This document shows positions 1-64,000 of a DNA stretch of 64,000 nt, piece by piece. Made by a program: the position numbers and the translations under genes. The notes under the pieces were generated by a model. That model saw nothing but the letters and a program-made list of their open reading frames with translations. It was not told where the DNA came from and searched no databases. Where the stretch lies: sequence record PZ171032.1; one strand, 5' to 3'. The stretch comes from a phage. How positions within the stretch are numbered: the stretch's first letter is position 1; every line of letters starts with the position of its first letter.

Positions 1-63
1 TAGTGTCCGTATCACGGACAGTAGTGTCCGTATCACGGACAGTAGTGTCCGTATCACGGACAG
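1..63. repeat. three tandem copies of a 21-bp unit TAGTGTCCGTATCACGGACAG, each holding a 7-3-7 inverted repeat (TGTCCGT-ATC-ACGGACA); array is cut by the window edge
   Basis: Read directly: identical 21-mers at 1-21, 22-42, 43-63. Palindromic arms at 21-bp (two helical turn) spacing are typical of operators for a dimeric HTH protein. Confidence 0.9.
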
Positions 64-137
64 TTACTGACCTCTATTCCAGAGCGAACATAAAATATAC
101 GAATCCTTATAGTACAGATATTTAAGTTTTTACTGGT

Positions 138-488
138 CTAACCAGTTGTTGACATCCGAATAACTTCTTCTGGTGGCAAAACTTTGGAAAATGTGCATCT
201 TTTACCTCTCCCTTGTGTGGATGTTTCAACCACCCCTGCACACTCTAAAGTTTTAACGCACGCTGCTGCTTTTGTTTTCTTTATCCCAACATCTGCTGCA
301 ATTTTCCTTGTGCTGGGTGTGAAGCGTGAATTTCCTCCAAGCTTATACCAGTTGTGCAGGTAGCAGTATACGATCTTGTCATACAAGTCAAGAACAACAA
401 CCTCTCCAGTTGTGTCATTCAAAACTTTTGACATAGACAGTATTTCAAGGGGGACTTTAAGATATAGCAGCTTATCCCCATCTTTCAT
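138..488 (-). CDS. small putative DNA-binding protein (HTH/winged-helix-like)
   Basis: 116-aa ORF with AGGAG Shine-Dalgarno just upstream of the ATG; segment TRKIAADVGIKKTKAAACVKTLECAGVV looks like a helix-turn-helix. Sits next to the palindromic repeat array. No family assignment by eye. Confidence 0.5.
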   Translation of the reverse strand: MKDGDKLLYLKVPLEILSMSKVLNDTTGEVVVLDLYDKIVYCYLHNWYKLGGNSRFTPSTRKIAADVGIKKTKAAACVKTLECAGVVETSTQGRGKRCTFSKVLPPEEVIRMSTTG

Positions 489-535
489 ATCTCCTGATTC
501 TCCTTGTGTGGCAATTTTCTTTAAAATAGCAGGGA

Positions 536-1090
536 TTACTCCCCGCTGTCAATAGAAAAACTCATTGCAATACGGTATGCCTCTTCTAATGGTAAGAGTC
601 TCCCCCACACATCCCAACCGACATCAAGCTGCCTGCCAAACAACTGTTGTGTGGTTCCGTGAGCATGACCGAACAGTTGGACTGATCCGTGAGGCTTTCT
701 GTTCCACTTTGCAAATTGGTAATGGCTCATACAGATCAAATTCTTGTTGTGGCGAAGCTCGTAATAATCTACAACCTCATGACCGAACTCTTTCATAATT
801 CTGACAGTCGTCCTTGTGTCATGGTTGCCACGAACAAGAATAATATGTCCGTTCAGCATATTTAGAACATCTGGAAGCAATTTGTTGATATTCTTATCAT
901 TAGTGCACGCAATATCCCCCAAGTGAAACACAGTGTCTGCAGGTGACACAATAGAGTTCCACTTGGTGATGATTCCCGCATTCATACTGTCAAGATTGTG
1001 ATCATACTGAGATCTGTGTTTTTGACATGAATCAAACTCCATGACCCGCTGGTGGAGAAAGTGTGTGTCGCTTGTTACAAAGTATTTCAT
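536..1090 (-). CDS. calcineurin-like metallophosphoesterase (lambda-phosphatase / Ser-Thr phosphatase type)
   Basis: Motifs SDTHF, LGDIACT, VRGNHD, GHAH in canonical order. Start placed at the internal ATG (MKYF...) preceded by GAGGAA; the track ORF extends 35 codons further upstream into the next gene. Confidence 0.75.
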   Translation of the reverse strand: MKYFVTSDTHFLHQRVMEFDSCQKHRSQYDHNLDSMNAGIITKWNSIVSPADTVFHLGDIACTNDKNINKLLPDVLNMLNGHIILVRGNHDTRTTVRIMKEFGHEVVDYYELRHNKNLICMSHYQFAKWNRKPHGSVQLFGHAHGTTQQLFGRQLDVGWDVWGRLLPLEEAYRIAMSFSIDSGE

Positions 1091-1097
1091 ACATTCC

Positions 1098-1508
1098 TCA
1101 TTTAAGTTTAATGCAGTTTTTAAGCTGGCGTTCCATACGATCCACAACCTTGTCTGGAACATCATGAATGCTTTTATTACCGTGGAGGTTTTCAACCACG
1201 ATCACGGTATAACTATATCCATGACTGATCGCCATGTCAATATATTCTTGCACATATTTTTCTTTTGTAAACGTATTACTTACCACGATACGGTCGTAGC
1301 CCATACGCATCATATCTTCTACGTTATCTTTGCACCATTTTGCTGCAAGTGTTACTTTACTTGCATCCCAATTGTAATTGCCGTCATCGTCGTACCAGAA
1401 CATATCGTTCTCAAAATGTGGATACAGACCTTCTAAAGATAGCGCATTTGCCAGTGTTGATTTGCCAGACCCTGGTAGACCACGCACGATATATAGCATT
1501 TTAGACAT
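1098..1508 (-). CDS. P-loop kinase, polynucleotide 5'-kinase-like
   Basis: Walker A GLPGSGKST six residues after the chosen start MSKMLYIV (GGAGAG SD upstream); size and context fit a Pnk-type kinase. Confidence 0.55.
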   Translation of the reverse strand: MSKMLYIVRGLPGSGKSTLANALSLEGLYPHFENDMFWYDDDGNYNWDASKVTLAAKWCKDNVEDMMRMGYDRIVVSNTFTKEKYVQEYIDMAISHGYSYTVIVVENLHGNKSIHDVPDKVVDRMERQLKNCIKLK

Positions 1509-1568
1509 AGTAACTCTCCGTTTTAATTTTAATAATAGTATACCTAACTGTTTTGTTAATTTCAAGTG

Positions 1569-1598
1569 TTGACACCAGGTTATTTGTGTGGCAGAATA
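1569..1598 (+). promoter_or_regulatory. candidate sigma70 promoter (TTGACA, about 17 bp, CAGAAT) upstream of the RNA ligase gene
   Basis: Consensus -35 read directly; -10 is weak. Confidence 0.3.
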
Positions 1599-1626
1599 AA
1601 GGGACAAAATGACAAATGAGGAATGT

Positions 1627-2544
1627 ATGATGAAGTATTTTAATGCAGACGACCTGGTTGACAAAGGTCTTGTAACCAGCAGATATTACCCAGATCTTGG
1701 ATTAAAGATCTACAAATATGCCAGAAAAGTATTCTACAACAATTTATGGCATTTGTCTCCGCGTTTACTAGAGTGCCGAGGCATTGTTGTCGGTAATGAA
1801 GGAAATGTTGTGGCATGGCCCTTCACAAAAGTGTTTAATTTGGGAGAAAACTCCACCAACCTGCCTGACAATAAACTTGTGACGGCGGTAGAGAAAAAGA
1901 ACGGATTCCTTGGTGTGGTATCATCTCATAAAGGTGAACTATTGTTTTCAACAACCGGGTCTCTTGATTCTCCATATTGTAACCTTGCAAAGGAAACCAT
2001 CCAGGAGCAATGTGGTAATTTAGATCTTATCAAGAAGGTTATGGGCCATGAAAACATGACATTCATGTTTGAAATTTGTCACCCTTCAGATCCGCATATT
2101 GTTCAGGAAGATCATGGCGCATATTTGATAGGTTGCAGATATAATGATTCCGGAATAATGCTACCAGAAGCGGCTTTAGATGGGATTGCCAAATACCTTG
2201 GTGCAAAACGTCCTCACACTGTGCGTGAAATTCCGTTCAGTTATGCAAAAGAATTAGCTGCAGAAACAAGAGGTGAAGGGTATATGATTCGTAAGCCTTA
2301 CTACCCTTATGACCTGCAGCTGAAGATTAAGTCTCCATACTATCTGGCACGGAAGGCCGTAATGAGGGGTAAAGCTTGGAAGATTTGGGATGATGATATC
2401 TTTAAACGTATTGACGAAGAGTTTTATGGCATGGTAAACTTCATTCGTAGCAATTACACAGAAGATGTGTGGAACTGCCTCCTGGAGCAGGAACGCCGTG
2501 AGATACTTGATTACTATTTCCACAACGAGAACTATATGCAATGA
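1627..2544 (+). CDS. Rnl2-family RNA ligase (nucleotidyltransferase)
   Basis: EGYMIRKPYYPY and KIKSP match recalled T4 Rnl2 motifs IV (EGYVLKP) and V (KxK); candidate motif I KKNGF; motif III-like FMFE. Start set at ATGATG (1627) behind the same 17-nt initiation cassette used by the phosphatase gene. Confidence 0.55.
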   Translation: MMKYFNADDLVDKGLVTSRYYPDLGLKIYKYARKVFYNNLWHLSPRLLECRGIVVGNEGNVVAWPFTKVFNLGENSTNLPDNKLVTAVEKKNGFLGVVSSHKGELLFSTTGSLDSPYCNLAKETIQEQCGNLDLIKKVMGHENMTFMFEICHPSDPHIVQEDHGAYLIGCRYNDSGIMLPEAALDGIAKYLGAKRPHTVREIPFSYAKELAAETRGEGYMIRKPYYPYDLQLKIKSPYYLARKAVMRGKAWKIWDDDIFKRIDEEFYGMVNFIRSNYTEDVWNCLLEQERREILDYYFHNENYMQ

Positions 2545-2589
2545 AGAAGTGGAAAGTTATTTTTAATCACTCCAGCTTAAGGGGCCTGT

Positions 2590-3198
2590 ATGAAACTTGT
2601 ACATGGTGTTGGTGTTAATGATGCAGACTATCCTGTCAGGGTTTTAGACAAGGATACTGGAAAGAGAATCATGTGTCCTTTTTATATGACATGGTCAAAT
2701 ATGCTAGGAAGGTGCTACCTTAAAAACAAGAAATTTGAAGCTTATGCTATGGTAGAAGTCTGTGAAGAATGGAAAATCTTCAGCAACTTCAAGCGTTGGA
2801 TGGAAAAACAAGATTGGCAGGATAAATTTTTAGATAAAGATATCCTCTTTGAAAATAATCTTGTATACTGTCCAGAAGCGTGTATTTTTGTTCCCCGTGA
2901 AATAAACAACTTCTTTGTAGCAAGGATGCCACAAAGAGGGGAGTGTTTAATGGGAGTAAGAAGAAAAGGCCCATCTTTTGCTGCCTATTGCAAAGATGGG
3001 GTTAAGGACACGCAGGTTTATCTTGGAACCTTCCCCACGCAGATTGAGGCACATATGAGATACTTAGAATGTAAACTGCAACTTCTTAGAGATTTGATTA
3101 GAACTGTAGATGACAGTAGGTTGCTATTAGGATTACGAAGAATTGAAAATAAGATAGTTTTAGCTTTATCTTCAAAAACACCGATAGAGAATTTTTAG
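2590..3198 (+). CDS. homing-endonuclease-like DNA-binding protein with C-terminal AP2 domain
   Basis: C-terminal GVRRKGPSFAAYCKDGVKDTQVYLGTFPTQIEAHMRY fits the AP2 DNA-binding domain found in phage HNH/homing endonucleases; N-terminal YxxWxxMxxRC-type motif. No clear catalytic motif seen. Confidence 0.45.
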   Translation: MKLVHGVGVNDADYPVRVLDKDTGKRIMCPFYMTWSNMLGRCYLKNKKFEAYAMVEVCEEWKIFSNFKRWMEKQDWQDKFLDKDILFENNLVYCPEACIFVPREINNFFVARMPQRGECLMGVRRKGPSFAAYCKDGVKDTQVYLGTFPTQIEAHMRYLECKLQLLRDLIRTVDDSRLLLGLRRIENKIVLALSSKTPIENF

Positions 3199-3206
3199 AG
3201 GGATGT

Positions 3207-3554
3207 ATGAAAGTTTGGATAGATGATTTGCGTAACCCTGCTGACTACGGGCAGACAGATGCAATTTGGTTTAAAACTTCACAAGAGGCTATGGAGTTTC
3301 TCAATAATCCTGCTAAAATGTATCGAAGAGTGACAGAGTGGTTCTTTGACCATGATTTGGGTGAAGCCTCTGATCAAGACGGGTATGCTGTTTTATTGCG
3401 CCTGGAAGAGCTATTTGTATTTGGTAAGCCCCCTGTAGTTGACAACGTGAAGATTTTCGTGCATACTTCTAACCCATCAGCGGCTCGTAAATTCATGCTT
3501 GCAGCTGACTCGTTTAAAAAGTTTGGAATAGAGATTAAACAAAACATCTACTGA
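3207..3554 (+). CDS. small protein with receiver (CheY-like) fold signature; function unknown
   Basis: WIDDLR ... FDHDLGE ... VHTSNP places acidic residues where a receiver domain has its DD/D/T pocket. Pattern only. Confidence 0.3.
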   Translation: MKVWIDDLRNPADYGQTDAIWFKTSQEAMEFLNNPAKMYRRVTEWFFDHDLGEASDQDGYAVLLRLEELFVFGKPPVVDNVKIFVHTSNPSAARKFMLAADSFKKFGIEIKQNIY

Positions 3555-3562
3555 GGACACTT

Positions 3563-4324
3563 ATGCGACGACTGATTATTATCTCCGGTGCTGGTTTGAG
3601 CGCTGAATCTGGTATTCCCACTTTCCGATCTGGTAGCACTGCAATGTGGGAGAATTTCAGCATCGATGAGGTGTGCAACATCCACACCTTTGCCAAGAAC
3701 TACTACAAGGTGCATGACTTTTACAATGCACGTCGTGTAGCTCTAGGCGGTGTTGAGCCTAACCTTGCACATCTTCGGATCGCTGAGTGGTATTCCCGCT
3801 GGTCTGGTCGTGTGATCAACCTTACCACCAATGTAGATGATTTGCTGGAGCGTGCTGGTGTAAAACATGAAGATATTTTACATGTTCACGGGTATTTGCC
3901 AGAAATAGTCTATGAGGACGATGAAGGAAGTGACGTCATTAAGGACATTGGATACTCTGAGGTAGATGCAGGAAAGTATACCTGGGTTAAACCTAATGTG
4001 GTGTTCTTCGGAGAAGTAGCTCCGAAGTATACAGACATGTATGACCTGTTGACTTCTCTTACAAGCAATGATATAGTTATCCTTGTAGGGTGTTCCAACA
4101 CAGTTATCAATTTTAACTGGGAGCTATTCCCTGCCTGCAATAAGGGCACCAAACTGCTGATCGTTAACAAATACGACTCACAGCATCTAGAGGAGAATGG
4201 CATTTCACGTAGTGATATTTACCAGTACGAGGATCGCGGCATCCCGGTTTGGTTTAACGGGGCGGTTGACGCTTTCTCTGATAAAACATTCATTGAGACC
4301 GTAGAAAACTTTATGGAACTTTAA
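3563..4324 (+). CDS. Sir2-family NAD-dependent deacylase / ADP-ribosyltransferase-like protein
   Basis: IISGAGLSAESGIPTFRS (GAGIS..GIP.FR motif), NVDDL, HVHG; lacks the paired CxxC zinc motif. Confidence 0.7.
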   Translation: MRRLIIISGAGLSAESGIPTFRSGSTAMWENFSIDEVCNIHTFAKNYYKVHDFYNARRVALGGVEPNLAHLRIAEWYSRWSGRVINLTTNVDDLLERAGVKHEDILHVHGYLPEIVYEDDEGSDVIKDIGYSEVDAGKYTWVKPNVVFFGEVAPKYTDMYDLLTSLTSNDIVILVGCSNTVINFNWELFPACNKGTKLLIVNKYDSQHLEENGISRSDIYQYEDRGIPVWFNGAVDAFSDKTFIETVENFMEL

Positions 4325-4337
4325 AAGGAGACCTTTA

Positions 4338-5051
4338 ATGCTGAATACTAAATTAATTGACAACCTGGAAAAACTATCCCAACCTGAAAACTACCTTTGG
4401 TCTGCCAACTGGGTGGAAAACTGGAACCGTGTGGCAGCTAAAGTGAAAAAATCATACACACCATTCGAATTACAGCTTAGCTTCATTGAGGAAGAGTTCA
4501 ATGAAGTTTTGGAAGAGCTGGAGAAAGGTGATGGTGGAGATCACCTGCTAAAGGAGGCCTGCGATCTTCACGTTGTCACAAGTTATGCAGCTTATCTTGT
4601 TAATGACAATCACGAAAAGTGGTCAAACCTGTTTGATAATCCACGAGGTCTTAAGTTCAAGATCGGTGAGTTCTATGACACACTGATCGCTGCGAAAAAC
4701 ACATCCAAGCAAAGAGCGTCAGCTTACCGTTTAGCGGAGTTGTCAACAGCTTTGCTGTTCCAGCTTAGCGGCGATGTGTGCGGGATGATGCGTAAGGTTC
4801 TCAAATCGAATGACAGCAAGTTTGCACGGGTCAACCATCTACGGTATTCACACGGTGCCAGTGCAGATATGCCTGCTGAACAACTCATAGAGTTGGAGAT
4901 TAAAGATCTTGAGCGACGCTTTGATGGTCGATATGAAGGTTTTGTTGCTAAGGAAGAATTCTACAACGGTAATAAAGTTATCATATTCCTTGACAGTAAA
5001 GGTAAGATCATGAAGCCTTCGAGCTTCAAGGATGTAGCAGAGTATATTTAA
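4338..5051 (+). CDS. MazG-like nucleotide pyrophosphohydrolase domain protein (tentative)
   Basis: Acidic helix pattern FIEEEFNEVLEELEKGDGGDHLLKEACD resembles the EExxE...E..D metal-binding signature of all-alpha NTP-PPases. Confidence 0.35.
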   Translation: MLNTKLIDNLEKLSQPENYLWSANWVENWNRVAAKVKKSYTPFELQLSFIEEEFNEVLEELEKGDGGDHLLKEACDLHVVTSYAAYLVNDNHEKWSNLFDNPRGLKFKIGEFYDTLIAAKNTSKQRASAYRLAELSTALLFQLSGDVCGMMRKVLKSNDSKFARVNHLRYSHGASADMPAEQLIELEIKDLERRFDGRYEGFVAKEEFYNGNKVIIFLDSKGKIMKPSSFKDVAEYI

Positions 5052-5058
5052 CAACATG

Positions 5059-5085
5059 GCCGGGATTACCCGGCTTTACTTGTTG
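5059..5085 (+). terminator. rho-independent terminator candidate (GCCGGG-atta-CCCGGC + TTTACTTGTTG)
   Basis: Hairpin plus T-rich tail read directly after the stop of the preceding gene. Confidence 0.55.
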
Positions 5086-5423
5086 TGGAAAGTATGCAAG
5101 TGAGGCAGATAGTTATGTACAAGCACTCTAGAGATCTTGAAAACGATGCTGTGTTTGGGGATCAGATGAAAGAGTTGGTTAAACTTATAGGCAGGATAGA
5201 GGATAAGTTTGACACTAAGATCTACATCGACAGCAAAGTATTCAACCACAAAATATGGACAAATCTGTGTGTTGGACTACATGGAGATAAAGATGTGGTA
5301 AATTTAGTTGTAATTAAGTTCATAGTGTGGCAGAATAAAACTATAAATTATTACGATCCACACCTGCTTGTTTACCCGATAAAAGACCTATTAGATAAGG
5401 AGGACTGCAATGCCGTTATTTAA
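5085..5423 (+). CDS. hypothetical protein
   Basis: 112-aa ORF in co-directional packed array. Confidence 0.45.
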   Translation: MESMQVRQIVMYKHSRDLENDAVFGDQMKELVKLIGRIEDKFDTKIYIDSKVFNHKIWTNLCVGLHGDKDVVNLVVIKFIVWQNKTINYYDPHLLVYPIKDLLDKEDCNAVI

Positions 5424-5679
5424 TCTTGCTAAACCTGTAGAAGCACACCAGTTTGACGGAAGCTCTTCATCAGTATCTGATCTGCAACGGTGGATTGATA
5501 CGGGTGTGTTTACATCGTCACCTGTTCGGACCAGAGATCTTCGTCGCATGTGTGAGCTTGTAGAGCCGTTTGGTAACCTAGTCTTGTACCAGGGTGATTG
5601 GCTTGTTGATTTTATGGGGGACTGGTTGGTAATGAGTAAAGAAGAGATGTTTAAAATTTTTAAGGAAGAGGCCGAGTAA
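5410..5679 (+). CDS. hypothetical protein
   Basis: 89-aa ORF overlapping neighbours by a few nt (translational coupling pattern). Confidence 0.45.
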   Translation: MPLFNLAKPVEAHQFDGSSSSVSDLQRWIDTGVFTSSPVRTRDLRRMCELVEPFGNLVLYQGDWLVDFMGDWLVMSKEEMFKIFKEEAE

Positions 5680-6962
5680 TGCATCAAATCAAAACAACAC
5701 TGTACGCACTGAACAAAGATGGCAGCTACCAACAGTGGAAAGTATTCACGGATGGTGATAAGGTTATCGTAGAGTTTGGCAAGCTTGATGGTAAACTACA
5801 ATACAAAGAGACGATCTGCACACCTAAGAACGTGGGTCGCGCCAATGAAACTACAGCTGAGCAACAGGCCGAGCTGGAAGCGATCAGTAAGTGGGAAAAA
5901 CAGGTCCGACTCGGGTACGTGGAGAGTATGGAAGATTGTGAGCAAGGTGTTGATCTTTTACCCATGTTGGTGCATGACTACCTGAAGCGTGGCAAGGCAC
6001 TTAAATTACCTTGCTGGATCTTGCGTAAGTTAGATGGCCTTCGTCTGCTTGTTGTTTTCCAAAATGGTGAGCCTAAATTTATTTCCCGTGGTAATAAGTC
6101 CTACCCTATTCAAGGAAAGCTTTTAGAGCAACTTCGTTCTTTCCATTCTACCACTGGGATTAAACAACTTGATGGGGAACTATACATTCATGGTCTTCCT
6201 TTGCAGAAAATAGTGTCTCTTGCTAAACGGTGGCGCACACAGGAAGAGATTCAGGCCGAGATCGATAAAGACTATGAGGCAGATAAAAAACGCCGTCATG
6301 CAGCAATTAAGGCAGGCTTATCAACATACAAAAACTTCAACAAGGTAGATATTCCTGTCGATGTTGAGCCTGTTCGTGATGATTTGCGTTACGGTGGGTA
6401 CTGTAGCTACGATCTGGAGTATCACATTTTTGATATTCCTAGCGACAAGGTGTGGTGGGATCCAGAAACAGAGTCTGGACGCTGCAAGGATCTTATGGAT
6501 GCAGAGGATACCGTTACCACTCTGATGCTTGACCATATCAAGGTTGTTGACGCAGAGCTTGCGTACACAGTTGATCATTGCGAAGAATCTGTTGGTATAT
6601 TCATGTCCGAAGGATATGAAGGTACTATCATGCGTAATTTCTGCGGTAAATACGAGTACGGTCAGCGAACATCTGAAGCATTGAAATGGAAAAAGTTCAA
6701 CGACGCAGAGGTGAAAGTTATTGACGTTGAGAAAGATAAGAATGATGAAGGTGTTCTTATCTGTGTTGACAAGGAAGGTGTTATTGTTAAAATGAAGATG
6801 AAAGGCACGCACGAGGAGCGTAGCTATGACAGGATGCAGGAAATGATCGGCAAGTTTGTCACCTTCAAATATCAATCAAGGACAGAAGACAACAACTACC
6901 AATTCCCTGTCGGTATCTGCGTCCGAAATGTTGACCCAGACACTTGGGAGGTTCTGGAATGA
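5679..6962 (+). CDS. ATP-dependent DNA ligase
   Basis: Motif I KxDG (ILRKLDGLR), motif IV-like EGTIMR, motif V-like KWKK; size about 427 aa. Confidence 0.7.
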   Translation: MHQIKTTLYALNKDGSYQQWKVFTDGDKVIVEFGKLDGKLQYKETICTPKNVGRANETTAEQQAELEAISKWEKQVRLGYVESMEDCEQGVDLLPMLVHDYLKRGKALKLPCWILRKLDGLRLLVVFQNGEPKFISRGNKSYPIQGKLLEQLRSFHSTTGIKQLDGELYIHGLPLQKIVSLAKRWRTQEEIQAEIDKDYEADKKRRHAAIKAGLSTYKNFNKVDIPVDVEPVRDDLRYGGYCSYDLEYHIFDIPSDKVWWDPETESGRCKDLMDAEDTVTTLMLDHIKVVDAELAYTVDHCEESVGIFMSEGYEGTIMRNFCGKYEYGQRTSEALKWKKFNDAEVKVIDVEKDKNDEGVLICVDKEGVIVKMKMKGTHEERSYDRMQEMIGKFVTFKYQSRTEDNNYQFPVGICVRNVDPDTWEVLE

Positions 6963-7086
6963 TGTAGGATGGTTTAGTAGGTAACGGTAGCCAATTGAAT
7001 GATGGTTTTTCAATTGGCACCTACATAACCACACTATGCAGTGTTGTTGATCGGGTTAGTTATGAGCAAACTGGAGAGTATGAAAA

Positions 7087-7584
7087 ATGAAACTTGATAA
7101 AAATGTTCAACGAAAAGCTTTCTTGGATCTTATTGGCTGGGCAGAGGGAACAACAACCCACCCTGCCACCAAATGTGGAGGATACGATGTTGTAGCATAC
7201 GGGATGGACGGAAAACCTGAAATCTTTACAGATTTTTCTACGCACCCTTTTGCAAACGGTCGCCCTGGTAAAGTGTTTAACTCAAAAGGGCAAAGAACTA
7301 CAGCCTGCGGTAAATATCAATTTCTTGTCAAATACTGGGAACACTACAAAAAACAGCTTAAGTTGCCTGATTTTGGACCAGACAGTCAGGATAAGTGGGC
7401 GATCCAGTTGATCAGAGAACGTAAAGCACTTGAAGATATAGATAACGGTCATATTAAATCTGCTATACGTAAGACCTCAAATATTTGGGCTTCGTTCCCA
7501 TACAACCAGTACGACCAAAATCCAAAAACCATTGACAAGTTGCTTAAGAAATTTGTAGAGTTTGGAGGTGTTGTTCTGGATTAA
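7087..7584 (+). CDS. lysozyme / lytic transglycosylase of the phage lambda R type
   Basis: QRKAFLDLIGWAEGT and downstream blocks (GKYQFL, KQLKLPDF, SNIWAS) are colinear with lambda R as recalled; 165 aa. Confidence 0.85.
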   Translation: MKLDKNVQRKAFLDLIGWAEGTTTHPATKCGGYDVVAYGMDGKPEIFTDFSTHPFANGRPGKVFNSKGQRTTACGKYQFLVKYWEHYKKQLKLPDFGPDSQDKWAIQLIRERKALEDIDNGHIKSAIRKTSNIWASFPYNQYDQNPKTIDKLLKKFVEFGGVVLD

Positions 7585-7638
7585 TGATCAAAAGGTAGGC
7601 CACTCGCCTACCTTGCTACACCAGAGGTGTGTTGAGAT

Positions 7639-8400
7639 ATGACGATACATTTCTTTTTTAATGATCACTATCCTTATTGGTACAAGGATGGTGATCTAAT
7701 CTTTTGGAAACCTGGCTGCAGTAGAAATGGAAATAGGGCTGGACACTACAACAAAAAGACTGGATATTTCCAAGTGTATAATAAGCTGACAAATGTTAAA
7801 CGTGGCAGACATAGGGAAATTTTTGACATGTTTTACGGATGTGTCACAGATACTTGGCATATCGATCATATTGTCTCTAAGAAAAATTCTACTAACGGGG
7901 TGCCTGTAGACAAGATAGAAAACCTTCAAATGTTGAAGCCTTGGGATAACTACTGTAAGAGAGCCTTGGAAAATGTACAAAGCAATAATACCTCTACAGT
8001 GACTGGGGTGGTATGGCTGAAAAGAGAGGGTAAGTGGAGGGCAAGTAGAAGGATAAATAGGGTAAATGTTAGGTTGGGAGATTTTGACACTTTCGAAGAG
8101 GCTAAGTCTAGGATTGAATGGTCAATAGCTAACCCTGAAGAGGCTTTAAAGATAGTTCCAAACCCGCACAAGAATAATATCCTGCCTGGTATTGATTGGT
8201 CTAAGAAAGATACCTGTTGGAGGGCACGAGATAACAAAGGAAGAAACTTAAGGTGCTTCAACGACAGGAAGTGGCTAAATCCGTGGTGGGAGGCAGTTTG
8301 TGCAAGAAAATCTTGGGAAGTAAACTGTCTCTACGGAGGGATGTCACTAACTGAGTGGAAGTTATCCAGAGGCTATCCAAGACCTTGTGTTGAGGATTAA
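7639..8400 (+). CDS. HNH homing endonuclease with AP2 DNA-binding domain
   Basis: HIDHIVSKKNSTNG...NLQML (HNH core) followed by GVVWLKREGKWRASRRINRVNVRLGDFDTFEEA (AP2). Confidence 0.7.
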   Translation: MTIHFFFNDHYPYWYKDGDLIFWKPGCSRNGNRAGHYNKKTGYFQVYNKLTNVKRGRHREIFDMFYGCVTDTWHIDHIVSKKNSTNGVPVDKIENLQMLKPWDNYCKRALENVQSNNTSTVTGVVWLKREGKWRASRRINRVNVRLGDFDTFEEAKSRIEWSIANPEEALKIVPNPHKNNILPGIDWSKKDTCWRARDNKGRNLRCFNDRKWLNPWWEAVCARKSWEVNCLYGGMSLTEWKLSRGYPRPCVED

Positions 8401-8463
8401 TCATTGACATAACCACACGGACGTGGTATTTTTACCTCATAAAATGTTTAGGAGGGTTTAACC

Positions 8464-8670
8464 ATGAAAGATTTTCTGTTGGCAATTTTGTTCATGGCAG
8501 CATGTCTGGCCTGTGGTGTCGTGTTTGCAGGTGAAACAGCGTATCTTGTCGATGTATATCGGGACAATGGTAAACGTATTTGCCTTTATGAGACAAGCCA
8601 AGGTGAGCTCTACGAACTTGTGAAACAAGGTGAGGCAGGTTCCTGCCCTCGCACCCATTTCTTTGAATGA
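8464..8670 (+). CDS. small secreted or lipoprotein-like protein
   Basis: N-terminal signal-peptide-like segment MKDFLLAILFMAACLACG with possible lipobox; 68 aa. Preferred over the antisense ORF 8458..8658. Confidence 0.45.
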   Translation: MKDFLLAILFMAACLACGVVFAGETAYLVDVYRDNGKRICLYETSQGELYELVKQGEAGSCPRTHFFE

Positions 8671-8679
8671 GGAGGATAC

Positions 8680-9144
8680 GTGGAAGACGGACGTTTAATG
8701 AAGTCTGAACGCAGGCTTATTGTGCAACTGATCCCAGAAACAGCTTGGTATAATAACCTCCGAAACGCTGTGAAGAAGAGTGAGTGGGATAAGATCCGTA
8801 AGAAGTGCTACAGAGAGGCAAACTACACTTGCGAGGTGTGCGGCGGTAAAGGCAGCAAACATCCAGTGGAGTGTCATGAACTTTACACTTTCGAAGAGGG
8901 AGTGATCCGGCTTGTCGGACTGATAGCGTTGTGCCCAGATTGTCACACATCGGTACATCCTGGATTAGCAAATATCCGTGGAAAGTATGCTCAGGCAGTT
9001 AATCAGTTGGCTAAGGTGAATAAGATCACCAGAGGTATGGCAGAGGCGTATTACCGAGACTGCTTTGCAGAGTGGCGCGAGCTTAGTAAAGTTCCAGAAT
9101 GGAAGACTGACTTTTCGTGGATAGAGGGTTACCTTGATGGCTAA
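8680..9144 (+). CDS. zinc-binding HNH / His-Me-finger-like protein
   Basis: CEVCGG ... HPVECHE ... CPDCH spacing resembles HNH-type zinc-coordinating nucleases. Confidence 0.35.
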   Translation: MEDGRLMKSERRLIVQLIPETAWYNNLRNAVKKSEWDKIRKKCYREANYTCEVCGGKGSKHPVECHELYTFEEGVIRLVGLIALCPDCHTSVHPGLANIRGKYAQAVNQLAKVNKITRGMAEAYYRDCFAEWRELSKVPEWKTDFSWIEGYLDG

Positions 9145-9427
9145 GAGATCTGTAAAAGAGAAATTCGATAAGACAGCTTTTGTATTCGATACACCTCTGG
9201 ACGATATCATCAGAGGTATGCAAGCCTTGTATCGGAAGGCTGAATCTGAGCAGTTGTCTGAATCAGAACTTTACTGGCTTGGTTGGTGGGAGTTAAACCT
9301 GCCTAAAGCTGAAAGCTCTTGTCTGAGAACTGTTAAAACGTGCGCCCAAGAAAACGCTGCACTTGGAATCTACCACAAAAGGAAAAGATCAACAAAAAGC
9401 TCTCCAAGAAAGACTAAAAAGTCTTGA
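9134..9427 (+). CDS. hypothetical protein with basic C-terminal tail
   Basis: 97-aa ORF; C-terminus KRKRSTKSSPRKTKKS. Confidence 0.4.
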   Translation: MMAKRSVKEKFDKTAFVFDTPLDDIIRGMQALYRKAESEQLSESELYWLGWWELNLPKAESSCLRTVKTCAQENAALGIYHKRKRSTKSSPRKTKKS

Positions 9428-9453
9428 CAAAAGTGTTATTAATCTGATATTAT
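9424..9453 (+). promoter_or_regulatory. sigma70-type promoter (TTGACA-17-ATATTA/TATTAT)
   Basis: Near-consensus hexamers read directly, about 35 nt upstream of the 9487 ORF. Confidence 0.6.
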
Positions 9454-9486
9454 CGGTCAGATATCTATAAACTAGGAGAACTAGGT

Positions 9487-9795
9487 ATGCTTAAAATTTT
9501 TATTGTTGAAGATAAAGATATTGTCCAGTTGTATGCAAACGAGAATCATAAAGGTATGATTCTGAAGAAGGCAAGCAACCTTCATGAAAACACAATTCAA
9601 CCTGGCGATGTAATTAAGATCTGTGGTTATATGATACCAGACTCCTTGATGAAAATAACCCACCACTGGGGGTCTAATCCGTTCCTTTTTGAAAAGTATT
9701 GGGATGTTGAGTCACTTATTGCAGAGAGTGATGATGCATTCCATTACAGCATCCAACCATCTTGCAGAATAACTAACAGGAGGGTCTTTGAGTAG
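9487..9795 (+). CDS. hypothetical protein
   Basis: 102-aa ORF downstream of promoter. Confidence 0.45.
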   Translation: MLKIFIVEDKDIVQLYANENHKGMILKKASNLHENTIQPGDVIKICGYMIPDSLMKITHHWGSNPFLFEKYWDVESLIAESDDAFHYSIQPSCRITNRRVFE

Positions 9796-10927
9796 AGAAT
9801 ATCCACTTATTGAGTCCATAGATTGTCTGGCTGATCTTCTTGAACCTGACGCTATAGTTTATTATGACTTCGATCAGGTTGCATATCAAGCTGCAGCAAG
9901 TTGTGAAAAAAGGACAATTGAGGTAACACACAAAGCCTCCGGACGTAAGAAGATGTTTAAAACACGAACAGAGTTCTGGGGGCGTCAGAAGAACACCGTT
10001 GGTGGTTGGCTAAAAGCTGAGAATACCAACCGTGAAGCCGCATGTAAAAAGTCTGGTAAGGAGTTTATTCCGTGGACACGTGAAGATTTTGATGTCTTGG
10101 ATATCCAAACACCTGACCCTGTAGAGAACTGCTTGCACACAATAAAATGTAAGGCAAATGCAGTTCTTAACTATCTTGGTATTCCGGAAGAGCGATGTGT
10201 CGGGGTGTTGGGAGGCACAGGTAACTTCAGACTAGATCTTCCAATGCCGGAAAGATACAAAGCCAACCGTAACAATACTCTTCGACCACTGCTGCTTGGA
10301 GATGCAAGACAGTATCTCCAAAAGCAGTATAATGCTCAAGTGATCAACGGTATCGAGGCTGATGACTGGTTAGCTATCCAGCAATTTGAAGGTTGGAACC
10401 ACTACCAAAAAACAGGTAAGTTCAACAAGTTTATTATCTCTATTGATAAGGACCAAAGAACACTACCGGGGCTTGTGTTCGATCCCATGCGAAACGATAA
10501 GGGAGATTTTGTAAGGGAAACCCCTATGCTGATCGATAACGGTATGGGGAACATCTTCATGAAGCCTAATGGAGAGGTTGGTGGTTACGGAATGCTGTTC
10601 TTCGGATACCAAATGCTGTGTGGTGACTCTGCTGACAACATCAAGCCGTATCAGGGACTTATCGGTAAGGGTAAGTTCGGAGATGCCTCAGCATTCTACC
10701 TACTGTCTCAGTGCAGCACTCCAAAGGAGATGTGGATGGCTATTATTGATCAGTACAAGAAGTGGTTCCCGAAAGGTGTTGTTAAGTATACTGACTTCAA
10801 TGGTATTGATCGTAGAATTTCCGTAGGTCAATGGATGAGTATAATTTTTGACTGTTTGTATATGAAGCGAACATTCAATGATCAAACAAAACTTGTTAAC
10901 GTTCTTAGAAATGTTGGAGCAATTTGA
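9788..10927 (+). CDS. 5'-3' exonuclease / flap endonuclease (FEN, T7 gp6 / T5 D15-like)
   Basis: YKANR, GIEADD and GDSADNIKP...GKGKFG (H3TH) motifs characteristic of the 5'-nuclease family. Confidence 0.8.
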   Translation: MSREYPLIESIDCLADLLEPDAIVYYDFDQVAYQAAASCEKRTIEVTHKASGRKKMFKTRTEFWGRQKNTVGGWLKAENTNREAACKKSGKEFIPWTREDFDVLDIQTPDPVENCLHTIKCKANAVLNYLGIPEERCVGVLGGTGNFRLDLPMPERYKANRNNTLRPLLLGDARQYLQKQYNAQVINGIEADDWLAIQQFEGWNHYQKTGKFNKFIISIDKDQRTLPGLVFDPMRNDKGDFVRETPMLIDNGMGNIFMKPNGEVGGYGMLFFGYQMLCGDSADNIKPYQGLIGKGKFGDASAFYLLSQCSTPKEMWMAIIDQYKKWFPKGVVKYTDFNGIDRRISVGQWMSIIFDCLYMKRTFNDQTKLVNVLRNVGAI

Positions 10928-11259
10928 TGACTAAAAATTCTGTAGATAACGCAATTATGGAAGCTGTTTTTGAGGATGATCACACAACAGGGACACTTAA
11001 AACAAAAAATACATTCGTTGTTGCCACAGGTATGTGGCGGTTGTATGAAGATGACACCATTTCATACATCCTGTACACGGATGATTACGCAGATGACCGT
11101 GTATGGTCTGCTGTTTTAAAAGAGGATTGTGAGCTGATTGAGGGCGAGCGGTTATGCATGTTCACCAGTGTGGAAACAGATGTTAAGCTTTGCTCTCTCG
11201 TCTTGTTCAAAGATAAGGCTTACGCTCCTGATGAAGGAGAGGAGGACGAAGAAGCATGA
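10924..11259 (+). CDS. hypothetical acidic protein
   Basis: 111-aa ORF; C-terminus EGEEDEEA. Confidence 0.45.
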   Translation: MMTKNSVDNAIMEAVFEDDHTTGTLKTKNTFVVATGMWRLYEDDTISYILYTDDYADDRVWSAVLKEDCELIEGERLCMFTSVETDVKLCSLVLFKDKAYAPDEGEEDEEA

Positions 11260-11885
11260 GAGAGCGTCTATTATCCATAGACCAGTCGTTGACGCACACA
11301 GCTTGCGTTGTATGGGACGATGGAAAGCCTGTTCATAAGGTTGTGTTACGAACTCAAAGCTCATCTGCAAAAGAGAAGAAACCAGGGACGGTTTCTTTTG
11401 CAACAGCTGCTGAGCGTATTGACTGGATCTGCAAACAGGTCAGATATTATATCCACACGCACGGCGTTGACACCGTAGTTATGGAAGGGCTTTCCTTTGG
11501 ATCACGCGGGGATGCCACACGTGAACTGGCTGGGTTGTTTTACGGTCTTGAAGTTATGCTTTGGGATGCCTTAGCCGATTGTGAAAATGACGGCCTGTTT
11601 AAGGTCCACACAGTGACACCAACAACTGCCAAAAAGTTTGCTCGTAGTCATCTTCCTGAGGAACTTGCTTTCGAGGAGAAGAAAAAGCTTGACAAAAAGA
11701 CAGGTAAAGAGCATACTGTGAAGAAACCTGTTACGATGGATAAAAAGTTGATGGTTAAGGCCTGCGAAGTATCTGAACCTGGGTTCCTAGATGGGATCAA
11801 TTTGGTACAAGGTAAGGCCGATCTTGCAGATGCTTATTGGATAGGCAGGGCGCATCTGGAGGGATTATCGCAAAGCGTAAAATAA
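11256..11885 (+). CDS. RuvC-like Holliday junction resolvase (tentative)
   Basis: LLSIDQSL (N-terminal Asp), VVMEG, VHTVTPTTAKK and KADLADAYWIGRA blocks parallel RuvC catalytic motifs. Confidence 0.55.
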   Translation: MRERLLSIDQSLTHTACVVWDDGKPVHKVVLRTQSSSAKEKKPGTVSFATAAERIDWICKQVRYYIHTHGVDTVVMEGLSFGSRGDATRELAGLFYGLEVMLWDALADCENDGLFKVHTVTPTTAKKFARSHLPEELAFEEKKKLDKKTGKEHTVKKPVTMDKKLMVKACEVSEPGFLDGINLVQGKADLADAYWIGRAHLEGLSQSVK

Positions 11886-12442
11886 GAAAGAAAGCTGTCA
11901 AAGCTCCCGTTCATAACGGGTGGTTAAAAGATTCTAAGGACATAGCCAACTTTCGAAAAGAATTGTCAGAGGAGCAGGATGGTCTTGATCCAATCTTGTG
12001 CGAGCCACTTCGTAAGCCTTGTTTAGATCATGATCATCTGACTGGTCGTTGCAGGGGTGTTTTGTCTCAATGCACTAATACCTTTGAGGGGTATGTGCTT
12101 AAATACTGGATGAAATACTGTAACGAGTATACAGATTGCAGTTTATCAGAGGCGTTGCGCCGGATGGCTGACTATTTGGAGAAAGACTACAGCGACTTCC
12201 CGCTCCACAAAAACTACAGAGATGATATGACAAAGTTCTTGAGGAGATGCTCTAAAGCTACGATCATTGCACGAGCAGAATCAGATCTCAATCTTGTCAT
12301 TAATCCGGAGTGCACCAAGCATGAGGCTATTGAGTTCTACATGCAGGAGTTTATAAAGAAAACTGAGGAGAGAGATTTCTATGGGGATGAAAAAGGTATT
12401 CAATCCTTGCGACTCAGTCCTGATCAGGATGAAATACCGTAA
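11837..12442 (+). CDS. endonuclease VII-type (His-Me finger) nuclease
   Basis: PCLDHDHLTGRCRGVLSQCTNTFEG matches the T4 endonuclease VII signature LDHDH..G...RG.LC..CN..EG. Start uncertain (49-nt overlap with upstream gene). Confidence 0.7.
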   Translation: MDRQGASGGIIAKRKIRKKAVKAPVHNGWLKDSKDIANFRKELSEEQDGLDPILCEPLRKPCLDHDHLTGRCRGVLSQCTNTFEGYVLKYWMKYCNEYTDCSLSEALRRMADYLEKDYSDFPLHKNYRDDMTKFLRRCSKATIIARAESDLNLVINPECTKHEAIEFYMQEFIKKTEERDFYGDEKGIQSLRLSPDQDEIP

Positions 12443-12602
12443 CTGGAAAGGTGTTGTTGCAGATCGCTGCGTTACTGAGCCTAATTTATGGTTTGGCTCT
12501 ACAGAGTATCATAAAGAAGAGCAGTGGTTGATGCGTGCCTTCGATGTAGACAAGGGCGAATATCGTGACTTCGCTTTAAAAGACATTCTTCAGTTTTACT
12601 AA
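12381..12602 (+). CDS. hypothetical protein
   Basis: 73-aa ORF; real start may be an internal ATG. Confidence 0.35.
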   Translation: MGMKKVFNPCDSVLIRMKYRNWKGVVADRCVTEPNLWFGSTEYHKEEQWLMRAFDVDKGEYRDFALKDILQFY

Positions 12603-12614
12603 GGAATCTTAACG

Positions 12615-13598
12615 ATGATGACAAAGTTAACTCTTGAGCAAATTTTAACACTAAAGCAACAGGGATACACTAATAGACGAATTGCTCGTGAATTTTTAGG
12701 CCGTGAGTCACGTGAGAGCTGGATCCGACTACAGCTTAAACGTGCACAAGAGAATATGTCAGAGATTGTAGGAGAAGCAACGGAGCGCTTCCTTGAAGAG
12801 CACAAAGGCGCTAAAGTTTGGGTGTATGATACAGAGACATCCCCAACAAACGGCTGGTTCTTTGGGCACTATAAGACCAACATTCAAACCTGTGGTATTG
12901 AAGTTATGCCTTATATGCTAACTTTCGCAGGTAAGTGGTTAGACAGCCCTAGTGTGGTTGACTGCGCTCTTCCAGATTACAAAATGTGGGATGAGGATAT
13001 TCACAATGATCTCGAATTGATTCAGGATTTGTGGTATTATCTGGATAAATGCGATGTCGCAGTAGCCCACAATTCAGGTTTTGACTGCGGGTGGGCCAAC
13101 CAACGATTTGCATTTCACGGGTTGCCTCCAACAAGCCCCTACAAAGAGGTTGACACCCTTAAAATGATCAAGAAGGCATTCCGTTTGAATGCAAACACTT
13201 TGGAGTATGCATGCAAATACTTCCAACTGGCCAGACAGAAACTGATTGATCACACATTTGAAATGTGGATCAAGTGTGTCCATGGCGATCTTGAGGCATT
13301 TAAACAGATGCGGGAGTATAATGTTGGTGATATCCTGTCTCTGGAAGGACTGTATTTGCTGGCTCGCCCGTTTGCTAAGCAGCACCCCAACATGTCATTG
13401 TACTACCAGGATGAGGAGCCAAAAGTTCGTTGCCCACGCTGTGGTGGAGAACACCTTCACGAGGAAGAAGCTTTGGCGTATACTCAACTGAGTGCATTTA
13501 AAACATACCGCTGCGAAGGTTGTGGATCTGTTGTTCGTGACCGTAACAACATCCGCACCAGAGAAGAAATGAAAAACACCCTGATTCAGATAATCTAA
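12615..13598 (+). CDS. DEDD-family 3'-5' exonuclease with N-terminal HTH and C-terminal zinc ribbon
   Basis: Exo motifs VWVYDTETS, AHNSGFDCGW, YNVGDILSLEGLY; HTH LKQQGYTNRRIAREF; CPRCGG...CEGCG. Confidence 0.65.
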   Translation: MMTKLTLEQILTLKQQGYTNRRIAREFLGRESRESWIRLQLKRAQENMSEIVGEATERFLEEHKGAKVWVYDTETSPTNGWFFGHYKTNIQTCGIEVMPYMLTFAGKWLDSPSVVDCALPDYKMWDEDIHNDLELIQDLWYYLDKCDVAVAHNSGFDCGWANQRFAFHGLPPTSPYKEVDTLKMIKKAFRLNANTLEYACKYFQLARQKLIDHTFEMWIKCVHGDLEAFKQMREYNVGDILSLEGLYLLARPFAKQHPNMSLYYQDEEPKVRCPRCGGEHLHEEEALAYTQLSAFKTYRCEGCGSVVRDRNNIRTREEMKNTLIQII

Positions 13599-13606
13599 CA
13601 ATTATA

Positions 13607-13636
13607 GGGAGGCTTGCGCCTCCCTTTTCCTTTTGG
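13607..13636 (+). terminator. rho-independent terminator (GGGAGGC-ttgc-GCCTCCC + TTTTCCTTTT)
   Basis: Perfect 7-bp GC stem plus U-tract read directly after the exonuclease stop. Confidence 0.75.
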
Positions 13637-13643
13637 AGGCACT

Positions 13644-14462
13644 TTGAGCAAGAAAGAATCCAACGACAAATATTACACAAACCCTGAGTATGCAGAATAT
13701 CTTGTTGGTAAAGTAAAAGATAAGTATGGGAATTGTGCATACGTTGAGCCTTCTGCTGGAAGGGGTTCTTTTTCAAAACTATTTTCAGAGATACTGTCGT
13801 ACGATTTAGTACCAGATCCTGAATTTGAAGGACCAACACCGTGCATTCAGGCAAACTTCTTGGAGGTGCATCCCAAGGCAGATGTCTTCATAGGTAACCC
13901 ACCATTTGGCAAGAATTCATCCTTAGCTTGCAAATTCTTTAACCATTGTGCATCATTGCTAGAGCTTGGAGGGGCTATAGCCTTCATCTTGCCACGGACA
14001 TTTGAAAAAATATTTTTTGCAAACAAACTGGACATGTCGATGCACCTTGTCTACAGCGAAAGGTGCCCTAAGAATTCGTTTTTACTTAATGGCAAACCTT
14101 ATGACGTGCCATGTGTTTTCCAAATTTGGGAGAAAAAGGCGTGCAATAGGGATCCTGTAGAGATTGGAGAGAATAAGTTATTTTCTTTTAGCACACCAGA
14201 TGACTACGACTTCTGTGTAAGACGTGTTGGGTATAATGCTGGAAAAGTATTGGGGGATGATGACCCAAAATCTGAAGAATCAACATATTTCATAAAATCT
14301 TTAGTTAACGGTGTTGACAGAGTGTTTGCTGAATGCTATTCTTCTTTTCAAGAAGAAGCAGGTAAGACTGCTGGAATGAAGAGTATAGGTAAGAAAGAAC
14401 TACAATACATTTTGGAGACCAGGTATGATCAAAAGCATAGACTTGACCAAAGAACTTACTGA
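13644..14462 (+). CDS. DNA N6-adenine methyltransferase (motif I then NPPF)
   Basis: VEPSAGRGSF (AdoMet motif I) and FIGNPPFG (motif IV). Start set at TTG behind GGAGG, downstream of the terminator hairpin; the track ORF start lies inside the hairpin. Confidence 0.7.
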   Translation: MSKKESNDKYYTNPEYAEYLVGKVKDKYGNCAYVEPSAGRGSFSKLFSEILSYDLVPDPEFEGPTPCIQANFLEVHPKADVFIGNPPFGKNSSLACKFFNHCASLLELGGAIAFILPRTFEKIFFANKLDMSMHLVYSERCPKNSFLLNGKPYDVPCVFQIWEKKACNRDPVEIGENKLFSFSTPDDYDFCVRRVGYNAGKVLGDDDPKSEESTYFIKSLVNGVDRVFAECYSSFQEEAGKTAGMKSIGKKELQYILETRYDQKHRLDQRTY

Positions 14463-14883
14463 TGCAAAAGCTTTTGGTGAGACAGCGGTACAAAGAGGAC
14501 AGGCGATGGGACTGGCACTACCTTTCGTCTTAAAAGAGCACTTTACAGATTTTCAACTTATCAAAGGTGATAAGGGAATGCTTATCCTGGAGCATAAGTT
14601 GAGTAAGAAACGCTATAAAGTCGTTTTTAATTCTAAAGCTCCAACAAAACTGGGATTCAGAACTTACAATCTTAACCCATCCTACACTAAGGGTGTTGGA
14701 AGGGTAGAACAACAGCATTTCAGTGCCAGAGCTTCTTTAGCCCCTTTGATGCTAAATTTCTCAGGGGTGGCTTTAGGATACCTTGATAAGAAAAGGGTTC
14801 TTCATGTTCGTTTCACAGACTTTGTAACGCTTTTAGCTAACAACGAGGTTGATGAGAAGGGACGTGTAAAAACAAACTTCTAA
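14425..14883 (+). CDS. hypothetical protein
   Basis: 152-aa ORF, GGAG SD, 38-nt overlap with the MTase gene. Confidence 0.5.
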   Translation: MIKSIDLTKELTDAKAFGETAVQRGQAMGLALPFVLKEHFTDFQLIKGDKGMLILEHKLSKKRYKVVFNSKAPTKLGFRTYNLNPSYTKGVGRVEQQHFSARASLAPLMLNFSGVALGYLDKKRVLHVRFTDFVTLLANNEVDEKGRVKTNF

Positions 14884-14898
14884 TAACGCATAGTATGA

Positions 14899-15102
14899 TT
14901 GGAGACCGAAATGACACTAGAGTTAACAATTCCAGACAGCTTTTCAGAAAACTTTATCCCAGAAATGATGAGTAAGATGCGATCATTGCTTGATCAGATT
15001 GAGGAGGCTGTTTGGGAAGACGATGCTGTAGTGGCTAACGAGCTGGTAGATAAGTGTAAAAGTATTATTGATGCAGTTGAAGAATACCACGGAGGTTTTT
15101 AA
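14899..15102 (+). CDS. hypothetical acidic protein
   Basis: 67-aa ORF. Confidence 0.4.
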   Translation: METEMTLELTIPDSFSENFIPEMMSKMRSLLDQIEEAVWEDDAVVANELVDKCKSIIDAVEEYHGGF

Positions 15103-15716
15103 TGGATATTATTGTTCTTAACGCCCCACCTAGCAGTGGCAAGGATCACATTGCAGATCTCTTGTTGGAAGCTATTCCTAACTCACACCACCGCGAGGTT
15201 AAGGAAATGCTCTTCAGTGTGGCAATTAAGGCAGCTGGTGTAACCCCTCAACTCTGGAATGCACTTTATGACCGCCACTACAAGGAAGAGCCTTGCCCTT
15301 TCTTAATGATAGACGGCAAGCATGTTTCTCCGCGAGAATGGATGATCCATTGTAGTGAAAATCTGATTAAACCTATTTTTGGTGAAGATGCTTTCGGTAA
15401 AGCCGCAGTCGCATCTTTGAAGAAAGATTTCCCTGAAGGTAAAGGGGTTGTTGTTTACTCCGATGGTGGATTCAAAGAGGAGCTGGCATGCCTTAGTGAG
15501 TACGCATACAGCACAGGTGGAGATCTGTTGTTGTTCCGTATTCACCGTGTAGGATATGACTGGGGAAATGATTCCAGAACCTATCTAAGTCTGGAAAAGA
15601 ACGGAATAAAAGGGGTTGAGTTTGATGTTGTAAACCCTGAAGGTGCACCTTGGGAATGTGCATCGGAGATTGTGTGCAAGTATATTGATGCTAAAGAGGC
15701 CCAAGAAGAATGTTAA
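15102..15716 (+). CDS. deoxynucleoside monophosphate kinase (T4 gp1-like)
   Basis: N-terminal IIVLNAPPSSGKDHIADLL resembles the atypical P-loop of phage dNMP kinases. Confidence 0.55.
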   Translation: MDIIVLNAPPSSGKDHIADLLLEAIPNSHHREVKEMLFSVAIKAAGVTPQLWNALYDRHYKEEPCPFLMIDGKHVSPREWMIHCSENLIKPIFGEDAFGKAAVASLKKDFPEGKGVVVYSDGGFKEELACLSEYAYSTGGDLLLFRIHRVGYDWGNDSRTYLSLEKNGIKGVEFDVVNPEGAPWECASEIVCKYIDAKEAQEEC

Positions 15717-16303
15717 TCGGAATTGATGTAGATTTGACACTGGTAGATTCAGGAACAGCATGGTGGGAGTGGTTGGAGCGTTTGTATGGTCCAGCCAGTA
15801 AGACAGTCGCTAAACCTTCTAACGGGCTGATGTATTACGATCTGTCAAAGTATTGGCCTGATCGCCCCAAAGAAAACATCATAGGGCCTTTTGATTTCTG
15901 GAGTGACCCGTTCCTTTACGACTTTCTTAAGCCTGAAGAGGGGGCTATTGAGGTTATGAAAGATTTGGTGGCTCGTGGTCACAAGCTTGCGTTTATCTCG
16001 GTATGCAAGAAAGGTCACCTTGCATCTAAATCAAGGTTCTTAAAGCGTTGGACCAGTGATTTTATGGATCTGGACGATCACACCCAGGGCCACGGCTTCT
16101 ACGCCACACATTTCAAAGGAAATGTGGCTGTAGATGTTATAATTGACGACAGGCATGAATACCTGAACCAATTCGCTTCACGACCTGAAGTTATTAAAAT
16201 CCTAAAAGATACGCCTTATGAGCAATTCGAGGAGTTAAAGGTCAGTGTTGACTATACCGCTAATAGCTGGTATAAAATAGGAAAGTTTTTAGAAGGTATT
16301 TGA
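15710..16303 (+). CDS. HAD-superfamily hydrolase, 5'(3')-deoxyribonucleotidase-like
   Basis: HAD motif I IGIDVDLTLVDSG (DxDxT), motif II AFISVC, motif IV DVIIDD. Confidence 0.6.
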   Translation: MLIGIDVDLTLVDSGTAWWEWLERLYGPASKTVAKPSNGLMYYDLSKYWPDRPKENIIGPFDFWSDPFLYDFLKPEEGAIEVMKDLVARGHKLAFISVCKKGHLASKSRFLKRWTSDFMDLDDHTQGHGFYATHFKGNVAVDVIIDDRHEYLNQFASRPEVIKILKDTPYEQFEELKVSVDYTANSWYKIGKFLEGI

Positions 16304-16304
16304 A

Positions 16305-16505
16305 ATGGGCAGATGTTCTAAAGGTGGCGATCCTGTAGTCAGATATGGAGACTGGCTAGAGGTATATAATCTGGAGGGAAAGCTGGTGTATGCTTCCAGG
16401 ATCACCCAGGATATGTGCTCTGATATGTTTAACAGGTACCTTGCATTTAAGGCCAACATAAACCCAGATGAAATTTCCAAAATTAAAACAAGGAGAGCTA
16501 AATAA
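16305..16505 (+). CDS. hypothetical protein
   Basis: 66-aa ORF, stop overlaps thyX start. Confidence 0.4.
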   Translation: MGRCSKGGDPVVRYGDWLEVYNLEGKLVYASRITQDMCSDMFNRYLAFKANINPDEISKIKTRRAK

Positions 16506-17488
16506 TGCTAAAACTGTGCACTGCAAAGATTATTGCTGACAGCATTTCCGAGAAAGGTAAGCGTATAACCACTTTTGAGCTAGAGTATCCTAGAATCATT
16601 CACTCTGAACTCATGACACACCGAGTTTTCAGCAGAAACGCCATGTCCTCTCGTGCAGTACCTGTTAACAAAATGCTGCAGCAGGTTGTGGAAAATCCTG
16701 CAATGCCAGTTCGTTTTGGTGTAAACCAGCGAGGTATGGAGGATGGTGGCGATCACGATCAGAAGATCCGTGTCGAGTATACTGATCTTGAGTTCTCTCC
16801 TGAAAAGTTCTGGAAAGAAGCTGCCAAAAATGCAGCCTGGCATGCTGAGAAGTTTGCTCTTGCTGGATACCATAAGCAGGTGTGTAACCGCTTAGTAGAG
16901 CCGTTTCAGCGCATGAAAACAGTTGTAACAAGCACCGAGTGGAATAATTTTTTCCACCTCCGTTGCTGGCACGATGCGGATCCTACGATTCAGATGTTGG
17001 CTAATTGTATGTGGGAGGCTATGGCTAATAGCACTCCTGAAATCCTTAAACCCGGTCAATGGCACACCCCATATGTAGAGCACATTTATTTGGACGGTGA
17101 GTTTAACTATGCTGTACGGGATGCAGAAGGAAAGCTCTGCGTTCTCAATACTGAAGAAGCTCTGTCTATTAGTGCAAGCTGTTGTGCACAAGTATCTTAT
17201 CGCAATATTGACAGCACGTTTGAAAAGGCAGACAATGTGGCTAAAAAATTGATTGGTGGGGATCGTATTCATGCAAGCCCTTACGAGCACCAGGCAACAC
17301 CTATGGATCACGATAATGCAATGGAACGTTTAAACTACTATCTGTCTTCATGTGAAATCACACAAGACAGTTGTGTTTGGCAGGAAGGTGTAACCCATCA
17401 AGACCGTGATGGTAAATTCTGGTCTGCCAACTTTTGTGGGTGGGTTCAGCACAGACAACTGCTTAATAACCACTTCATGAAAGGTTAA
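16505..17488 (+). CDS. thyX: flavin-dependent thymidylate synthase (ThyX-like)
   Basis: HRVFSRNAMSSRAVP (ThyX HR-x7-S signature; first Arg replaced by Thr) and NNFFHLRCWHDADPTIQ matching recalled Thermotoga ThyX block NFLNLRADSHAQWEIQ. Confidence 0.65.
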   Translation: MLKLCTAKIIADSISEKGKRITTFELEYPRIIHSELMTHRVFSRNAMSSRAVPVNKMLQQVVENPAMPVRFGVNQRGMEDGGDHDQKIRVEYTDLEFSPEKFWKEAAKNAAWHAEKFALAGYHKQVCNRLVEPFQRMKTVVTSTEWNNFFHLRCWHDADPTIQMLANCMWEAMANSTPEILKPGQWHTPYVEHIYLDGEFNYAVRDAEGKLCVLNTEEALSISASCCAQVSYRNIDSTFEKADNVAKKLIGGDRIHASPYEHQATPMDHDNAMERLNYYLSSCEITQDSCVWQEGVTHQDRDGKFWSANFCGWVQHRQLLNNHFMKG

Positions 17489-17489
17489 T

Positions 17490-17519
17490 CCTATCACAGT
17501 GATAGGTAACTTTTGTGTT
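17490..17519 (+). terminator. terminator candidate: palindrome CCTATCACAGTGATAGG followed by TAACTTTTGTGTT
   Basis: Read directly; the palindrome could instead be an operator for the adjacent promoter. Confidence 0.45.
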
Positions 17520-17546
17520 GACTAATAGTATCAGATAATCTATAAT
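17518..17546 (+). promoter_or_regulatory. sigma70-type promoter (TTGACT-17-TATAAT)
   Basis: Near-consensus hexamers with 17-bp spacer read directly. Confidence 0.7.
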
Positions 17547-17586
17547 AATGGCTCACTTTGTTGGTGAGCCAGAGATGGAGACAGAT

Positions 17587-18048
17587 ATGAGTAATGTTAT
17601 GATTCCTAAAAAGACATTTATTTCAGTTACTTTAGATTTCCTAGCTACCGTCCCTGGGTTTAACGTTCGCACACGAAACGGTCTCCGAGCTGCACTCTTC
17701 GCCGTAGGGTTTGATTTAAAAAATATTGATGTTCTTCGTGGAAAAAACGTTCGATGCAAAAATAAGCCAACCCATTATCGAAAGGCAGATGTATTTGCTG
17801 GTGTCATGCGTGCAGACTTTAGATACCCACAAATGTATAACGGTGTAGATATTTTAGATGTAGATAAAGCACCCGGTGAGGCAATGCTTGTTCAAGATCT
17901 TCCGTATGATATCCCTGTAGAGGATCGTGTTAATGTAAGAAAGTATACAAAACAATCTGAAAAGGCTGAAGATATTCATATTGTTGATGAACCTTTCAAT
18001 TTTGAAGATCTGCATCGCCTGGAAAAATTATTCGGTATTGAAAGCTAA
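17587..18048 (+). CDS. hypothetical protein
   Basis: Start moved to MSNVMIPKK (GGAGACAG SD) because the track start at 17548 lies within 2 nt of the -10 hexamer. Confidence 0.45.
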   Translation: MSNVMIPKKTFISVTLDFLATVPGFNVRTRNGLRAALFAVGFDLKNIDVLRGKNVRCKNKPTHYRKADVFAGVMRADFRYPQMYNGVDILDVDKAPGEAMLVQDLPYDIPVEDRVNVRKYTKQSEKAEDIHIVDEPFNFEDLHRLEKLFGIES

Positions 18049-18058
18049 GGTGGTGAAG

Positions 18059-18289
18059 ATGAGTCATAACTCCAAGTGGAAGGATCTTGGTTTTGCAAGT
18101 CGGGCAGAATATGTTGGTTGGCTTTGGTTCAACGGCCTGACAAACGATATTAAAATGTATGATGATGTTTATTATGACGAGTATACAGGCAAAATTATAA
18201 ATATCTCTGTAGAAGAGGATACCTTTATCCAGCAAGATACTGATACCTGCCTTGATAAATACGTTAATGAAGTGGAGGAAGCAAATTGA
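18059..18289 (+). CDS. hypothetical protein
   Basis: Start at MSHNSKW behind AAGGTGGTG; the longer track ORF overlaps the upstream gene. Confidence 0.4.
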   Translation: MSHNSKWKDLGFASRAEYVGWLWFNGLTNDIKMYDDVYYDEYTGKIINISVEEDTFIQQDTDTCLDKYVNEVEEAN

Positions 18290-20601
18290 TCACCAAGGTA
18301 ATTAAAAGCAACGGATGTGAAGTGGCATTCGATCCAGAACGTTTAAATAAGGCAGCTATTTTCGGTGACGACGGTAACGGCAATTGGTCACATATTGCAC
18401 TGGATGCATACAAACGACTGTATGATGGATGCACAACCAAAGAAGTTAACCAAGCTATTATAGACTCCTGTGTTAGCCGTAAAGACGAAGCACATTCCCG
18501 TATGGCTGGTCGTGTTCTTATTGGTCAGATTTATAAAGAGGCTTTTGGAGGGTTTACAAAGATCCCTTCCTTACCATCATTTTACAACGACATGGTTGAG
18601 AAAGGGTATTGGGAGGATATGGGTTATAGCTTTACCGAGTTAAACACTTTAGGCACTGTTATTGATCACAGTAAAGATCTCGGTTATGGCTATGCAGTCC
18701 TTAAACAGTTTCGCGACAAATACGGGATCAAGGATACTCTTAAAGACACCTTGTTTGAATCTCCTCAGATGATGTTTATGGGGATAGCAATGGCTGTCAT
18801 GAAGAATATGCCGAAAGAACGTCGTATCAACGATGTTGTAAAATTATACACTTATCTGTCCGACTTAAAGATCAATGCCCCGACACCGTACTTAAACGGG
18901 CTGCGCACAGGTAAGACAGGGTATGCATCTTGTTGTGTAATAAAAGCTGACGATACAGCAAAATCCATTGGTGTGGCACGTGAAGTTGCGTACACAATGA
19001 CGGTTAACCAGGCAGGTATCGGCTACTACTTATCCTCAAGATCTGCAGGCGATGGTGTTCGTGGTAACACTATTAAACATATGGGTAAGATTCCATATTA
19101 TCGAGGTATTGATGCTGGTGTTAAGGAGAACAGACAACAATCACGTGGCGGTTCTGCAACAGTATCATTCCTTGCACTGGACCCGCAGATTGATGAGCTA
19201 ATCCGTTTGAGAAACCCTATGACTGTTGCTTCAAAAAGAATCAACACCATGGACTACTCCATCGGTATTAATAGGTCGTTTATCAACCGTGTGGCTAAGA
19301 ATTTGGATTGGATGCTTGTTTCTTATAAGCACGCGCCTCAACTGCATGAGGGTATCTTCACCATGTCTATGGAGGAGTTTGATGCAGAGGTTGATCGTAT
19401 TGCTAAAGATGACAGTATTCCTAAAACATGGATCCGGGCCAGAGATCTTGCTGTTGAACTGATCACGCAGCGTACTGAGGTGGGAAGGCTGTATGTATAC
19501 TGGACAGATGAGATGAATAGACATACACCTTTTAAAGATGTGATCTATTCAAGTAACCTGTGTGCAGAAATAGCCCTCCCGACAAAAGGATATTCAGATA
19601 TGCGTAATATCTTCAAGTACGATGCTGATGATGGAGAGGTTGCATTGTGCTTCCTGTCATCTCTTGTAGCTGGGAGGGTTACTCCAGAGGAGTATGAGGA
19701 TGTTGCATACTATACGGTGCTTATGATTGACAATGTTATGGAAATCATGACATATCCGTATGAAAATATGGAAAGCACAGTTAAAAAACGCAGATCCATC
19801 GGGGTTGGCCTTACCAATGTTGCACATTTTATTGCCAGCCACAAGGTTACTTACGGATCTCCTGAAAGTAAACAGCTCGTTCACGATCTTGCAGAACTTC
19901 ACAGCTACAGCTTGCATAAGGCAAGTTTACGGTTGGCAAAAGAGCGTGGTGTCTGCGAGTGGATGCATAAAACAAAATATCCAGAAGGTTGGTTACCAAT
20001 CGACACCTATAACAAAGAGGTCGATAGCGTGGTGAAAGATCCTTCTCTTAAACAGGATTGGGAAGGGTTACGTAAAGAAATCATTGAGAATGGTGGGCTA
20101 CGTAATAGCGTTCTTGAAGCATATATGCCTAATGAAAGCTCTTCGCTGGCAACAAACACCACTAACGGGGTTTATCCTGTCCGTGAGCACATTATCTTTA
20201 AAAAGTCGCCACAAGGGCAGGTGCTGTTTATCGTTCCTGACTATGATGAGTTGAAAGAGTATTACACCTCGGCTTGGGACGTTGATACTAACGACATGAT
20301 CGATATGTATGCCGTGATTCAAAAATTCACAGGTCAGGCAATCAGCGCGGATTTATACATAGACTACACCAAGTTGAAAGATGGTAAAATTTCAATGAAG
20401 GAGCAGTTAGGGTACCTTATCCGTGCCACTAAATTCGGGATGAAGACATGGTATTATTTAAACTCTAGGGTTGGTGCTGGTGACTCCTTGGCAGAGGAAC
20501 TTCATGCCAAGAAACAGGCTGAAGATGAAACCAGAAAGAACTATCCTTTGATTGCAGATAGTTCAGTTGAAGATTCGTATTGCGAAAGCTGTGCACTATA
20601 A
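18286..20601 (+). CDS. nrdA: ribonucleoside-diphosphate reductase large subunit (class Ia)
   Basis: 771 aa; N-terminal ATP-cone (VIKSNGCEVAFDPERLNKAA); overall length and conserved blocks typical of NrdA. Confidence 0.9.
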   Translation: MITKVIKSNGCEVAFDPERLNKAAIFGDDGNGNWSHIALDAYKRLYDGCTTKEVNQAIIDSCVSRKDEAHSRMAGRVLIGQIYKEAFGGFTKIPSLPSFYNDMVEKGYWEDMGYSFTELNTLGTVIDHSKDLGYGYAVLKQFRDKYGIKDTLKDTLFESPQMMFMGIAMAVMKNMPKERRINDVVKLYTYLSDLKINAPTPYLNGLRTGKTGYASCCVIKADDTAKSIGVAREVAYTMTVNQAGIGYYLSSRSAGDGVRGNTIKHMGKIPYYRGIDAGVKENRQQSRGGSATVSFLALDPQIDELIRLRNPMTVASKRINTMDYSIGINRSFINRVAKNLDWMLVSYKHAPQLHEGIFTMSMEEFDAEVDRIAKDDSIPKTWIRARDLAVELITQRTEVGRLYVYWTDEMNRHTPFKDVIYSSNLCAEIALPTKGYSDMRNIFKYDADDGEVALCFLSSLVAGRVTPEEYEDVAYYTVLMIDNVMEIMTYPYENMESTVKKRRSIGVGLTNVAHFIASHKVTYGSPESKQLVHDLAELHSYSLHKASLRLAKERGVCEWMHKTKYPEGWLPIDTYNKEVDSVVKDPSLKQDWEGLRKEIIENGGLRNSVLEAYMPNESSSLATNTTNGVYPVREHIIFKKSPQGQVLFIVPDYDELKEYYTSAWDVDTNDMIDMYAVIQKFTGQAISADLYIDYTKLKDGKISMKEQLGYLIRATKFGMKTWYYLNSRVGAGDSLAEELHAKKQAEDETRKNYPLIADSSVEDSYCESCAL

Positions 20602-20608
20602 TTTTAAA

Positions 20609-20630
20609 GGGGCTTCGGCCCCATTTTAGA
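20609..20630 (+). terminator. hairpin GGGGC-ttcg-GCCCC + ATTTTAGA between nrdA and nrdB (attenuator or terminator candidate)
   Basis: Read directly. Confidence 0.45.
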
Positions 20631-20639
20631 GGTAGAATA

Positions 20640-21728
20640 ATGGCTGTATTTAATGCTGAGAACACCGCTCATAAAACTGGTGACTATCCGCTGTTTCTGG
20701 GACAGCAAATGGGTATGTACGACTCTATCAACAAAAAATATCCACAACTGTTTGAACTATACAAAAAACAAAAAGAGCAAGATTGGGCAGAGGATGAAGT
20801 GGATTTGTCGCAATCTATTTCAGATTTTGTGACATGCTCAAAGTCAACTTATGACGTGATGGTGCAGACCTTGATGTGGCAATGGGAGGCTGATAGCGTT
20901 GCGGCAAGATCGATCATCTGCCTCTTTTCACCATTCATCACTAATAGTGAGCTTTTCACTCTATTGATGAAACAGTCAGAGATTGAAGTTCTTCACGCAC
21001 TAACTTACTCAGAGATTGTTAGACAATGCCTCCCCAATGCCCGTGAGATTATAGAAGAGATTCAGGAAAACCAAAACGTTCTGAGCAGATCCGGCGTTAT
21101 TGTCAAATACATGCAAGAGCTTGAGGTTATTGGTGCAAAATACCGACTGGATCCTTCTAGTGTTGAAGAAGATGTTGTGCGGAAATGCATTCTTAGAGCG
21201 CTTTTTGCACTTTTAGCTCTGGAAAGTATTGAGTTTATTGCAAGTTTTGCATGCACTTTCGCAGTAGCTGAACAGGGTATCTTTGTTCAGGTGGCGCAGC
21301 TTGTTCAAAAAATCATGCTTGACGAAATGCTACATTCGAAAGGTGATTTTGCCATCATTGATATCTTGCTTAATGATCCCGCATGGGAGAAAAGCTTCCT
21401 TGAGATAAAGGGGGAGTTAAAAGAGATTCTTGATGAAGTACGAACCAAAGAGTACGGTTGGAGTGACTATATTTTCAGCGAAGGAAGAGCGATTATAGGT
21501 CTTAACTCACCGTTGCTTAAAGAGTGGGTTGACTATAACTGCTCACCGATTTATGATTACTACGACATCGACAAAGACTTTGTGCCGCCAACAAAGGACC
21601 CGCTACCGTTTATGCAGGTGTGGATGAAACCTTCATTACAACAGACGGCGAACCAAGAAATGTCGAACACTGACTACCGCGTCAACACAACTGTTAACGA
21701 CGCTGAAGAAGAAATTTGGGAGTTTTAA
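20640..21728 (+). CDS. nrdB: ribonucleoside-diphosphate reductase small subunit (class Ia)
   Basis: Start at MAVFNAEN behind GAGG; NrdB-like iron-ligand helices; follows nrdA. Confidence 0.9.
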   Translation: MAVFNAENTAHKTGDYPLFLGQQMGMYDSINKKYPQLFELYKKQKEQDWAEDEVDLSQSISDFVTCSKSTYDVMVQTLMWQWEADSVAARSIICLFSPFITNSELFTLLMKQSEIEVLHALTYSEIVRQCLPNAREIIEEIQENQNVLSRSGVIVKYMQELEVIGAKYRLDPSSVEEDVVRKCILRALFALLALESIEFIASFACTFAVAEQGIFVQVAQLVQKIMLDEMLHSKGDFAIIDILLNDPAWEKSFLEIKGELKEILDEVRTKEYGWSDYIFSEGRAIIGLNSPLLKEWVDYNCSPIYDYYDIDKDFVPPTKDPLPFMQVWMKPSLQQTANQEMSNTDYRVNTTVNDAEEEIWEF

Positions 21729-21731
21729 TAT

Positions 21732-22010
21732 ATGAGCTGCGAAAAATCTTTTTTCATCATCATTTACGGTAAGGATAACTGCCCACATTGTGTCAGAGCA
21801 AAAGAATTTGCAATCAGCAAAGGTCTGCCTTTTGTATATAAGACACTTGGCGAGGGCTACACAAAAGAAGAGCTTATTGAGAAGTGCAGTCCAATTGTCC
21901 CCAGAACGTTGCCGCAGATCTTCTTAGAAAGCGATCTTGACAGTGTCCATATAGGCGGTGCCGACGATTTCATCTCTTTTGTTAAGAATGGTTTTGGAGA
22001 GAAAAAGTGA
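21732..22010 (+). CDS. glutaredoxin/thioredoxin-like redoxin (NrdH/NrdC-like)
   Basis: YGKDNCPHCVRAKEF CxxC active site; 92 aa; placed between RNR genes. Confidence 0.75.
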   Translation: MSCEKSFFIIIYGKDNCPHCVRAKEFAISKGLPFVYKTLGEGYTKEELIEKCSPIVPRTLPQIFLESDLDSVHIGGADDFISFVKNGFGEKK

Positions 22011-22867
22011 AAGTTGTAAAACGGGACGGTAGAGAAGAGTTCTATAACGGAATTAAGGTGATCAAGGCGGCAGAGTCCGCCTTACTTGAGTCTGGACATA
22101 CTGAAGAAGAAGCTTACCGGATCGCCTGCGCGGTTAATGAAGTTGTTGCTAACAATCTACCAACCGACCAGTGCACGATCTCTGTAAAAAATATCCATAT
22201 CCTTGTTGAAGATGCTCTTATGGATATGGGTTTAAAATGTGCAGCCAGAGAATACATCCAGTATAGACAGACAAGAGATAATAACAGAGAGGCAGGTGGA
22301 AAACTGCTTGCAGATATTAGTGGCTTCTTGGATCGAACTTGTGATGAATTTACAAAAGAAAACGCAAATAAGCCTACTAATCATGTACACACTCATCGCG
22401 ACCTGCTTGCAGGTATTCTTAGCAAACACCTTGCATCAACACAGATCCTGCCAGACCGTGTCTCCGAAGAGCACAATAAAGGATTCATCCATGTGCATGA
22501 TCTTGACTACTTGATCAGTCCGTTAACAAACTGTTGTTTGGTAAATTATCCAGATATGTTGGAAAACGGATTCAACATTGGTAACGCCCATGTCAGTAAG
22601 CCGAAGTCAATAGGGGTTGCAACAACAATCCTTAGCCAAATCTCTAGTGCGGTAGCTAGTGCTCAATATGGTGGTCAGACTATGAGCCATATTGATCATT
22701 ATCTGGCACAGTATGCTGAAGCGACCTATGAGAAGAACCTTAAATTTTGCCAGGAACATTGGTTGCCAGATGCTGAAACTGTTGCAATGCAAATGACAGA
22801 TAAAGACGTGTTTGACAGCATGCAGACGTTGCTTTATCAGATCAACACACTAACCTCGGTAAACGGT
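22007..22867 (+). CDS. nrdD: anaerobic ribonucleoside-triphosphate reductase, exon 1 of 3
   Basis: ATP-cone VVKRDGREEFYNG; sequence colinear with recalled T4 NrdD up to ...INTLTSVNG. Exon ends with U (GGT), followed by an in-frame TAA that opens the intron. Confidence 0.85.
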
Positions 22868-23124
22868 TAACAAACTGGCCGTTTTAAAACTCTGCTAACC
22901 TCAGTATGAGGGGTCAGCTGATCGCTGGCTAACGGGGAACGCTAAGGCGAAAGCTATGCCAATCCCGTGACTAGCTTCACAAGGAGTGAGGCGGTTGTAA
23001 CGACTAACCTTTTGGTGTAGGGATTATGGAAGATTCCGAAACGCAGGGGTCTGATTAATAATCACACGGTGTGATTTCAGGCAAGAGATAGTCTGGCCTT
23101 GTGGAAACATAAGGGTGGGGACCG
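22868..23124 (+). mobile_element. group I intron 1 in nrdD (257 nt, no ORF)
   Basis: Exon ends in U, intron ends in G. Internal guide GCCGUUU (22878-22884) pairs with the last 7 exon nt AAACGGU. R-like GTTGTAACGACTAAC and S-like AAGAGATAGTC core elements. Exon 2 reading frame resumes exactly as in T4 NrdD (NG|QTPF). Confidence 0.8.
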
Positions 23125-23424
23125 CAAACCCCTTTTATCACATTAAGTTTAGGTCTGGACACCTCAGTATTTGGTAGAATGATTACCAAAAACTACTTGA
23201 AAGTCCACAAAATGGGTCTTGGTGAAGAACGTATCACACCTGTGTTCCCTAAGGTGCTGTTCTTCCTGGAAGATGGTGTCAACATGAACCCTGGAGATCC
23301 TAACTATGATTTGAAACGATTAGCTCTGGAATGCTCTGCAGAGCGGATTTATCCTGACTTTGTTTCTGTTCCACTAAATCGTAAAGTGACAGGCTCGACA
23401 GATGGCAAAGTAACGAGCATGGGT
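23125..23424 (+). CDS. nrdD: anaerobic ribonucleoside-triphosphate reductase, exon 2 of 3
   Basis: Translation QTPFITLSLGLDTSVFGRMITKNYLKVHKMGLGEERITPVFPKVLFFLEDGVNMNPGDPNYDLKRLALECSAERIYPD... is colinear with the central part of T4 NrdD; the track ORF 23179..23433 is this exon. Confidence 0.8.
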
Positions 23425-24186
23425 AAACTATAACTGCTCATGTAAAATCTATCTAAACGGGGAAACTCCAGAACGGACAATCCCGTGCTAAACGTAACAG
23501 AACTCCTGACCAAGAGGAGTCCTGAAATGAGAAAACAAATTCGTGATTTTGAAGGTTATGAAATTGACGAGATGGGCAATGTTTATTGCACCCGCTACGA
23601 AAATGAAAGAATTATTCATTCGTGGGAAGAGATAAACACAGGTTACCGTCTTGTTAGGATACGCAAGAACAAAAAGACTGTTTGCCTAAGGGTTCACAGA
23701 CTTGTTGCTGAAGCGTTCTTACCAAATCCAGACAATTTACCCTATGTTAAGCACAAAGGGGACAACAGGAAAGATAACAGTGTGTACAACCTTGAGTGGG
23801 GAGCTTGCCCAGACAATACGCAAGAAGGATACAACAACAACTGTTATGCTTTTTACACAAGATGCCACGGTGTGAAAGCCACCAACAAATTAACTGGTGA
23901 GGTTTTCCACTTTAAAAGTCTGAGATGTTGTGCTGATGTTTTAGGAGTAGATAGAAAAAGAATATCTGCTATCCTGAAACGTGGTGCGCCTAATAACTAT
24001 GATTACGAGTTCTGTTACGAAATGCCTAACGACTAACCGTGATGAATGTAGCGGTGTAGGGTGTAAGCCGATGACACTCGAAATGGTAGACACACTAAGT
24101 GTGAAGATATAGTCTGATCTGCATGGGGACATGCAGCAGCACGTAAAGGTGCGGGGGTGGACTTGCGAACCACCCTGAACATAATG
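23425..24186 (+). mobile_element. group I intron 2 in nrdD (762 nt) carrying an HNH homing endonuclease ORF
   Basis: Exon 2 ends in U (ATG GGT), intron ends in G (..ACATAATG). Candidate guide GCUCAUG near the 5' end; S-like AAGATATAGTCTG near the 3' end. Exon 3 resumes at CRSFLS exactly as in T4 NrdD. Confidence 0.7.
23485..24036 (+). CDS. HNH homing endonuclease (intron-encoded)
   Basis: VHRLVAEAF...HKGDNRKDNSVYNLEW HNH_3-type motif; lies wholly inside intron 2. Confidence 0.75.
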   Translation: MLNVTELLTKRSPEMRKQIRDFEGYEIDEMGNVYCTRYENERIIHSWEEINTGYRLVRIRKNKKTVCLRVHRLVAEAFLPNPDNLPYVKHKGDNRKDNSVYNLEWGACPDNTQEGYNNNCYAFYTRCHGVKATNKLTGEVFHFKSLRCCADVLGVDRKRISAILKRGAPNNYDYEFCYEMPND

Positions 24187-25149
24187 TGTAGAAGTTTCTT
24201 ATCGAAATATAGCGACCCTGTAACAGGTGAGGAGAAATACCTTGGCAGATTTAACTTAGGCGTTGTTAGCCTTAACCTGCCAATGATTGCGGCAAAAGCT
24301 AAGATGGAAGGTGTTGATTTCTTTGCAGTTCTTGACGAATACTTGGATCTTGCATACGAGGCTCACCTTGTAAGGGTTAACCGTCTAAAAGGAACAAAGG
24401 CAGGGCAGAACCCCATCATGTGGTGTGAAGGCGCTCTTGCTCGCCTAGATCCTGAAGAAAGTATTGATAAACTCTTCTATGACGGGTACGCTTCCATCAG
24501 CATTGGGTACATTGGTGTGTATGAAACCTGTCAGATTTTGGGCAGAGAGGGTGACAAGGCTTTAGCTCTTGGAATCCTTCAGCACATGAGAGATGCTTGT
24601 GAGCGATACAAGAAGGAAAGTAGACTAGCATTTAGCTTGTACGGCACTCCTTCTGAGAGTCTATGCTATAAAGCTGCAACCTGTCTGGATCGTGAATATC
24701 CGGAAGTGTTGAAGCACGAGCATGAATATCTCACCAACAGTTTCCATCAGCCAGTGTGGATAAATAGCTCTCCTTTTGATAAGTGGGAGTATGAGGAAGG
24801 TTTTGCTATGATCTCCTCTGGTGGCAACATTGGATACGTAGAGACACCTAACCTGAAAAACAACCTGGATGCTTTAGAGGCTCTTGTTGACTTCGGGTAT
24901 AAACATATTATGTATTTTGGTATTAACCAACCTGTGGATAAATGTCTCAAGTGTGGTTTCTCTGGTGAGTTCAGTGCAACAGCTAAAGGGTTCTGCTGCC
25001 CTGCGTGCGGATGCCACGATGAACAATATATCTCAGTGATCCGAAGAGTGTCTGGATATCTTTCCAGTCCTAACTCCCGTCCTTACAATAAAGGTAAGCA
25101 AGCGGAAGTTATCGAGCGAGTTAAGCACTACGGAAGTTGTGGTTGCTGA
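24187..25149 (+). CDS. nrdD: anaerobic ribonucleoside-triphosphate reductase, exon 3 of 3 (glycyl-radical domain)
   Basis: C-terminal zinc site CLKCGF...CCPACGC and glycyl radical motif RRVSGYL; colinear with T4 NrdD C-terminus. Confidence 0.85.
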   Translation, partial: CRSFLSKYSDPVTGEEKYLGRFNLGVVSLNLPMIAAKAKMEGVDFFAVLDEYLDLAYEAHLVRVNRLKGTKAGQNPIMWCEGALARLDPEESIDKLFYDGYASISIGYIGVYETCQILGREGDKALALGILQHMRDACERYKKESRLAFSLYGTPSESLCYKAATCLDREYPEVLKHEHEYLTNSFHQPVWINSSPFDKWEYEEGFAMISSGGNIGYVETPNLKNNLDALEALVDFGYKHIMYFGINQPVDKCLKCGFSGEFSATAKGFCCPACGCHDEQYISVIRRVSGYLSSPNSRPYNKGKQAEVIERVKHYGSCGC

Positions 25150-25212
25150 TTCTTGACAAAAGCCACAAGGATGTGGCATATTATTGACACACAGTGAGCT
25201 AGGAGGTGCAGT

Positions 25213-25329
25213 ATGTCATCAGGTATTTATAAAATTTGCAAGTGCGGCTGTAGTTGTAATCTTCGTTGGTGCAAGGCACTAGACGATTTTATTTGGCATT
25301 GCCCTAAATGTGATGCGGAGTATCTATGA
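25213..25329 (+). CDS. small Cys-rich (zinc-ribbon-like) peptide, 38 aa
   Basis: AGGAGGTG SD 5 nt upstream of ATG; MSSGIYKICKCGCSCNLRWCKALDDFIWHCPKCDAEYL; stop overlaps nrdG start (ATGA). Below the track size cutoff. Confidence 0.45.
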   Translation: MSSGIYKICKCGCSCNLRWCKALDDFIWHCPKCDAEYL

Positions 25330-25799
25330 ACATTGCTGGATACACAGAAGTATCTTACACAGAAGGGCCAGGTATTAGAACTGCCTTGTGGGTATCTGGG
25401 TGCCCACACGCTTGCCCTGGTTGCTTTAATCAGGCATTTTGGTCAAAAGATAAGGGGAGGGAGTTCACTGAAGAAGATTTGCAAAAAATCTTGTCAGATC
25501 TGGATAACCCGTCTGTGTGCGGTATCTCTCTGCTGGGTGGAGAACCATTAGCATACTATAATGAGCCAGGTATTATTAGCCTGATGGAGAAAATTAAGGA
25601 AAAATTTGGTGACAAGAAAACTATTCTTGTATATACTGGGTTCACATTTGACCATATCTCTAGTGATGTTCTTAAACTGGCTGATATCATCATTGACGGT
25701 AAGTATGTAAAAGATTTACCAACCAAGAAACCGTTCCGAGGCAGTGATAACCAAAGAATGTTTAAAAAAGTATCAGGTGGTTGGGTTCAGGTAGACTAG
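25326..25799 (+). CDS. nrdG: anaerobic ribonucleotide reductase activating protein (radical SAM)
   Basis: CPHACPGCFN CxxxCxxC cluster motif; 157 aa; directly downstream of nrdD. Confidence 0.85.
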   Translation: MNIAGYTEVSYTEGPGIRTALWVSGCPHACPGCFNQAFWSKDKGREFTEEDLQKILSDLDNPSVCGISLLGGEPLAYYNEPGIISLMEKIKEKFGDKKTILVYTGFTFDHISSDVLKLADIIIDGKYVKDLPTKKPFRGSDNQRMFKKVSGGWVQVD

Positions 25800-25802
25800 T
25801 TG

Positions 25803-25832
25803 TTGACAAAGCTTTGTTTAGATAGGTATAAT
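25803..25832 (+). promoter_or_regulatory. sigma70-type promoter (TTGACA-18-TATAAT)
   Basis: Consensus hexamers read directly. Confidence 0.7.
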
Positions 25833-25863
25833 TATCGTAAAATGAAAGCAGAGGAGGTGCCAA

Positions 25864-25977
25864 ATGGCTAAAAAAGCCTTGAAGAAGGCGTACAAGAAAG
25901 AGATTGCGCTTGAGCTTAAGAAAAAACACAAGCGTGAAAAGAAACATCATGAAGATGAAGAGGGGGTGCAACAGTGA
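25864..25977 (+). CDS. small Lys-rich peptide, 37 aa
   Basis: GAGGAGGTG SD; MAKKALKKAYKKEIALELKKKHKREKKHHEDEEGVQQ; stop overlaps GTG start of the next ORF. Confidence 0.35.
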   Translation: MAKKALKKAYKKEIALELKKKHKREKKHHEDEEGVQQ

Positions 25978-26324
25978 CACAAGAACGTATCGATTTGGCT
26001 AATAAGTTTGTAGACCTCATTTTGCCACGGTTAGTTACTCAACATGCAGATGCTATTTCTACTAATCTTGATGGCTTACGCCTAATGCTGAATCGCACAG
26101 ATGACCCTCGTATTCGGGCTGATTTAGAAGCCTCTGCCAACAAACTGGAAAAGTTCTTGCAAGTAGACACGCAAGAAGCCTTGCACAAGATTATGGTGGA
26201 AGGTTTCTCTAAAGAATTTACCATTAAAGAGCTTAAGGAGCTGATCCACCAAGAAGAGATGAATATCCGAGTTCAGGCTGTTGCAAGCAGCATGGAAGCG
26301 GCTATTGAAAAACTGTTGCAGTAA
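25974..26324 (+). CDS. hypothetical protein
   Basis: 116-aa ORF, GTG start. Confidence 0.45.
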   Translation: MTQERIDLANKFVDLILPRLVTQHADAISTNLDGLRLMLNRTDDPRIRADLEASANKLEKFLQVDTQEALHKIMVEGFSKEFTIKELKELIHQEEMNIRVQAVASSMEAAIEKLLQ

Positions 26325-26362
26325 AAGTACTTGGCACATCTCAATCTGAAAGGAGTCCCAAC

Positions 26363-27151
26363 ATGGGTCGAGCTAAAGAAACAAAACGCATGCGTGATGA
26401 AGCTAGAGAGGCTCGCAAATCTGATCGCCTGCGTAAGGCTGCTGAGAAATTTGCTGACGAAAGAGAGCACACCGCTCCAGCTCTCCGACCAATGAATAAG
26501 AAGCAGCAAAAGTATCTTGATTATCTAGGGTCACGTAAGATTATTATTGTAAACGGCGTGTTTGGATCCGGTAAGACATTCATGGCATCTGCATATGCAG
26601 GTGATCTTCTGCGTAAGAACGAGATTGATAAGATCATTGTTGCACGCCCTTACGTTCAGACAGGGAAGACTTCAGGATTTAAACCTGGAAATGCAATGCA
26701 GAAACTGTGGCCCTATCTTCGAAGCATGATGGACACGATTTGTCGCCGTGTTGGCAAAGGTGCTTTTGCCGCAATGCTGGGAGACGGTCAGAACAGCCGT
26801 ATCGAGATTTGTGAAGTTGAAAGCATTCGTGGTCGTAGTTTCGATGAGCGATGCTTTGTCCTGATTGACGAGGCACAGCAAACTAACCCTGAAGAAATGT
26901 TGTCAATTATCACAAGGATCTCTGATCAGGCCACCCTTGTAATTATGGGGGATAATAGCCAACGTGACATCCCTGGTAAATCTGGACTTGCATGGGTGAC
27001 GGATTTCTTTACTCGTCATCCAGATCCTGATGTTGGAATGATCAGCTTTGATAGTCCAGACGATGTCGTTCGTTCCGGGTTGGGTCGTCAGATCGCACTC
27101 AATCTTATTGAGGATCGTGCAAATCATATTTGGACCCCTGTTTCCGAGTAA
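26363..27151 (+). CDS. phoH: PhoH-like ATPase
   Basis: Walker A GVFGSGKTFMA and PhoH-typical downstream blocks; 262 aa. Confidence 0.85.
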   Translation: MGRAKETKRMRDEAREARKSDRLRKAAEKFADEREHTAPALRPMNKKQQKYLDYLGSRKIIIVNGVFGSGKTFMASAYAGDLLRKNEIDKIIVARPYVQTGKTSGFKPGNAMQKLWPYLRSMMDTICRRVGKGAFAAMLGDGQNSRIEICEVESIRGRSFDERCFVLIDEAQQTNPEEMLSIITRISDQATLVIMGDNSQRDIPGKSGLAWVTDFFTRHPDPDVGMISFDSPDDVVRSGLGRQIALNLIEDRANHIWTPVSE

Positions 27152-27195
27152 TATAGAAGGGTGGTTATTCCACCCTTAAATATCTAAAACAGTTG

Positions 27196-27224
27196 TTGAC
27201 AAATAGGCAAGCTTTAGATATTAT
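27196..27224 (+). promoter_or_regulatory. sigma70-type promoter (TTGACA-17-TATTAT)
   Basis: Consensus hexamers read directly. Confidence 0.7.
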
Positions 27225-27252
27225 TATCGGACAAAACAAAGAGAAGGACAGT

Positions 27253-27564
27253 ATGGCTACAATACAAGAGAGATTGAATAAAATATACTGCCTGTTTGTC
27301 TATAACGGCGAGACAATTTTGGCAAATAAAGGATCCAAGAATGTGTGGACCAAGGACAGCGGTGGTAATATAATTAACTTAGCGTTGCTACGTGAGCGCC
27401 GACACAGATTCTTTATCGAGTCTCGAATTATTGAAAGCAGCACTTGCTACAGAACAGGCGATAAAGTAATTGTTGACAATGATACGTGGTATGTGGTAGA
27501 CTGGCAATCATTGAGTTGTGATGCTTCTGACAATCGTAAGTATTCCATAGTGATTGCTAAATAA
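27253..27564 (+). CDS. hypothetical protein
   Basis: Start moved to MATIQERL (GAGAAGGA SD) downstream of the promoter, which overlaps the track ORF start. Confidence 0.45.
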   Translation: MATIQERLNKIYCLFVYNGETILANKGSKNVWTKDSGGNIINLALLRERRHRFFIESRIIESSTCYRTGDKVIVDNDTWYVVDWQSLSCDASDNRKYSIVIAK

Positions 27565-27624
27565 AGGTAAATGTGAATCAGGTTTAAATAAATAGCTTTC
27601 AACTTCCAATATTAAGGATTTCTC

Positions 27625-28674
27625 ATGAATTTAACACCTCGCAGCACCATGGTACACGGCATGAAAGAAAAACAGAACGGTTTCGAACCTATGAGTAATA
27701 AAATGTTTGGTATGCCGGGCGGTATCATGGAAACATACAGCTACCCAACACCTGTTGTTGACCACGTTCTTTATATCGACGATTTGGAAGACCTGCAGGA
27801 TCATATGTCTCGTCTGCAGACGATCCGTATGGCTCAGCCGGAAGAAAGCATTCGGGTGATCATCAATAGCCCTGGTGGTTGCGTGCACATTGCAATGGCT
27901 TATCTGCAGGCATTCCGCGAGTCTCAGGCAAGCGTTGTTGCACATGCTGAAGGGATGTGCTGCTCTGCGGGAACAATCTTATGGCTGGGTTGTAAAGAAC
28001 GCACTGTGGCTCCGGACACAGAATTTATGTTCCACTATTATCAAGGTGGCACTTATGGTAACGGTGTGAACATGAATACTCAGGTCAGCTACTGGAAAAA
28101 ACGTTTTGAACGCCTGATCGAAAAATACTACGGTGGGGTGCTGACAGAAGATGAGATCGCATCCATCACAGCTGGTGGCGAAGTGTGGTTGGACGGAGAA
28201 GAGCTGGCAGCACGCACTGGAGCTATTATTCTGGATGAAGGCAACATACAACGCATCCAGAACGGACAAAAACCGAAAAAGCTTCTGGCAAAAGGTGATG
28301 AAGAAGGCGTGTTAGGTGAAGCAGGTCTTCCGGAGATTCACCAGTGCACATCTTTAGATGAGTTAGTTCATGCTGTTGAATCTGCAAAAGCGGGTGGTTC
28401 GAAAGGTGATGTTCACACTGTGTTCCTGAATCTGCAGATGGAAAGTGGCGAGACCGTCAGAATTGCCCTGGGTGAGATTACTTCAGAAGATCTGCAGAGA
28501 TTCTCTGTCGTTGAACTTCAGGATATTCTGTCTCAATTGAAGACTACTCTGAACGGCGGTGAAGAGGTTAAGGTGAAAGATAAGACGCGCAAGCGTCTGG
28601 TGGACAATATTATTAAAACAGCAAAAGAGCTCAATGAAAAAATCCTGGGTGCAGGAATTGTCGAAGAAGCTTAA
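27625..28674 (+). CDS. ClpP-family (S14-like) serine peptidase with about 150-aa C-terminal extension
   Basis: VIINSPGG, catalytic-Ser context GMCCSAGTILWLG, His context FMFHYYQ, in ClpP order. Confidence 0.55.
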   Translation: MNLTPRSTMVHGMKEKQNGFEPMSNKMFGMPGGIMETYSYPTPVVDHVLYIDDLEDLQDHMSRLQTIRMAQPEESIRVIINSPGGCVHIAMAYLQAFRESQASVVAHAEGMCCSAGTILWLGCKERTVAPDTEFMFHYYQGGTYGNGVNMNTQVSYWKKRFERLIEKYYGGVLTEDEIASITAGGEVWLDGEELAARTGAIILDEGNIQRIQNGQKPKKLLAKGDEEGVLGEAGLPEIHQCTSLDELVHAVESAKAGGSKGDVHTVFLNLQMESGETVRIALGEITSEDLQRFSVVELQDILSQLKTTLNGGEEVKVKDKTRKRLVDNIIKTAKELNEKILGAGIVEEA

Positions 28675-28686
28675 ACATTAATTCTA

Positions 28687-28712
28687 AAGCCCTCTTCGGA
28701 GGGCTTTTATGA
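28687..28712 (+). terminator. rho-independent terminator (AAGCCCTC-ttcg-GAGGGCTT + TTAT)
   Basis: Read directly after the ClpP-like gene. Confidence 0.7.
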
Positions 28713-28725
28713 TCTGGAGATTTGC

Positions 28726-29259
28726 ATGACTTGTGCTAGAAAACCTGATGAACAACGTAACGCCTACGATGAGTATGTGACACCGGAGTGGTGTGCAGAA
28801 GGGCTGTATGACCTTATTCCGTTCCCAGAAGACTGGACCTACTTAGAGCCTTGCAGGAATAGTGCCTCAGGTGTGTTCTACTCCCGTATGCCGTTAGGAT
28901 CTGCATGGGGAGAAATCCAAGAAGGTGTTGACTATCTGAATACAGAATACAACCATGTTGACTGTATTATCACCAACCCGCCGTACAGCCTGGCTCGTGA
29001 GTTTGTGGACAAGGCGTTGAAAGATGCCGACGTAGTTATTATGCTTTTGCGTCTTAATTTTCTGGAAAGCAAGGCCAGATTTGAATGGTGGCTTGATAAT
29101 GCACCTACCACTGTGATTACAATATCTAAGCGCCCGTCATTCCAATCCAATGGTAGAACGGATGGGCAGGCATATGCATATTTTGTATGGGACAAGAAAA
29201 ACCGTCTAGACTTGCCGCCATTTATGTGGTTGGCACCACCAGAGGTAGATTTGAAATGA
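28726..29259 (+). CDS. small DNA methyltransferase (NPPY motif; N6-adenine or N4-cytosine)
   Basis: DCIITNPPYS motif IV; 177 aa. Confidence 0.6.
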   Translation: MTCARKPDEQRNAYDEYVTPEWCAEGLYDLIPFPEDWTYLEPCRNSASGVFYSRMPLGSAWGEIQEGVDYLNTEYNHVDCIITNPPYSLAREFVDKALKDADVVIMLLRLNFLESKARFEWWLDNAPTTVITISKRPSFQSNGRTDGQAYAYFVWDKKNRLDLPPFMWLAPPEVDLK

Positions 29260-29540
29260 AAATGAGTGCTAAGGACAAGTTGCACCAGTTAGCGCTAAAA
29301 CGTCCTGTAACGCTCCCTGACGAGCTTAACTCCATTTATGATGCGATTGTAGGGGAGATACAAAATAAAGCGTTAGCAGGCTTTCTGGGATGCGGATTTT
29401 CGATAAATCTACCCTCACATCTCTCAGATTACTTCCCGCATATTGTTGGGGATTTGAGGGCAGGAGGTCTGCAGGTAGATGTTGTTGGCATCTCTCCAGA
29501 GAAAAATAGCACGGTTGCCTACTTGACAGTAACCTGGTAG
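29256..29540 (+). CDS. hypothetical protein
   Basis: ATGA overlap with MTase stop. Confidence 0.45.
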   Translation: MKMSAKDKLHQLALKRPVTLPDELNSIYDAIVGEIQNKALAGFLGCGFSINLPSHLSDYFPHIVGDLRAGGLQVDVVGISPEKNSTVAYLTVTW

Positions 29541-29574
29541 TTATGTATTGTTGTTCTCAACAAGGGGGTCATTT

Positions 29575-29814
29575 ATGTACAAGTCATTTTCAATTTACTC
29601 AAGACAGGCGAAACACTACACAGAGATCCTGATTACTCAGAAAAAATCTGTAGAAGGTGAGTGGGAATATCACCATAAAATGTTGCGTCCAGATTGGGTT
29701 TTTGATAGACTTATTGCTATGATCCCTCTTGGAGAAGTATACCCTCTGACAGCCCATCGCGATGCTTGGGATTTAATTTATTACATAGATTCATTTAAGG
29801 AGCCTAGATTATGA
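29575..29814 (+). CDS. hypothetical protein
   Basis: Start at MYKSF behind AAGGGGG. Confidence 0.4.
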   Translation: MYKSFSIYSRQAKHYTEILITQKKSVEGEWEYHHKMLRPDWVFDRLIAMIPLGEVYPLTAHRDAWDLIYYIDSFKEPRL

Positions 29815-30209
29815 AGATTGAGATTACTAAAGAAGGTAAGAAAGTGTCCGGCAACTATGCAACAGTAATTCGGGATTTAATGTTTGAAGCCACCAAGATC
29901 GGTACATCTAAAGTTGGTCAAACTGTTAGTGTGAAAAGTAATATCTCCACAGGAGAGAAGGTATTCATTGTGGTCAAAGGGCAGGATCCCGTGGGAGGAA
30001 CAGTGGGCCGAGGTGGCTACCTGTGCATTTCTGAAGAGCCGCGTATGTTAGTGGCTGACGCTACTATGGGTGGGAAACGTGTGTGCGAGGCGGATGAGGT
30101 AATGATTATCCAACCTGTTGATCCAGATGACCCAGCAACTTGGGTGGTAGGAAATGAAATCTTCTCTTTAGAAGAGTTATCCTTCCCAGCACCGCGCTCT
30201 GTTCAGTAA
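29811..30209 (+). CDS. hypothetical protein (MKIEIT... N-terminus)
   Basis: 132-aa ORF. Confidence 0.45.
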   Translation: MKIEITKEGKKVSGNYATVIRDLMFEATKIGTSKVGQTVSVKSNISTGEKVFIVVKGQDPVGGTVGRGGYLCISEEPRMLVADATMGGKRVCEADEVMIIQPVDPDDPATWVVGNEIFSLEELSFPAPRSVQ

Positions 30210-30246
30210 TAATTTATCTTACCAGGGACGGTAGGTAGGAGGTAGC

Positions 30247-30480
30247 ATGAAAGTTAAATTTCTTACAGATTTAGGGTACCCTTCCTTAGTTGACTGCGTT
30301 GGTAAAATTGTGGAAGCAAAACGACTATCTGCAAACGATAATGTTGTCATGGTTAAGGGAAAAGATTTACTATCTGCAGGTGCAGAGTCTGGCAGGATCT
30401 CTCCTGATTATATGTATTACCTATCTTTAAGTAATCTGCCAGAGCGAGGCGGTAAAGGCCTTGAAGTTGTGGAGGAGTGA
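30247..30480 (+). CDS. small acidic protein, paralog family A
   Basis: MKVKFL... VVMVKGKDLLSAGAESG ... GLEVVEE. Confidence 0.55.
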   Translation: MKVKFLTDLGYPSLVDCVGKIVEAKRLSANDNVVMVKGKDLLSAGAESGRISPDYMYYLSLSNLPERGGKGLEVVEE

Positions 30481-31010
30481 CAGGTATGCTTCTGATTAAC
30501 CGGGAAGACCTCTATGGGGACAAAGACCCTGTTGTGTTTGTTGATCGTAGGTGGAGATACACTGAAGAACAATTGGCGGCAAAAAATTTAACTGCAAAAC
30601 GCAGAAAGATCATCCAGTGCAAATACAAATACGCACAGTTTGCTGCAAAAGTGTCTCCACAAATCGAGAGCTTTGTGCTTAAATTGTATGACGAATACCT
30701 CAAATTCAAATTGGATTTTGTACAGGTATACCGTGCACAGATACGCCCAGATACCAACATATGTAGATGGAAGGTTGTTTGTGACGGTAAAGATTTGCCG
30801 CTCAGCTTGACAATTGAGCGGCGTTATGGATATCATGAGTGTGGTCTGTATGATATTTGGGATGTCATTGTAGATCCTGCTAAGTACCTGAACACAGAGG
30901 AGCTGGAATATATCAATAAGGTTATTCTAGATATGTTTTTCAACTACACCCGTGAAAACTCCGAGAAAGAACGAGATAATTTTCTTGACACCATCAGCAA
31001 CCATCTGTAG
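30477..31010 (+). CDS. hypothetical protein
   Basis: 177-aa ORF. Confidence 0.45.
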   Translation: MTGMLLINREDLYGDKDPVVFVDRRWRYTEEQLAAKNLTAKRRKIIQCKYKYAQFAAKVSPQIESFVLKLYDEYLKFKLDFVQVYRAQIRPDTNICRWKVVCDGKDLPLSLTIERRYGYHECGLYDIWDVIVDPAKYLNTEELEYINKVILDMFFNYTRENSEKERDNFLDTISNHL

Positions 31011-31040
31011 TATATAATTTAACCTACAAAGGGAGGACTA

Positions 31041-31277
31041 ATGAGTATAAATGTTGTGCTAATAGGTTACCTGGTAATAGCCGTTATAACGGCGGTATTC
31101 TTGACAGGTGTATGCATCGTGTTCACACGAAGGGTGAAGTTTGATGATTTTATCATTATCATCACTGCTGCACCTTTTTGGCCTGTTGTTATCCCCATCG
31201 TGATAATGTGCCTGGTGGATTACTACAAGAATATCCGTAAGGAGAAAAAGGAGAGTAGGGATGGAGACCGCACCTAA
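31041..31277 (+). CDS. small membrane protein (two predicted TM helices)
   Basis: Hydrophobic stretches VVLIGYLVIAVITAVFLTGVCIVF and IIIITAAPFWPVVIPIVIMCLV. Confidence 0.5.
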   Translation: MSINVVLIGYLVIAVITAVFLTGVCIVFTRRVKFDDFIIIITAAPFWPVVIPIVIMCLVDYYKNIRKEKKESRDGDRT

Positions 31278-31402
31278 AACTGTTTATACTGTTCTTAAAG
31301 AGATTGCGTTCTACGCAGATCTTAGCCAGGCACCTTTATGGGAAAAGAGCATGTATTTAAAATGGTGCGTTAATTTAGGGAGACCTTCCAGTGTTTCAAG
31401 CC

Positions 31403-31510
31403 ATGTTTATTGAGATGCTATCTGGGGTATTGTTACTGGTAGCCATCTTAGGTGGTGCAGTTCTGATGTATAACTATCTTGAAAAAGGAGACAGTAATGG
31501 CAAAAAATAA
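31403..31510 (+). CDS. tiny hydrophobic peptide, 35 aa (tentative)
   Basis: MFIEMLSGVLLLVAILGGAVLMYNYLEKGDSNGKK; below track cutoff; weak SD. Confidence 0.25.
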   Translation: MFIEMLSGVLLLVAILGGAVLMYNYLEKGDSNGKK

Positions 31511-31682
31511 ATCTTTAGAGCAGGCTGAAAACCTTCTCCACGAGCTGGTAAAGGAGTGGAAAGTTGAATACTCAGATTTTAATGCACGGGAGGGTGAAGA
31601 TTATTGGCCTACGGAGCGATCAGAGGGCGAATGGTATCAAGATTTTATAGAGTGGCTATATCAGACGTGTGATGAGGGGTGA
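31497..31682 (+). CDS. hypothetical acidic protein
   Basis: Start at MAKNKSLEQ behind AAGGAG. Confidence 0.45.
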   Translation: MAKNKSLEQAENLLHELVKEWKVEYSDFNAREGEDYWPTERSEGEWYQDFIEWLYQTCDEG

Positions 31683-32140
31683 CGATGTTTGTTAAATATG
31701 TAAAAACGTGCCTCAACAATCTTGGTAGAGAGCATTGGTACACCTTGCTTGAAAAAGGAGAAATTCTAACAAAATCTGGAAAGATAACTTTGATACCCTT
31801 GGACGATAAATACCCGTCACTCCTTGTCATAGATGATTACGTTACAGGTGTATCGTACGAGGTCTCTGTGGAGAGGTTAATACGCAGATCTGGAGGTCCT
31901 TATGACCGAAGAGAGTATGTTTTCGATTCTGTTACAGAGAGGGAAGATCCGTCTCTAATGTTCAGGATGGTAATCAGAGATATGAGGTCATCTATAGACA
32001 GGATCGTAAAGGACATTAAGGAGCCTTTTAGGGTAAAAGTTAAGAAGTTTTTTGATTCTAAGATTAACATACTTGCCGTTGTGCTAGGCGTAATTCAACT
32101 TCTGTTAATTTTGCACTATCTTGAACTGTTGTTTAAGTAG
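31679..32140 (+). CDS. hypothetical protein with C-terminal TM helix
   Basis: 153-aa ORF; C-terminus ILAVVLGVIQLLLILHYL. Confidence 0.45.
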   Translation: MTMFVKYVKTCLNNLGREHWYTLLEKGEILTKSGKITLIPLDDKYPSLLVIDDYVTGVSYEVSVERLIRRSGGPYDRREYVFDSVTEREDPSLMFRMVIRDMRSSIDRIVKDIKEPFRVKVKKFFDSKINILAVVLGVIQLLLILHYLELLFK

Positions 32141-32200
32141 TGTGCAATAAGGCACAAAGGATGTGCCATAACTAAATAAACTAAGAAAGAGGTAGAGAGA

Positions 32201-32548
32201 ATGCCAAAGATTAAATCGATATTAATGTGGGTAGCTGTTGTAGCTTTTGTAGGATACTGGACTTGGGAAACTGAATTAAAAGATATTGGATATACCAGTC
32301 TTGAGAACAAGGCGTGCATTGGCATAACCGATGCATTCAGGCAAAATGCTATGGATCACGAATGTGTCGATGCAGACATAGATGAGAAACTGTCTAAGGA
32401 CAAAGACTTCTACCACGGGTATGCTTTGCTTGATAGTGGGGACACTGTAGAGTTCTGGTCGTGGTTCCGTAAAGATGGAACAATAAAAACAGCAGTAAAG
32501 ATCTCTAACAAAGAGTTAATGCTGTTGCAGCAGAAGGAGGCTCAATGA
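32201..32548 (+). CDS. hypothetical protein with N-terminal TM/signal anchor
   Basis: ILMWVAVVAFVGYWTW. Confidence 0.45.
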   Translation: MPKIKSILMWVAVVAFVGYWTWETELKDIGYTSLENKACIGITDAFRQNAMDHECVDADIDEKLSKDKDFYHGYALLDSGDTVEFWSWFRKDGTIKTAVKISNKELMLLQQKEAQ

Positions 32549-32832
32549 TCTGGATATCCTATGCTGATGGCACCATGCTGTATACTGCAGGTACCAGATA
32601 TGAAGTTCAGGAGAACGATAAAAAATTTATCGTAAGAACATTTGACAAGGACGACAACCTTTTGCTAGAATTAACTTACAAGGTTGGGGATGTATCTAGC
32701 ATCCAATTGGATTGTGGTCATAAAGATAACCCCCTCAAAAAACCTGGAATAGGCAAGGCTTCAGAAGAACGTTTGTCTCGTATTGCAGAAAGCGTTTCTA
32801 ACCAAAAACCCAAAAAGAGGACCAGAAAATGA
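32545..32832 (+). CDS. hypothetical protein
   Basis: 95-aa ORF, overlapping stop/start. Confidence 0.4.
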   Translation: MIWISYADGTMLYTAGTRYEVQENDKKFIVRTFDKDDNLLLELTYKVGDVSSIQLDCGHKDNPLKKPGIGKASEERLSRIAESVSNQKPKKRTRK

Positions 32833-33029
32833 GTGACAAAATTCTTAAATTTAATACCTACTACGAGAATGATTTGAACGATCTGTATTATATAGTGCGT
32901 AGCGAAAACCCGAATGTAGTGCTGTTTTGCAGAGAACCTTTCAAAAGAGAGGAGATTGAATCTACCATGGATGTGGATCAGATTTCACACCTGCTGCTCC
33001 TTGGATCATTAAAAGAGGCAGTATTCTAA
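32829..33029 (+). CDS. hypothetical protein
   Basis: 66-aa ORF. Confidence 0.35.
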   Translation: MSDKILKFNTYYENDLNDLYYIVRSENPNVVLFCREPFKREEIESTMDVDQISHLLLLGSLKEAVF

Positions 33030-33048
33030 ACCAGGGTGGAGGGTTTTT

Positions 33049-33234
33049 ATGAAGCACTATTGTCTATCTGGTAGAATGGGTGCAGATTGTGATTGGGTTT
33101 TCTTAAAACTTGTCAGCATTCGAGAGTTCATCCCGGAGGAAGAGCAAGAAAGCGAGCTGATGTCATGGATCAACCATTACGGTAACACTTTTCGGCATGT
33201 TAAGGTGGAAGAGTTGCCAAGCGAGGCTGATTGA
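33049..33234 (+). CDS. hypothetical protein
   Basis: 61-aa ORF. Confidence 0.35.
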   Translation: MKHYCLSGRMGADCDWVFLKLVSIREFIPEEEQESELMSWINHYGNTFRHVKVEELPSEAD

Positions 33235-33236
33235 CT

Positions 33237-33326
33237 ATGATTGCATCAATATTAACGTTTATGGGCGGCGTGGCATTCGGATTCATTGTTTGCCTGTTTA
33301 TAGTGATTATGTCTATGCGAGGCTGA
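33237..33326 (+). CDS. tiny hydrophobic peptide, 29 aa
   Basis: MIASILTFMGGVAFGFIVCLFIVIMSMRG; fills the gap between two genes exactly. Confidence 0.3.
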   Translation: MIASILTFMGGVAFGFIVCLFIVIMSMRG

Positions 33327-33329
33327 ATT

Positions 33330-33626
33330 ATGAAACTTTTTGAGTGGTTTAAAAAGTTTAAATATAAAGCTGTAGCCATCGTGCCATGGTCCATTCAATG
33401 GGTGGACGATGAGGGATTACCAATTCCAGGTGATAAAGACACGGGATACTGGATCATGCTTGAAAACGGGTTTGGAAAGCGAAAATATACGTGCACAAAC
33501 TCTACTCGATCTGCACTTAATAGAGTGCCTGGTTACAAACTTATGGTTGTGTGGAAAATGTCAGGCGTGCCTCCAGCTAACGCTCAATTTCTTACTGACA
33601 ATCCAACCACGGTGGAGGGAGATTGA
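33330..33626 (+). CDS. hypothetical protein
   Basis: 98-aa ORF. Confidence 0.4.
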   Translation: MKLFEWFKKFKYKAVAIVPWSIQWVDDEGLPIPGDKDTGYWIMLENGFGKRKYTCTNSTRSALNRVPGYKLMVVWKMSGVPPANAQFLTDNPTTVEGD

Positions 33627-33910
33627 CAATGAAAAAGATTAACAGTGGTGAAGTTGAGTTTAAACTTGTCGGGAAAGGCACTTACTGGGAAGTTCGTCAA
33701 AAGGTATATTTGTTCGGTCTTATTCCCTATTGGTCTAAATTCTACTGGGGAGCTAACGAGTTGGGAAGATACGCCACCAAATCAATGGTACTTATTGGTA
33801 TAGCAGAGTACATTGCAGCCAGAGATAGGGTTGGAGACACTTATTACTATACTGCGGACGATATTCGTAACAGTGTTTACGTCCCACAACCACCTGATGG
33901 AGACCGTTGA
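33623..33910 (+). CDS. hypothetical protein
   Basis: 95-aa ORF. Confidence 0.4.
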   Translation: MTMKKINSGEVEFKLVGKGTYWEVRQKVYLFGLIPYWSKFYWGANELGRYATKSMVLIGIAEYIAARDRVGDTYYYTADDIRNSVYVPQPPDGDR

Positions 33911-34134
33911 TGAAAGTTAAAGTTTTAGATTCAAGCTTCTATATTGGTCAGGAGCCTTTAGTAGGAAAAGTGTTTACTGCTATCCCTAACGAAGATTACC
34001 CTGACCTTTTAAAAATAAAAGGAGCAGATCTTATTGCCGCTGGTGCATCTCAGGACTGCTTTGACAGTCAGTGGACCTACAACTTTGCCCTAGGCGAGGA
34101 TGTAGAGGTAGTGGAGGACGATCATGAAGGTTAA
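33907..34134 (+). CDS. small acidic protein, paralog family A (duplicated module 1)
   Basis: MMKVKVLDSS...LLKIKGADLIAAGASQD...DVEVVEDDHEG. Confidence 0.55.
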   Translation: MMKVKVLDSSFYIGQEPLVGKVFTAIPNEDYPDLLKIKGADLIAAGASQDCFDSQWTYNFALGEDVEVVEDDHEG

Positions 34135-34378
34135 AATTCTTGATTCTAACGTCTACTTGGGACAATCCTTCCTGAAGGGAAAGGTCGTTCCTGCGGTATA
34201 CTTTGAAGGGTTGCCGTGGGATGATCCTGTGCGGCAACATCACAGTTATGTAGGCCACAACGTGGTGTTTATCTTGGGATCAGACCTGATCACCGCTGGT
34301 GCACCTGAATATTATTTCGGGGAAGAGTCCTATTATGCCTTTGGGGTAGGGTCAGATGCGGATATTGTAGAGCTGTGA
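34124..34378 (+). CDS. small acidic protein, paralog family A (duplicated module 1)
   Basis: MKVKILDSN...VVFILGSDLITAGAPEY...YYAFGVGSDADIVEL; C-terminus matches 36241 ORF (FAFVVGSDVEVIEE). Confidence 0.55.
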   Translation: MKVKILDSNVYLGQSFLKGKVVPAVYFEGLPWDDPVRQHHSYVGHNVVFILGSDLITAGAPEYYFGEESYYAFGVGSDADIVEL

Positions 34379-34390
34379 TGGGTAACCGTT

Positions 34391-34789
34391 GTGAAAAATA
34401 AACTGTTTAAAGTTACAATGAAAATTCGCGGAGCTTGGAGCGTAAAGCAAGGGCGTATTCCGGAATTTGAGAAAGACTTCTACGTAGTCTCCACCTCGGA
34501 GGAGGCTGCATGCTGGCAGGCTGGCTATGCCTATGCAAGAACCTGGTACGAAGGATACCAGACTGGGGGCTATGACGGAGAAATTATCAGCAAGGGTGTA
34601 GAAGAAATTAATGTGTTGACAAGTGAAAAAGTTTTTGTTATAGTGCATCCAGATTCCAGAGTGAAGCATTACTGGAATGCCAGAACAAAAACTTGGACAC
34701 CGTTTGCAGATTCTGCTACACCACTTTTAAACCAAAAAGCTCTTGACTCTGCCCCAAGCTATGGGGTTGTTGAAGAAAAGCTAAACTGA
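34391..34789 (+). CDS. hypothetical protein, paralog of 36600 ORF (family D)
   Basis: FVIVHPDSRVKHYWNARTKTWTPFADSATPLL aligns with FVMRHPHSNIAYYWDVLNNEWTPDLQKATVL of 36600..36995. Confidence 0.5.
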   Translation: MKNKLFKVTMKIRGAWSVKQGRIPEFEKDFYVVSTSEEAACWQAGYAYARTWYEGYQTGGYDGEIISKGVEEINVLTSEKVFVIVHPDSRVKHYWNARTKTWTPFADSATPLLNQKALDSAPSYGVVEEKLN

Positions 34790-34806
34790 AACAGTGAGGT
34801 GTCACT

Positions 34807-35097
34807 ATGATGGATTTAGTTCTGAATATTGATAACGCAGGAGAGGTTAAAGACGATGGTGTAACAAGCATGGACCAACCATGCCCTGCCAAGATTGACT
34901 CAAAATGGACATATAAGTTTGACGGAGAGATCTTTGCAAATGATGAAAAGGTTGTAGATGCTGCAGCCATTTTGAACGCTCTAGGGTACGACCCTGTGAA
35001 TTCTTTGATCAAGGATCCTGTTGAGTTTGCAGAGTATGTTCGAAAAATGGCAGATCTTGCTGTAGATATTTTAGATACTATCGATAATAAGCTGTAA
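34807..35097 (+). CDS. hypothetical protein
   Basis: 96-aa ORF. Confidence 0.4.
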   Translation: MMDLVLNIDNAGEVKDDGVTSMDQPCPAKIDSKWTYKFDGEIFANDEKVVDAAAILNALGYDPVNSLIKDPVEFAEYVRKMADLAVDILDTIDNKL

Positions 35098-35103
35098 AAA
35101 CTG

Positions 35104-35132
35104 TTGACACAACGCTTCAGCTATAGTATTAT
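35104..35132 (+). promoter_or_regulatory. sigma70-type promoter (TTGACA-17-TATTAT) upstream of the HPF-like gene
   Basis: Consensus hexamers read directly. Confidence 0.7.
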
Positions 35133-35184
35133 TGTTTTCAAAGAGAGATGGTTGTTATTCTCTCTTCCTTAAAAGGAGCACGTT

Positions 35185-35502
35185 ATGCAAATTGAAATCA
35201 CTGGCAACGTAGAAATCACTGAAGGTATGGTGTCTTTCATTTCCCACAAAATGTCTAAGCTGGAGCGTTTGCACCCCTCTGCCAACTATGCACGTGTTAG
35301 TGTAAAAGTTGAAAATGATCACCAGGAAGTTATGGCGTTCATTTTTGACAATTCTGGAAAAGAAGTTATTGCCAAAGCTAAAGGCAGTGATGCTTACGAG
35401 GCAACTGACCGTATGGTAGATGTTGCAGCACGTCAGCTGGCTAAATGCGGTGGAAAGAAAGGTAAGGGGAAAGGCAAAGTAAAGATTGACTTTGGAGAAT
35501 GA
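35185..35502 (+). CDS. ribosome hibernation promoting factor / RaiA (YfiA)-family protein with Lys/Gly-rich tail
   Basis: MQIEITGNVEITEGMVSFISHKMSKLE...VSVKVE...AKAKGSDAYEATDRMVDVAARQLAK matches recalled E. coli HPF (MQLNITGNNVEITEALREFVTAKFAKLE...VLKVE...ASAEGQDMYAAIDGLIDKLARQLTK). Confidence 0.75.
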   Translation: MQIEITGNVEITEGMVSFISHKMSKLERLHPSANYARVSVKVENDHQEVMAFIFDNSGKEVIAKAKGSDAYEATDRMVDVAARQLAKCGGKKGKGKGKVKIDFGE

Positions 35503-35511
35503 GGTGCTACA

Positions 35512-35613
35512 ATGGGCGTGATTAAGAAATTAGTCCCAAATGTAGAGATTGCATGCTTTGAAATTATGTTTGCAATCGCAGTTGTAGTTAATGTGTTAGG
35601 TTACGGCTATTAA
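35512..35613 (+). CDS. tiny hydrophobic peptide, 33 aa
   Basis: GAGGTG SD; MGVIKKLVPNVEIACFEIMFAIAVVVNVLGYGY. Confidence 0.3.
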   Translation: MGVIKKLVPNVEIACFEIMFAIAVVVNVLGYGY

Positions 35614-35639
35614 TATCAAATAATTGAGGAGACCTCTAA

Positions 35640-35909
35640 ATGAAAATTAAATTATTCAAAACTGAGCTGGCAGACAAAAATTGTGGTCTGGTTGAAGGCA
35701 TGATTGTTGAAGCACAACCAGTGGACTATATGAAGGTGGTTCGTGATGCCCTGGGTGAAGGTTTTGATCTGATGGAGCCAGCTCTGCGGGAAGATGTTAT
35801 CGAGATGGCTAAAAAGCACACACCTGAAGGTTTGGTGGTGTTTATTGCACCGGGTAACGGAGAAGAGTTGATTGTAACTCCTGATGTGTATGAGATTGTA
35901 GAGGAATAA
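35640..35909 (+). CDS. small acidic protein, paralog family A
   Basis: MKIKLF... ends VYEIVEE. Confidence 0.5.
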   Translation: MKIKLFKTELADKNCGLVEGMIVEAQPVDYMKVVRDALGEGFDLMEPALREDVIEMAKKHTPEGLVVFIAPGNGEELIVTPDVYEIVEE

Positions 35910-35999
35910 TCCTGCTTGTATTAGCATACTTCCTCGATAAGGAAGGTTTGTAATTATTTGTGGGAAAGGAATCCCATCTCTTACCAGAGGTGATACTAT

Positions 36000-36263
36000 A
36001 TGATTGTTTATTTTAAAACTTCAGGTGGATACCCTGATTCTCAAAGCTTGATCGGAAAAACGTGCACAGCATACTCACCTCTTGATGAGGAGGTAAGCGA
36101 TATTCTACGAAATATGTATCGGATTGATCCCCAAGAAGCTTTTGATCAAAACCTTGTATTTGTCAAAGGCTCAGACATGAAGTCTTTGGGAGCATTCCCT
36201 GAAGCAGATGATGATGCCGTTTATTCGTTCATGACCCCTTTTGAAGCTATGGTTGTTGGGTGA
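36000..36263 (+). CDS. small acidic protein, paralog family A (duplicated module 2)
   Basis: ...LVFVKGSDMKSLGAFPE... Confidence 0.5.
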   Translation: MIVYFKTSGGYPDSQSLIGKTCTAYSPLDEEVSDILRNMYRIDPQEAFDQNLVFVKGSDMKSLGAFPEADDDAVYSFMTPFEAMVVG

Positions 36264-36600
36264 TAATATGAAAGTACGCTTTATTGGTGAAACAATTCCT
36301 GTGCATCTCCGGTCGCCTGAAGATTCTGCGGATCTTGCATCTCAGAAGGCGAGAGGTTATGATAAGAAAGTAATCTCAACCGATGTAGAACTTGAGGCTA
36401 CTAGTCTACCTGACCCTGCTGCATTCTTTAATCATTATGGATACTATTTCAGCAATCTGATGAATATCGGTGAGCTTGTGTTTATTAGTGGTGGAGAAAT
36501 TGTTAGCAAGCTTGGCGGAGATCCGGATGTCTTTCATGAAACCTGTCCTTTTGCATTTGTGGTGGGTTCGGATGTGGAAGTTATTGAGGAGGTGCAGTAA
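36241..36600 (+). CDS. small acidic protein, paralog family A (duplicated module 2)
   Basis: MKVRFIG...LVFISGGEIVSKLGGDPD...FAFVVGSDVEVIEEVQ. Confidence 0.55.
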   Translation: MKLWLLGDNMKVRFIGETIPVHLRSPEDSADLASQKARGYDKKVISTDVELEATSLPDPAAFFNHYGYYFSNLMNIGELVFISGGEIVSKLGGDPDVFHETCPFAFVVGSDVEVIEEVQ

Positions 36601-36995
36601 TGGTAAGCCTATACCGTGTTGAGTATAGCTCAGATACTGTATACAACGTAAGAAGCAAAGATCGCAGCGACAGAGTGCAAGAAATGTATGTTCTTGCCGA
36701 CAGTCCGTTATCTGCAGCGTTCAAGGCAGGGGCTCTTGCATCTCGTTGGAAATTTGAAGGCGGATCTTTCTATGAAGAAACCCTTGAAGATTCTGTTGTT
36801 ATTTCTTCTGTAGAGGTTTCAGATGACTACGAAGGGAAAAAGTTCGTAATGCGGCACCCACACAGCAACATTGCGTACTACTGGGATGTTCTGAACAACG
36901 AGTGGACCCCAGATCTTCAGAAGGCCACTGTGCTAACACCGTTTTTGGCAGATAAGTTCCCACCAGAAGGTAATTTATCCGCACTGTTTCAGTAA
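36600..36995 (+). CDS. hypothetical protein, paralog of 34391 ORF (family D)
   Basis: See 34391..34789; same position relative to two family-A genes. Confidence 0.5.
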   Translation: MVSLYRVEYSSDTVYNVRSKDRSDRVQEMYVLADSPLSAAFKAGALASRWKFEGGSFYEETLEDSVVISSVEVSDDYEGKKFVMRHPHSNIAYYWDVLNNEWTPDLQKATVLTPFLADKFPPEGNLSALFQ

Positions 36996-37013
36996 TTTTC
37001 TTGCACACAGGTG

Positions 37014-37042
37014 TTGACAACACCAACCCTGTGTGAAATAAT
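37014..37042 (+). promoter_or_regulatory. sigma70-type promoter (TTGACA-17-AATAAT) with flanking inverted repeat ACACAGG/CCTGTGT
   Basis: Read directly. Confidence 0.55.
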
Positions 37043-37071
37043 ACCTTCATCTTAACAAGACGGGAGACTGA

Positions 37072-37332
37072 TTGATGAAGATTAAACTGAAAAACCTTGA
37101 AATGGCAGAGATTCAGAATGGTGTTGATTTCCGCTCTAAAGATGGTGACATCTTAGAGGTAAATCTTCCAACCTACGAGCTGATTAAAGGTTTTGGCAAC
37201 GTTCAGGAAGAGGATATTCCAGAAATTCTTATGATGTTGATTCTTGACGGAACTGTGTTTGTAGGTGAAGGTGAGAACGCTATTGCAATCCCAGGCCATT
37301 TTTATGAAGTAGTTGACGAAGAGGTGCTGTAA
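37072..37332 (+). CDS. small acidic protein, paralog family A
   Basis: MMKIKLK... ends FYEVVDEEVL. Confidence 0.5.
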   Translation: MMKIKLKNLEMAEIQNGVDFRSKDGDILEVNLPTYELIKGFGNVQEEDIPEILMMLILDGTVFVGEGENAIAIPGHFYEVVDEEVL

Positions 37333-37683
37333 ATGAAAGTAGAAATTACTGGTTTTGATGTTAGTGTGGTTCCGGAAGATATTTTAGCTAAACTCCCGGA
37401 AGGTTTTGGTAACGGTGTTGTGGTGGATGCTGTTCCTCCTACTAAAGACATTCTGCTGCAGTATGGTGTAGCAGAGGAAGATGTCGATAAAGTTCTTACA
37501 ATGATGGCAATCGATCGTGTTGTCGTTGTTAAAGGTCTCGATAATTTTGAGAGTGATCCTCTGATTATTCGCGGGGATGACTATAAAATCATCGATAATG
37601 AAGGCCAAGAGTTCTATGAGCCTTGTGCAGAAGATATTCTTAACTTATTACTGGAAGCAGGCACCGAAGAGGAGGACGAATAA
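37333..37683 (+). CDS. small acidic protein, paralog family A
   Basis: MKVEITG...RVVVVKGLDNFESDP... acidic tail EAGTEEEDE. Confidence 0.5.
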   Translation: MKVEITGFDVSVVPEDILAKLPEGFGNGVVVDAVPPTKDILLQYGVAEEDVDKVLTMMAIDRVVVVKGLDNFESDPLIIRGDDYKIIDNEGQEFYEPCAEDILNLLLEAGTEEEDE

Positions 37684-38012
37684 TGAAGATTGACCCGTTA
37701 CTGAAGGCTCGTGCAGAAAAAGCGTACACCATTAAGCTGACCAACCTGGTTCCTACTTGTCATCCAGATGTAGGTTGGCCTGAAGGTCTGGTAGAGGGGA
37801 CTGTAACAGCTGCATACCTTCCTAACATCAAATACCTTATGGAAATCTTAGAGATGGATGAGGAAACTGCAGAACAGTTCCAGTTGGATATGAAACAGAG
37901 TGGGACTCTGGTTATTCACGGGTGGTATAATACTAAAGATGCAGAAGACCCTCTGGTAACTTCTAATCTGGCATATGAAATCTTAGGGCCTTTGAACCTG
38001 GAGGAAGACTAA
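37683..38012 (+). CDS. small acidic protein (family A-like)
   Basis: MKIDPL... ends LNLEED. Confidence 0.45.
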   Translation: MKIDPLLKARAEKAYTIKLTNLVPTCHPDVGWPEGLVEGTVTAAYLPNIKYLMEILEMDEETAEQFQLDMKQSGTLVIHGWYNTKDAEDPLVTSNLAYEILGPLNLEED

Positions 38013-38299
38013 TGAAAGATCTGGTTAAGATTAAGATTAAAGATACCAATGGGGAGCTCAGCCATTTTGGAATTAATGATGGTGACGAGCTGATCGCACA
38101 CCTGCCTACCAAGGAGGTTGTAAGCAAAGCAGTTGCCGGAGAAGAAGCTGCAATGCAGGCTGCAGGTGTGGATGAAAACTATGTAGCTATGTGCATGTGC
38201 CGAGATCAGGTTGTTCTGTATAAAGCGTATCGACCAAACGGAGCCACGGAGTGGCTTGTATTCCGACCCGAAGGATATGAAATCTTAGAGGCACTATGA
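38012..38299 (+). CDS. small acidic protein (family A-like)
   Basis: MKDLVKIKIK... ends GYEILEAL. Confidence 0.45.
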   Translation: MKDLVKIKIKDTNGELSHFGINDGDELIAHLPTKEVVSKAVAGEEAAMQAAGVDENYVAMCMCRDQVVLYKAYRPNGATEWLVFRPEGYEILEAL

Positions 38300-38379
38300 T
38301 AAATCTTGCCAAGGTTGCAACGGCACTGTTAATTATTTGCTGGTCAGTAACCTTAACACTGTGTCTTGTATTTCAGTGA
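38296..38379 (+). CDS. tiny hydrophobic peptide, 27 aa
   Basis: ATGA overlap with upstream stop; MINLAKVATALLIICWSVTLTLCLVFQ. Confidence 0.3.
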   Translation: MINLAKVATALLIICWSVTLTLCLVFQ

Positions 38380-38388
38380 GGTGCTTGT

Positions 38389-38652
38389 ATGAACATCCTG
38401 ATGTGGGTTATAGCAGTGGCGTTTGTTGCATGTTTTTGCTGCTGGGTTGTGGTGAGGATTTCTGTAGCTACCCTTCGGAAGTTGGGGTTCTCAGAATGGG
38501 ATATTAATATCCTTTCTTTTCGCAATGAAACAATCTCAGCCGCCCTGCTTTGTAAGAAATTTAAGTGGGAACCTTGTGAGGTCATGAGCTATCTAAGAAC
38601 AGGCGATATCCCTGAAAGATTTAAAAAAGTTCTTGACGGCAAGGATAAATGA
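38389..38652 (+). CDS. small membrane protein
   Basis: N-terminal TM ILMWVIAVAFVACFCCWVVV. Confidence 0.45.
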   Translation: MNILMWVIAVAFVACFCCWVVVRISVATLRKLGFSEWDINILSFRNETISAALLCKKFKWEPCEVMSYLRTGDIPERFKKVLDGKDK

Positions 38653-38807
38653 CAGTATAGTGACTAACAAGAGGTGAGGGGTGACTGATTTTACTGAAGC
38701 TTTAATGATGGCCTTGTCTGTTTTAGCGCTATCGGTGTGTTTTGGGGCGTTATTCACATCTCTGGTTAAAGTTTTACATACAGTATTATTACCCAAGGGG
38801 CGCAGTA

Positions 38808-39059
38808 ATGACGAAGATTGACTTGAATGCTGGCGATCATGTTGTTGTCAAATGCATTGGAGATTATCTTGGATTCACAATCGGCAATACTTACGAGGCG
38901 ATAGTGGCGAAGGTTTATCATGATAAAGTCCTCAGTCTTGTATTTGACTGCGATGATGATGGGGATGACCGATACGTCTGTGAGGTGCTGGCACGAGACG
39001 ATAGTGAAGACCAGAAATTTCTGGTTATTGAACTGAACGGTATTTTTGTAGAACGTTAA
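38808..39059 (+). CDS. hypothetical acidic protein
   Basis: Start at MTKIDLNAGDH; the track ORF starts upstream at 38742. Confidence 0.45.
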   Translation: MTKIDLNAGDHVVVKCIGDYLGFTIGNTYEAIVAKVYHDKVLSLVFDCDDDGDDRYVCEVLARDDSEDQKFLVIELNGIFVER

Positions 39060-39087
39060 TTTAAAACAACATAAGGAGACTCTTACT

Positions 39088-39393
39088 ATGGCTAAATCTA
39101 AAGTTGAACTGTTCACCTCTCTTCCTTCTGACACTGCAGAGCGTGATCGCCTTCGCAAAACAATCGAAGAACTGGTGGAACTCCAACTTCAGATTAAAGA
39201 TCTGAAAGATGCCATTAAGGATATCATTCTCGTTGAGAAGCAGGATCATCTGTATTCTCCTAAATTCATCAAATCTTTGGTGGCTACAGAGTTTGATATC
39301 CGCTACGAAGCTGAAAAACGTCGCGCTAAGATTGAAGAAGAGGTTGAGCACATGTCTGAGGCAGACATTCTGTTCAAACGCTCTGTAGAATAA
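39088..39393 (+). CDS. hypothetical coiled-coil protein
   Basis: AAGGAG SD; heptad-like sequence. Confidence 0.5.
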   Translation: MAKSKVELFTSLPSDTAERDRLRKTIEELVELQLQIKDLKDAIKDIILVEKQDHLYSPKFIKSLVATEFDIRYEAEKRRAKIEEEVEHMSEADILFKRSVE

Positions 39394-39400
39394 TATGGCA

Positions 39401-39430
39401 GAGGGGCTACGGCCCCTCTTTCACTATTTG
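39401..39430 (+). terminator. rho-independent terminator (GAGGGGC-tacg-GCCCCTC + TTTCACTATTT)
   Basis: Read directly. Confidence 0.65.
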
Positions 39431-39445
39431 CAAAAGGAACCAGCT

Positions 39446-39772
39446 ATGAGAATGCCAATCACTGTGAAAGAGCTAAATGAACGTGATGCAGGTGGTCTAT
39501 GGCCTGCACGAAAAATCCGCTGCGTCTATATGAAAGAGAATCTTGAACACCTTGATCAACAGATCAAGGTCGGTGATATTTTCGAGGTCTTCTATTCCAA
39601 TCGTCGCAACTGGGAAACCATTCAGCCTTCTGGTTTTGTTCTTGCCAAACTTGACACTGGAGAAGTGATTATCCCTGGGTTGGATATTGTCTTCGAAATT
39701 ATCCAGGAGTGGGATCCGGATAAGATTAGATACGAAGAATTATTCGGTAAAGGTATTATCAAACCTGTGTGA
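39446..39772 (+). CDS. hypothetical protein
   Basis: Start moved to MRMPITV downstream of the terminator hairpin. Confidence 0.45.
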   Translation: MRMPITVKELNERDAGGLWPARKIRCVYMKENLEHLDQQIKVGDIFEVFYSNRRNWETIQPSGFVLAKLDTGEVIIPGLDIVFEIIQEWDPDKIRYEELFGKGIIKPV

Positions 39773-40080
39773 GGTGGATTATGTCTACAAAGGCAGCTAA
39801 ATACTCTTATATGCCATCAACCTCTGCAGAGGTAGACTTTAGTTTCGATGTATTTCCACTGTTTGAGGTGGTTCTGGCATACCCTACAATACTATCTACA
39901 CCTGAATCACTTGTGCCTGTTAAGTTGCAGAACGCTATGCATTCCATGCACTACAACAATAAATGTAGGCACAGATGGTGTCAGGACGAGGAAAAAGATT
40001 TGGATAGTTTGAGGGATTTTGACAGTCACCTTTTGACACCTTTTAGCTACTCCAATCTTGATAAGCCCTCTTGGGTATAG
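39769..40080 (+). CDS. hypothetical protein
   Basis: 103-aa ORF. Confidence 0.4.
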   Translation: MRWIMSTKAAKYSYMPSTSAEVDFSFDVFPLFEVVLAYPTILSTPESLVPVKLQNAMHSMHYNNKCRHRWCQDEEKDLDSLRDFDSHLLTPFSYSNLDKPSWV

Positions 40081-40104
40081 CAAAATATCAAATTTAAGAC
40101 ACCT

Positions 40105-40134
40105 AGGACGCTCTGTGGCGTCCTTTTCTTTATC
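40105..40134 (+). terminator. rho-independent terminator (AGGACGC-tctgtg-GCGTCCT + TTTCTTTAT)
   Basis: Read directly. Confidence 0.75.
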
Positions 40135-40293
40135 TGGTGCACGATTGCATACCTTTGACAGATAATCTCATTACAGAGCGTTTAAGAGCTTCCTACAAAC
40201 AAATCTCTCTTTCGAGCGTAGCGAGAACGCACGTCCGTTTTGACCCAAATCACCATACGCTCGGATTTTAACCAAACCCTCGCGGCGTTTCTG

Positions 40294-40322
40294 TTGACAC
40301 ATTACCGCTTCAGTGATAGTAT
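40294..40322 (+). promoter_or_regulatory. sigma70-type promoter (TTGACA-17-TAGTAT)
   Basis: Read directly; drives the small peptide gene at 40343. Confidence 0.55.
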
Positions 40323-40342
40323 CCACACATAGTTTGGAGAAT

Positions 40343-40444
40343 ATGGAATACACAATGAAAACACTGTCAGAGGTTTTAGTGGTGATCCTGATGATCATTA
40401 CGTCCATAGCAGCTGTTGCCGGAATACTCACGGGTGGAACATGA
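40343..40444 (+). CDS. tiny hydrophobic peptide, 33 aa
   Basis: GGAG SD; MEYTMKTLSEVLVVILMIITSIAAVAGILTGGT; stop overlaps next start (ATGA). Confidence 0.35.
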   Translation: MEYTMKTLSEVLVVILMIITSIAAVAGILTGGT

Positions 40445-40653
40445 TCAACACACATGCATCTGAAGAGATATCCGAAGGAGTGACCATATGTCCCTTGGCT
40501 GAGCTAGGGAAAGAGGAAAACTTCGATTCTGAAGATTCTCCATCTCCGTCCCAGGGAGACCCTGAGGCTGATGACCTAACGTGGGAGGATATCATAGCCA
40601 TCTGGTTCTCTATTATGCCTGAGCACGAAGAGTTCAGAGGTGGGAGACTATGA
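40441..40653 (+). CDS. hypothetical acidic protein
   Basis: 70-aa ORF coupled to the upstream peptide gene. Confidence 0.4.
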   Translation: MINTHASEEISEGVTICPLAELGKEENFDSEDSPSPSQGDPEADDLTWEDIIAIWFSIMPEHEEFRGGRL

Positions 40654-40774
40654 AGCACCGAGCCCACACAGGTTCCTCATGCTTTAGCATGGCCTGAAGA
40701 GGCAAACGTGCATAATTCCTGTGCATTGGAACGTATAAAACCCTGTTCACACTCTCATTTCCAGAGGAGATTTC

Positions 40775-40990
40775 ATGAAAATAGAAATATTTGGTGGGGC
40801 TGACAACACTCGTGGCCTGATTTACCTTGAATTCGATGAATCATACCTGCCAGAGGTGTTAAATATGGACTCTGTTGCTGAGGCTTTGGGGGTAAGTCCT
40901 AAAGAACTCCACTCTTGTGCTGAGATCGATGGTTGGGAAGAGACCATGAACATTGATTTCAGTGAAGTAGGTGATGAACCGCTGGACTGA
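40775..40990 (+). CDS. small acidic protein (family A-like), last gene of the rightward block
   Basis: MKIEIFGG... acidic C-terminus. Confidence 0.45.
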   Translation: MKIEIFGGADNTRGLIYLEFDESYLPEVLNMDSVAEALGVSPKELHSCAEIDGWEETMNIDFSEVGDEPLD

Positions 40991-41119
40991 CACACAATAT
41001 TAGATGTCCGGCTAAAGTGCTGGAAGCACCTATAGCATATCTTTCAACTAAATTTCCTACCACCACAATCACTTACCTCCCACACATGACTGTTTGCTTG
41101 TTTAGTGAGCAGTCATGCC

Positions 41120-41147
41120 TTGACATTCTTGCCTATCCTGATAAAAT
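41120..41147 (+). promoter_or_regulatory. candidate sigma70 promoter (TTGACA-16-TAAAAT) firing into the ORF-free region
   Basis: Read directly; no ORF of 60 aa or more follows for about 900 bp. Confidence 0.4.
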
Positions 41148-42489
41148 TAAGTTCTTCTCTTTTCTTTTACCGAGTAATTCGGGTTTTCTGTTCTCTTCGG
41201 TTTGAAGGGGTATGGAGATACACCTGAGTGAACAGGGTGAACAACCGAACATTCGGCTATGGCATTAGCATGGCGAAGCGAACGGGTGACGAAAGAGGGG
41301 CCGGAGGACACCAGTCACTGCCATATGATATATGGGTGATAACCTGAAGAGTCTGAATAAGTGTTTAAGTACCAGTCAGAGGAAAAGGTGAATGGTAGCC
41401 GAAGGGGGAGGGGGGGTTTCTTGTATCTTTAATTTGTATATTATGTATACACTTGTAAACCAATTTCATCTGAATCTGTTTACCATACAAAGTGGATTGA
41501 GACAAATATTACCTATTAAACTTGAATTATTTATAGAAAATACCACAACACACCTTAAGTCTTTGATTTTACACATAAATCCTACAGATATTCAACCTCC
41601 ATATTTAACATACTTGTAACATATCCTATACCACACCTGCCTGATCAATTTCCCCAACTACATCCTCTATATTTTACCTGCCTGTACTACCCCTGCCCCG
41701 CCGGGAGTCCCGTCATATCTGGCTTTCCAGCAAATATCCCACCAACAAATATCATTGCCTGAAGAGGGTTTCATCCCATAATACATGCCTTATCTGAAGA
41801 GCGCTTCATACACCACGTAAATTTTTTAATTGACCCCTCCCCGCCGCCGGAGAGGTTGGCTTTTCCCACACAGACCTGAAGAGTCAGCCAGAAATATCTG
41901 AATAGGCCCAATTCTACCACGATTTTGACCTGACCTACAGGGAGGCCCGAAGGGTCTAGCTTTCAGCTAGAGTCCTTGCAGGACCTACAGGAGTGCTGCC
42001 AGGCGGACGGAATGGGAATACTTCTCATTTTTATAATAATTCTCAAATATCGAGGCAGTGAGGCAAATTAATAGGTGAGGCCGTTCACACAGTGGCACAA
42101 CATTTGCAACCTATCTTGTGTGGGGGAATGATAATACCTATCATTGTGAGAACCATTATCATTACGGGCAATTTAACATAATACCCATTATGCGCACCAC
42201 TGGCGATACATACAGGGATTGATAACATGAGTTACAGTTTACGCATATAACAATTATATTTCTTATCATTTGTGTGGGATATAGTTAGCAGCCAATAGAT
42301 TAGATATTGACCTGCATACTTCCAACCGTCTAGACGTCTAAACGCCCACACACCAAGGATTATACATACACTCCTGAATGTAAACAGGGCCGCAAAAATG
42401 CTACCATACAAGCTTGTAAATTTTTCATGCAGCACTTGACAAAGAGGAGAAAAACTTGTCTGACATAATGTGACCTAACTGACACAACA

Positions 42490-42590
42490 TGACACTTTTA
42501 CACACCTATTAGTTTACACACTGGATTGTTTACATTCCTGATTGTTCACATGCTAACCATTTACATGATTGACTGTTTACACACCGATAA
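42490..42590. repeat. iteron-like array: six copies of a TTTACA(C/T)-containing motif at roughly 15-bp spacing
   Basis: Read directly: cTTTTACACAcc, aGTTTACACAct, tGTTTACATtc, tGTTCACATgc, cATTTACATga, tGTTTACACAcc. Confidence 0.6.
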
Positions 42591-42594
42591 TCAG

Positions 42595-42843
42595 CCATGC
42601 CATTCGTTTGCATGACAATAATTATACATGACAATAATCGCACTGATTATAATTAGCATGACATAATATAAAAGCAGGGCAACTATTAGCAGATCTATAG
42701 TTGCCCTGCTTGTTATGTCATGATTAACTAAATACAAGGCAACTATGATCTGATTAATAGTTTGCAGACAAACTATCACGGGGGTGATGGTTACTGCTTT
42801 TATATTATGTCGCGACTCCGTCGCGCCATGCCATTCGTTTGCA
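42595..42843. repeat. direct repeat pair CCATGCCATTCGTTTGCAT (about 230 bp apart) flanking a perfect 14-bp-stem palindrome (42673-42710) and CATGACAATAAT repeats
   Basis: Read directly. Confidence 0.6.
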
Positions 42844-43454
42844 TAGTTGCCTTATTGTTACAGGTAAAATAATTACATTATTAATTATTTCTTATCTTTC
42901 TCTTAGTCATCTAATGATTCCAGTCAGTATAGTAATGTACAGTAAACATTAGACGACTAAATATTTCTATGCTTATGATAACTTGCCGTGACAATTTCGG
43001 ACTGTTTACGAAAAATGTTGACACCTGGGCGGGTTTATGTTATGCAGTTTACACGAATAATTATTTCATACAGGTATTGACTATTCCGTTATTCTGTGGT
43101 TGGAATAAATACTTTGCAGGCTATAGAATGGTGTGCGTACGTGAATTCTAAGATCTGGCGGCTATAGTTACACCCGATTTTTCACGTAGAACACGCTTTT
43201 TGGTTTGTGTAAGTGTATGACTTATAAAGATTTTTAGTTGTTGACAGGATATTGAAGATGTGCATCAGGTTAAATTTTGTGCAATAGCTGCAGTACGTGC
43301 ATTTTTGGAAGGAAAAACGTGTAAAAATGGTCCTGCTACCACATAATGAAAGATTATGCAATAGCTATTTTATATGTATATTTGTACAGTGTGTGGGATT
43401 GATGGCTCGTCAATTATTCCACTTGCTGGGTGGGGCCGTTTGTGGTAGGAGGAG

Positions 43455-43486
43455 AGCAGACAAAAAGAAAGGGGCCTAAGCCCCTT
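43455..43486 (-). terminator. rho-independent terminator for the leftward block (AAGGGGC-ttag-GCCCCTT + TCTTTTTGTCTG on minus strand)
   Basis: Read directly, just downstream of the last minus-strand gene. Confidence 0.7.
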
Positions 43487-43505
43487 GATAATGTAAATTG
43501 TTGTA

Positions 43506-43770
43506 TTATTTGTTACTCATCCAGTTTTCCCAAGCTGCCTGATAATCTGCCTCACTGCGGCGGATCTCTTCTTGTTCTTCAAGCCGGATCTCTTCTTCCA
43601 GGTACCCCAAGATATCGGCTTTTTTTGGTCTGGCGTAACATCCAATCATCTTTTTTACGGGTAAAGATCTTATATGCTTTCTCGCAAACCTCTTTTTTGC
43701 TACCTTTTTGGACTTCAAGAACTTTGTAGGCCATGTACTGAACTAGTTTGAGCTGATCAAGACGTTTCAT
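43506..43770 (-). CDS. hypothetical basic protein; two overlapping frames (43579..43770 and 43506..43718) joined across an A7 run
   Basis: AAGAGG SD before the 43770 ATG; frames switch at CCAAAAAAAGCC (about 43605-43615). Confidence 0.4.
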
Positions 43771-43833
43771 GATGTTTACCTCTTTATGGGGTTCTGGTTT
43801 GGTGTGGGCCTTTTGGCCCGTGTCATTATCTTA

Positions 43834-44106
43834 TTACTTACGGCGGCAAAATTCAAGTGTTTTTAATTGATAATCTTCCTCAGCTTGGAGTACAACCGCC
43901 TCGATCATTTCGTTGGCATTGGTGAAGCCATACCCTTGAGCGAACTCATCCGCGCCACCTTCGTGATCATGTTCTGCGTTCATCGCTTCCACAAAATGGA
44001 ATTCAAGATTGTTGAGGTAAGGGCTTGATGTTCCGTCCTCTTTTTCGATGAGATCCCAGATAGCATTAAAACGTGATTCGACTTCTTGATTAATCCAGCT
44101 TGACAT
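43834..44106 (-). CDS. hypothetical acidic protein
   Basis: 90-aa ORF. Confidence 0.45.
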   Translation of the reverse strand: MSSWINQEVESRFNAIWDLIEKEDGTSSPYLNNLEFHFVEAMNAEHDHEGGADEFAQGYGFTNANEMIEAVVLQAEEDYQLKTLEFCRRK

Positions 44107-44318
44107 AATGTTTTCCTCTCTTCTGGTTGTTGTGTGGGCACTTTTGCCCCTTCAAGATAAATGATACCCCCACCACCTGGCAGATGTCAACGGTTTTTAT
44201 AGTTTTTTATATAACAGGCACCCACGGTGATTGTCTCCCCCCGTCGCCAAGTGCCACCCGTGAGACAAGTATACCAAAAAACAGGACCATTGCAAGCCCT
44301 GTTTATAGTCTATAAGGA

Positions 44319-44510
44319 TTATATTTTTTCGCCTATGTAGTCCGGCCTATTCTTTTCGGTCATACGCTTAAGCATTTTTTGCATATGGCTTATAGCTTGT
44401 AATGTATCCTCTTCCAGGGATGAATCTAGATAATCAGGATCATTCTTCACCTTGCAATGATTATGATAACGCAGTACCGCCAGTACTTTTTTAACTTCTT
44501 CCGCTGTCAT
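44319..44510 (-). CDS. hypothetical protein
   Basis: 63-aa ORF. Confidence 0.4.
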   Translation of the reverse strand: MTAEEVKKVLAVLRYHNHCKVKNDPDYLDSSLEEDTLQAISHMQKMLKRMTEKNRPDYIGEKI

Positions 44511-44518
44511 TATCGCGC

Positions 44519-44653
44519 CTAAAACAATGAGTTAATATATAACACCAGATCGCTGACTACCAGGACAACATTAATCAGCACATACCTAACCATAAAGGGA
44601 AAGATCGCCAACATTGCCGCCACGATCCCCATGGTAATAATTATCTTTCTCAT
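44519..44653 (-). CDS. small membrane peptide, 44 aa (tentative)
   Basis: MRKIIITMGIVAAMLAIFPFMVRYVLINVVLVVSDLVLYINSLF; below track cutoff. Confidence 0.3.
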   Translation of the reverse strand: MRKIIITMGIVAAMLAIFPFMVRYVLINVVLVVSDLVLYINSLF

Positions 44654-44918
44654 GGTTAACGGTTCACGTAAGTTTTCCCGTTTACGGTTATCGGCAGATC
44701 CTCCAGGTCTGGATCTTCTTTAAGGTCGCGAGCAAGTTCACCGCACCGAACGCCCTCGAATCCGTAGTACTCTGTCGTGCCATCCTGGAAAGTTTTAGCG
44801 GCAAGGCATAGGCGATAAGTAACACCGATTTGATTGACGGCATGGATATCAGTTAGATCTACCTCTTTTGCCAGCTTTTTGGCGCTTACAGGGCCAACCA
44901 GGGGCGCTATTCGTAGGA

Positions 44919-44950
44919 TAGAAATAAAAAGCCCCGCACAATGGCGGGGC
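44919..44950 (-). terminator. rho-independent terminator (minus strand GCCCCGC-cattgt-GCGGGGC + TTTTTATTTC)
   Basis: Read directly, immediately downstream of the 44959 gene stop. Confidence 0.8.
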
Positions 44951-44958
44951 GTTGGTTG

Positions 44959-45156
44959 TTATTTGTCTTTATGGCGGTATCGTTCTGCCTGTCGTTCACG
45001 TTCCAAAAGTAGGCCGGGCAATTTACGATCATAATGGTTACGCCAGATCTTCCCAAACCTTTTTGGCTTATTCAGTTTATTGTTACGCTGGCGGCGTTCT
45101 GGCAGCTCTTCGGAATCATGAGGGCGCTTTACAATTTTCTCGAAATTAATTTTCAT
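44959..45156 (-). CDS. small highly basic (Arg/Lys-rich) protein
   Basis: Start at MKINFEKIV behind AAGGGGGG; the track ORF starts 8 codons upstream. Confidence 0.45.
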   Translation of the reverse strand: MKINFEKIVKRPHDSEELPERRQRNNKLNKPKRFGKIWRNHYDRKLPGLLLERERQAERYRHKDK

Positions 45157-45517
45157 ATATTCCCCCCTTACTGATCTCAATATTTGCCTGAATCGCCCGG
45201 ATACGGCGCTTTATAACTTCCTGATCTGTGTGGTCGTATCCCCAAAAGTCCACAATTTTTGCGCCCCCCGCCTCCAGGCGGTATAGTGTTTCCTGCATTT
45301 TGTAAGCCGGGATCGGTCGCGGTGTTACTTGGTCACCTTCTTTATTTTTATACTTTATAATATAATCTTCGTTATCGTTGAATGTCCAAAATGGATATTC
45401 TGCAAGGGCGGCACTTCCTCTTTCCTTTTTGTCCTGGATCTTATTTACAATTAAAGCCGTAGCAATAGCGCCAATAATAAAACTTGCCCCGCTGATCATG
45501 TTACTTTCTCCTTTCAT
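45146..45517 (-). CDS. membrane-anchored hypothetical protein
   Basis: N-terminal TM ISGASFIIGAIATALIV; likely start at second Met behind AAAGGAG. Confidence 0.45.
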   Translation of the reverse strand: MKGESNMISGASFIIGAIATALIVNKIQDKKERGSAALAEYPFWTFNDNEDYIIKYKNKEGDQVTPRPIPAYKMQETLYRLEAGGAKIVDFWGYDHTDQEVIKRRIRAIQANIEISKGGIYEN

Positions 45518-45575
45518 TGTGTTGATAAACTATCTTTATAGATGGCCCTGCTACCAGGACCACCGAAAAAACAGT

Positions 45576-45821
45576 TTATTTGACGATACCGACAAAACAG
45601 ATCCCGCCTTCCCCTATATAGGCAATATCGGTAATTTTATAATTTGTCAAGATCCGCGTGTTCAGCTCATTAATAAAATCGGTCATCGCGTTGGTGTAGT
45701 TGTCTTCCGTATCTAAGGCATAATCCCAGGTGTAAACCTTTTTACGTCCGAAGCCTTTTACCATGATACGGGCGCTTTTGGTGTTAGTAGGGGCATAATA
45801 CTTGGTGATTAGTGCTGCCAT
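45576..45821 (-). CDS. hypothetical protein
   Basis: AAGGAG SD; 81 aa. Confidence 0.5.
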   Translation of the reverse strand: MAALITKYYAPTNTKSARIMVKGFGRKKVYTWDYALDTEDNYTNAMTDFINELNTRILTNYKITDIAYIGEGGICFVGIVK

Positions 45822-45862
45822 GGTTTTAACTCCTTTGCATTAGTTCAGTGTTAACAGTATAA

Positions 45863-45909
45863 AGTTTACTTTATTGATGGCCCTGGAGTCAAGGCCATCT
45901 AAAAATAAA
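45863..45909 (-). promoter_or_regulatory. conserved 47-nt intergenic cassette, copy 1: hairpin GATGGCC...GGCCATC with embedded minus-strand promoter TTGACT-18-TAAACT
   Basis: Identical except one base to copy 2; on the minus strand the -35 sits in the hairpin loop and the cassette begins 2 nt after the upstream stop codon. Confidence 0.5.
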
Positions 45910-45911
45910 TT

Positions 45912-46253
45912 TTACTCGTTTTCTTCCAGCTCTGAAAGCTCTTCTTTCACTTCTTCCAGCTCTGTCTGCAATTCCCGGTATTCTTCATCGTCCTCAATAT
46001 CCAGGCTGTCGATGTAGTCGCTAAATCCGCAGCGGTAAGCGATAGGATCTAACTCCTTGAGGATACGCGACGGAAGAAAAGAAATGTTTCCGATCATAAT
46101 TTCGCCGTAGATCTCGTCTAACCATTCATCATAGTTTTCGTCGTACTTGTCCTCGTCGATTTCAAAGTTATCGATCTTGTTCTCAAGGTCTGCGATCTGT
46201 TTTTTCAGCGCGGCGATCTGCATAGCTTTTTCTGCGGCGGTCATAGTAGTCAT
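45912..46253 (-). CDS. hypothetical acidic coiled-coil protein
   Basis: AAGGAG SD; 113 aa. Confidence 0.5.
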   Translation of the reverse strand: MTTMTAAEKAMQIAALKKQIADLENKIDNFEIDEDKYDENYDEWLDEIYGEIMIGNISFLPSRILKELDPIAYRCGFSDYIDSLDIEDDEEYRELQTELEEVKEELSELEENE

Positions 46254-46304
46254 GGTGTTTTCTCCTTTTGTGTGTTCTGGGAAGTTTTCCCGTTTACGTG
46301 TCTA

Positions 46305-46332
46305 AGTATACCGATTTGGGTTAGCTTGTCAA
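46305..46332 (-). promoter_or_regulatory. minus-strand sigma70-type promoter (TTGACA-16-TATACT), followed by AGACAC and a GGGAA-aac-TTCCC 5'-UTR hairpin
   Basis: Read directly on the reverse complement. Confidence 0.55.
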
Positions 46333-46452
46333 TTAAAAATTTAAGAAAAATTTTGCGACACCGTTGGCGCTACCCATCAACATTTGCGCCAGGATGTACC
46401 CAATGATGCAAACGATGATGGTTACCTTTGTGTGCTGGCGTGTAGTGCTCAT
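46333..46452 (-). CDS. small membrane peptide, 39 aa
   Basis: AAGGAGG SD; MSTTRQHTKVTIIVCIIGYILAQMLMGSANGVAKFFLNF. Confidence 0.4.
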   Translation of the reverse strand: MSTTRQHTKVTIIVCIIGYILAQMLMGSANGVAKFFLNF

Positions 46453-46483
46453 CTTCAAGCCTCCTTTTAGCCTAACTGAGATT

Positions 46484-46530
46484 AGTTTACTTTATTGATG
46501 GCCCTGGTGTCAAGGCCATCTAAAAATAAA
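46484..46530 (-). promoter_or_regulatory. conserved 47-nt intergenic cassette, copy 2 (hairpin with embedded TTGACA-18-TAAACT)
   Basis: See copy 1. Confidence 0.5.
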
Positions 46531-46531
46531 C

Positions 46532-46927
46532 TCAATAAGTTTTTAGTACTTTCCCGTCCAATCTGTCAAGCTGGATCTCGATAGCTGCAGAAAACCTATT
46601 GTAAACCACATCACCCAGGGAGTCCAGCCAATCTATGACGTTATATACCTGCTCTTTATTCTTGCAAGTCCGGATCCGTTTCATTACGTAAGACGGATCA
46701 ATATTAGCGCTCTCGTTGTTGTGGTCCTGCGCATGGCCTGCTGCGCTAGTTATAGATTTTACAACCACCTGAAAGGGCTTTAAGGTGCCTTTTGCGTTCA
46801 TCTCACGCGCTTTTGCTGCGCGGTTGTTATATGTTACACAACGGCGGCAAATGTTGACCAAATGCATATCAATAATTTTTTCATCGTTTGCCAGTTCGTT
46901 CATGATGCGGCGTACGTTCTTATTCAT
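46532..46927 (-). CDS. hypothetical protein
   Basis: 131-aa ORF. Confidence 0.5.
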   Translation of the reverse strand: MNKNVRRIMNELANDEKIIDMHLVNICRRCVTYNNRAAKAREMNAKGTLKPFQVVVKSITSAAGHAQDHNNESANIDPSYVMKRIRTCKNKEQVYNVIDWLDSLGDVVYNRFSAAIEIQLDRLDGKVLKTY

Positions 46928-46975
46928 GATCTTTTTCCTTTGTGCTGGCGGGAAACATTCCCGCCTTTTGTGTCT

Positions 46976-47003
46976 AGTTTACTTAAATTTTGCAGCGTGT
47001 CAA
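46976..47003 (-). promoter_or_regulatory. minus-strand sigma70-type promoter (TTGACA-16-TAAACT), followed by AGACAC and a GGCGGGAA-tgt-TTCCCGCC hairpin
   Basis: Read directly on the reverse complement; same architecture as 46305..46332. Confidence 0.55.
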
Positions 47004-47009
47004 TGATTT

Positions 47010-47408
47010 TTATTCGTGGGCGCATGTTACAATGTGTTTTTTATAGCCCAGGTGGTCAGCAAGTGCCGACAAAAACTCTTCTTCGTAGATCCAGCCGTCG
47101 GCAGTGATCCCCATAGCATTTAATGCGCTCTCAAGTGCTGCGTTAGCTTTATCGTAACCGTGACCGCTCGCCTTGCCGCCAGTATAACCGTACTTATTGT
47201 TCTTGTTGTCGTGAATCCAAAACACGCAGTAGTGAGTGTTCCCGCTGGCGGCGGCATAATACCGGATCTCAGCTACTTCGTGCAAATTATTGCCATCGTC
47301 CAGGCCAACCAGATTATAAGCCTTGTAGAATCCACGATCACGGCGGCAGTTCTTGACATCAGAAAAAGAAAAGTCCGCATTATCAAAATTAAAGGTAGTG
47401 GTTTTCAT
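47010..47408 (-). CDS. hypothetical protein
   Basis: 132-aa ORF. Confidence 0.5.
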   Translation of the reverse strand: MKTTTFNFDNADFSFSDVKNCRRDRGFYKAYNLVGLDDGNNLHEVAEIRYYAAASGNTHYCVFWIHDNKNNKYGYTGGKASGHGYDKANAALESALNAMGITADGWIYEEEFLSALADHLGYKKHIVTCAHE

Positions 47409-47472
47409 GATTTTATCCTCTTAGTGTCTTTTGTGCTTTTAGTGTATTTGGTGTCGGACTATATGTCAATAC

Positions 47473-47670
47473 TTATTTTTTATTAAACCAGTGGTTGATC
47501 TGGCCTTTTGTCAGGGCGCAACGATTAAGCTGTTGCCGGGTATAGCTCTGACCGCGACGGAATTTATAAAGGCCTTGCCCGTTGTTGATGGTTACGTCCA
47601 CCTGGCAAACCATTTGATCGGTGACGGCCTGGCGAGTGTTGCGACGTACTTTAATTCCGTAGGCGTTCAT
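47473..47670 (-). CDS. hypothetical basic protein
   Basis: 65-aa ORF. Confidence 0.4.
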   Translation of the reverse strand: MNAYGIKVRRNTRQAVTDQMVCQVDVTINNGQGLYKFRRGQSYTRQQLNRCALTKGQINHWFNKK

Positions 47671-47687
47671 GATTTTTATCCTCTCTG

Positions 47688-47930
47688 TTAATTAGTGTGG
47701 TGTTGTTCACCTTGCGAGGATAAGAATAACAGAACTATCCGAGCTGTCAACCATTGGTTAGAATTATTTTTTGGGCAGAATTCTCCAGCCGCCGCCCCTG
47801 CCAGGTTAACCATCATTTTTTCGTACTCTTCTTTATGTTCCAACGCTCCCGCCATAGCCTTTTCAACCAGGGTGATAGCCTCAGCGTCATTAATCGCTAC
47901 ATTTCCCAGGTGAGTAGCATTACCTTTCAT
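47688..47930 (-). CDS. hypothetical protein
   Basis: 80-aa ORF; GGAGG SD. Confidence 0.45.
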   Translation of the reverse strand: MKGNATHLGNVAINDAEAITLVEKAMAGALEHKEEYEKMMVNLAGAAAGEFCPKNNSNQWLTARIVLLFLSSQGEQHHTN

Positions 47931-48087
47931 TTTTGCACCTCCTCTTCAATTGTTTACCCTACAGCATGGGCCTACCAGGTTTGCAAGATTTCACCCTCTC
48001 CCACCTGGTCAGTTAGGTCCTGCCAGGCTGGCCCCGCCAGGTTGCAACGGTTAGCGCATCAGGTTAGAAAAATTTTTTGAAAAGGTG

Positions 48088-48116
48088 TTGACAGCGGCCC
48101 CGCCAGGTGGCACAAT
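48088..48116 (+). promoter_or_regulatory. candidate plus-strand promoter (TTGACA-17-CACAAT) inside the leftward block, preceded by four CCAGGT(T/G)GCA-like repeats
   Basis: Read directly. Confidence 0.4.
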
Positions 48117-48119
48117 ATA

Positions 48120-48230
48120 CCTATCGAAAGGACGGCAGGCACCGGTGACGGGGGAGACAACCACCGGGGATGGGCGCTGCATAAAATGAGAACGGTTATC
48201 ATTATCATTTAAAAATTTATGCAAAAAATC
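48120..48230 (+). ncRNA. candidate small RNA unit 1 (structured, GC-rich stem then AT-rich tail)
   Basis: Downstream of promoter; CCGGTG...CACCGG stem, GAGACAA core, GCATAAA...TTTATGC inverted repeat. Homologous to unit 2. Confidence 0.3.
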
Positions 48231-48264
48231 CTTGCCTTCTTTGTCCTGTGTGATACTATAATAA

Positions 48265-48360
48265 CAAGCCGGGGCAACAGGGGCCGGGAGACAATCACCG
48301 GGCCTGCCCGTTATTCTGCAAACGAGAATGATTATCATTCAAAATTCTAAATGAGAACTC
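48265..48360 (+). ncRNA. candidate small RNA unit 2 (paralog of unit 1)
   Basis: Own promoter-like site (TTGCCT ... TATAAT at 48232-48262); shares GGGAGACAAnCACCGGG and GAGAAnGnTTATCATT blocks with unit 1. Confidence 0.3.
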
Positions 48361-48459
48361 CTCGCATTTAATAAATTTAATTAGCACGCTAATTACCCTC
48401 CGTAACAATTTCCTATAAAATAGTATCCACTAAAATATTCCCATATAGAAATTTTAAAA

Positions 48460-48640
48460 ATCCATTTCTGAAAACGAAAAATCGATTTCGTCCCCAAAAA
48501 TTTCAGGTCGAGAGCCGGAACGATTTCCAGAAAATCCGATTCAGAAAACGAAAAACAGATCGAGTACTGAGAAATTTATCGAGAAAAATTTTCAGAAAAT
48601 TCAATCTTTGAAACGAAAAACAGATCGAGTACTTGGAAAG
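48460..48640. repeat. three degenerate tandem repeats of about 68 bp, each with GAAAACGAAAAA(C/T)AGATCGAGTACT core
   Basis: Read directly at about 48467, 48540 and 48607. Confidence 0.6.
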
Positions 48641-48943
48641 CTGCGCCACAACTTCAAGGTAGTGGTTGGATTATTACTATAAAAGGTCAAGGGTAAGTGG
48701 GGGAAGTTCTAGTAGAAGGGTGTGAGCATGTGCGGGAAATCTGTAATGGTGGTCTGGAATATGGTGCAGACGATAGGATGAGTGGTTCATCTCGTCGTGC
48801 CTGCTCTGAAAAATCCATTTTAGTTTTCGATCCATTTTCTGATTTTCTAAGGATTTTAAAATATCCTGGTAGGTAAAATATCAAAAGGAGGAAATCCATT
48901 TTAGAAATCCTCCTGATCTCTGGCAACCTGATAACTTAAAATA

Positions 48944-49276
48944 TCAGGCTCCCAGTGTGTTCTTTCCTTTATACAACCGTAAGGGTATAGTTTTTGTAAC
49001 AGTCCATCTCCCCAGCCCTTCCCAGTTCCAGTTGTAGGCATGGTACCCGGTTACGCATGCACTGCTGGAGTGATCATAGGCATAAGAGAACGCTATACGC
49101 ACCAAATGAAACCAGTCTTTCCACGGTTGTGGTCCGTAAGCTTTTCTCCAACACCGACACAAGCTAAATGTCTCAAGAATAGGCAGGATAACAAATCCAT
49201 ACACCGCCACCAGAATAGCCAACGCAATGATTGTCAGGAATACATACCCTGCAGTTGAAACGATGATCTCTGTCAT
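48944..49276 (-). CDS. membrane protein (two or more TM helices)
   Basis: IIVSTAGYVFLTIIALAILVAVYGFVILPI. Confidence 0.5.
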   Translation of the reverse strand: MTEIIVSTAGYVFLTIIALAILVAVYGFVILPILETFSLCRCWRKAYGPQPWKDWFHLVRIAFSYAYDHSSSACVTGYHAYNWNWEGLGRWTVTKTIPLRLYKGKNTLGA

Positions 49277-49476
49277 TTGTCGTCCCCTTTCTTATGGATA
49301 TAGATATGAGAGCCTGCCTGTATATAAATTTCTCGACCATCTTCTGCAAAGATATGAAATACACGATCACCTTCATACTCGATACGAGATATCTTCATAA
49401 TGGTCTTTCCACCTGGGATACGGATCTCGTCCCCCACAGCGATGTTCCATGCAGATTTAAGCTTAAACATCTGCAC
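49273..49476 (-). CDS. hypothetical protein
   Basis: 67-aa ORF. Confidence 0.4.
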   Translation of the reverse strand: MQMFKLKSAWNIAVGDEIRIPGGKTIMKISRIEYEGDRVFHIFAEDGREIYIQAGSHIYIHKKGDDK

Positions 49477-49708
49477 CCTCCTTTGGGAACTTGAACTCTG
49501 GCATAGCCATATACGCTACAACAGGGTTGTGATCAAAGTAGAACTGACCGTTAATTATCCCGGTTTTACTCACATAGTTACCAGATCCTGCAAGAGCAAC
49601 CTCGCAAGCTCCGAAATCTACATTGCCATCCTCATCAGCCATGGCTACGATATACTTTCCTAGAGGCATGTTTTTAACGCCGTCTACAAATGTCCACCCT
49701 TTGTTCAT
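49463..49708 (-). CDS. hypothetical protein
   Basis: 81-aa ORF. Confidence 0.45.
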   Translation of the reverse strand: MNKGWTFVDGVKNMPLGKYIVAMADEDGNVDFGACEVALAGSGNYVSKTGIINGQFYFDHNPVVAYMAMPEFKFPKEGADV

Positions 49709-49728
49709 ACTTTATCTCCTGCACTTTC

Positions 49729-50061
49729 TTAAGGTAACCAGTAAACAATCTCGCCTTTCAGCTTCATGTCGTTTCCAACATAAATTTCCCAGCCATCCAT
49801 CTTAGCAACTGTAGGCCCAAAGTCATCCGCACCCCTTACCTCTTTCCAGGCTCCGTAGTCAGGTTGCCAGATATAGAATCCACCTTCTTTGTCCCATGCT
49901 CCGTACACTACGTTTAACAGGTTTCCCATTGCAACAATGGTGGGCCGTGGGAATAATACATCTACAGATGCGCCACAATTTCGGGTATCTTTTAAGTTGC
50001 AATCCCAAAAGATGTCTGCCAGTGTGGCGGCGATAGCTTTACGTCTTTCCAATGTTACCAT
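49729..50061 (-). CDS. hypothetical protein
   Basis: 110-aa ORF. Confidence 0.45.
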   Translation of the reverse strand: MVTLERRKAIAATLADIFWDCNLKDTRNCGASVDVLFPRPTIVAMGNLLNVVYGAWDKEGGFYIWQPDYGAWKEVRGADDFGPTVAKMDGWEIYVGNDMKLKGEIVYWLP

Positions 50062-50071
50062 GGCACGATAC

Positions 50072-50263
50072 TCACTTGTTGTTAATAAGTTCTAAAACTT
50101 TCTGTCTTACTTTGTCAAGGTCTGTTGATTCAAAAACTGTGCGATATCCCCAACTTTGCCCATAGGAGTGACTGCAATCTCCGTAGCACCATTGCTCAAT
50201 TTGATAGTATTCAAGGAAGGGGTGCTGTCTAACTATGATGCCATCCCGGTTAAAAATTACCAT
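50072..50263 (-). CDS. hypothetical protein
   Basis: 63-aa ORF. Confidence 0.4.
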   Translation of the reverse strand: MVIFNRDGIIVRQHPFLEYYQIEQWCYGDCSHSYGQSWGYRTVFESTDLDKVRQKVLELINNK

Positions 50264-50326
50264 AATACGTCGCTCTCTGTTAGTCTGTGCGTATATTATA
50301 CACTGTAGTTTTCAGATGTCAATCTT

Positions 50327-50521
50327 TTACAGGTTACTCCAGTATACTCGGCATTTACATTTCGGGCAATGAGGCTCTTTTATGTAATAACCATCAGTCT
50401 TTGGAACACTTTTTGGTGCAGTTTTAAGATTGTACCGAGTAAAACACCGGAAGCAGGTTACCTCTCCAACCTGTTGATCGTTTATCCACTCGCCAGAGTA
50501 AAGCTCTCTCTTGTTTCTCAT
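50327..50521 (-). CDS. small zinc-ribbon protein
   Basis: CFRCF...CPKCKC; start set at MRNKREL behind GGGAGAG (the track ORF starts at an upstream GTG). Confidence 0.45.
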   Translation of the reverse strand: MRNKRELYSGEWINDQQVGEVTCFRCFTRYNLKTAPKSVPKTDGYYIKEPHCPKCKCRVYWSNL

Positions 50522-50547
50522 AATTCTCTCCCAAATCCTCTGCAATC

Positions 50548-50718
50548 TTATACCAAAATCTCCAGCCAGAAAGCACACGGGAACACTTTGATGATTGAAT
50601 CTTTACCTGGTTCAGCAGTTCTTTTTCCGTAGGGTAGGTAGAAATACCCTCCTGCAGATTCGAACACAGCCCCTTCGGTTGTATCTATCACAGCCAGAAT
50701 TAAGATTTTAGTCTCCAT
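50548..50718 (-). CDS. hypothetical protein, 56 aa
   Basis: GAGAGGGAG SD; METKILILAVIDTTEGAVFESAGGYFYLPYGKRTAEPGKDSIIKVFPCAFWLEILV; below track cutoff. Confidence 0.35.
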   Translation of the reverse strand: METKILILAVIDTTEGAVFESAGGYFYLPYGKRTAEPGKDSIIKVFPCAFWLEILV

Positions 50719-50771
50719 AGTGCTCCCTCTCTCAATCGTTGTGGTGACTATACCATCTCAAAAACCCGCTG

Positions 50772-51230
50772 TCAACACTTTTTGTACTCCACCACGATAA
50801 TATTCATATCAAAAGTGGCAAGGTTAATAACGTCCTCTACGTGCTCCCACTTCAAACCGCCTATGCCGCACCCGATCTTAGGGATGTAGAATGGTAAAGT
50901 CGATCCACTGAATACCTCATTGACTAGCTCAAAGCCTTTCAGGATTGAGAAATATTCAGCATTAGGTCCTGGGTAGAACTGAGTATACAGATTGATTCCG
51001 TAGACAATACCTCTCGGAGATAAGTGCTCCCATCGGGAGAACGCACCCAGTTTACTTAGGCAACCGTGTCTGGTCTCTTTGTCAGCTGCCAATGCTTGAG
51101 GGAACTCACGGGCAATCTGTTTTGCTATCCCCTTGCCCATTGTGTGGAAGCAGTTACAACCGTGGATCAGGTGACCAGCACCGCTCTTAAAAAGGGAGAT
51201 TAAATCTCCCTCTACAGTATCAATAATCAC
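50772..51230 (-). CDS. macro domain protein (ADP-ribose binding / ADP-ribosyl hydrolase-like)
   Basis: VIIDTVEGDL...GAGHLIHGCNCFHTMGKGIAKQIAREFP and later IGCGIGGLKWEHV match macro-domain glycine-rich loops (compare recalled DarG-type HGCNAQGVMGSGIA). Start set at GTG behind GAGGAG, overlapping the upstream stop. Confidence 0.6.
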   Translation of the reverse strand: MIIDTVEGDLISLFKSGAGHLIHGCNCFHTMGKGIAKQIAREFPQALAADKETRHGCLSKLGAFSRWEHLSPRGIVYGINLYTQFYPGPNAEYFSILKGFELVNEVFSGSTLPFYIPKIGCGIGGLKWEHVEDVINLATFDMNIIVVEYKKC

Positions 51231-51645
51231 GGTATGCCAGCTCCTCTTCCGCAATTTCAAAAAACTCAGTCCAGCACTGTGGCATATTGGAGTTACCGAA
51301 GTGGCTTTCATAGTAAAGGTTCTCACCACTTGGAAGATAGAAATCTGTTACCTCATAGAATCCACAATCGTCGCACTCGCCTTCTTCAAACTTAGCCTCA
51401 ACCTTAATACCGAGGAAGGTGAAAAGTTTATGGATATCTTCAGTTTCGAACTCCCAGTGAATGTTGTTTTCCGCATCGGTGTAGAACTGGATCAGCAGAC
51501 CATTGTCCAGTTTACCAAAATACTCTGTGAAGTAACTTCCTTCCCAGAAATCTTTATGACAAATAATATCCATGCGTTTGCCCATAATAATGGTGTGAGC
51601 GTTTTGGGCATCGTCACGAATCAGTTTTGGCATTTCATAGATCAT
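51220..51645 (-). CDS. hypothetical acidic protein
   Basis: 141-aa ORF. Confidence 0.45.
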   Translation of the reverse strand: MIYEMPKLIRDDAQNAHTIIMGKRMDIICHKDFWEGSYFTEYFGKLDNGLLIQFYTDAENNIHWEFETEDIHKLFTFLGIKVEAKFEEGECDDCGFYEVTDFYLPSGENLYYESHFGNSNMPQCWTEFFEIAEEELAYRDY

Positions 51646-51713
51646 CTTAGTTCTCCGGGTTCAACAGGTGGTGGTGCTACAGGAAGATCATAAAACATGG
51701 CTATCACAGTCTC

Positions 51714-51911
51714 TTACACAGGAATTGCTTCAAACAGGCCGTTATCTATACCATCCTTCAGATAAAGATTATACTCTATGTCGGTATCTGTATAAAGGGC
51801 AGCATCCAGCATTCTATCTGTGAGTCCATCCATTGGGTGGAGAAACCACCACCCACGCCAGTCAAAGTAACAACCTGGTGCATCTTCTCTTACACGGATT
51901 CGATAAATCAT
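51714..51911 (-). CDS. hypothetical protein
   Basis: 65-aa ORF. Confidence 0.4.
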   Translation of the reverse strand: MIYRIRVREDAPGCYFDWRGWWFLHPMDGLTDRMLDAALYTDTDIEYNLYLKDGIDNGLFEAIPV

Positions 51912-52007
51912 GGGCAGTGGCCTCCTGTTAGTTATACATCCCAGTTTTCTTCGTTCATCACGTCCTCCCGTTTTATGAAGTTATAATTGCACACCTTTCA
52001 ACCTGTG

Positions 52008-52424
52008 TCAACAGAAAACTTCAACAAATTCTTCCACAGTTTTAATGTCGTGGGAAAAAGGTTTACGGCTATAACGGGCAATAGCACTATCAACCACCGC
52101 CCGGTACTCAAGATCTTCAGAGTATTTCATGAAGCATTGCAGTGTTTCTGGACAGATAGCCAGATAGCTCCACCACCCTTCATCAGATTGATAGTCAAAG
52201 CCCATGCTCTCCAACCATGAAGCATATACTCCAGCACCCTCAAGCCAGTGAGTATTTTCATCCAGAAACTTGTTAACAGACATGTGAGCTTCTAAGCACT
52301 TGTCCAGCTCTTTTCCGTTAACCAGCCACGCACTGACCGTGGCGCATCCAAGGTCTACAGATTGAGTTGACAGGTTGTATTGGTCATAGTTCTCAGGTTT
52401 AACAATGATATCTTCTAATGTCAT
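52008..52424 (-). CDS. hypothetical protein
   Basis: 138-aa ORF. Confidence 0.45.
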   Translation of the reverse strand: MTLEDIIVKPENYDQYNLSTQSVDLGCATVSAWLVNGKELDKCLEAHMSVNKFLDENTHWLEGAGVYASWLESMGFDYQSDEGWWSYLAICPETLQCFMKYSEDLEYRAVVDSAIARYSRKPFSHDIKTVEEFVEVFC

Positions 52425-52486
52425 TTTTCAGATCTCCTTATACAAAAATGCCCCACCCTTTCGGGCAGGGCTATGTCAGTTAGGTG

Positions 52487-53110
52487 CTAAAAGTATTCAT
52501 AGAGGTATCCATCGGGAGCTGGAATTTTTTCATGAATGTAGTAATCAACACATATTCCGGTTTCTCTTCTACAAGAGTTGTGGGATACCCATTCTTTAAG
52601 AATGTTGCCATTCATGTCCAGCCTCCTTACATTTTTACACCGTCTACCGCTGGTGCTTCTATGCAACAGAATATCCTCCGTCTGCTTGTCTTTATTTTCT
52701 CCCCAGGTCGTTAAACGGATATTATCAAAAGAGTACCCTTTGAAATCATCTATCCTGTCACAAGAAGGCTTTTTCCTTTTGTCGTATCCGCTGGCTACCC
52801 ACTGATCATACAACTCTTTGTAACCGTTTAGGTATAGCCACTCCTTAAACTCTTTTTTGGTGTAAGTCGGAGGAGGGTGACCTCTTTGCTTGCTGTTGCA
52901 CTTTTGAGACTTGTACAGCACGCGTATTACACCTTTTTCTGAAGAGTCGTGGGAAAACTGGTCAGCCTCTCTGCTGGCCTTCTTACAGCACTCTTTGCAC
53001 TTATTAAGATGACCGTCAGCCATCTTTGGATGTTTGTAAAACTCGGAGAGGTTTTTCACCTCTCCGCACTTGATGCACCTCTTACAATGCGTAGATTCTA
53101 CTTTTACCAT
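52487..53110 (-). CDS. zinc-finger protein, possibly a free-standing homing-endonuclease-like gene
   Basis: N-terminal CKRCIKCG...CKECC zinc finger with F.K motif and basic C-terminal region; no catalytic motif recognised. Confidence 0.3.
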
Positions 53111-54353
53111 ATTGCAGACCTACCGGAGCGAAAGGTATGTCATCACAGAAGTCATACTGCGCCGGATTCTGACCCATCGGGTCATCTTCCGCATCATTTA
53201 CAGGAGGAGCGTCTACAGTGTTTTGCTGTGGAGCTGCTTCCTGTTTGGCAGCCTGAGGTTCTTGATGGTCGGTTGACCCAGCACCGTTCTTGATCCAATC
53301 GTACAACGGTTCAGCCAGATTAGTCAAGACATCTTTTGCTTCTGCAGTAATTGCCGCTGCAAAATCATCAACTTTCGTTTTCTTGTCAATACGGCGACAA
53401 GCGTTCAACACCGCATTACCGACACTGGCACCTACTTCATCTTCAGTTCGGTTGGTGGCTTGAGCATACTCTTTCTTAAGCTCAATAGTGACTACGTGTA
53501 GTGTTTTAGCCACTCCTAGTGGGTCGTCTACCTTAAACCCGCGATCCAGGATGATTTGCAACGCATTGATGCTATGCCCCGTTTCCACACCGATAGGGTC
53601 GTAAGAGGATTTACGCTTGCCACCAGAGCCTTGAGTACCGTTCTCTGCCTTAGGAGGATAGGCCTTGAAACCACTGATAATGTTTCCGGTGTCTTTGTCA
53701 ACAATGGCTGCAACACGACCACCTACCACCAGGTCTTTAAGCTGCTCATCAGTTACAACCATAGCACCTTCGCCAATCTTGTGGTCATTAACAGTAACCA
53801 CGTTGCCAACAATCTGAGTCACATCACCATAGATGCGTAAAACGTCCTGATTGGCATTCTGCTGAGGTTTCTGCTTCTGGCCTTGTGATTGTGCACCTTG
53901 TTGCTGTTTTTGCTGCTGAGTCGCTGCTGGAGCCTCTCCTGCACCCAGCTTAACCATCTTAGCCAGTGAGCCTTTGTAGTAGGTCTTACCGTTATGCTCG
54001 TTTGCCTTCAAAGGGATATTTACGATCCATCCTGGCGTTACGGTTTCCCACTTGTCATCAATTTTAACAGAGACAGAGTCTTGATGACCCGGTTTAAGCA
54101 GCTTATCGCCCATACTGATCCAAACTTCTTCACCACCTTGAAGTAGGTTATCAGAGGAATCCAGTTCAGAAATCAGTAAAGAGATGGTGTGGCTGGATTC
54201 AATTTTCTTACCTTGCCACACAGTGGTTTTAATACCTGTTGTAGGATCAGCACCTTTGATAGGCTTGATGCTGACACGTTTAATCATGCCGTGAGCTAGT
54301 AAAACAGTTTCACGCGGATTCATCGGGTTAGCGAATTGTTGAATAACGCTCAT
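53082..54353 (-). CDS. SSB-like / ssDNA-binding or recombination-associated protein (tentative) with Q-rich linker and internal DFCDDIPF motif
   Basis: Gln-rich low-complexity linker ([20 protein letters not shown]) and ...YDFCDDIPF resembling the E. coli SSB C-terminal tip, but followed by 19 more residues that overlap the downstream gene. Confidence 0.35.
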
Positions 54354-54718
54354 TATTTGTCTCCTTGTTCTTCGTTAGTGTTTGCCGTGTGTGCAAACCC
54401 TGCTTGAATTAATTTGTCCTGAACTTGAGCCAACAGGCCCATTGCAAAACTTGTGGTCCCAGAGAGGGCCATCAACATATCTCGTTGTTGAGCTACCCAA
54501 CCTAAGGCATAGTCCAAACGACGATATTTTTCTTCTTCACGCAGAGCCTGAAATAATTGTTCAGCCTCCGGTTGTTGTGTGAGCTCCTGAAGTCTTCCCA
54601 TGAAAGAAGAAAGCACTAGCAAAAGAGACACTTGATCTTTACTTAACCCTAAGAAAAATTCTTGAGGTTGTTCTTGCTCGTTCATCGCAACCGACTCTTG
54701 ATCGTTCATTTGTTCCAT
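54353..54718 (-). CDS. hypothetical protein
   Basis: 121-aa ORF. Confidence 0.45.
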   Translation of the reverse strand: MEQMNDQESVAMNEQEQPQEFFLGLSKDQVSLLLVLSSFMGRLQELTQQPEAEQLFQALREEEKYRRLDYALGWVAQQRDMLMALSGTTSFAMGLLAQVQDKLIQAGFAHTANTNEEQGDK

Positions 54719-54801
54719 TATGGAATCTCCGATTTTATTTGAACAACATAGAAGGAGACACTATTTTAGCATCCCCTTCTGTAAATTACAATAGGTATTT
54801 G

Positions 54802-55047
54802 TTAGCCAATCACTTCGAAAGTTCCCCAATTCCCGTCCAGCAGGCAGGTGATCGGATCCCCATCGTCGTCAAAGATTTCAAAGTTTTCAGCATCCAGGAT
54901 GTGGCCCTCAAACACAATACTTTCGTCGCCACCACCAGAGATAACAGCGTATTCCTTACCTTGAGTCAAGTTTTGACACCCTTTGCCACCAAAACCTACT
55001 TCAACACAACGTACTTTCTGTCCTGCGCGAGCAACTACTCCAGTCAT
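54802..55047 (-). CDS. hypothetical protein
   Basis: 81-aa ORF. Confidence 0.4.
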   Translation of the reverse strand: MTGVVARAGQKVRCVEVGFGGKGCQNLTQGKEYAVISGGGDESIVFEGHILDAENFEIFDDDGDPITCLLDGNWGTFEVIG

Positions 55048-55064
55048 CTTAAGGTCTCCTGATA

Positions 55065-55385
55065 TTAATCGTCAAGTTCAAAATAGATTTTAACAGCTTC
55101 ATCGAAGATTGGAATCCCGATGTTGTTGATAAGCTGCCAAACTACCATATCTTTACCTGGATCTGGGAGAATGTCAACCTTTCTCCATGCGCTGTATACC
55201 CAGTTCGGACCGCCTTCTGCACTAACTGGCAGATTTTCACCAGCCTCCTGTAGATACTTATACAGCAAAAGATATTCTGGATACTCCAGAACACTGTCCT
55301 CTGTAGTATATAGCAGTTCACGGTATACTTTTAAGAACCCTGCTGGGGTGATGTTTTCAGTCTTCATTTGCTGCTTCTCCTGCAT
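55065..55385 (-). CDS. hypothetical protein
   Basis: 106-aa ORF. Confidence 0.45.
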   Translation of the reverse strand: MQEKQQMKTENITPAGFLKVYRELLYTTEDSVLEYPEYLLLYKYLQEAGENLPVSAEGGPNWVYSAWRKVDILPDPGKDMVVWQLINNIGIPIFDEAVKIYFELDD

Positions 55386-55746
55386 TCATCAGATCTGCCA
55401 TAGCGTCACCCACGAAGAGAACAACCACATCGTTTACCGCGTCAGCATCATCTTTGTTGACGTTGCTGAATTTAGGACACACAGCAATAATCATATAGAC
55501 ACCGTTACCCACCTGAACTGTCCGTGTGGTGCACATCATGGCGGTATTTGTGCCTTCTTTGAAGGCGAAGCCTTGAAGACGCTCCTCTAGAGTGTTACCG
55601 GTAGACTTCAGAAGCGCCAGCTCGTCCAAGGCATAGATGATATCTCCGGAAGTTAGTGTTGCCTTGCCATCAGACACCATAATCACTCCATCAGCACCGT
55701 CAAGCTTAGAGGCTTCAAAGATATCAATATCCCAAATATTTTTCAT
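55357..55746 (-). CDS. hypothetical protein
   Basis: 129-aa ORF. Confidence 0.45.
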   Translation of the reverse strand: MKNIWDIDIFEASKLDGADGVIMVSDGKATLTSGDIIYALDELALLKSTGNTLEERLQGFAFKEGTNTAMMCTTRTVQVGNGVYMIIAVCPKFSNVNKDDADAVNDVVVLFVGDAMADLMNAGEAANED

Positions 55747-56078
55747 TACGCTTCCTCGTCGTCTAAGTAATCATCAAGAGAGGTGAAGATTTCACCGAAG
55801 TATTCTAAGATTTCTAGCTCACGTGTGGTGCAGCAAACATAATCGCCCTGGTCGTCCTTAATAGTGGCCTCTTTACCCAGAATATCTACTTCAAGTTCAT
55901 CGTTCAACAGGACTGTCCCTGTGTAAACTTTGTCAGCTGTGCAGTCCCGAAAAGCAGAGTCCTTCTCCAGATAGTCTGGCTTAACCTTGGCTTTAATTCG
56001 TTGGTATTGTTTGGTCATTGTTGTGGTCCCCTTTCGTTTTGATAGGACCATTGTATTAGGTCCTATCGCTGTTGTCAA
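55746..56078 (-). CDS. small protein, paralog family C
   Basis: KAKVKPDYLEKDSAFRDCT...IKDDQGDYVCCT aligns with KITLKPECVANDRAFKDCT...FKDDEGDSVWCT of 56082 ORF; likely start at internal MTKQYQ. Confidence 0.5.
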   Translation of the reverse strand: MTTAIGPNTMVLSKRKGTTTMTKQYQRIKAKVKPDYLEKDSAFRDCTADKVYTGTVLLNDELEVDILGKEATIKDDQGDYVCCTTRELEILEYFGEIFTSLDDYLDDEEA

Positions 56079-56081
56079 GTA

Positions 56082-56336
56082 TTAATGTTCAGGTTTTACA
56101 AAAACGACTTCATTAACAGTGCACCAGACAGAGTCTCCTTCATCATCTTTAAAGGTAAGGCACTGTGCTGAGTTTTCCAGCTCATCGATCTCTTCTTGTG
56201 ATAAAGGGGCCCCTTCTTCCAGAAGGGCTTTTACCAGAGGGTTCTCACAAAACTCTGCTTCATAAATTGCACCGACTGTGCAATCTTTAAAAGCTCGGTC
56301 ATTTGCAACGCATTCTGGCTTCAAAGTAATTTTCAT
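56082..56336 (-). CDS. small protein, paralog family C
   Basis: See 55746 ORF. Confidence 0.5.
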   Translation of the reverse strand: MKITLKPECVANDRAFKDCTVGAIYEAEFCENPLVKALLEEGAPLSQEEIDELENSAQCLTFKDDEGDSVWCTVNEVVFVKPEH

Positions 56337-56412
56337 CTTGGCAGTCTCCTTAGTTATTTAAAAATCACCGATCTGTTTGTGTGAAGCATCTTATATCTAA
56401 TCTTACTTCTTG

Positions 56413-56811
56413 TCAATGGCTATTTTCAATCAGCCACACAGGGTCGAGGTAAATTTGTTGGCGTGTTGCCCAATGACAAACTTCATTGTACATCTGAATC
56501 TCTTTGTCCGTCAGTTCACGAATAGGCTCATCTATACCCTCATTTTTGTGGTAATCCCAGTCGGCATCGATTTCCCACAGCCATGACTTGTTGTCACCAC
56601 GCTTACGCACACAGAAGTCACCGGGACGGCCTGCCAATGCATTTAAGAACTCGTTCTCCGCTCGCTCTTGGAGAATACTAAGGAGCAAAACGTTAGAACA
56701 TGACCGTAGAATATGCTTCAGCTCACAATCATCAATCTCAACTTCAATACGTTGTTTGACTGTGTGGGTACCTTTTACTAACATCCTACCTCCTCTAAAC
56801 GAACTCTGCAA
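56413..56811 (-). CDS. hypothetical protein
   Basis: 132-aa ORF. Confidence 0.45.
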   Translation of the reverse strand: MQSSFRGGRMLVKGTHTVKQRIEVEIDDCELKHILRSCSNVLLLSILQERAENEFLNALAGRPGDFCVRKRGDNKSWLWEIDADWDYHKNEGIDEPIRELTDKEIQMYNEVCHWATRQQIYLDPVWLIENSH

Positions 56812-56989
56812 GGGTTGTGTTGTTCACTGCACCGCAGTAAATGGAGTATCCCAGCCCATTAGAGTGCAGAAACCACGGCGTGCCGAAATTATCTTTCACG
56901 TAGACATCGCCGTTGCTTGTAAAGGGCCAATATTCTTCACCAAGGGTGAAATACCTACTCATACCCTCAGCCAGATACTTTACTTTCAT
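56795..56989 (-). CDS. small protein, paralog family B
   Basis: YFTLGEEYWPF...YVKDNFGTPWFLHS... aligns with neighbours. Confidence 0.5.
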   Translation of the reverse strand: MKVKYLAEGMSRYFTLGEEYWPFTSNGDVYVKDNFGTPWFLHSNGLGYSIYCGAVNNTTLAEFV

Positions 56990-57213
56990 AGGCCCTCTTC
57001 AACAGCTACAAACTTGGCAAGCAGGGTGGTTCCGTAGATATGATACTCACCGTTTGCCAGATGGGAGATAAACCAGGCAATCCCTTCCTCGTCTTTAATC
57101 ATCTTGTTTGCACGATTTTTATCGTAATAAACCTCGTAGGTCTTTCCTTCTTTAAAGAATGACAGGTCTGTCATCTTTTCTTCTACAAAAGTAGCTTTAA
57201 CCAAAGTTGTCAT
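56986..57213 (-). CDS. small protein, paralog family B
   Basis: FFKEGKTYEVYY...MIKDEEGIAWFISH... Confidence 0.5.
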   Translation of the reverse strand: MTTLVKATFVEEKMTDLSFFKEGKTYEVYYDKNRANKMIKDEEGIAWFISHLANGEYHIYGTTLLAKFVAVEEGL

Positions 57214-57584
57214 TGATCGGTCTCCTTCTTGTTAAGTCTGAATACTGCAATAATAGCATTCCCAAGGTGCAGTGTCAAATCATTTCCAAGATACCACAGC
57301 ATTCCACGGTCATCTTTGATGAAAGGGTGACAATCTGGTGCCTTCCAGACATTGTACACTTTCCCAACCTGAAAGAAATCAGGCCCTGTTGGGATTTTAG
57401 TGCCTGGCCACACTTGAGATACCTGAACACACTCCACCTGCATAATAACAGGGATAGTCATGGATGTAAATGTTTTTGTTGGTTCTACTACCATAAAAGT
57501 CTCCTCTTTGCTCAACAACACTTCCATGTGTTGATAGTTTACATTAGTGACAATCACCCCAATTACGACCACACAGGTATTCAC
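57210..57584 (-). CDS. protein with C-terminal paralog family B domain
   Basis: FFQVGKVYNVWK...FIKDDRGMLWYLGN...; N-terminal part may be shorter than the track ORF. Confidence 0.45.
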   Translation of the reverse strand: MNTCVVVIGVIVTNVNYQHMEVLLSKEETFMVVEPTKTFTSMTIPVIMQVECVQVSQVWPGTKIPTGPDFFQVGKVYNVWKAPDCHPFIKDDRGMLWYLGNDLTLHLGNAIIAVFRLNKKETDQ

Positions 57585-57897
57585 CTGTGATCTGGAACGG
57601 GACGCCCATCATTTTAGAAGCTTGCCAGAAGCAATGCACCACCATTTCACCCACAGGGCTCCAGATAAGTTCAAGCTTTCCGTCATCGTTCAGGATAGGA
57701 TCGTACACCGTGTTTCCGTCTCTGTCAACCACTTCGTTTCCGTCCTCATCCTTGCGTGCCTTTTTGTACTTATGACCGTCGAACACATGAAGTTTGGCCT
57801 CCTGCTCTGCCTTAAATGCTTCCAGTTCTTCAATTGTGTCGAAGGTGTACACAGTCTTATACTTCGGTGTGTCAGGCACTTGAAGTTGGTACTCATC
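57544..57897 (-). CDS. DNA polymerase (family A, T7 gp5-like), exon 2 of 2 (motif C to C-terminus)
   Basis: Exon begins DEYQLQV, completing ...YYH|DE (motif C HDE); C-terminus ...GEYLCGRNWGDCH matches recalled T7 gp5 end ...GKMGPNWAICH. Confidence 0.75.
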   Translation of the reverse strand, partial: DEYQLQVPDTPKYKTVYTFDTIEELEAFKAEQEAKLHVFDGHKYKKARKDEDGNEVVDRDGNTVYDPILNDDGKLELIWSPVGEMVVHCFWQASKMMGVPFQITGEYLCGRNWGDCH

Positions 57898-58739
57898 CAA
57901 TAGTTCAGGTAGGTCGTTAAGCTACCCCGCACCATTACGTGCACAGCCATACAGTTTCCTGTATGGATCGGACTATCTCACTACCTTGTTACCAAGGCAC
58001 CTCCCATTTCGACCGCACTTGCTGGCCTACTCTACTCGCTTCTTCGCACCAATTTATGTTGGCGCTATGCTTTCGATAGTCTCTGAACGTTACTACCAGG
58101 TGTAGTTTTTAGAGATATGTTTCCACTGTCTTCTTTGCTTTATGGCTCTGACCGTCTCATAAGGATACCCAAGATCCCTAATCTCGCATTGTCGTAAACC
58201 ACTTTGTAACAGTTCGCAAATCTCCGTTACCTCATCCTCGGTCAGTACAGCGTTGGCATTATACTCACCGACTGGCCTTACTCTGAGGTCATTATCATAA
58301 GCGTGTTTGATATTTCCACCAGGGGTGGTCCATTCAAGGTTCCAGTATGCATTGTTGTATTTGTTTCCGTCCTTATGGTTCACCCATGTGAGCCTTTCAG
58401 GATCAGGGTTTGATACAAAGCATTCAGCAACCAAGTGGTGGACACCTTTTGTGCACTGCTTCCCCTCGATGAACATGGTTACGCAAAGGTAACCTCGACC
58501 ATTATCAAAACAGAACATTGTTGTATGATCACGTTTCGATAAAGGTATTGTTCCATCATCAAACACGGTATATCCGTGATAATCAACTGATCTAGCCATT
58601 TTAACTACACCCCTTTAGTCTTCGCTGCGGATTAGCATATTGAGCTTTTACCATGTTTAGGTGTAAAAGTCAACTTAGCCTTCCCGTCAATTAAAGAGGT
58701 TTTCGACGTGCATCACTGCACGAAGCCACAATGTTATTT
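57898..58739 (-). mobile_element. group I intron in the DNA polymerase gene (842 nt) carrying an HNH homing endonuclease ORF
   Basis: Exon 1 ends in U (CAT), intron ends in G (..TTG). Minus-strand R-like GTTCAGAGACTATCG directly after the HNH stop and S-like AGATAGTCC core elements. Frame and motif C are restored across the junction. Confidence 0.75.
58093..58599 (-). CDS. HNH homing endonuclease (intron-encoded)
   Basis: VHHLVAECF...VNHKDGNKYNNAYWNLEW HNH_3-type motif; AAAGGGGTG SD. Confidence 0.75.
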   Translation of the reverse strand: MARSVDYHGYTVFDDGTIPLSKRDHTTMFCFDNGRGYLCVTMFIEGKQCTKGVHHLVAECFVSNPDPERLTWVNHKDGNKYNNAYWNLEWTTPGGNIKHAYDNDLRVRPVGEYNANAVLTEDEVTEICELLQSGLRQCEIRDLGYPYETVRAIKQRRQWKHISKNYTW

Positions 58740-61163
58740 ATGGTAATAGATAATACGACGAACACCTTCATCGTACCACCCACGCTTCACCATTTGGTGG
58801 TGCATAAGTATCCCAACTAAGTCACACAGCGATGCACCACCATTCTGTTGGTATGCATTAAGTAAAGAGTGTTTAGATCGGGTCCAGATGGCATGACCAT
58901 CAAAAGAGTAGATAAACTTCTTACCCGTTGCTTCCCAGAATTTCTCCAGATCCTCTTTACGCCCCTTAAGACCAGGGTTGGCATCCCAAAGTGCATCGAT
59001 CACCCTTTGTCCCAACTCTGGAGAGATGTCCAGCATATCTGCAACTTTATCTTTTTGTGCCCCGTACATAACCCCATACGTGATAGGTTTACCGTCGTTA
59101 CGAGACACCTCTCTGCCTGCTACTTTTGTATATGCCTCAGCATTGTTTTGGTGTGCGTCCCCGTTACTTACAACATCATAATACAAGCCGTTGTCGAACT
59201 CAAAGGCACCCCAAGCCCCGATAAGCTGCTCTAAGTTGGACCCGTCAATACCGATCTCAAAGTATCCTGGAGGAACACCCCACAGACTACGCATCTCTTT
59301 ACCCATAACCACTTTAGGAGATGGTTTAGGCATGTTTGCACAAATACTGTGTTTCTGTCTGGAAGTGTTTGTTAATCCAGAGCTTTTAGCAGGAAGCTTA
59401 TGGTCAATCTTCAAACGTGGGTGATTAAGAAGACCAGTATCAACCTTATCCTCCTTAATTGGATCAAGGACCGATCTGCGGTTTCGCAATGATAACCACA
59501 AGACGATATCTTTAGCCATCTCTCCGTTCAATTTTTCAAGATTCGGACATAGGTGTCCAAACGTATCTTTCAGTTGCGGAGAAGTAATAAGTGCTCTGGC
59601 TTTTCTACGTATTTTCCCGAATACTTCCTTTTTAATCCTTTCGGAGTTAGGAAAGCTTCGGAACTTGTGCACGGTTGTCTGGAACTTAGCATCAGTTTTG
59701 TTCCAGAAGTTGATAATCAGGTCACAATACTCTGACTCTAAAAGCTCGTCCATATATGCATATACTCGTGCATCAACATCTGCATCAGGTAGAGCTTTCT
59801 TCTTGCTGTCTTTAGTTACATCCTTAGTTCTCCACATTGTCGGAAGCCAACCAGCACTGATCAGGTATCGCTTAATATCGTCCTGATTGCTGATTTTCAT
59901 AGGTATCTTGCAGTCAGGCATTCGCTTCTGCTGCAGATCGCTTATTGCCTGATCCATCAGCTCTTTAGGTAAAGGTTGTGGTGTGGAGGTGCCCTTAATA
60001 TAACCTCTCAAGAAATCAGCCATCTTGTCTGGGTCTTTGCAGCCCATCTCTTCACACCATTTTATCCCCATTTTACTGACATCTCCTGTGGAGGTAAATG
60101 CTCGCTTAGGTGGGGCTTTGAACTCTAAAGCGCTCATGTCTACAGGATAGCCAAGCTTATCTTTTAACCATTTCCAACCATTATTGGAGATTGTCCCATC
60201 TTGGTTAAACGGCTTTTCAGGGAACTTGGGCCGCTGAGACATTGACAGCTCTTTTAAAGGTAGTTGTGGTTCAACACGATCAGCTATTTCTTTCATCCAC
60301 GCATCGCAACGGTCACGTAAAGCAATAGCCCCGTCTATGTCGAAATACACACCCTGACGGGCCTGCAGCTCCATCAGGAAGTGCTGCAGCATGCCTCGGC
60401 GTAATGCGTTCTTCCAGGTGATCTTCTTGAACCCTTTTGGCTTCTCTTTGGCAGGATCGTACATAAAGTTCTGCATGTCAGATTTGCCGTAGAATACACC
60501 TTTTGATTCCGCTACCAGCTCTTTCCAGAGCAGCTCCTGGATGATAACGTCCTCGAATACACGATCCACATACTTCCACAGCGGAAGATCGCGCCAGTCA
60601 TCAATTTGAACTTTCTGGTTACCAAGAGCGTAGCCCCATGCCATAAGGCCGTGAGGACCAACAGGCTGCATTTTCTTAGTAACCGGGTTGAATACAGAGT
60701 CCGGACAACCTTTTGGTAAAGGGCGATCAGGCCACAAGATTCGGCTCATCGCCAACGTATCGAACAGGTTAACCTGGTGGTCGTTGATAGTCCCCATACA
60801 TTTAGGATCACGGAACATATCAAAATGAATACCGGATAATCTCTCCATCAGCATAAAGTCATAACTGTAGCAGTTATGGCAGTTCAAAGCTGTTGGTGAC
60901 CAGTCGGAATTTCCTGTAAGCCAACCTTCCAACTCCGAAAAATCTGCTATGCGAACTTCAAAATCTTTATAAAGAGTTTTCTTTGCCAGAATAAAGTTCT
61001 TAGCCTTCTCTATATCCTCCTCGGAGTAGTGTGTGCGGTCATTTAGAGGAAGGAACAGCATAAAACGGTTCTTATTCAGCTCTTTAAACAGGCCGCAATG
61101 ATAATAAAGATCTGGGTCTTCCAGCAAACCGGATGACTCAAAATCGAACGACCACATGCTCAT
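58740..61163 (-). CDS. DNA polymerase (family A, T7 gp5-like), exon 1 of 2
   Basis: 3'-5' exo motif FDFESSG; LMAWGYALGN, GIDGSNLEQL (motif A), KPITYGVMYGAQ (motif B) colinear with recalled T7 gp5; track ORF stops just before motif C. Confidence 0.85.
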
Positions 61164-61221
61164 ATACAGTTCTCCTTAAAGGGGAGGCGGTTGTACTACC
61201 CCTCCCACTCTTTGTTAAACA

Positions 61222-63300
61222 TTAAAAAGGTGTTTCATCATCCTCAAAACCAGGAACATGGTCAGAGGACGGATCATCGTACTGGAGGTCTTCCTGCGTG
61301 TCAACAGGCTTAACAGTAGGAGTTACAACCTTATCAGCCACAACCTTACCCATAGGTGTTTCTACAACTGCATGCTCCTGATCCTCAAACATAGCCTGAG
61401 GTCTCCAAACAACCTCCCCACCTTCTCCATCTGTAAACATTTGCATTTCTTTGTCCCAGTACCAATTACTGGCATCATGGAACTTACCTGTATGTGGGTC
61501 CATAACCAAAGTGTCTGCAATACCTAAAGTTTTTGCTGGACGGTTTTTAAGACCTACCAGTCGGACACGCCCACGAGAACGATCCACCATTTCTTCGGCC
61601 TCGACACCTATGACTACCCAACTCAACTGTTCAAGCCCAGCCGATCCTCGCAAATTCTCTTTTCGCACAGGATACCAGAAAGGTAACGGGTTACCATCCT
61701 TGTCCTTAGGAGGCACAATCTCTGTACGTTTGAGGTGAGCGATCACCAAGATAAACACATTGAACTGCTTACAAAACGCAGCCAGCTGGGTCATAGCCAT
61801 GTCCAGTTCTTTTCGCTCATCCTTAACATTAAGCCCCGAAATTACCATAGACAGGTGATCCAGCACAATATAACGGCAATGGTACAGGCAAACCATTTGC
61901 TTAAGCTTGGTAATCAACTCGTCCACCGGAATAGACCCGAAATGTTTGAACACTTTGATTTTTCCAGCTTTTGCCCATGATTGGTGAATCTCTGCGTGTT
62001 CTTGATCAGTTAAAAACTGGCTAGGATCTTCAACAAACTCTTTAACATCAAACCCTAGCTGGTTTGCATACAAGGAGTTAATTGCTTCCTCTGGGTCCTC
62101 CTCAAGATGGATCATGCATAGACGATCATCCTCTTCATAGTCATCGGCCTTCGGGCATGTCGGGTCCATCAAGTATCTTGCAATACAATGTTCCAGTTTT
62201 TTAGCTACAGTTGTTTTACCGCCCCCTGATGGCCCTGTAAGCATTACGAGTGTCCCTTTGTGCAAGCCTTTTAGCATTTTTTGCAGTTTTGGAAACTCTG
62301 CGCTGATATCTACCCCGTTGGAAGTCTTTTTCCGCAAAGATTCGATAGAGAAGTCTTCTAAATCCGACACAGCATCAGGCACATACTTAACAGGATGCCG
62401 GAACATGTTTACAATATCTTCCAGCTTTTTAGCCTTTAGCATGTCACGGATATCTTTTACACCGTCAGGATCGTTTACCTCACCGGGGTATTCTACGTGG
62501 TAAACGTTATCAGCCATCAAAAATGCTGCGATATTGTGCGTGGCCTCAACACCTTTAATGACGTGTTTTTGCTTCTCTACCTCGTTAGCTGCATCGTTAT
62601 CCATTGCCAGCACAACTGTTCCATAGCTACGGATAAACTTCTCATTGTTTGCAAAAGTATCTACTGCGTTTGCACATCCACAGTTAATTCCAACAAAAGG
62701 CAGGCATGGTTTTCCTGCCAGATCGCCACCGTTGATAACTGCATCGATCCCGTCCTGGACCTCTTTAGCCCACTGTTTCACCTTTGCCGGGGCTTTAGCG
62801 TTGGTGAGAATCCCTTTTACTTGTATCTGATATGCAGCCTGCCATGCTGCAATAACATCACCTTCTCCCTCACAAACGTTAATCTGCTTACGGTTGTTGG
62901 AAGATGCACACAGCTTTTGACCAAACATCTGAGAGTTAGCCTTTACTATGCCAACAACGGAGAAATGGCCTCTTTGCTCTTTAGGAATCGTCCAGTCACG
63001 CTTTTTGAAACCGGACAGATTTCCGTAGCGGTCGTAATATGGGAAATATGTTGCAGTGACTGTCACACCATCTTCTTGGGATAATGCTGATCGCACACCA
63101 AAATATTGTGCAGCCATCAGACCGATATTTTGTTGTGGGACAGGGACAATTTTAGTATTTTCTAAAACAGTCTCTACAGTTTCAACTTCTTTTTCATCAC
63201 GATAGTCTCGTTTCACACTTCCCCCACTTTTATACTTAGTTGCTTTCGGGTTTGGCTCACCGAAACGGTTGTATGCAGATGCCATAAATTTACTTCCCAT
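61222..63300 (-). CDS. DNA primase-helicase (T7 gp4-like: TOPRIM + DnaB-family helicase)
   Basis: TOPRIM VCEGEGDVIA; Walker A LTGPSGGGKTT; Walker B IVLDHLS; acidic C-terminal tail ending ...EDDETPF. Confidence 0.85.
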   Translation of the reverse strand: MGSKFMASAYNRFGEPNPKATKYKSGGSVKRDYRDEKEVETVETVLENTKIVPVPQQNIGLMAAQYFGVRSALSQEDGVTVTATYFPYYDRYGNLSGFKKRDWTIPKEQRGHFSVVGIVKANSQMFGQKLCASSNNRKQINVCEGEGDVIAAWQAAYQIQVKGILTNAKAPAKVKQWAKEVQDGIDAVINGGDLAGKPCLPFVGINCGCANAVDTFANNEKFIRSYGTVVLAMDNDAANEVEKQKHVIKGVEATHNIAAFLMADNVYHVEYPGEVNDPDGVKDIRDMLKAKKLEDIVNMFRHPVKYVPDAVSDLEDFSIESLRKKTSNGVDISAEFPKLQKMLKGLHKGTLVMLTGPSGGGKTTVAKKLEHCIARYLMDPTCPKADDYEEDDRLCMIHLEEDPEEAINSLYANQLGFDVKEFVEDPSQFLTDQEHAEIHQSWAKAGKIKVFKHFGSIPVDELITKLKQMVCLYHCRYIVLDHLSMVISGLNVKDERKELDMAMTQLAAFCKQFNVFILVIAHLKRTEIVPPKDKDGNPLPFWYPVRKENLRGSAGLEQLSWVVIGVEAEEMVDRSRGRVRLVGLKNRPAKTLGIADTLVMDPHTGKFHDASNWYWDKEMQMFTDGEGGEVVWRPQAMFEDQEHAVVETPMGKVVADKVVTPTVKPVDTQEDLQYDDPSSDHVPGFEDDETPF

Positions 63301-64000
63301 TAATTCTGCTCCTTACTACAGGCTCGTTTGCTAAGAATACGGCTTTTGCCCAGCCACGTGGTGTGAGGCTTCGAATCATCTTCGTTCTTGCACTCTTTCC
63401 ACCCAGCTTGGCGTGTTGCATGGAATACCCGCTAACCACGTCAACTATTTGCGGGACAGGTTTTGTGGCCGGGATTATAAATCCATTACCTATCCAGCCG
63501 CAAGTTATTTTTGGATAGGCATCACGTGGAGCTATAAATTCAGGAAACCATGGGTTTACATCATCTTCCGGTAAATACCCGCCATAGTCAGAAGGATGAA
63601 AACGGTAATCAGGTTTGCGCCACAGTGTGGACATAACACCTACAGGATTCTCTACATGCCACGGGCAATCGTAAATCTCTCCCAGCTCTTCCGCAACCCG
63701 AGCATCCCTTACAGCATTAATTTGGATCATGGGATCCTTAGCCAGCTTTTTCTTAAAATGTGCAGCACCTGATACCGCTAAATGCGTGCACGGAGGAAAT
63801 GCAAGAATAAAGTCTGGAGCTGGGTACATGCAAAAAGTTTCCTGAGGGAACCATGGGTCAATCCAATAATCCACATAGTGAATGTTGGGATGATCGGTTA
63901 TCACCTCTGCATAACTGCCGTGATCAGCACCTTCTGCATTAAAGCACAGGCACAGATACCCAGCTTTTGCCCAGTCAATGACTGCACCACCAGATCCGTC
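63290..64000 (-). CDS. DNA cytosine-5 methyltransferase (5' end lies beyond the window)
   Basis: Motif IV AFPPCTHLAVSGA (PC), motif VI HVENPVG (ENV-type); reading frame continues upstream of the track start to the window edge, where DGSGGAV resembles motif I. Confidence 0.65.
   Translation of the reverse strand, partial: DGSGGAVIDWAKAGYLCLCFNAEGADHGSYAEVITDHPNIHYVDYWIDPWFPQETFCMYPAPDFILAFPPCTHLAVSGAAHFKKKLAKDPMIQINAVRDARVAEELGEIYDCPWHVENPVGVMSTLWRKPDYRFHPSDYGGYLPEDDVNPWFPEFIAPRDAYPKITCGWIGNGFIIPATKPVPQIVDVVSGYSMQHAKLGGKSARTKMIRSLTPRGWAKAVFLANEPVVRSRINGK

Follow-up and report, generated by a model that had tools for sequence, protein, structure and literature searches.

The free C-terminal Phe on the acidic tip of SSBs is a well-established rule that is used in inhibitor design and in the choice of recombineering partners. 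SSBs are also recurrent triggers of several defence systems besides DRT10 (Retron-Eco8, DARNA and Hna), and in phage T7, the SSB gp2.5 and the gp4 primase-helicase carry acidic C-terminal tails that end in Phe and dock on the T7 DNA polymerase. The classic partners of the SSB-Ct tip require its alpha-carboxylate (PMC10164576). In phage HK620, the last residues of the SSB, NDYPPF, form a private docking site for the phage annealase Sak4 (PMC5928155). The closest described relative of the protein analyzed here is Bas52_0087 of the BASEL phage Bas52, an SSB-like trigger of DRT10/UG17, for which triggering was demonstrated experimentally with the tail-less Bas52 allele only (bioRxiv 10.64898/2026.04.29.721553).

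The DNA examined here, referred to as the window, is a stretch of 64,000 nucleotides (sequence record PZ171032.1) from an rV5-like phage. It encodes an SSB-like protein in which the acidic tip is followed by a further peptide, the post-tip tail. The tail appears to be undescribed, the published DRT10 trigger being known in its tail-less form; the DRT10 paper (bioRxiv 10.64898/2026.04.29.721553) mentions neither the tail nor the dimorphism.

The SSB-like protein and its C-terminus

The features of the SSB-like gene, all on the minus strand, are as follows.

53082..54353, minus strand: SSB-like gene, 423 aa (open reading frame; phrog_4477, E=8e-173)
53940..54353, minus strand: N-terminal beta domain, OB-fold-like, residues 1-138
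53850..53933, minus strand: Gln-rich disordered linker, residues 141-168 (AF2, pLDDT <50)
53658..53843, minus strand: second small beta domain, residues 171-232 (AF2)
53289..53597, minus strand: four-helix bundle, residues 253-355 (AF2, pLDDT 87-96)
53154..53288, minus strand: disordered Pro/Gln/Glu-rich linker, residues 356-400 (AF2, pLDDT <50)
53130..53153, minus strand: SSB-Ct-like acidic tip DFCDDIPF, residues 401-408 (open reading frame translation)
53085..53129, minus strand: post-tip tail, residues 409-423 (open reading frame translation)

The match to phrog_4477 (E=8.2e-173) aligns residues 1-408 with profile positions 1-393 of 393. The PHROG 4477 profile stops exactly at F408, so that the last 15 residues of the protein lie beyond the usual end of the family. 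The 423-aa protein has no Pfam match at E<=0.1, no NCBIfam match and no PDB sequence match; in particular, the Pfam and NCBIfam searches yielded no match to the SSB OB-domain (PF00436 / TIGR00621).

Comparison of the two proteins identifies the window protein as the orthologue of Bas52_0087, the published DRT10 trigger, with which it shares gene position, length class and predicted architecture as well as D252 and Y351, numbered identically to the published DRT10 escape mutations and assigned to the four-helix bundle region. Syntenic orthologues in other BASEL phages are bas58_0088, bas59_0085, bas50_0088, bas49_0089 and bas54_0087. The difference lies at the C-terminus: Bas52_0087 ends in a free FDDDIPF, whereas in the window allele, DFCDDIPF continues for another 15 residues and the frame overlaps an endonuclease gene.

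The original prediction called for a fold prediction of the N-terminal domain, and the AF2 model of the whole protein supports an SSB-like architecture that is predicted to consist of two OB folds, a four-helix bundle (helices 253-270, 278-300, 304-321 and 328-355) and a disordered acidic C-terminus. The OB fold resembles those of SSB, RPA or PriB. This architecture agrees with the description in bioRxiv 10.64898/2026.04.29.721553, where the second beta domain is called OB-fold-2; that domain is missing from the phi92-like short family members (a gap in the alignment, P0060-P0067). The Gln-rich linker noticed earlier is present at residues ~141-168 and is joined by a second, Pro/Gln/Glu-rich disordered stretch at ~356-400. 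Like bacterial SSBs with their SSB-Ct DDDIPF, the window protein thus combines an OB-fold, a disordered Gln/Pro-rich linker and an acidic IPF tip; unlike them, it lacks PF00436 homology, has two OB domains and a helix bundle, and carries the tip internally.

That the SSB-Ct-type motif is no longer C-terminal is borne out, the tip being residues 401-408 of 423, but exactly 15 residues (409-423) follow it, not 19 as first counted. The tail begins with APVGLQY immediately after IPF and ends in ...RIYAL before the stop codon. The terminal Phe of bacterial-type SSBs is thus absent from the window allele, with its 15 residues after F408, and present in the tail-less relatives. Among these, closest relatives such as nimi, Bas59 and FFH2 end exactly in ...DDDIPF, with the stop codon directly after the tip, which is the arrangement that the original prediction had proposed to look for in orthologues. 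It had also held that orthologues retaining the extension and lacking both an OB fold and an SSB-like function would speak against it; such retention is indeed seen, but OB folds are present.

The back-translated pattern of tip plus tail occurs once in the window and in none of 100 shuffles. P407 and F408 are invariant among 38 family members, tail-bearing and tail-less alike, which argues that the tip is still functional. In the AF2 model of the full-length protein, tip and tail are disordered (pLDDT <50), and no docking of the tail on the protein's own domains is seen.

A portable tail on unrelated proteins

Database comparison identifies the post-tip tail as a portable, conserved C-terminal peptide that appears to be previously undescribed: literature searches with tail sequence strings and for tip extensions in phages found no description of it, and the Enc34 and DARNA papers do not mention residues after the Phe. 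The consensus, AP[IV]GLQY…Φ[YH][ACV]Φ, lies at the extreme C-terminus, immediately after the tip. In the window and in all carriers, AP[IV]GL[QP][YF] directly follows [IVT]PF, and the window tail also terminates as the module does, 14-16 residues past the Phe and in Φ-[YHNL]-[ACVS]-Φ.

At least four unrelated scaffolds bear the tail immediately after an [IVT]PF tip: the PHROG 4477 family, canonical PF00436 SSBs, primase-helicases and the OB-fold SSBs of the T1-like/Vibrio type. The PF00436 carriers come from phages and phage-plasmids; canonical SSB profiles stop at the Phe, and the module falls beyond them. Tip plus tail is found in 244 records of phages and 126 of plasmids, and 35 distinct carriers comprise, among others, 23 PF00436 SSBs and 2 DnaB_C helicases. 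Among 1.84 billion representatives, 48 clusters (50% identity) carry the tail pattern, nearly all matches ending within a few residues of the protein C-terminus; in IMG/VR, all 47 tail matches lie 14-16 residues ahead of a stop codon. A scan of species-representative genomes gave only ~9 true matches, all in SSB genes, from gammaproteobacterial/marine genomes and one plasmid, so the tail is not a feature of housekeeping SSBs. Clustering of the genes around 56 tail loci revealed no universal neighbour, only group-specific methyltransferase or annealase genes.

The free-Phe rule is broken by a sizeable natural group of SSBs from phages and phage-plasmids, with hundreds of records annotated just 'SSB', and by some primase-helicases, and because all carriers break it in the same conserved manner, an interaction mode or a regulatory layer has probably been missed. 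Neither a beta-clamp-binding motif (QL[SD]LF) nor a PIP-box fits the tail. The HK620 SSB was considered as a precedent and set aside, its NDYPPF tip being terminal, with no extension (PMC5928155). There is a likeness in that the tail-bearing SSBs of g341c and of T1-like phages adjoin Erf-type annealases; the HK620 motif, however, differs from that of the window protein, stops at the Phe and is tail-less.

Within the PHROG 4477 family, sampled as the 72 homologues found, 28 members carry the tail. The tree of these 72 shows that the tail has been gained or lost very often, with at least 14 changes of state, some between nearly identical proteins, and parsimony places a tail-bearing protein at the root. 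The BASEL phages provide a near-isogenic allelic series, with the tail in Bas49, Bas50 and Bas54 and without it in Bas52, Bas58 and Bas59. Vequintaviruses with the tail and those without it are viable laboratory phages, so that the tail is dispensable or, at most, conditionally useful.

The codon statistics indicate purifying selection on the tail at the protein level. In the distal tail codons, those outside the search pattern, and in sequences that are not phylogenetically independent, codon positions 1/2/3 have entropies of 1.08/0.78/1.61 in the 14-aa class and 1.10/0.85/1.63 in the 15-aa class, and of the codon differences that involve one nucleotide, 61-68% are synonymous where 22-23% would be expected. 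The most conserved part is the proximal half, APIGLQY, although the search pattern fixes the first seven tail codons and their conservation in IMG/VR is therefore partly ascertainment bias. The commonest 14-aa class reads QYP (TAY CCN).

The endonuclease gene and its junction with the tail

As originally proposed, the SSB-like open reading frame runs into a homing-endonuclease-like gene, a 207-aa zinc-finger frame. The features of the junction are the following.

52487..53110, minus strand: free-standing homing-endonuclease-like gene, 207 aa (phrog_1035 'endonuclease VII', E=5e-40)
53003..53153, minus strand: mosaic patch of ~150 nt comprising the tip variant, the tail and the endonuclease zinc finger (alignment with slur12)
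52450..52471, minus strand: intrinsic-terminator-like hairpin closing the SSB-like/endonuclease unit

The putative endonuclease combines an N-terminal CxxC...CxxC zinc finger with a candidate PacI-like HNH region. It matches several HNH PHROGs at E~1e-4 and, weakly (E=0.068), PacI (3ldy), with the DR(I/S)DxFxGYSxxNxRL stretch aligned; it has no Pfam or NCBIfam match. The two genes do overlap, by the last 29 nt of the SSB-like frame. The endonuclease ATG lies within the tail codons (CAA T ATG GT) and is read in the +1 frame with respect to the tail; within these codons there is also a Shine-Dalgarno-like sequence, GGTAGGT; the ATG and the TAGG[TA] Shine-Dalgarno-like sequence take up tail codons 3-4 and 7-8, and the Y-A codons of the '...IYAL' tail endings create a second ATG. 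The frame and the junction between tail and endonuclease are constant in 8 contexts.

The mosaic patch diverges from slur12-type phages, whereas the flanks on both sides are 97-99% identical. The same module recurs after T1-like SSB genes and after Seunavirus primase-helicase genes, with ~70-72% identity of the DNA, and continuous DNA homology spans the tail and the endonuclease start downstream of three gene types. In 32 independent Vequintavirus records, the 151-nt module of tail plus endonuclease start is at least 90% identical, and the two parts co-occur in all 32. The endonuclease gene is sporadic among phages that are 97-99% identical: of 116 records, ~65 lack it, 19 have a slur12-type gene and 32 have the window-type gene. 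In Vequintavirus, the tail and the gene are present or absent together, as one clean 640-nt indel in the alignment with nimi, the cassette being inserted after the Phe codon and ahead of the stop codon; in relatives without either, the terminator-like hairpin comes directly after IPF-TAA. Elsewhere, the tail stands alone: in PVP-SE1, GAP31 and the phi92-like phage PD06, it is followed by a terminator, with no endonuclease gene downstream, and in one relative, it lies beside a decayed endonuclease stub.

Tip sequences vary in proteins that are otherwise 97-99% identical, and this variation, together with the mosaic patch, fits the co-conversion or target immunity typical of homing endonucleases. 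The element resembles T4 seg/mob-type and HNH PacI-like homing endonuclease genes in its sporadic presence in near-identical genomes, its location at the end of a conserved gene, its divergent, co-conversion-like flanking patch and the existence of decayed copies. It differs from them in that its 5' end prolongs the upstream protein in frame with a conserved sequence, the two frames overlapping by 29 nt. With the start signals of the endonuclease inside the tail codons, this would be one of the rare instances in which a selfish element gives a neighbour gene a functional peptide extension.

What the tail may do

The joint reading that we propose, and to which we give an even chance, is that the tail is a specificity switch on an ssDNA hub and that an endonuclease family lands on, and spreads, the DNA that encodes it. 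The classic SSB partners (ExoI, RecQ, PriA, chi, RecG and others) anchor the alpha-carboxylate that a terminal Phe leaves free; with the tail in place this group is gone, so by analogy with other systems the classic binding mode should be off. The composite motif DDIPF-AP[IV]GLQY...Φ[YH][ACV]Φ-COOH would instead be offered to a different partner, encoded by the host or by the phage, and we infer that the tail would in this way act as a specificity switch. The endonuclease family, for its part, would use the conserved tail-coding DNA both as landing site and as translation start and would spread its own version of the tail along with itself. The effect of the tail is probably to redirect the tip or to mask it. 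Since the tail is also present in P22-like phages, which have no polymerase of their own, it is unlikely that there is a single partner encoded by the phages. A more sweeping version is possible but doubtful: the tail might be a widespread switch that turns the free-carboxylate SSB-Ct into an internal composite motif and thereby re-routes SSBs and primase-helicases from the partner network of host SSB to a private partner or hides them from tip-dependent immune sensing, with a dedicated zinc-finger HNH family of homing endonucleases recognizing the DNA that encodes the tail, carrying its versions from one replication gene to another, unrelated one and so driving the rapid on/off polymorphism.

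Several alternatives compete with the specificity switch. The best of them, although unlikely, is that the tail is an arms-race mask or decoy: burying the tip would spare the phage protein detection through the host SSB-partner network or would prevent it from disturbing that network, one example being competition with ExoI/SbcB that tunes DRT10, and close relatives would alternate between capped and uncapped alleles under defence pressure. The frequent switching of the tail (at least 14 changes, some among nearly identical proteins) and the requirement of classic tip binding for the alpha-carboxylate (PMC10164576) suit this explanation, as does the finding that DRT10 triggering depends on the tail-less Bas52_0087, for whose C-tip an interference with SbcB was proposed. 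The DRT10 escape mutations, however, are in the helix bundle, not in the tip, and a pure mask needs no conserved sequence, yet the tail and the underlying tip alike show conservation. The natural toggling of the C-terminus of a DRT10 trigger bears directly on phage sensing and escape.

It is quite unlikely that the tail is only a DNA-level part of the endonuclease element, serving as landing site, ribosome-binding site and start, with a functionless peptide and with endonuclease-less tails as recent scars of its loss. Such a view would account for the ATG and TAGG[TA] in the tail codons, the second ATG in '...IYAL', the junction constant in 8 contexts, the joint presence of tail and endonuclease start in all 32 Vequintavirus records and the tail beside a decayed endonuclease stub; frequent on/off switching, too, suits the cycle in which homing endonuclease genes invade and are lost. 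But at 43 of the 47 tail loci in IMG/VR, no such endonuclease gene lies downstream, QYP (TAY CCN), in the commonest 14-aa class, offers no ATG, and by parsimony the family is tail-bearing at its root. The third-position variability and the 61-68% synonymous changes in the SSB frame, moreover, indicate selection on the peptide. In the overlap itself, the peptide in the SSB frame is more conserved than the endonuclease N-terminus, as in the pair QYGRNFLHCF / QYGKHRIYAL, compared with MVETSCIASKVC / MENIESMRFKKC for the endonuclease.

Very unlikely is a removable pro-peptide or a degron, under which a free ...IPF-COOH would be exposed at particular times or in particular places only. Many C-terminal degrons end in hydrophobic residues, and the hydrophobic ends of the tails (…IYAL, …LMCM, …IHCI) offer a weak analogy; the strong conservation of the tip under the tail and the disorder of the tail in the AF2 model also point this way. 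Against this, no protease or cleavage motif was identified for the tail, its F-A-P junction is not among known processing sites, and the best-conserved part, APIGLQY, is not something that a simple degron requires.

There is next to no probability left for an extension that is a sequencing or assembly artefact, or a meaningless read-through after an insertion displaced the stop codon, both raised originally and in keeping with the stop exactly at ...DDDIPF in nimi, Bas59 and FFH2: the concordance of 32 independent Vequintavirus genomes with the identical arrangement rejects the error, whereas the read-through is countered by a conserved peptide, with codons under protein-level selection, that PVP-SE1, GAP31 and PD06 keep without the endonuclease gene, that also follows the tip on canonical SSBs and primase-helicases, and that has homologues in distant genera and on unrelated proteins.

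Tips and tails on other replisome proteins

The window encodes two further replisome proteins of interest.

61222..63300, minus strand: primase/helicase, 692 aa, ending in FEDDETPF at the stop codon (DnaB_C and AAA_25 matches)
58734..61163, minus strand: probable family A DNA polymerase, 809 aa (PF00476, E=1.5e-6, a weak match below the gathering score)

The primase/helicase is the second tip-bearing replisome protein of this phage and is tail-less, as is that of PVP-SE1, which ends in ...DEDTPF. Its orthologues in GAP31 and K54_rec1 have the C-terminus ...D[DN]DTPFAPIGLQYA[NK]HAIY[AV][LI], and in some members of the phage group, the SSB-like protein and the primase-helicase both carry the tip plus the tail. 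The sharing of the tip, and sometimes of tip and tail, by these two proteins suggests, by analogy with T7, a common docking peptide: as with the T7 pair of gp2.5 (SSB) and gp4 (primase-helicase), both protein types here end in an acidic ...[IT]PF tip. The T7 tails, however, stop at the Phe, with no post-Phe extension known, and bear no sequence relationship to the window proteins. The gene of the probable family A polymerase is located directly downstream of the primase/helicase gene, the syntenic genes of GAP31 and PVP-SE1 are annotated as DNA polymerase, and the protein is a candidate for a phage-encoded partner of the tip and tail peptides.

The SSB-like gene and its product

The source phage is an rV5-like coliphage of the genus Vequintavirus, and the 2.4-kb region around the SSB-like gene is 95-98% identical to dozens of Vequintavirus genomes. 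The local features are:

53082..54353, minus strand: SSB-like ORF, 423 residues
Residues 401-408 of the SSB-like protein: SSB-type tip, DFCDDIPF
52487..53110, minus strand: zinc-finger ORF for a putative endonuclease, 207 residues, with its ATG within the tail codons
52471..52450: strong terminator-like hairpin, 3' of the endonuclease ORF

In the window protein, the tip is followed by a tail of fifteen residues. The original prediction counted 19, wrongly: the letters it printed number fifteen, as found here. It was right that the ORF runs into the start of the zinc-finger gene; the two ORFs share 29 nt, with the endonuclease ORF shifted by +1 from the tail frame. Upstream, the TAA of the phrog_7310 gene (54353..54718) shares one base with the SSB-like ATG (TAATG, window 54351..54355), which suggests translational coupling along the operon.

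Searches of Pfam, NCBIfam and PDB sequences with the SSB-like protein returned no match. PHROG 4477, a family of unknown function, matches it with E=8e-173, and the profile ends exactly at F408. An AlphaFold2 model with 38 homologues as input (mean pLDDT 75) shows the following architecture:

Residues 1-138: beta domain
Between the two beta domains: disordered Gln-rich linker
Residues 171-232: second beta domain
Residues 253-355: four-helix bundle
C-terminus, including tip and tail: disordered

The same architecture, with the C-tip FDDDIPF, is found in Bas52_0087 of the BASEL phage Bas52, the phage protein without which the DRT10 (UG17) reverse-transcriptase defence is not triggered; D252V and Y351C are the escape mutations (2026 preprint, 10.64898/2026.04.29.721553). 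Both D252 and Y351 are present in the window protein at identical numbering, and the orthologues in other BASEL Vequintaviruses have gene indices 0085-0089; the SSB-like gene is therefore the orthologue of the published defence trigger. However, that preprint covers only the tail-less form of Bas52_0087, whereas the window allele is tailed.

A conserved tail within the family

The tail is present in 28 of the 72 family members. Orthologues with a stop right after DDIPF, which the original prediction proposed to look for, do exist: the close relatives nimi, FFH2 and Bas59 (98-99% identity) end in ...[SA]FDDDIPF-stop. The Seunaviruses PVP-SE1 and GAP31 (~39% and ~36% identity, respectively) end in ...DDDIPFAPIGL[QP]YGRNFIHCI-stop, followed by a terminator, and the phi92-like PD06 (~31% identity) in ...APIGLQYGRNFLHCF-stop. 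In all three, the tail is homologous and no endonuclease gene follows. The tip under the tail stays conserved: in 38 members, tailed and tail-less, P407 and F408 never vary. The extension is neither error nor junk.

Tails fall into two length classes, of 14 residues (e.g., APIGLQYPALLMCM) and 15 residues (e.g., APIGLQYGRNFIHCI, ...AKHAIYVI and ...GKSRIYAL). In the distal codons, to which the statistics are confined since the proximal seven were ascertained by the search pattern, nucleotide entropies at positions 1/2/3 are 1.08/0.78/1.61 in the 14-residue class and 1.10/0.85/1.63 in the 15-residue class, and 68% and 61%, respectively, of the single-nucleotide codon differences are synonymous, compared to the expected 22-23%, all in sequences that are not independent of each other. 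These entropies and the synonymous excess indicate purifying selection on the tail peptide in the SSB frame.

The tail on other proteins and replicons

A tblastn search with tip and tail yielded 244 phage records with the tail covered and 126 plasmid records (e.g., NZ_CP009570.2 and NZ_CP141750.1), mostly non-mobilizable, phage-plasmid-like replicons of 40-95 kb. In the plasmid records, the carriers are annotated SSBs. A back-translated pattern detected 47 loci in IMG/VR, with the motif 14-16 residues before the stop codon in every one. Among 1.84 billion representative proteins searched with a profile, there were 48 clusters, with nearly all matches ending at most a few residues short of the C-terminus. 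Only about 9 of 185,579 species-representative genomes have the tail; all of these carriers are SSB genes, either in gammaproteobacterial or marine genomes or plasmid-borne.

Canonical PF00436 SSBs make up 23 of the 35 distinct non-family carriers, and DnaB-type primase-helicases two; the rest, including a T1-like/Vibrio OB-fold SSB group, mostly have no Pfam domain, with one portal protein match. The canonical SSB profiles stop at the Phe, and the tail falls outside. A 4-kb IMG/VR contig (L053:2030-3931) contains a 634-aa ORF that combines an SU10-type portal (PF23899, E=2e-178) with an SSB-like Gln-rich linker, tip and tail, probably a chimeric assembly.

The window itself encodes a second protein with the tip:

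61222..63300, minus strand: primase-helicase, DnaB_C match; C-terminus FEDDETPF-stop, tip at 61225..61248

Its orthologues in GAP31 and K54_rec1 have both tip and tail (...D[DN]DTPFAPIGLQYA[NK]HAIY[AV][LI]-stop), and that of PVP-SE1 has the tip only (...DEDTPF-stop). Thus, the tip is common to two replisome proteins in this group of phages, each of them tail-dimorphic. This is reminiscent of phage T7, in which the SSB gp2.5 and the primase-helicase gp4 each dock on the polymerase via an acidic, Phe-ended tail. The window gene directly after the primase-helicase is probably a family A polymerase.

Coupling to the putative homing endonuclease

The 116 Vequintavirus records represent three states: A, with neither tail nor endonuclease gene (nimi, Bas59; roughly 65 records); B, tail-less (EFDDSIPF-stop), with the endonuclease gene starting 8 nt past the stop (slur12, Bas58; roughly 19); and C, with the tail and an overlapping endonuclease gene (the window, rV5, Bas49, Bas50, Bas54; roughly 32). 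The protein-core tree requires at least 14 changes of tail state, and its root is tail-bearing by parsimony.

Compared to state A (nimi), the window has a single clean 640-nt insertion (53129..52490) between the Phe codon and the stop codon, and the spacer past the endonuclease ...EYF-TAG aligns with the nimi spacer past IPF-TAA. Phe precedes the stop codon in the endonuclease (...EYF) as it does in the tail-less SSB-like protein (...IPF). Either the tail-less allele resembles an exact deletion from one CTTT(T) motif to the other, or the cassette resembles an exact insertion at this point.

Compared to state B, the flanks are 97-99% identical, and the difference is a patch of ~150 nt (53153..53003) that encodes the endonuclease zinc finger as well as the variant tip and the tail. 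Uninterrupted DNA homology to this module (70-72%) occurs 3' of T1-like SSB genes (morffagbaw, ESh4) and also 3' of the primase-helicase genes in GAP31, NINP13076 and SalP219. In eight contexts, the endonuclease ORF has the same +1 offset from the tail frame, and its ATG is formed by Q-Y-G/A codons (CAA T-ATG-G), by Y-A codons in ...IYAL, or by both, with TAGG[TA], from [IV]-G codons, 8-9 nt upstream. In a relative of 82% identity, a metagenome contig (L082, 2700-2900), the tail is followed by a decayed endonuclease stub (ATGCCTTGTAATAGGCTCATCAAGTGTG...TACTTTTAA) and the same terminator; here, the tail has outlasted the endonuclease gene.

The endonuclease matches phrog_1035 (E=5e-40) and, weakly, the HNH restriction enzyme PacI. 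Residues ~115-140 align with PacI DRSDSFEGYSPQNARL, not with the classic D-H...N...H HNH motif, and therefore the endonuclease may be a PacI-like beta-beta-alpha-metal nuclease.

A possible specificity switch

In complexes of SSB with its partners, the C-terminal Phe is buried and its alpha-carboxyl group is held on a basic lip, and removal of the Phe abolishes binding (PMC10164576). The anatomy, distribution, selection and cassette structure of the tail are observed here; as to mechanism, the tail would abolish this free-carboxyl binding mode, and the longer composite motif, ending in a new hydrophobic C-terminus, would be offered to a different partner. In effect, the tail would be a specificity switch. 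As for the endonuclease family, it would use the conserved tail-coding DNA as both landing site and translation start, and would bring its own version of the tail along.

In Vequintavirinae, the phage polymerase is a plausible partner, but it cannot account for tailed SSBs of the P22-like or T1-like kind, which adjoin Erf-type annealases. Other candidates are a conserved protein of the host or partners that differ between groups; analysis of the genes neighbouring the tail loci was of no help in pointing to the partner.

Ranked by our confidence, the alternatives to a specificity switch begin with an anti-defence mask, which is unlikely, albeit the strongest of the four. Somewhat less probable still is a DNA-level feature of the endonuclease element, and we consider a removable pro-peptide or degron quite improbable. 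An artefact or meaningless read-through, by sequence error or a displaced stop as originally proposed, is practically negligible given the homologous tails of the distant PVP-SE1, GAP31 and PD06.

Novelty and related records

The gene family and its tip are already known (10.64898/2026.04.29.721553), as are free-standing homing endonuclease genes as a kind. To judge from the searchable literature, there appears to be no description so far of the conserved post-tip tail, its occurrence on unrelated SSBs and primase-helicases, its rapid on/off turnover, or its coupling to an endonuclease with start signals inside the tail.

Several GenBank records labelled 'Campylobacter phage' (MG065639-MG065690, host C. 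jejuni; 16 in one search, 20 in another) share 97-98% identity with coliphages of the rV5-like and phi92-like types; probably, the host labels are wrong or the preparations were contaminated.

Follow-up and report, generated by a model that had tools for sequence, protein, structure and literature searches.

The 64,000-nucleotide stretch of PZ171032.1 analysed here (the window) belongs to a Vequintavirus, an rV5-like E. coli phage (FFH2, 98.8%). Immediately downstream of its DNA polymerase, in the leftward block, lie two sets of small minus-strand genes, B3-B2-B1 (family B) and C2-C1 (family C), bordered on the far side by an SSB-like protein (423 aa, DDIPF tail; Table 1). All five ORFs are present where the initial annotation placed them, except that two of its starts had to be corrected. 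B3 most likely begins at ATG 57494, giving 94 aa behind the ribosome-binding site (RBS) AGAGGAG, and not at GTG 57584, which overlaps polymerase exon 2; the same start is used in the CPT-curated Mangalyan record and in the largest protein cluster (P0034, 141 members). Likewise, ATG 56018 (90 aa) is the most likely start of C1 instead of TTG 56078, since it has a promoter-like site of its own in front, along with the RBS AAGGGG. The start of B1 and the stop of B2 overlap in ATGA, and because stop and start codons overlap in this way through B3, B2, B1 and the next gene, these four are probably co-translated. The next gene, whose RBS AGGAGG lies immediately past the B1 stop, showed no similarity to B or C in Smith-Waterman pairs and an HMM search, and has a dN/dS of 0.10. 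By consensus match, C2 and C1 each stand behind their own sigma-70-like promoter, and the rV5 RefSeq record annotates the one upstream of C2 as promoter P220.

Table 1. Genes and sites of the B/C region and possible distant relatives elsewhere in the window
Feature	Coordinates	Strand	Description
B3	57210..57494	-	94 aa; ~35-aa N-terminal extension, then B domain; KDDRG hairpin 57303-57317
B2	56986..57213	-	75 aa; central and fastest-evolving family B member; KDEEG hairpin 57082-57096
B1	56795..56989	-	64 aa; KDNFG hairpin 56882-56896
Intervening gene	56413..56784	-	123 aa; phrog_6273; outside both families; same tightly packed run as B3-B2-B1
Sigma-70-like promoter upstream of C2	56388..56416	-	TTGACA-17-TAAGAT; consensus scan, consensus match only
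C2	56082..56336	-	84 aa; SH3-like barrel (predicted); KDDEG hairpin 56136-56150
Sigma-70-like promoter between C2 and C1	56050..56078	-	TTGACA-17-TACAAT; 11/12 matches; consensus match only
C1	55746..56018	-	90 aa; C2 core without the helical insert, plus acidic C-terminal tail; KDDQG hairpin 55845-55859
81-aa protein (phrog_4927)	54802..55047	-	LTQGKEY...FDDDGDPITC; probable distant member of the same domain superfamily
83-aa protein (phrog_12851)	38808..39059	+	FTIGNTYEA...DCDDDGDDRYVC; possible further distant member, weak link

The initial annotation had proposed that the three B ORFs align with one another and the two C ORFs likewise, and both families proved genuine. Within family B, Smith-Waterman z scores (1000 shuffles) were 10.8 for B2-B3, 6.9 for B1-B2 and 3.3 for B1-B3; none of the shuffles scored as high as the real alignment of either of the first two pairs, and 9 of 1000 did so for the third, and single-comparison BLASTP returned E values of 3e-7, 1e-4 and 0.013. 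The invariant columns over 16 family B members (F, G, Y, D, G, W, A, F) match the F..G..Y...KD.xG..W consensus. C1 and C2 align with z=13.9 and a BLASTP E of 2e-7 (all-against-all, 474 window ORFs), and each cross-matches the PHROG family of the other at about 1e-5 (7e-6 for C1 against phrog_12544). Of the pairs drawn from the leftward block's 70 minus-strand ORFs, the top three by z were C1-C2, B2-B3 and B1-B2. Since no DNA-level repeats remain between the paralogs, recent duplication was rejected, and by these comparisons both families, B3-B2-B1 and C2-C1, arose by tandem duplication long ago. Other paralog pairs in the window all lie on the plus strand (30247/33907/34124 and 34391/36600) or encode HNH endonucleases; a 'family A' mentioned in the initial annotation was not found among the window's paralog pairs.

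Short ORFs (64-94 aa) that bear no annotation beyond 'hypothetical protein' and have no Pfam family might be suspected of being no genes at all, or of resembling each other by chance. We give this practically no credence. The shuffled controls, B1-B3 excepted, speak against it, and an RBS precedes each gene. The genes are conserved in 116 genomes, and their dN/dS of 0.01-0.16 at dS 0.3-0.6 (0.01 for B3 at dS 0.58, 0.10 for B1 and about 0.14 for C1) marks all of them as genuine genes under purifying selection. Moreover, a confident AF2 model fits a crystal structure that lay outside its training set.

Curated collections add little to the identity of these proteins. B3, B1 and C1 match phrog_12922, phrog_12802 and phrog_11936, and all matched PHROG families are labelled 'unknown function'. 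Pfam has no family for the five ORFs and gave no SH3-type match; weak matches to DUF7127, DUF7244 and DUF6501 fell below gathering scores and were not used, family C giving DUF7127 (E 0.0099, 16.6 bits against a cutoff of 27.6) and unrelated weak matches. Sequence and profile searches of the PDB found nothing relevant above threshold, and PADLOC-DB, searched with seven proteins for anti-defence and defence families, returned 0 matches. As for related phages, the genes are confined to Vequintavirus: tblastn with B2 and C2 against 50,697 phage records matched within this genus only, and word-indexed searches with B2 and the B and C alignments, covering 5.8 billion proteins, retrieved nothing but Vequintavirus-type proteins and so contributed no further diversity. 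HMM searches detected no B or C homologs in the polymerase regions of Mydovirus BIS47, Seunavirus SalP219 and Henunavirus Hena1, so the idea of an array conserved across the Vequintavirinae was dropped. The copy number of B also varies, from three here to five in a divergent relative (contig L018).

B2 is modelled (pLDDT 88.9; all five models 84-89) as a barrel of six strands and about 60-75 residues, marked by a long, prominent beta1-beta2 loop. This barrel resembles that of Gp54 of Escherichia phage Bas11 (JohannLBurckhardt, MZ501085.1, bas11_0054). Gp54, a non-essential 66-aa protein of unknown function, forms a six-strand barrel of a rare kind, determined free (PDB 9AXB) and with CapRelSJ46 (9ERV), a bacterial immune protein that it directly activates (PMC11578894). 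Like the B proteins, Gp54 has about 65 residues in a single domain, is non-structural and is encoded in a run of small hypothetical genes, and in both, FxxG and GxxW sit at equivalent structural positions. They differ in the hairpin, which is DDxG in B and YHxG in Gp54, and in distribution, as the Gp54 family is single-copy and found only in Drexlerviridae whereas B occurs only in Vequintavirus in 3 to 5 tandem copies. At the sequence level the likeness is not significant (14% identity); tblastn with Gp54 matched only Drexlerviridae and Sashavirus, and hhalign of B against the Gp54 family gave E 0.62 with a narrow or broad profile and 0.0017-0.0018 with a conservative one (15% probability), which places FxxG and GxxW in register over 64 columns. 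The models thus predict that family B shares the rare fold of Gp54. In BFVD, the B2 fold also recurs widely in small, uncharacterised proteins of phages (TM 0.6-0.8).

A shared fold does not, however, imply a shared activity. Residues A7, G24, I25, S39 and L41 of Gp54 were identified by escape or specificity (PMC11578894), the homologs from Bas5, Bas8, Bas10 and SECphi27 do not activate CapRelSJ46, and even a homolog with three residue differences fails to trigger CapRel. Because activation is a property of Bas11 Gp54 that even such close homologs lack, the structural match transfers no activity to B, and as those four homologs do not activate CapRelSJ46, its binding or activation by the B proteins would be unlikely a priori.

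The C2 model is of moderate confidence (3/5 models have pLDDT near 50) and shows a canonical SH3-like barrel of five antiparallel strands, the last of them preceded by a 3-10 helix. In comparison with SH3-like small beta-barrels such as eukaryotic SH3, Mib/HERC2, the retroviral integrase C-terminal domain and YorP of the B. subtilis SPbeta prophage (PDB 2HEQ), C2 adds a helical insert of about 24 residues (positions 33-56), which is missing from C1; 9AXB was not among the best 60 structural matches of C2. In both the B2 and the C2 model KDDxG forms the tight turn of the beta3-beta4 hairpin, so that the models make it a structural and not a catalytic element. The barrels themselves differ, with six strands in one and five in the other, the 3-10 helix of C sitting where B has its extra strand; the predicted folds are related, not identical.

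Whether KDDxG reflects one ancestral domain that expanded locally, as the initial annotation had suggested, is a separate matter from the expansion within each family, which stands. A short shared motif that forms a hairpin turn is by itself uninformative on ancestry. The window's own sequences are silent: all six B-C pairs have z <2 by Smith-Waterman, HMM searches leave C1 and C2 in the noise (E 0.9 to 1.7 among 474 ORFs), and hhalign of genus-only profiles gives a probability of 1.5% over 14 columns, which are the motif alone. These results favour convergence, in which KDDxG and the xTxGxxY strand would be recurrent features of small barrels and two unrelated families would merely be neighbours where small ORFans abound. 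The looser hairpin D[DEN]xG is found in 22 ORFs of this phage, among them unrelated proteins such as an HNH endonuclease, and SH3-like barrels are known to have arisen in many unrelated lineages. Against convergence, the strict KD[DEN]xG motif is enriched fivefold, with 6 occurrences in 166 coding-strand ORFs versus 1.1 expected from shuffles, and is confined to these neighbouring genes, five of the six belonging to B and C proteins and the remaining one to the adjacent polymerase exon 2. Once the profiles are broadened by distant homologs from a HMMER search (1.84 billion proteins) and by the divergent relative, B and C further align collinearly over 33-48 columns (E 5e-5 to 7e-4, probability 26-67%), from beta1 through 'FTxGKxY'~'DCTxGxxY' to the KDDxG hairpin, stably over four profile compositions. 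This signal beats all 196 decoys (best E 0.077 for 61 shuffled or reversed C alignments and 0.017 for 135 reversed window ORFs) yet lies below the usual 90-95% acceptance level, and a broadened profile may have drifted to generic beta-hairpin features. The conservative profiles omit P0083 (ankyrin/STAND), P0084 (fn3) and P0085, large repetitive proteins rejected as repeat-summed artefacts, and P0078, a beta-helix protein with TcaA-like repeats that was doubtful as a homolog. Given that the broadened profiles beat every decoy while the families' own sequences show nothing, we consider common ancestry of B and C plausible but unproven, its chances being roughly even; convergence seems to us somewhat short of that. 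B is closer to relatives in other phages than to C, so by sequence the split between the families is far older than the genus and than the local duplications.

Further members of the group may bridge the two families. The 81-aa protein at 54802-55047 matches a broad B profile (hhalign E 3e-6 to 4e-5, probability 70-90%) and C (E 0.0013 over 15 columns), while repeats inside a single protein, P0089, match both its family, phrog_4927, and the B1 family phrog_12802; together they link B-type and C-like variants of the motif, which again speaks against convergence. The 83-aa plus-strand protein, the only other ORF to fit a two-block motif scan, matches the broad B profile, its E varying from 3e-5 to 5e-3 with the composition of the profile. 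B and C are, with the 81-aa protein, probably very remote members of one SH3-like small-barrel superfamily. Elsewhere, B-like domains occur as 2 to 4 repeats per polypeptide and in fusions. A full HMMER search of the 1.84 billion proteins (E 1e-9 to 1e-3) found the signature (F/W)TxGKxYxV ... DDxG ... W in repeat proteins of phrog_3523 and its relatives (such as P0079, P0082, P0089 and P0090) and in DUF3310 'nucleotide kinase'-type proteins with N-terminal B-like domains. All are phage-encoded in small-gene regions like that of the window, but they carry the domains as repeats in one polypeptide or fused to DUF3310, whereas here they are separate, translationally coupled genes.

Our preferred reading, which we hold with about as much confidence as doubt, is that two tandem-duplicated families of small, single-domain, non-structural beta-barrels in the replication-proximal leftward region provide binding modules during infection. 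The B and C proteins would most likely be produced in the infected cell as small modules that bind other proteins, with a different host or defence factor engaged by each paralog. The contact surface would be formed by the beta1-beta2 loop with its FxxG element and the beta3-beta4 hairpin, that is, the face by which Gp54 is recognised by CapRelSJ46; the matching surface is where B2 orthologs vary most. Expression may be early, as the promoter consensus matches suggest, and our best guess is that the modules are both early and diversifying.

The proximity to the polymerase and the SSB-like protein and the DUF3310 fusions ('nucleotide kinase' PHROGs) fit a role in replication or nucleotide metabolism equally well. 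B and C could then be accessory adaptors of that machinery, binding the replisome, SSB or nucleotides rather than host or defence factors. A BFVD DUF3310 protein with the B2 fold, the Prim-Pol a few genes downstream of the four-repeat protein P0079 and the extreme conservation of B3 would agree with this. However, accessories of the replication core are usually conserved alongside the replisome, whereas these families are genus-restricted by tblastn, differ in copy number between relatives and are missing from the syntenic post-polymerase regions of the sister genera Mydovirus, Seunavirus and Henunavirus despite the same replication genes; the structural analog Gp54 is, in addition, dispensable. 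We therefore regard an adaptor role as unlikely.

Large phages routinely carry small ORFans in tandem families, so that the bare observation of two more is ordinary. What is new is the predicted structural link of three conserved rV5-type genes, labelled 'hypothetical' in over 100 genomes, to Gp54 of Bas11, which directly triggers a bacterial immune sensor and is the one protein with this rare six-strand barrel to have been characterised. As both the fold and the domain signature are widespread in phages and come as multiple copies, repeats and fusions, this link offers a testable handle on phage 'dark matter': whether the barrels bind host or defence proteins, whether CapRel-like or other sensors perceive them, and whether copy number follows the host's defence repertoire can now be asked. 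It is conceivable, though we rate it as rather doubtful, that B, C, the 81-aa protein, Gp54 and the BFVD look-alikes form one large uncatalogued superfamily of phage barrels of about 65 residues, with the signature (F/W)TxGxxY ... DxxG ... W, serving as a rapidly diversifying, duplicable binding module against host or defence proteins. If so, phages would deploy one scaffold as single genes, translationally coupled arrays, intragenic repeats and DUF3310 fusions, and sensors like CapRel would have evolved to recognise it. The rV5 array would then be a module bank, predicting new trigger or inhibitor pairs for bacterial immune systems.

The small genes downstream of the DNA polymerase in this rV5-like Vequintavirus form two tandem paralog families, B (three copies) and C (two copies), as the initial annotation had proposed. 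Measured by Smith-Waterman scores against 1000 shuffles, C1-C2 (z=13.9), B2-B3 (10.8) and B1-B2 (6.9) outscore every other pair of the block's 70 minus-strand ORFs, and B1-B3 reaches 3.3. BLASTP agrees, with E-values of 3e-7, 1e-4 and 0.013 within family B (single comparisons) and 2e-7 for C1-C2 in an all-against-all comparison of 474 window ORFs, as do the proposed consensus strings, which were recovered as invariant alignment columns in both families. The PHROG profiles of C1 and C2 cross-match at about 1e-5, and those of B2 and B3 weakly. Given that no DNA-level repeat between paralogs is left, the duplications are old. Two more small-protein paralog families lie on the plus strand (BLASTP E 3e-13 to 2e-5), the first of which begins MKVK(F/V/I)LD..., as B1 does.

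Features of the B/C region, in gene order, and plus-strand paralog families
Feature	Coordinates	Strand	Remark
Primase-helicase-like ATPase		-	first in region
DNA polymerase exon 1	58734-61163	-
Group I intron	57948-58749	-	within motif C
HNH ORF	58093-58599	-	between polymerase exons
DNA polymerase exon 2	57544-57900	-
B3	57210-57494	-
B2	56986-57213	-
B1	56795-56989	-
123-aa gene		-	unrelated to B/C
C2	56082-56336	-
GGACC-N9-GGTCC	56040-56062	-	inverted repeat
C1	55746-56018	-
Four small genes		-
423-aa SSB-like protein	53082-54353	-	end of run
First plus-strand family	30247-30480, 33907-34134, 34124-34378	+
Second plus-strand family	34391-34789, 36600-36995	+

The surrounding 3.4 kb shares 98.8% identity with Escherichia phage FFH2 and matches 121 records, nearly all rV5-like Vequintavirus. 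Sixteen unannotated GenBank records (MG0656xx) matched by window 54700-58100 are named 'Campylobacter phage' with Campylobacter jejuni as listed host; their identity to the E. coli rV5-like sequence described here is 94-98%, and the host labels look doubtful. The family-A DNA polymerase is interrupted by a group I intron (full-length match to Rfam RF00028, E 1.2e-7; 40 bits, short of the gathering score of 50) that carries a homing-endonuclease ORF of the HNH type. The first exon closes with ...IIYYHK* and the second opens with (L/M)DEYQ; records list the pieces as separate 'DNA polymerase' CDSs. B9-1, S127 BCL3 and ECP2309 have a single uninterrupted 2778-nt CDS reading ...YYHDEYQ. At the other end of the run, the 423-aa protein combines a long Q-rich linker with a DDIPF motif, close to the C-terminus, that is similar to the acidic SSB tail of bacteria, and is annotated in one relative as a putative single-stranded DNA-binding protein.

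All five ORFs of the initial annotation stand, with the starts of two corrected: B3 begins at ATG 57494, with the RBS AGAGGAG in front of it, and C1 at ATG 56018, preceded by TTGACA-17-TACAAT and by the RBS AAGGGG. ATGA overlaps join B3 to B2 and B2 to B1, and an AGGAGG directly after B1 serves the 123-aa gene. By consensus match, the sigma-70-like site ahead of C2 is the P220 annotated in the rV5 record, and further such sites lie ahead of C1 and within B3 upstream of B2; the region holds 16 promoter-like sites against 7.2 ± 3.2 expected. The inverted repeat overlaps the -10 of the promoter-like site ahead of C1 and may act as an operator or form an RNA hairpin. Between one group of genomes (the window, FFH2, Mangalyan, rV5) and another (B9-1, S127 BCL3, ECP2309), dN/dS is 0.01 (B3), 0.16 (B2), 0.10 (B1), 0.09 (C2) and about 0.14 (C1), at dS 0.3-0.6.

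It had further been suggested, from the KDDxG core common to both families, that one ancestral domain expanded locally. The window sequences carry no B-C signal: pairwise z is <2 throughout, genus-only profiles give an hhalign probability of 1.5% over 14 columns, and C1 and C2 rank within noise in HMM searches. The strict KDDxG motif is fivefold enriched and restricted to this group of neighbours; its looser form, the D[DEN]xG hairpin, is frequent in unrelated ORFs. Polymerase exon 2 itself has several DxDG-type hairpin motifs in a row, KDEDGNEVVDRDGNTVYDPILNDDGKLE, and scores weakly against B2 (z 3.7); this is probably a beta-hairpin insertion rather than homology. A full HMMER search with the B profile against 1.84 billion representatives gave distant single-domain homologs (P0077, P0081, P0087) and phage proteins in which the B domain is repeated 2 to 4 times within one gene (P0079, P0082, P0089, P0090), the last fused to DUF3310. 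PHROG matches tie these repeats to phrog_3523, to the families of B1 and B2, and to phrog_4927, which includes the 54802-55047 protein. With profiles broadened by these homologs and by copies from L018, a divergent 136.8-kb Vequintavirus-like relative, B aligns collinearly with C over 33-48 columns (hhalign E 5e-5 to 7e-4, probability 26-67%, four profile compositions), beating the best of 60 column-shuffled and one reversed C alignment (E 0.077) and of 135 reversed window ORFs (E 0.017). Against the broadened B profile, the protein at 54802-55047 scores E 3e-6 (87%) and that at 38808-39059 E 2e-4 or better. A remote common origin of B and C within an SH3-like small-barrel superfamily is thus plausible rather than demonstrated, with the chances about evenly balanced. 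Local expansion describes B and C each by itself, and any common origin is much older than the local duplications.

Both families occur in Vequintavirus-type genomes only (word-indexed search of 5.8 billion proteins; tblastn of 50,697 phage records), and each of 116 such records carries the two C copies. In three sister genera, the region after the polymerase holds other small genes, with no HMM match to B or C. L018 (4930-7111 of contig AATLQU010000010.1, GCA_012894635.1) has one-to-one orthologs of all five genes, at 73% (B3), 43% (B2), 69% (B1), 66% (C2) and 49% (C1) identity. It also has two additional B2-type copies, making five B-family genes versus three. Two genes, one of 200 aa with an Ead/Ea22 domain and one of 63 aa, are inserted between B3 and B2, and ahead of C2 lies a novel gene of 90 aa, indicating that the array expands and is remodelled. 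B2 is its fastest-evolving member. Among B2 orthologs, differences cluster in residues 21-53, which span beta2, the loop from beta2 to beta3 and the hairpin, with F, G, Y, D, G and W fixed. In P0032, the B3 ortholog of other Vequintavirus contigs, an in-frame 11-residue tandem duplication (KAPDCHPFIKE/KAPNCYPFIKD) falls in the beta2-beta3 loop, immediately ahead of the KDDRG hairpin.

B2 is confidently predicted to form a barrel of six strands whose long beta1-beta2 loop contains a short helix (pLDDT 88.9, pTM 0.76; all five models 84-89), and KDDxG forms the beta3-beta4 hairpin turn in the models of both B and C. Many small, uncharacterised phage proteins in BFVD share the B2 fold (TM 0.6-0.8), and a single genome often encodes several. 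One look-alike from Escherichia phage isim, also a Vequintavirus (A0A6B9X1Z6, 78 aa, TM about 0.67, 19% identity), is labelled 'putative minor capsid protein', a doubtful label; judged by its fold it is probably another small-barrel protein. The six-strand barrel Gp54 of phage Bas11, a non-essential 66-aa protein with no assigned function, is a second activator acting directly on the fused toxin-antitoxin CapRelSJ46, and near-identical homologs do not activate CapRel (PMC11578894). Its FxxG and GxxW align with the invariant FxxG/GxxW of B (hhalign, full-length, 64 columns, E 0.0017; not significant with other profile compositions). Of its escape/specificity positions, G24 and I25 lie within these motifs and S39 and L41 are flanked by them (PMC11578894).

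Taken together, the BFVD look-alikes, the variable region of B2, the P0032 duplication and the Gp54 precedent lead us to propose, tentatively, that B and C could be small, diversifying protein-binding modules directed against host or defence factors. The main rival, that they are replication or nucleotide-metabolism adaptors, draws on the gene neighbourhood and the DUF3310 fusions of B-like repeats, but we consider it unlikely given the restriction of the families to one genus and the varying copy number of B. B and C are new members among the Gp54-like and SH3-like small phage barrels. Their value lies in a structural link, so far unannotated, between the B genes and a known immune trigger, and in a hint at a large, uncatalogued domain superfamily.

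Follow-up and report, generated by a model that had tools for sequence, protein, structure and literature searches.

The td, nrdB, and nrdD (sunY) genes of T4 carry IA-type introns in genes of nucleotide metabolism; in these introns, endonuclease ORFs loop out from peripheral helices, and RNA structure sequesters the ribosome-binding sites. The endonucleases of these introns are of the GIY-YIG type (I-TevI and I-TevII) or of a different HNH type (I-TevIII). The intron described here shares with them the large E. coli myovirus host and the IA type, whereas the interrupted genes differ. Group I introns encoding nicking HNH endonucleases (I-HmuI, I-HmuII, I-BasI, and I-PfoP3I) also occur in the family A polymerase genes of SPO1, SP82, Bastille, and Pf-WMP3, as in the present case, but at another insertion site, Pol I 674 (TGRLSS.DP/N; a slash marks an insertion or splice point throughout). 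A 43-kb phage contig considered as a T7-like case of the site studied here was rejected because its intron is located at Pol I 674. The 3′ end of that intron resembles the 3′ end of the one described below.

The T7-like phages PhiI and W31 are described as having group IA2 introns at Pol I “site 881,” which encode the HNH endonuclease I-TslI from an ORF in P6a (Bonocora and Shub, 2004, as reported in PMC3428280). Residues 881–883 of E. coli Pol I were found to be His-Asp-Glu and thus, by site number, these introns would share the codon boundary of the present intron. The ORF is likewise in P6a, whereas the hosts are podoviruses with a 704-aa-type polymerase; the likeness is drawn from the site number and description given in the latter source. 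In Pectobacterium phage CB7 (Certrevirus, Vequintavirinae), the polymerase introns are group I introns with HNH genes, and RT-PCR with Sanger sequencing demonstrated splicing at the H/DE site (PMC7344957). For rV5, the genome paper describes introns in terminase only and a polymerase of 775 aa (PMC3606486).

The window, the entire 64,000-nt stretch of phage DNA analyzed here (PZ171032.1), contains at 57544..61163 on the minus strand what is almost certainly a single DNA polymerase gene of family A from an rV5-like phage (Vequintavirus), in which an 842-nt mobile group I intron separates His808 from Asp809 of motif C. Annotations of this intron already exist in public phage genomes, its class has long been known, and the novelty implied by the original prediction is not supported. 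The introns of EmilHeitz (MZ501062) and WalterGehring (MZ501111), phages of the BASEL collection (Maffei et al., 2021; PMC8594841), are 100% and 99.6% identical to it, and both records give a joined two-piece polymerase CDS with a nested homing endonuclease. The EmilHeitz exons differ from those of the window by three amino acids, and the product spliced at the same boundaries is exactly QXV77979.1. LL12 (MH491969) has an ORF-less version of the intron, also within a joined CDS, under the record note “intron-interrupted gene.” In the CB7 intron (CB7_50), the H/DE site is identical, the 5′ end (AAGUAACAUUGUGGCUU) and 3′ end are the same, and the 3′ half is homologous. On the other hand, the HNH protein of CB7 is, at 127 aa, the shorter of the two and has an unrelated placement, with its ORF starting upstream of the 3′ strand of P4. 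A further CB7 intron, located about 111 codons upstream, is absent from the window.

The polymerase gene and its splice junction

All three minus-strand ORFs were confirmed, namely 58734..61163 (809 aa, ending in ...RRIIYYHK and a stop codon), 58093..58599, and 57544..57900 (118 aa), the last with a mechanically assigned TTG start that represents the final three nucleotides of the intron and is followed by DEYQLQV.... Exon 1 (58740..61163) comprises 808 codons from Met1 to His808, its 3′ end being set by intron-less alleles, and exon 2 (57544..57897) comprises 117 codons and a stop, from Asp809-Glu810 of motif C to the C-terminal ...GRNWGDCH. Joining 58740 to 57897 yields an open frame of 925 aa (...RRIIYYH/DEYQLQV...). 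The predicted ligated-exon junction reads ...UAUUACCAU/GAUGAGUAC... or ...TATTACCAT/GATGAGTAC..., and the peptide across it in the predicted protein is ...IIYYHDEYQLQVPDTPK.

Close phage relatives whose gene is uninterrupted fix the predicted splice boundaries to the nucleotide. The intron-less sister-phage alleles read ...TATTACCAT/GAYGAR... exactly across the splice point (CCAT/GAYGAR), and the 925-aa product spliced in silico is identical to the annotated polymerases QHR76242.1 (phage nomine, uninterrupted gene) and QXV77543.1. Because of this match at the splice point and this protein identity, the arrangement of ORFs and junction is not due to chance.

The assignment to family A polymerases was borne out, as PHROG DNA-polymerase families matched both exons strongly and Pfam DNA_pol_A matched exon 1 weakly. 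The profile phrog_8888 is contiguous across the junction (positions 1-185 in exon 1 and 185-295 in exon 2). Residues 468-658 of T7 gp5 align with spliced residues 633-813 (E 7e-16), and this alignment runs through motif C as predicted, with the restored HDE at T7 gp5 H653-D654-E655; the C-terminal ...NW..CH also matches T7 gp5. The product thus contains motifs A, B, and C in the expected order, HDE in motif C, and the C-terminal His of T7 gp5-like enzymes.

Without splicing, translation of exon 1 would continue into AAA TAA and stop at the second codon of the intron, and the resulting truncated protein would be missing the Asp-Glu of motif C. An active polymerase would therefore need splicing; this dependence had been predicted and is a sound inference, yet it holds for all such introns. 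An intein is ruled out by the in-frame stops and by the RNA structure. It is very improbable that the gene is instead simply split by a free-standing HNH gene, with the two exons translated separately and reassembling as a two-subunit enzyme. Many depositors do annotate two separate “DNA polymerase” CDSs and an HNH gene, the NrdA of Aeromonas phage Aeh1, split by mobE, is reported as a case of this kind without splicing (cited in PMC7344957), and the CB7 HNH insertion CB7_245 did not splice (PMC7344957). However, exon 2 has neither an ATG nor a Shine-Dalgarno sequence at its start, the terminal UUG of the intron being its sole “start,” and the break would sit between the His and the Asp-Glu of one catalytic motif. 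Moreover, a free-standing gene explains neither the ORF-less insertions of 276-328 nt at the identical site nor the conserved ribozyme fold around the ORF with its 27 covarying pairs, and the homologous CB7 insertion splices. An artefact of sequencing or assembly, or a dead polymerase pseudogene, has nothing in its favor and is excluded by existing data for practical purposes, as about 32 plaque-forming phages, each sequenced independently, share this 842-nt insertion at 94-100% identity and both exons are perfectly conserved.

Ribozyme fold and predicted splicing

The intron (57898..58739, minus strand) starts with AAAUAACAUUGUGG and ends with ...CUAUUG, its terminal (omega) G being at 57898. 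A search of Rfam, proposed along with the prediction of a group I intron, returned no match for the whole window at the gathering threshold, whereas in E-value mode RF00028 (group I intron) aligned over its full model (1-253) at 39.9-40 bits (E 2.7e-8 to 1e-6; gathering cut-off 50 bits) with a 510-nt insert in P6. The low score is attributable to the ORF insertion; the 276-nt ORF-less intron of rV5, which occupies the same site, reaches 64.7 bits and so exceeds this cut-off of 50. No group II family appeared in the general Rfam scans. The prediction of a group I intron is upheld by covariation, by homology to the CB7 intron that was shown to splice, and, below the gathering score for the window intron itself, by Rfam.

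P1 (58726..58743) consists of exon CCAU (58743..58740) and intron AA (58739..58738) paired with the internal guide UUGUGG (58731..58726), with a U·G wobble between the splice-site U58740 and G58729 (CCAUAA with UUGUGG). P1 is invariant in all 10 different introns at the site, and the exon-terminal U in this wobble and the intron-terminal G, both predicted and both present (U58740 and G57898), are invariant in 10/10, as in group I introns generally. The 5′ half of the core (58623..58722), seen in covariation, the thermodynamic fold, and the Rfam match, contains P2 (58722..58707, GUGA loop), the 5′ strand of P3 (58700..58694), P4 (58689..58683 with 58631..58626), P5/P5a/P5b (58680..58634), and the 5′ strand of P6 (58625..58623). 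In the 3′ half of the catalytic core (57971..58081), identified by the Rfam match and covariation, P7 (GACUAU 58081..58076 with AUAGUC 57976..57971) encloses P7.1/P7.1a (58065..58046), P7.2 (58027..58011), the 3′ strand of P3 (58005..57999), and P8 (57998..57983). The P9-P9.2 region (57907..57966) follows, with P9 (57966..57947, GAAA loop), P9.1 (57943..57928), and P9.2 (57927..57907). From the extra P7.1 and P7.2 hairpins between the 5′ strand of P7 and the 3′ strand of P3, the intron is classified as IA-like, putatively of the IA2 type.

Covariation was evaluated for a hand-drawn structure (66 pairs, P1-P9.2) across the 10 introns, with P5a/P5b and P7.1, which are not alignable across lineages, excluded from the formal count. 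Among cells, 97.0% were paired, compared with 36-41% in slid controls, although this value is inflated by the structure having been drawn from the sequence of the window. The double changes, which are not affected in this way, were found in 27/66 pairs vs. 0-6 in slid controls. The covariation score was 0.375 (≤0.088 in slid controls) and was reached by 0/500 shuffles. Compensatory changes occur in P2, P3, P6, P7, P7.2, P8, P9, and P9.2, supporting a conserved P3-P8 core with the P3/P7 pseudoknot, and the thermodynamic fold recovered most helices (z = -3.05).

Following the established group I mechanism, exon CCAU would pair with the guide UUGUGG to place the U·G wobble at the splice site, and an external guanosine bound in P7 would attack after U58740. 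The terminal G57898 would then take the G site, and the freed 3′-OH of exon 1 would attack before G57897. This step may be assisted by P10, in which CAUU (58733..58730) can pair with GAUG of exon 2 (57897..57894), a putative helix of only 4 bp proposed from complementarity alone. Ligation of the exons would produce an mRNA for the 925-aa polymerase. Splicing in this phage is predicted from the identity of the spliced product with uninterrupted polymerases and from the homology to CB7.

The endonuclease reading frame in P6a

The intron-borne HNH endonuclease of the original prediction proved to be related to I-HmuI. Its ORF (58093..58599, minus strand; 168 aa and a stop codon) contains the motif ...VNHKDGNKYNNAYWNLEW... 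and lies within a 528-nt insertion in P6a (58092..58619). The ends of this cassette pair with each other, ACUAAAGGGGUGUAGUU (58619..58603), which includes a Shine-Dalgarno-like AAGGGG, with AACUACACCUGGUAGU (58107..58092), which includes the stop codon (duplex -17.2 kcal/mol). This pairing of the ribosome-binding region of the ORF with its own 3′ end probably limits translation of the endonuclease in the folded intron. In the introns of SYGMH1 and 19-1-2, the cassette is swapped exactly for a 14-15-nt hairpin. A scan for promoters and terminators inside the intron found 4 sites vs. 2.9 expected, which is not above chance and therefore does not indicate that the endonuclease has its own promoter.

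The protein matches PHROG 59 (E 9.3e-38) and, among solved structures, is closest to I-HmuI (PDB 1u3e, E 4.5e-6), the alignment extending through the catalytic motif (VHHLVAECF...NHKDGNKYNN...NLEW); the match to Pfam HNH_3 is weak (17.7 bits vs. a cut-off of 24.8). The protein has the HNH/HNN motif of I-HmuI-like HNH proteins, with its His and its two Asn in place. The ORF is intact and, judging from substitution patterns, is under strong purifying selection, with pN/pS of 0.03 vs. FV3 (23 synonymous and 3 non-synonymous differences) and 0.10 vs. Av-05. The position aligned with Asp74 of I-HmuI, a metal ligand, is Asn in the window protein (VNHKD), and endonuclease activity is consequently not assured.

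Allele states at the H/DE site

The end of exon 1 recovered only two contigs in a scan of IMG/VR, too few for population analysis, and the counts were therefore drawn from an annotated phage collection. This collection holds about 118 near-identical genes, of which approximately 58 are intron-less, 29 have the rV5-type ORF-less intron, and 32 have the HNH-bearing intron. The distribution is patchy among genes that are 97-99% identical, which suggests ongoing gain and loss of the intron. By analogy with I-HmuI, I-BasI, I-TwoI, and I-PfoP3I, the HNH protein would, in mixed infections, nick polymerase alleles that lack the intron close to the point of insertion, and repair of the nicked allele would copy the intron in (homing).

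An alternative is that the element is decaying, with a ribozyme that still splices, an HNH protein that no longer cuts DNA, and an intron that is now inherited only vertically. The Asn at the Asp74-equivalent position would fit such decay, as would the ORF-less derivatives of the same intron in SYGMH1 and 19-1-2, which show that the ORF has been lost within the lineage. This alternative is nevertheless unlikely, considering that about 32 records have an intact ORF, that the ORF is under the strong purifying selection noted above, that the motif has kept its His and its two Asn, and that the patchy distribution points to continuing gain and loss.

The intron-less alleles are of two types. The Murica-type alleles (about 14 records) have the intron-type flank, GATGAGTACCAA, whereas the JES2013-type alleles (about 44 records) have four synonymous changes clustered within the four codons that follow the site (GACGAATATCAG) and may be endonuclease-resistant. 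Selection for P10 pairing was considered as the cause of GAUGAG vs. GACGAA after the splice site and was dropped because the Murica-type alleles, which are also intron-less, have GATGAGTACCAA as well. The site thus exists in four states, namely empty Murica-type, empty JES2013-type, ORF-less introns (two lineages), and HNH-bearing introns. In the subfamily as a whole, three different endonuclease genes appear to occupy three different loops: the I-HmuI-like HNH lies in P6a, that of CB7, which is a different HNH, in the P5/P6 region, and the LAGLIDADG of PVP-SE1 in the P7.1/P7.2 region. Tentatively, the H/DE site of Vequintavirinae could be regarded as an exceptionally full picture, taken in nature, of the life cycle of homing endonucleases, with four states co-circulating in one genus on exons 91-99% identical and three independent endonuclease invasions of the same ribozyme across the subfamily.

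Biologically, this is a textbook example of a mobile group I intron and opens no new question. Its value for annotation arises because most rV5-like genomes, including the RefSeq entries of rV5 and FV3, list the polymerase as two or three unrelated fragments, and the records of isim and others also give separate fragments, while the true product is predicted to be 925 aa. Relatives in all allele states are available, many of them sequenced and easily grown (BASEL and other collections), and the site could suit experiments on homing, on resistance through synonymous changes of the target site, and on the repeated invasion of one ribozyme by endonuclease genes.

A polymerase gene interrupted at motif C

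Three consecutive ORFs lie on the minus strand of the window. The first (58734..61163; 809 aa) contains exon 1 and ends in ...RRIIYYHK*, the second (58093..58599; 168 aa) encodes an HNH protein, and the third (57544..57900; 118 aa) contains exon 2, with DEYQLQV... after a mechanical TTG start. When base 58740 is joined to base 57897, an open frame of 925 codons results, ...RRIIYYH|DEYQLQVPDTPK..., in which U is the last base of exon 1 and G is the last base of the 842-nt intervening sequence; the original prediction had described the ORFs and the junction correctly. The upstream neighbor of the polymerase encodes a DnaB-type primase/helicase (61222..63300), and many rV5-like Escherichia phages (genus Vequintavirus) share 94-99% identity with the region. 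Some near-identical records carry a Campylobacter label, namely sixteen “Campylobacter phage” entries (MG065635 and others; host C. jejuni), which are 94-97% identical to the E. coli rV5-like phages over the polymerase locus. The host labels of these records look doubtful.

The proposed identity as a family A polymerase interrupted at motif C is upheld by both profile and pairwise comparisons. Exon 1 matches Pfam DNA_pol_A weakly (27.9 bits; cut-off 34.3), and the PHROG polymerase families match the exons strongly. Positions 1-185 of phrog_8888 correspond to the end of exon 1 and positions 185-295 to exon 2, and the profile is therefore contiguous over the junction. The suggested alignment of the spliced 925-aa product to T7 gp5 (residues 633-813 against 468-658; E 7e-16) passes through the catalytic HDE motif, with IIYYH|DEYQL falling on MAWVH653-D654-E655-IQV. 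The C-terminus GRNWGDCH also resembles GPNWAICH of T7. The stretch from motif C to the C-terminus is approximately 65 residues longer in exon 2 than its T7 counterpart.

Natural alleles define the boundaries of the insertion. The in-silico spliced junction was searched against the phage collection, and the relatives were classed by match span: JES2013, V18, slur12, nomine, and others match in one piece (754 bp; no insertion), rV5, LL12, and others over 1030 bp (276-bp insertion), and FV3, phiWec189, and others over 1596-1597 bp (842-bp insertion). In the alignment, the JES2013 allele reads ...TATTACCAT|GACGAATATCAG... (YYH|DEYQ) without interruption, and therefore the insertion occupies exactly 58739..57898, the only placement that restores the frame. 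The spliced product is identical at every residue to QHR76242.1, from the uninterrupted gene of phage nomine, and to QXV77543.1 (DrSchubert).

Intron fold and predicted splicing

The full length of the Rfam group I model aligns with the minus strand (58749..57948; 39.9 bits, E 2.7e-8), with a 510-nt insertion in P6. This search had been proposed as a check; its score falls below the gathering threshold of 50, at which the window intron is not reported. The 276-nt ORF-less intron of rV5 at the same site scores 64.7 bits. Ten distinct introns occupy exactly this codon boundary in four genera of Vequintavirinae and one record without a genus: window and FV3 (842 nt, HNH), Av-05 (843 nt, HNH), A5-4 and GEC_vB_MG (771-772 nt, HNH), CB7 (687 nt, HNH), PVP-SE1 (919 nt, LAGLIDADG), SYGMH1 (328 nt), 19-1-2 (317 nt), and rV5 and LL12 (276 nt). 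All ten begin with AARYAAYAUUGUGGCUU and end in ...UG, followed by GAUGAR.

A secondary structure was drawn by hand on the window sequence, based on the Rfam alignment and base complementarity, and comprises P1, P2, P3, P4, P5/5a/5b, P6/6a, P7, P7.1, P7.2, P8, P9, P9.1, and P9.2. Covariation was counted on the aligned, ORF-trimmed cores of the ten introns, excluding P5a/P5b and P7.1, which are not alignable between lineages, and partners slid by 1-3 columns served as the control. Standard pairs fill 97.0% of cells in the proposed structure (36-41% with slid partners), a figure favored by drawing the structure from one of the aligned sequences, whereas the double-change counts are free of this bias: 27 of 66 pairs changed on both sides, compared to 0-6 in the control. 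The covariation score is 0.375 (slid partners, ≤0.088), and none of 500 shuffles reached the observed values of these measures. With the ORF cassette swapped for the natural SYGMH1 hairpin, thermodynamic folding of the core recovers P2, P4-P5b, P6, P7.1a, P8, P9, and P9.1 (z = -3.05). P1 consists of exon CCAU and intron AA paired with UUGUGG and contains the canonical U.G at the splice site, and CAUU in its loop is complementary to GAUG of exon 2, making a P10 pairing possible. Together, the double changes and the full-length, sub-threshold Rfam match support the intervening sequence as a group I intron, as had been claimed. The presence of P7.1 and P7.2 places it in subgroup IA; such phage introns are usually IA2.

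Following established group I chemistry, guanosine would attack after U58740, and ligation of the exons after the terminal G57898 would yield the mRNA for the 925-aa enzyme. Unspliced RNA has a stop two codons inside the intron (AAA-UAA), and its product is missing the catalytic Asp-Glu. In CB7, polymerase fragments CB7_51 and CB7_49 flank the HNH gene CB7_50, with the same H|DE boundary and intron ends as in the window, and RT-PCR and Sanger sequencing of cDNA showed that the CB7_50 insertion is spliced out (Buttimer et al.; PMC7344957). By analogy, the window phage probably splices its intron as well. A split enzyme assembled without splicing has a precedent in Aeh1 NrdA but is very unlikely here: a start signal is lacking for exon 2, insertions without an ORF are found at the same site, the ORF lies within a covarying ribozyme, and the CB7 homologue is spliced. 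In Av-05, GEC_vB_MG, and CB7, a second insertion with an HNH gene interrupts the polymerase approximately 111-117 codons upstream of HDE, so that a short middle exon is set apart. This upstream insertion was also shown to splice in CB7 (PMC7344957) and is absent from the window.

Endonuclease genes within and around the intron

The predicted HNH assignment of the 168-aa ORF agrees with its matches to PHROG 59 (HNH endonuclease; E 9.3e-38) and, as the only match among solved structures, to I-HmuI (1u3e; E 4.5e-6), a nicking HNH enzyme encoded by the polymerase intron of SPO1, through ...VHHLVAECF...NHKDGNKYNN...NLEW; Pfam HNH_3 is under the cut-off. By comparison with characterized relatives, the putative enzyme would nick intron-less alleles close to the insertion site, and the intron would then be copied in by recombinational repair. 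The window protein has Asn at the position aligned with I-HmuI Asp74, a metal ligand, and so its activity is not to be taken for granted. Nevertheless, an intron with an already dead endonuclease is unlikely on the selection data: the ORF is intact in approximately 32 records, differs from that of FV3 by 23 synonymous and 3 non-synonymous changes (pN/pS ~0.03), and shows pN/pS ~0.10 against Av-05. The ORF is under purifying selection. The approximately 32 independent isolates exclude an artefact or pseudogene.

The ORF-bearing cassette (528 nt) lies in P6a, precisely where SYGMH1 and 19-1-2 have a 14-15-nt hairpin. Its ends pair together (-17.2 kcal/mol), burying a Shine-Dalgarno-like AAGGGG; Av-05, A5-4, and GEC_vB_MG have equivalent pairings. 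Endonuclease translation is repressed by RNA structure in T4 introns, and the predicted pairing may act similarly. A promoter scan detected no promoter-like signals above chance inside the intron.

Endonuclease genes occupy other loops of the same ribozyme in PVP-SE1 and CB7. In the PVP-SE1 intron (L009 701..1619), a LAGLIDADG gene sits between P7 and P7.2, and P6a is still a plain hairpin. The CB7 intron (L013 950..1636) has a 127-aa HNH that differs from that of the window and is encoded by an ORF beginning upstream of the 3′ strand of P4. These different genes in different loops suggest that endonuclease genes invaded the ribozyme independently.

Further endonuclease genes and interrupted genes were observed nearby and elsewhere. 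In WalterGehring, an additional free-standing gene for a “putative homing endonuclease” lies between polymerase and primase/helicase (L022 3761..4495); it is absent from the window, and FFH2, VB-EcoM-WM, and Mangalyan have an extra insertion of approximately 730-970 bp in the polymerase region with a second HNH annotation. The unannotated 43-kb phage contig ECO104 4-5-2 encodes a family A polymerase interrupted at ~1860..2590, following ...TGRLSASNP; this position corresponds to Pol I site 674, as in SPO1 and Pf-WMP3. A 180-aa ORF lies in the insertion, and approximately 80 nt at the 3′ end of the insertion share 79% identity with the P9 region of the window intron. Another divided gene in the window is nrdD, for the anaerobic ribonucleotide reductase (22007..25149, plus strand), which consists of a 5′ ORF (22007..22870; ATP-cone and NRDD profile positions 1-154), an I-HmuI-like HNH ORF (23485..24036; 183 aa), and a 3′ ORF (24157..25149; NRDD positions 263-562 and glycyl-radical domain). 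Sub-threshold Rfam group I matches occur at 22858..23114 (30.2 bits) and 24031..24136 (33.2 bits), and as these ORFs leave approximately 108 NRDD positions unaccounted for, the gene may contain two introns and an exon between them.

Allele states and prior annotation

The intron is polymorphic. Roughly 118 Vequintavirus records have at least 90% exon identity, comprising approximately 58 intron-less alleles, 29 with the rV5-type ORF-less intron, and 32 with the HNH intron; these approximate numbers include GenBank/RefSeq duplicates. Approximately 14 intron-less records have the Murica-type flank, GATGAGTACCAA, equal to all intron-bearing alleles, and approximately 44 have the JES2013-type flank, GACGAATATCAG, with four synonymous changes in the first four exon 2 codons (57897..57886; window compared with relatives L001/L005/L020 and L017-L019). 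The window and JES2013 differ at 25 of 1354 nt, and the 546 nt preceding the site are free of differences. Such a cluster is improbable by chance: for four out of four in a single specified run of third positions, P is 3.5e-6, rising to 1.6e-3 on correction for all runs. The JES2013-type cluster may be either a selected endonuclease-resistant target or a co-conversion boundary, neither of which is favored.

The intron itself is already known. EmilHeitz and WalterGehring, whose introns are 100% and 99.6% identical to that of the window, respectively, have a two-piece joined polymerase CDS with a nested “putative homing endonuclease”, and the EmilHeitz product spliced at the window-derived boundaries is exactly QXV77979.1. 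According to the BASEL paper, intron boundaries were found through comparative annotation (PMC8594841), and the LL12 record notes an “intron-interrupted gene”. The polymerase genes of T7-like phages PhiI and W31 are described as having group IA2 introns, each carrying an HNH ORF in P6a, at Pol I “site 881” (Bonocora and Shub, 2004, as cited in PMC3428280). Residues 881-883 of E. coli Pol I are H-D-E, and hence site 881 is the same codon boundary; the likeness, taken from published descriptions, concerns the site and ORF location. The rV5 genome paper reported a 775-aa polymerase and only terminase introns, missing the polymerase intron (PMC3606486), as many records still do.

The observation is confirmed, and its interpretation as one polymerase gene interrupted by a group I intron with an HNH endonuclease is supported with very high confidence. 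Its remaining value lies in correcting annotations and in the series of allele states, which may provide an experimental system.
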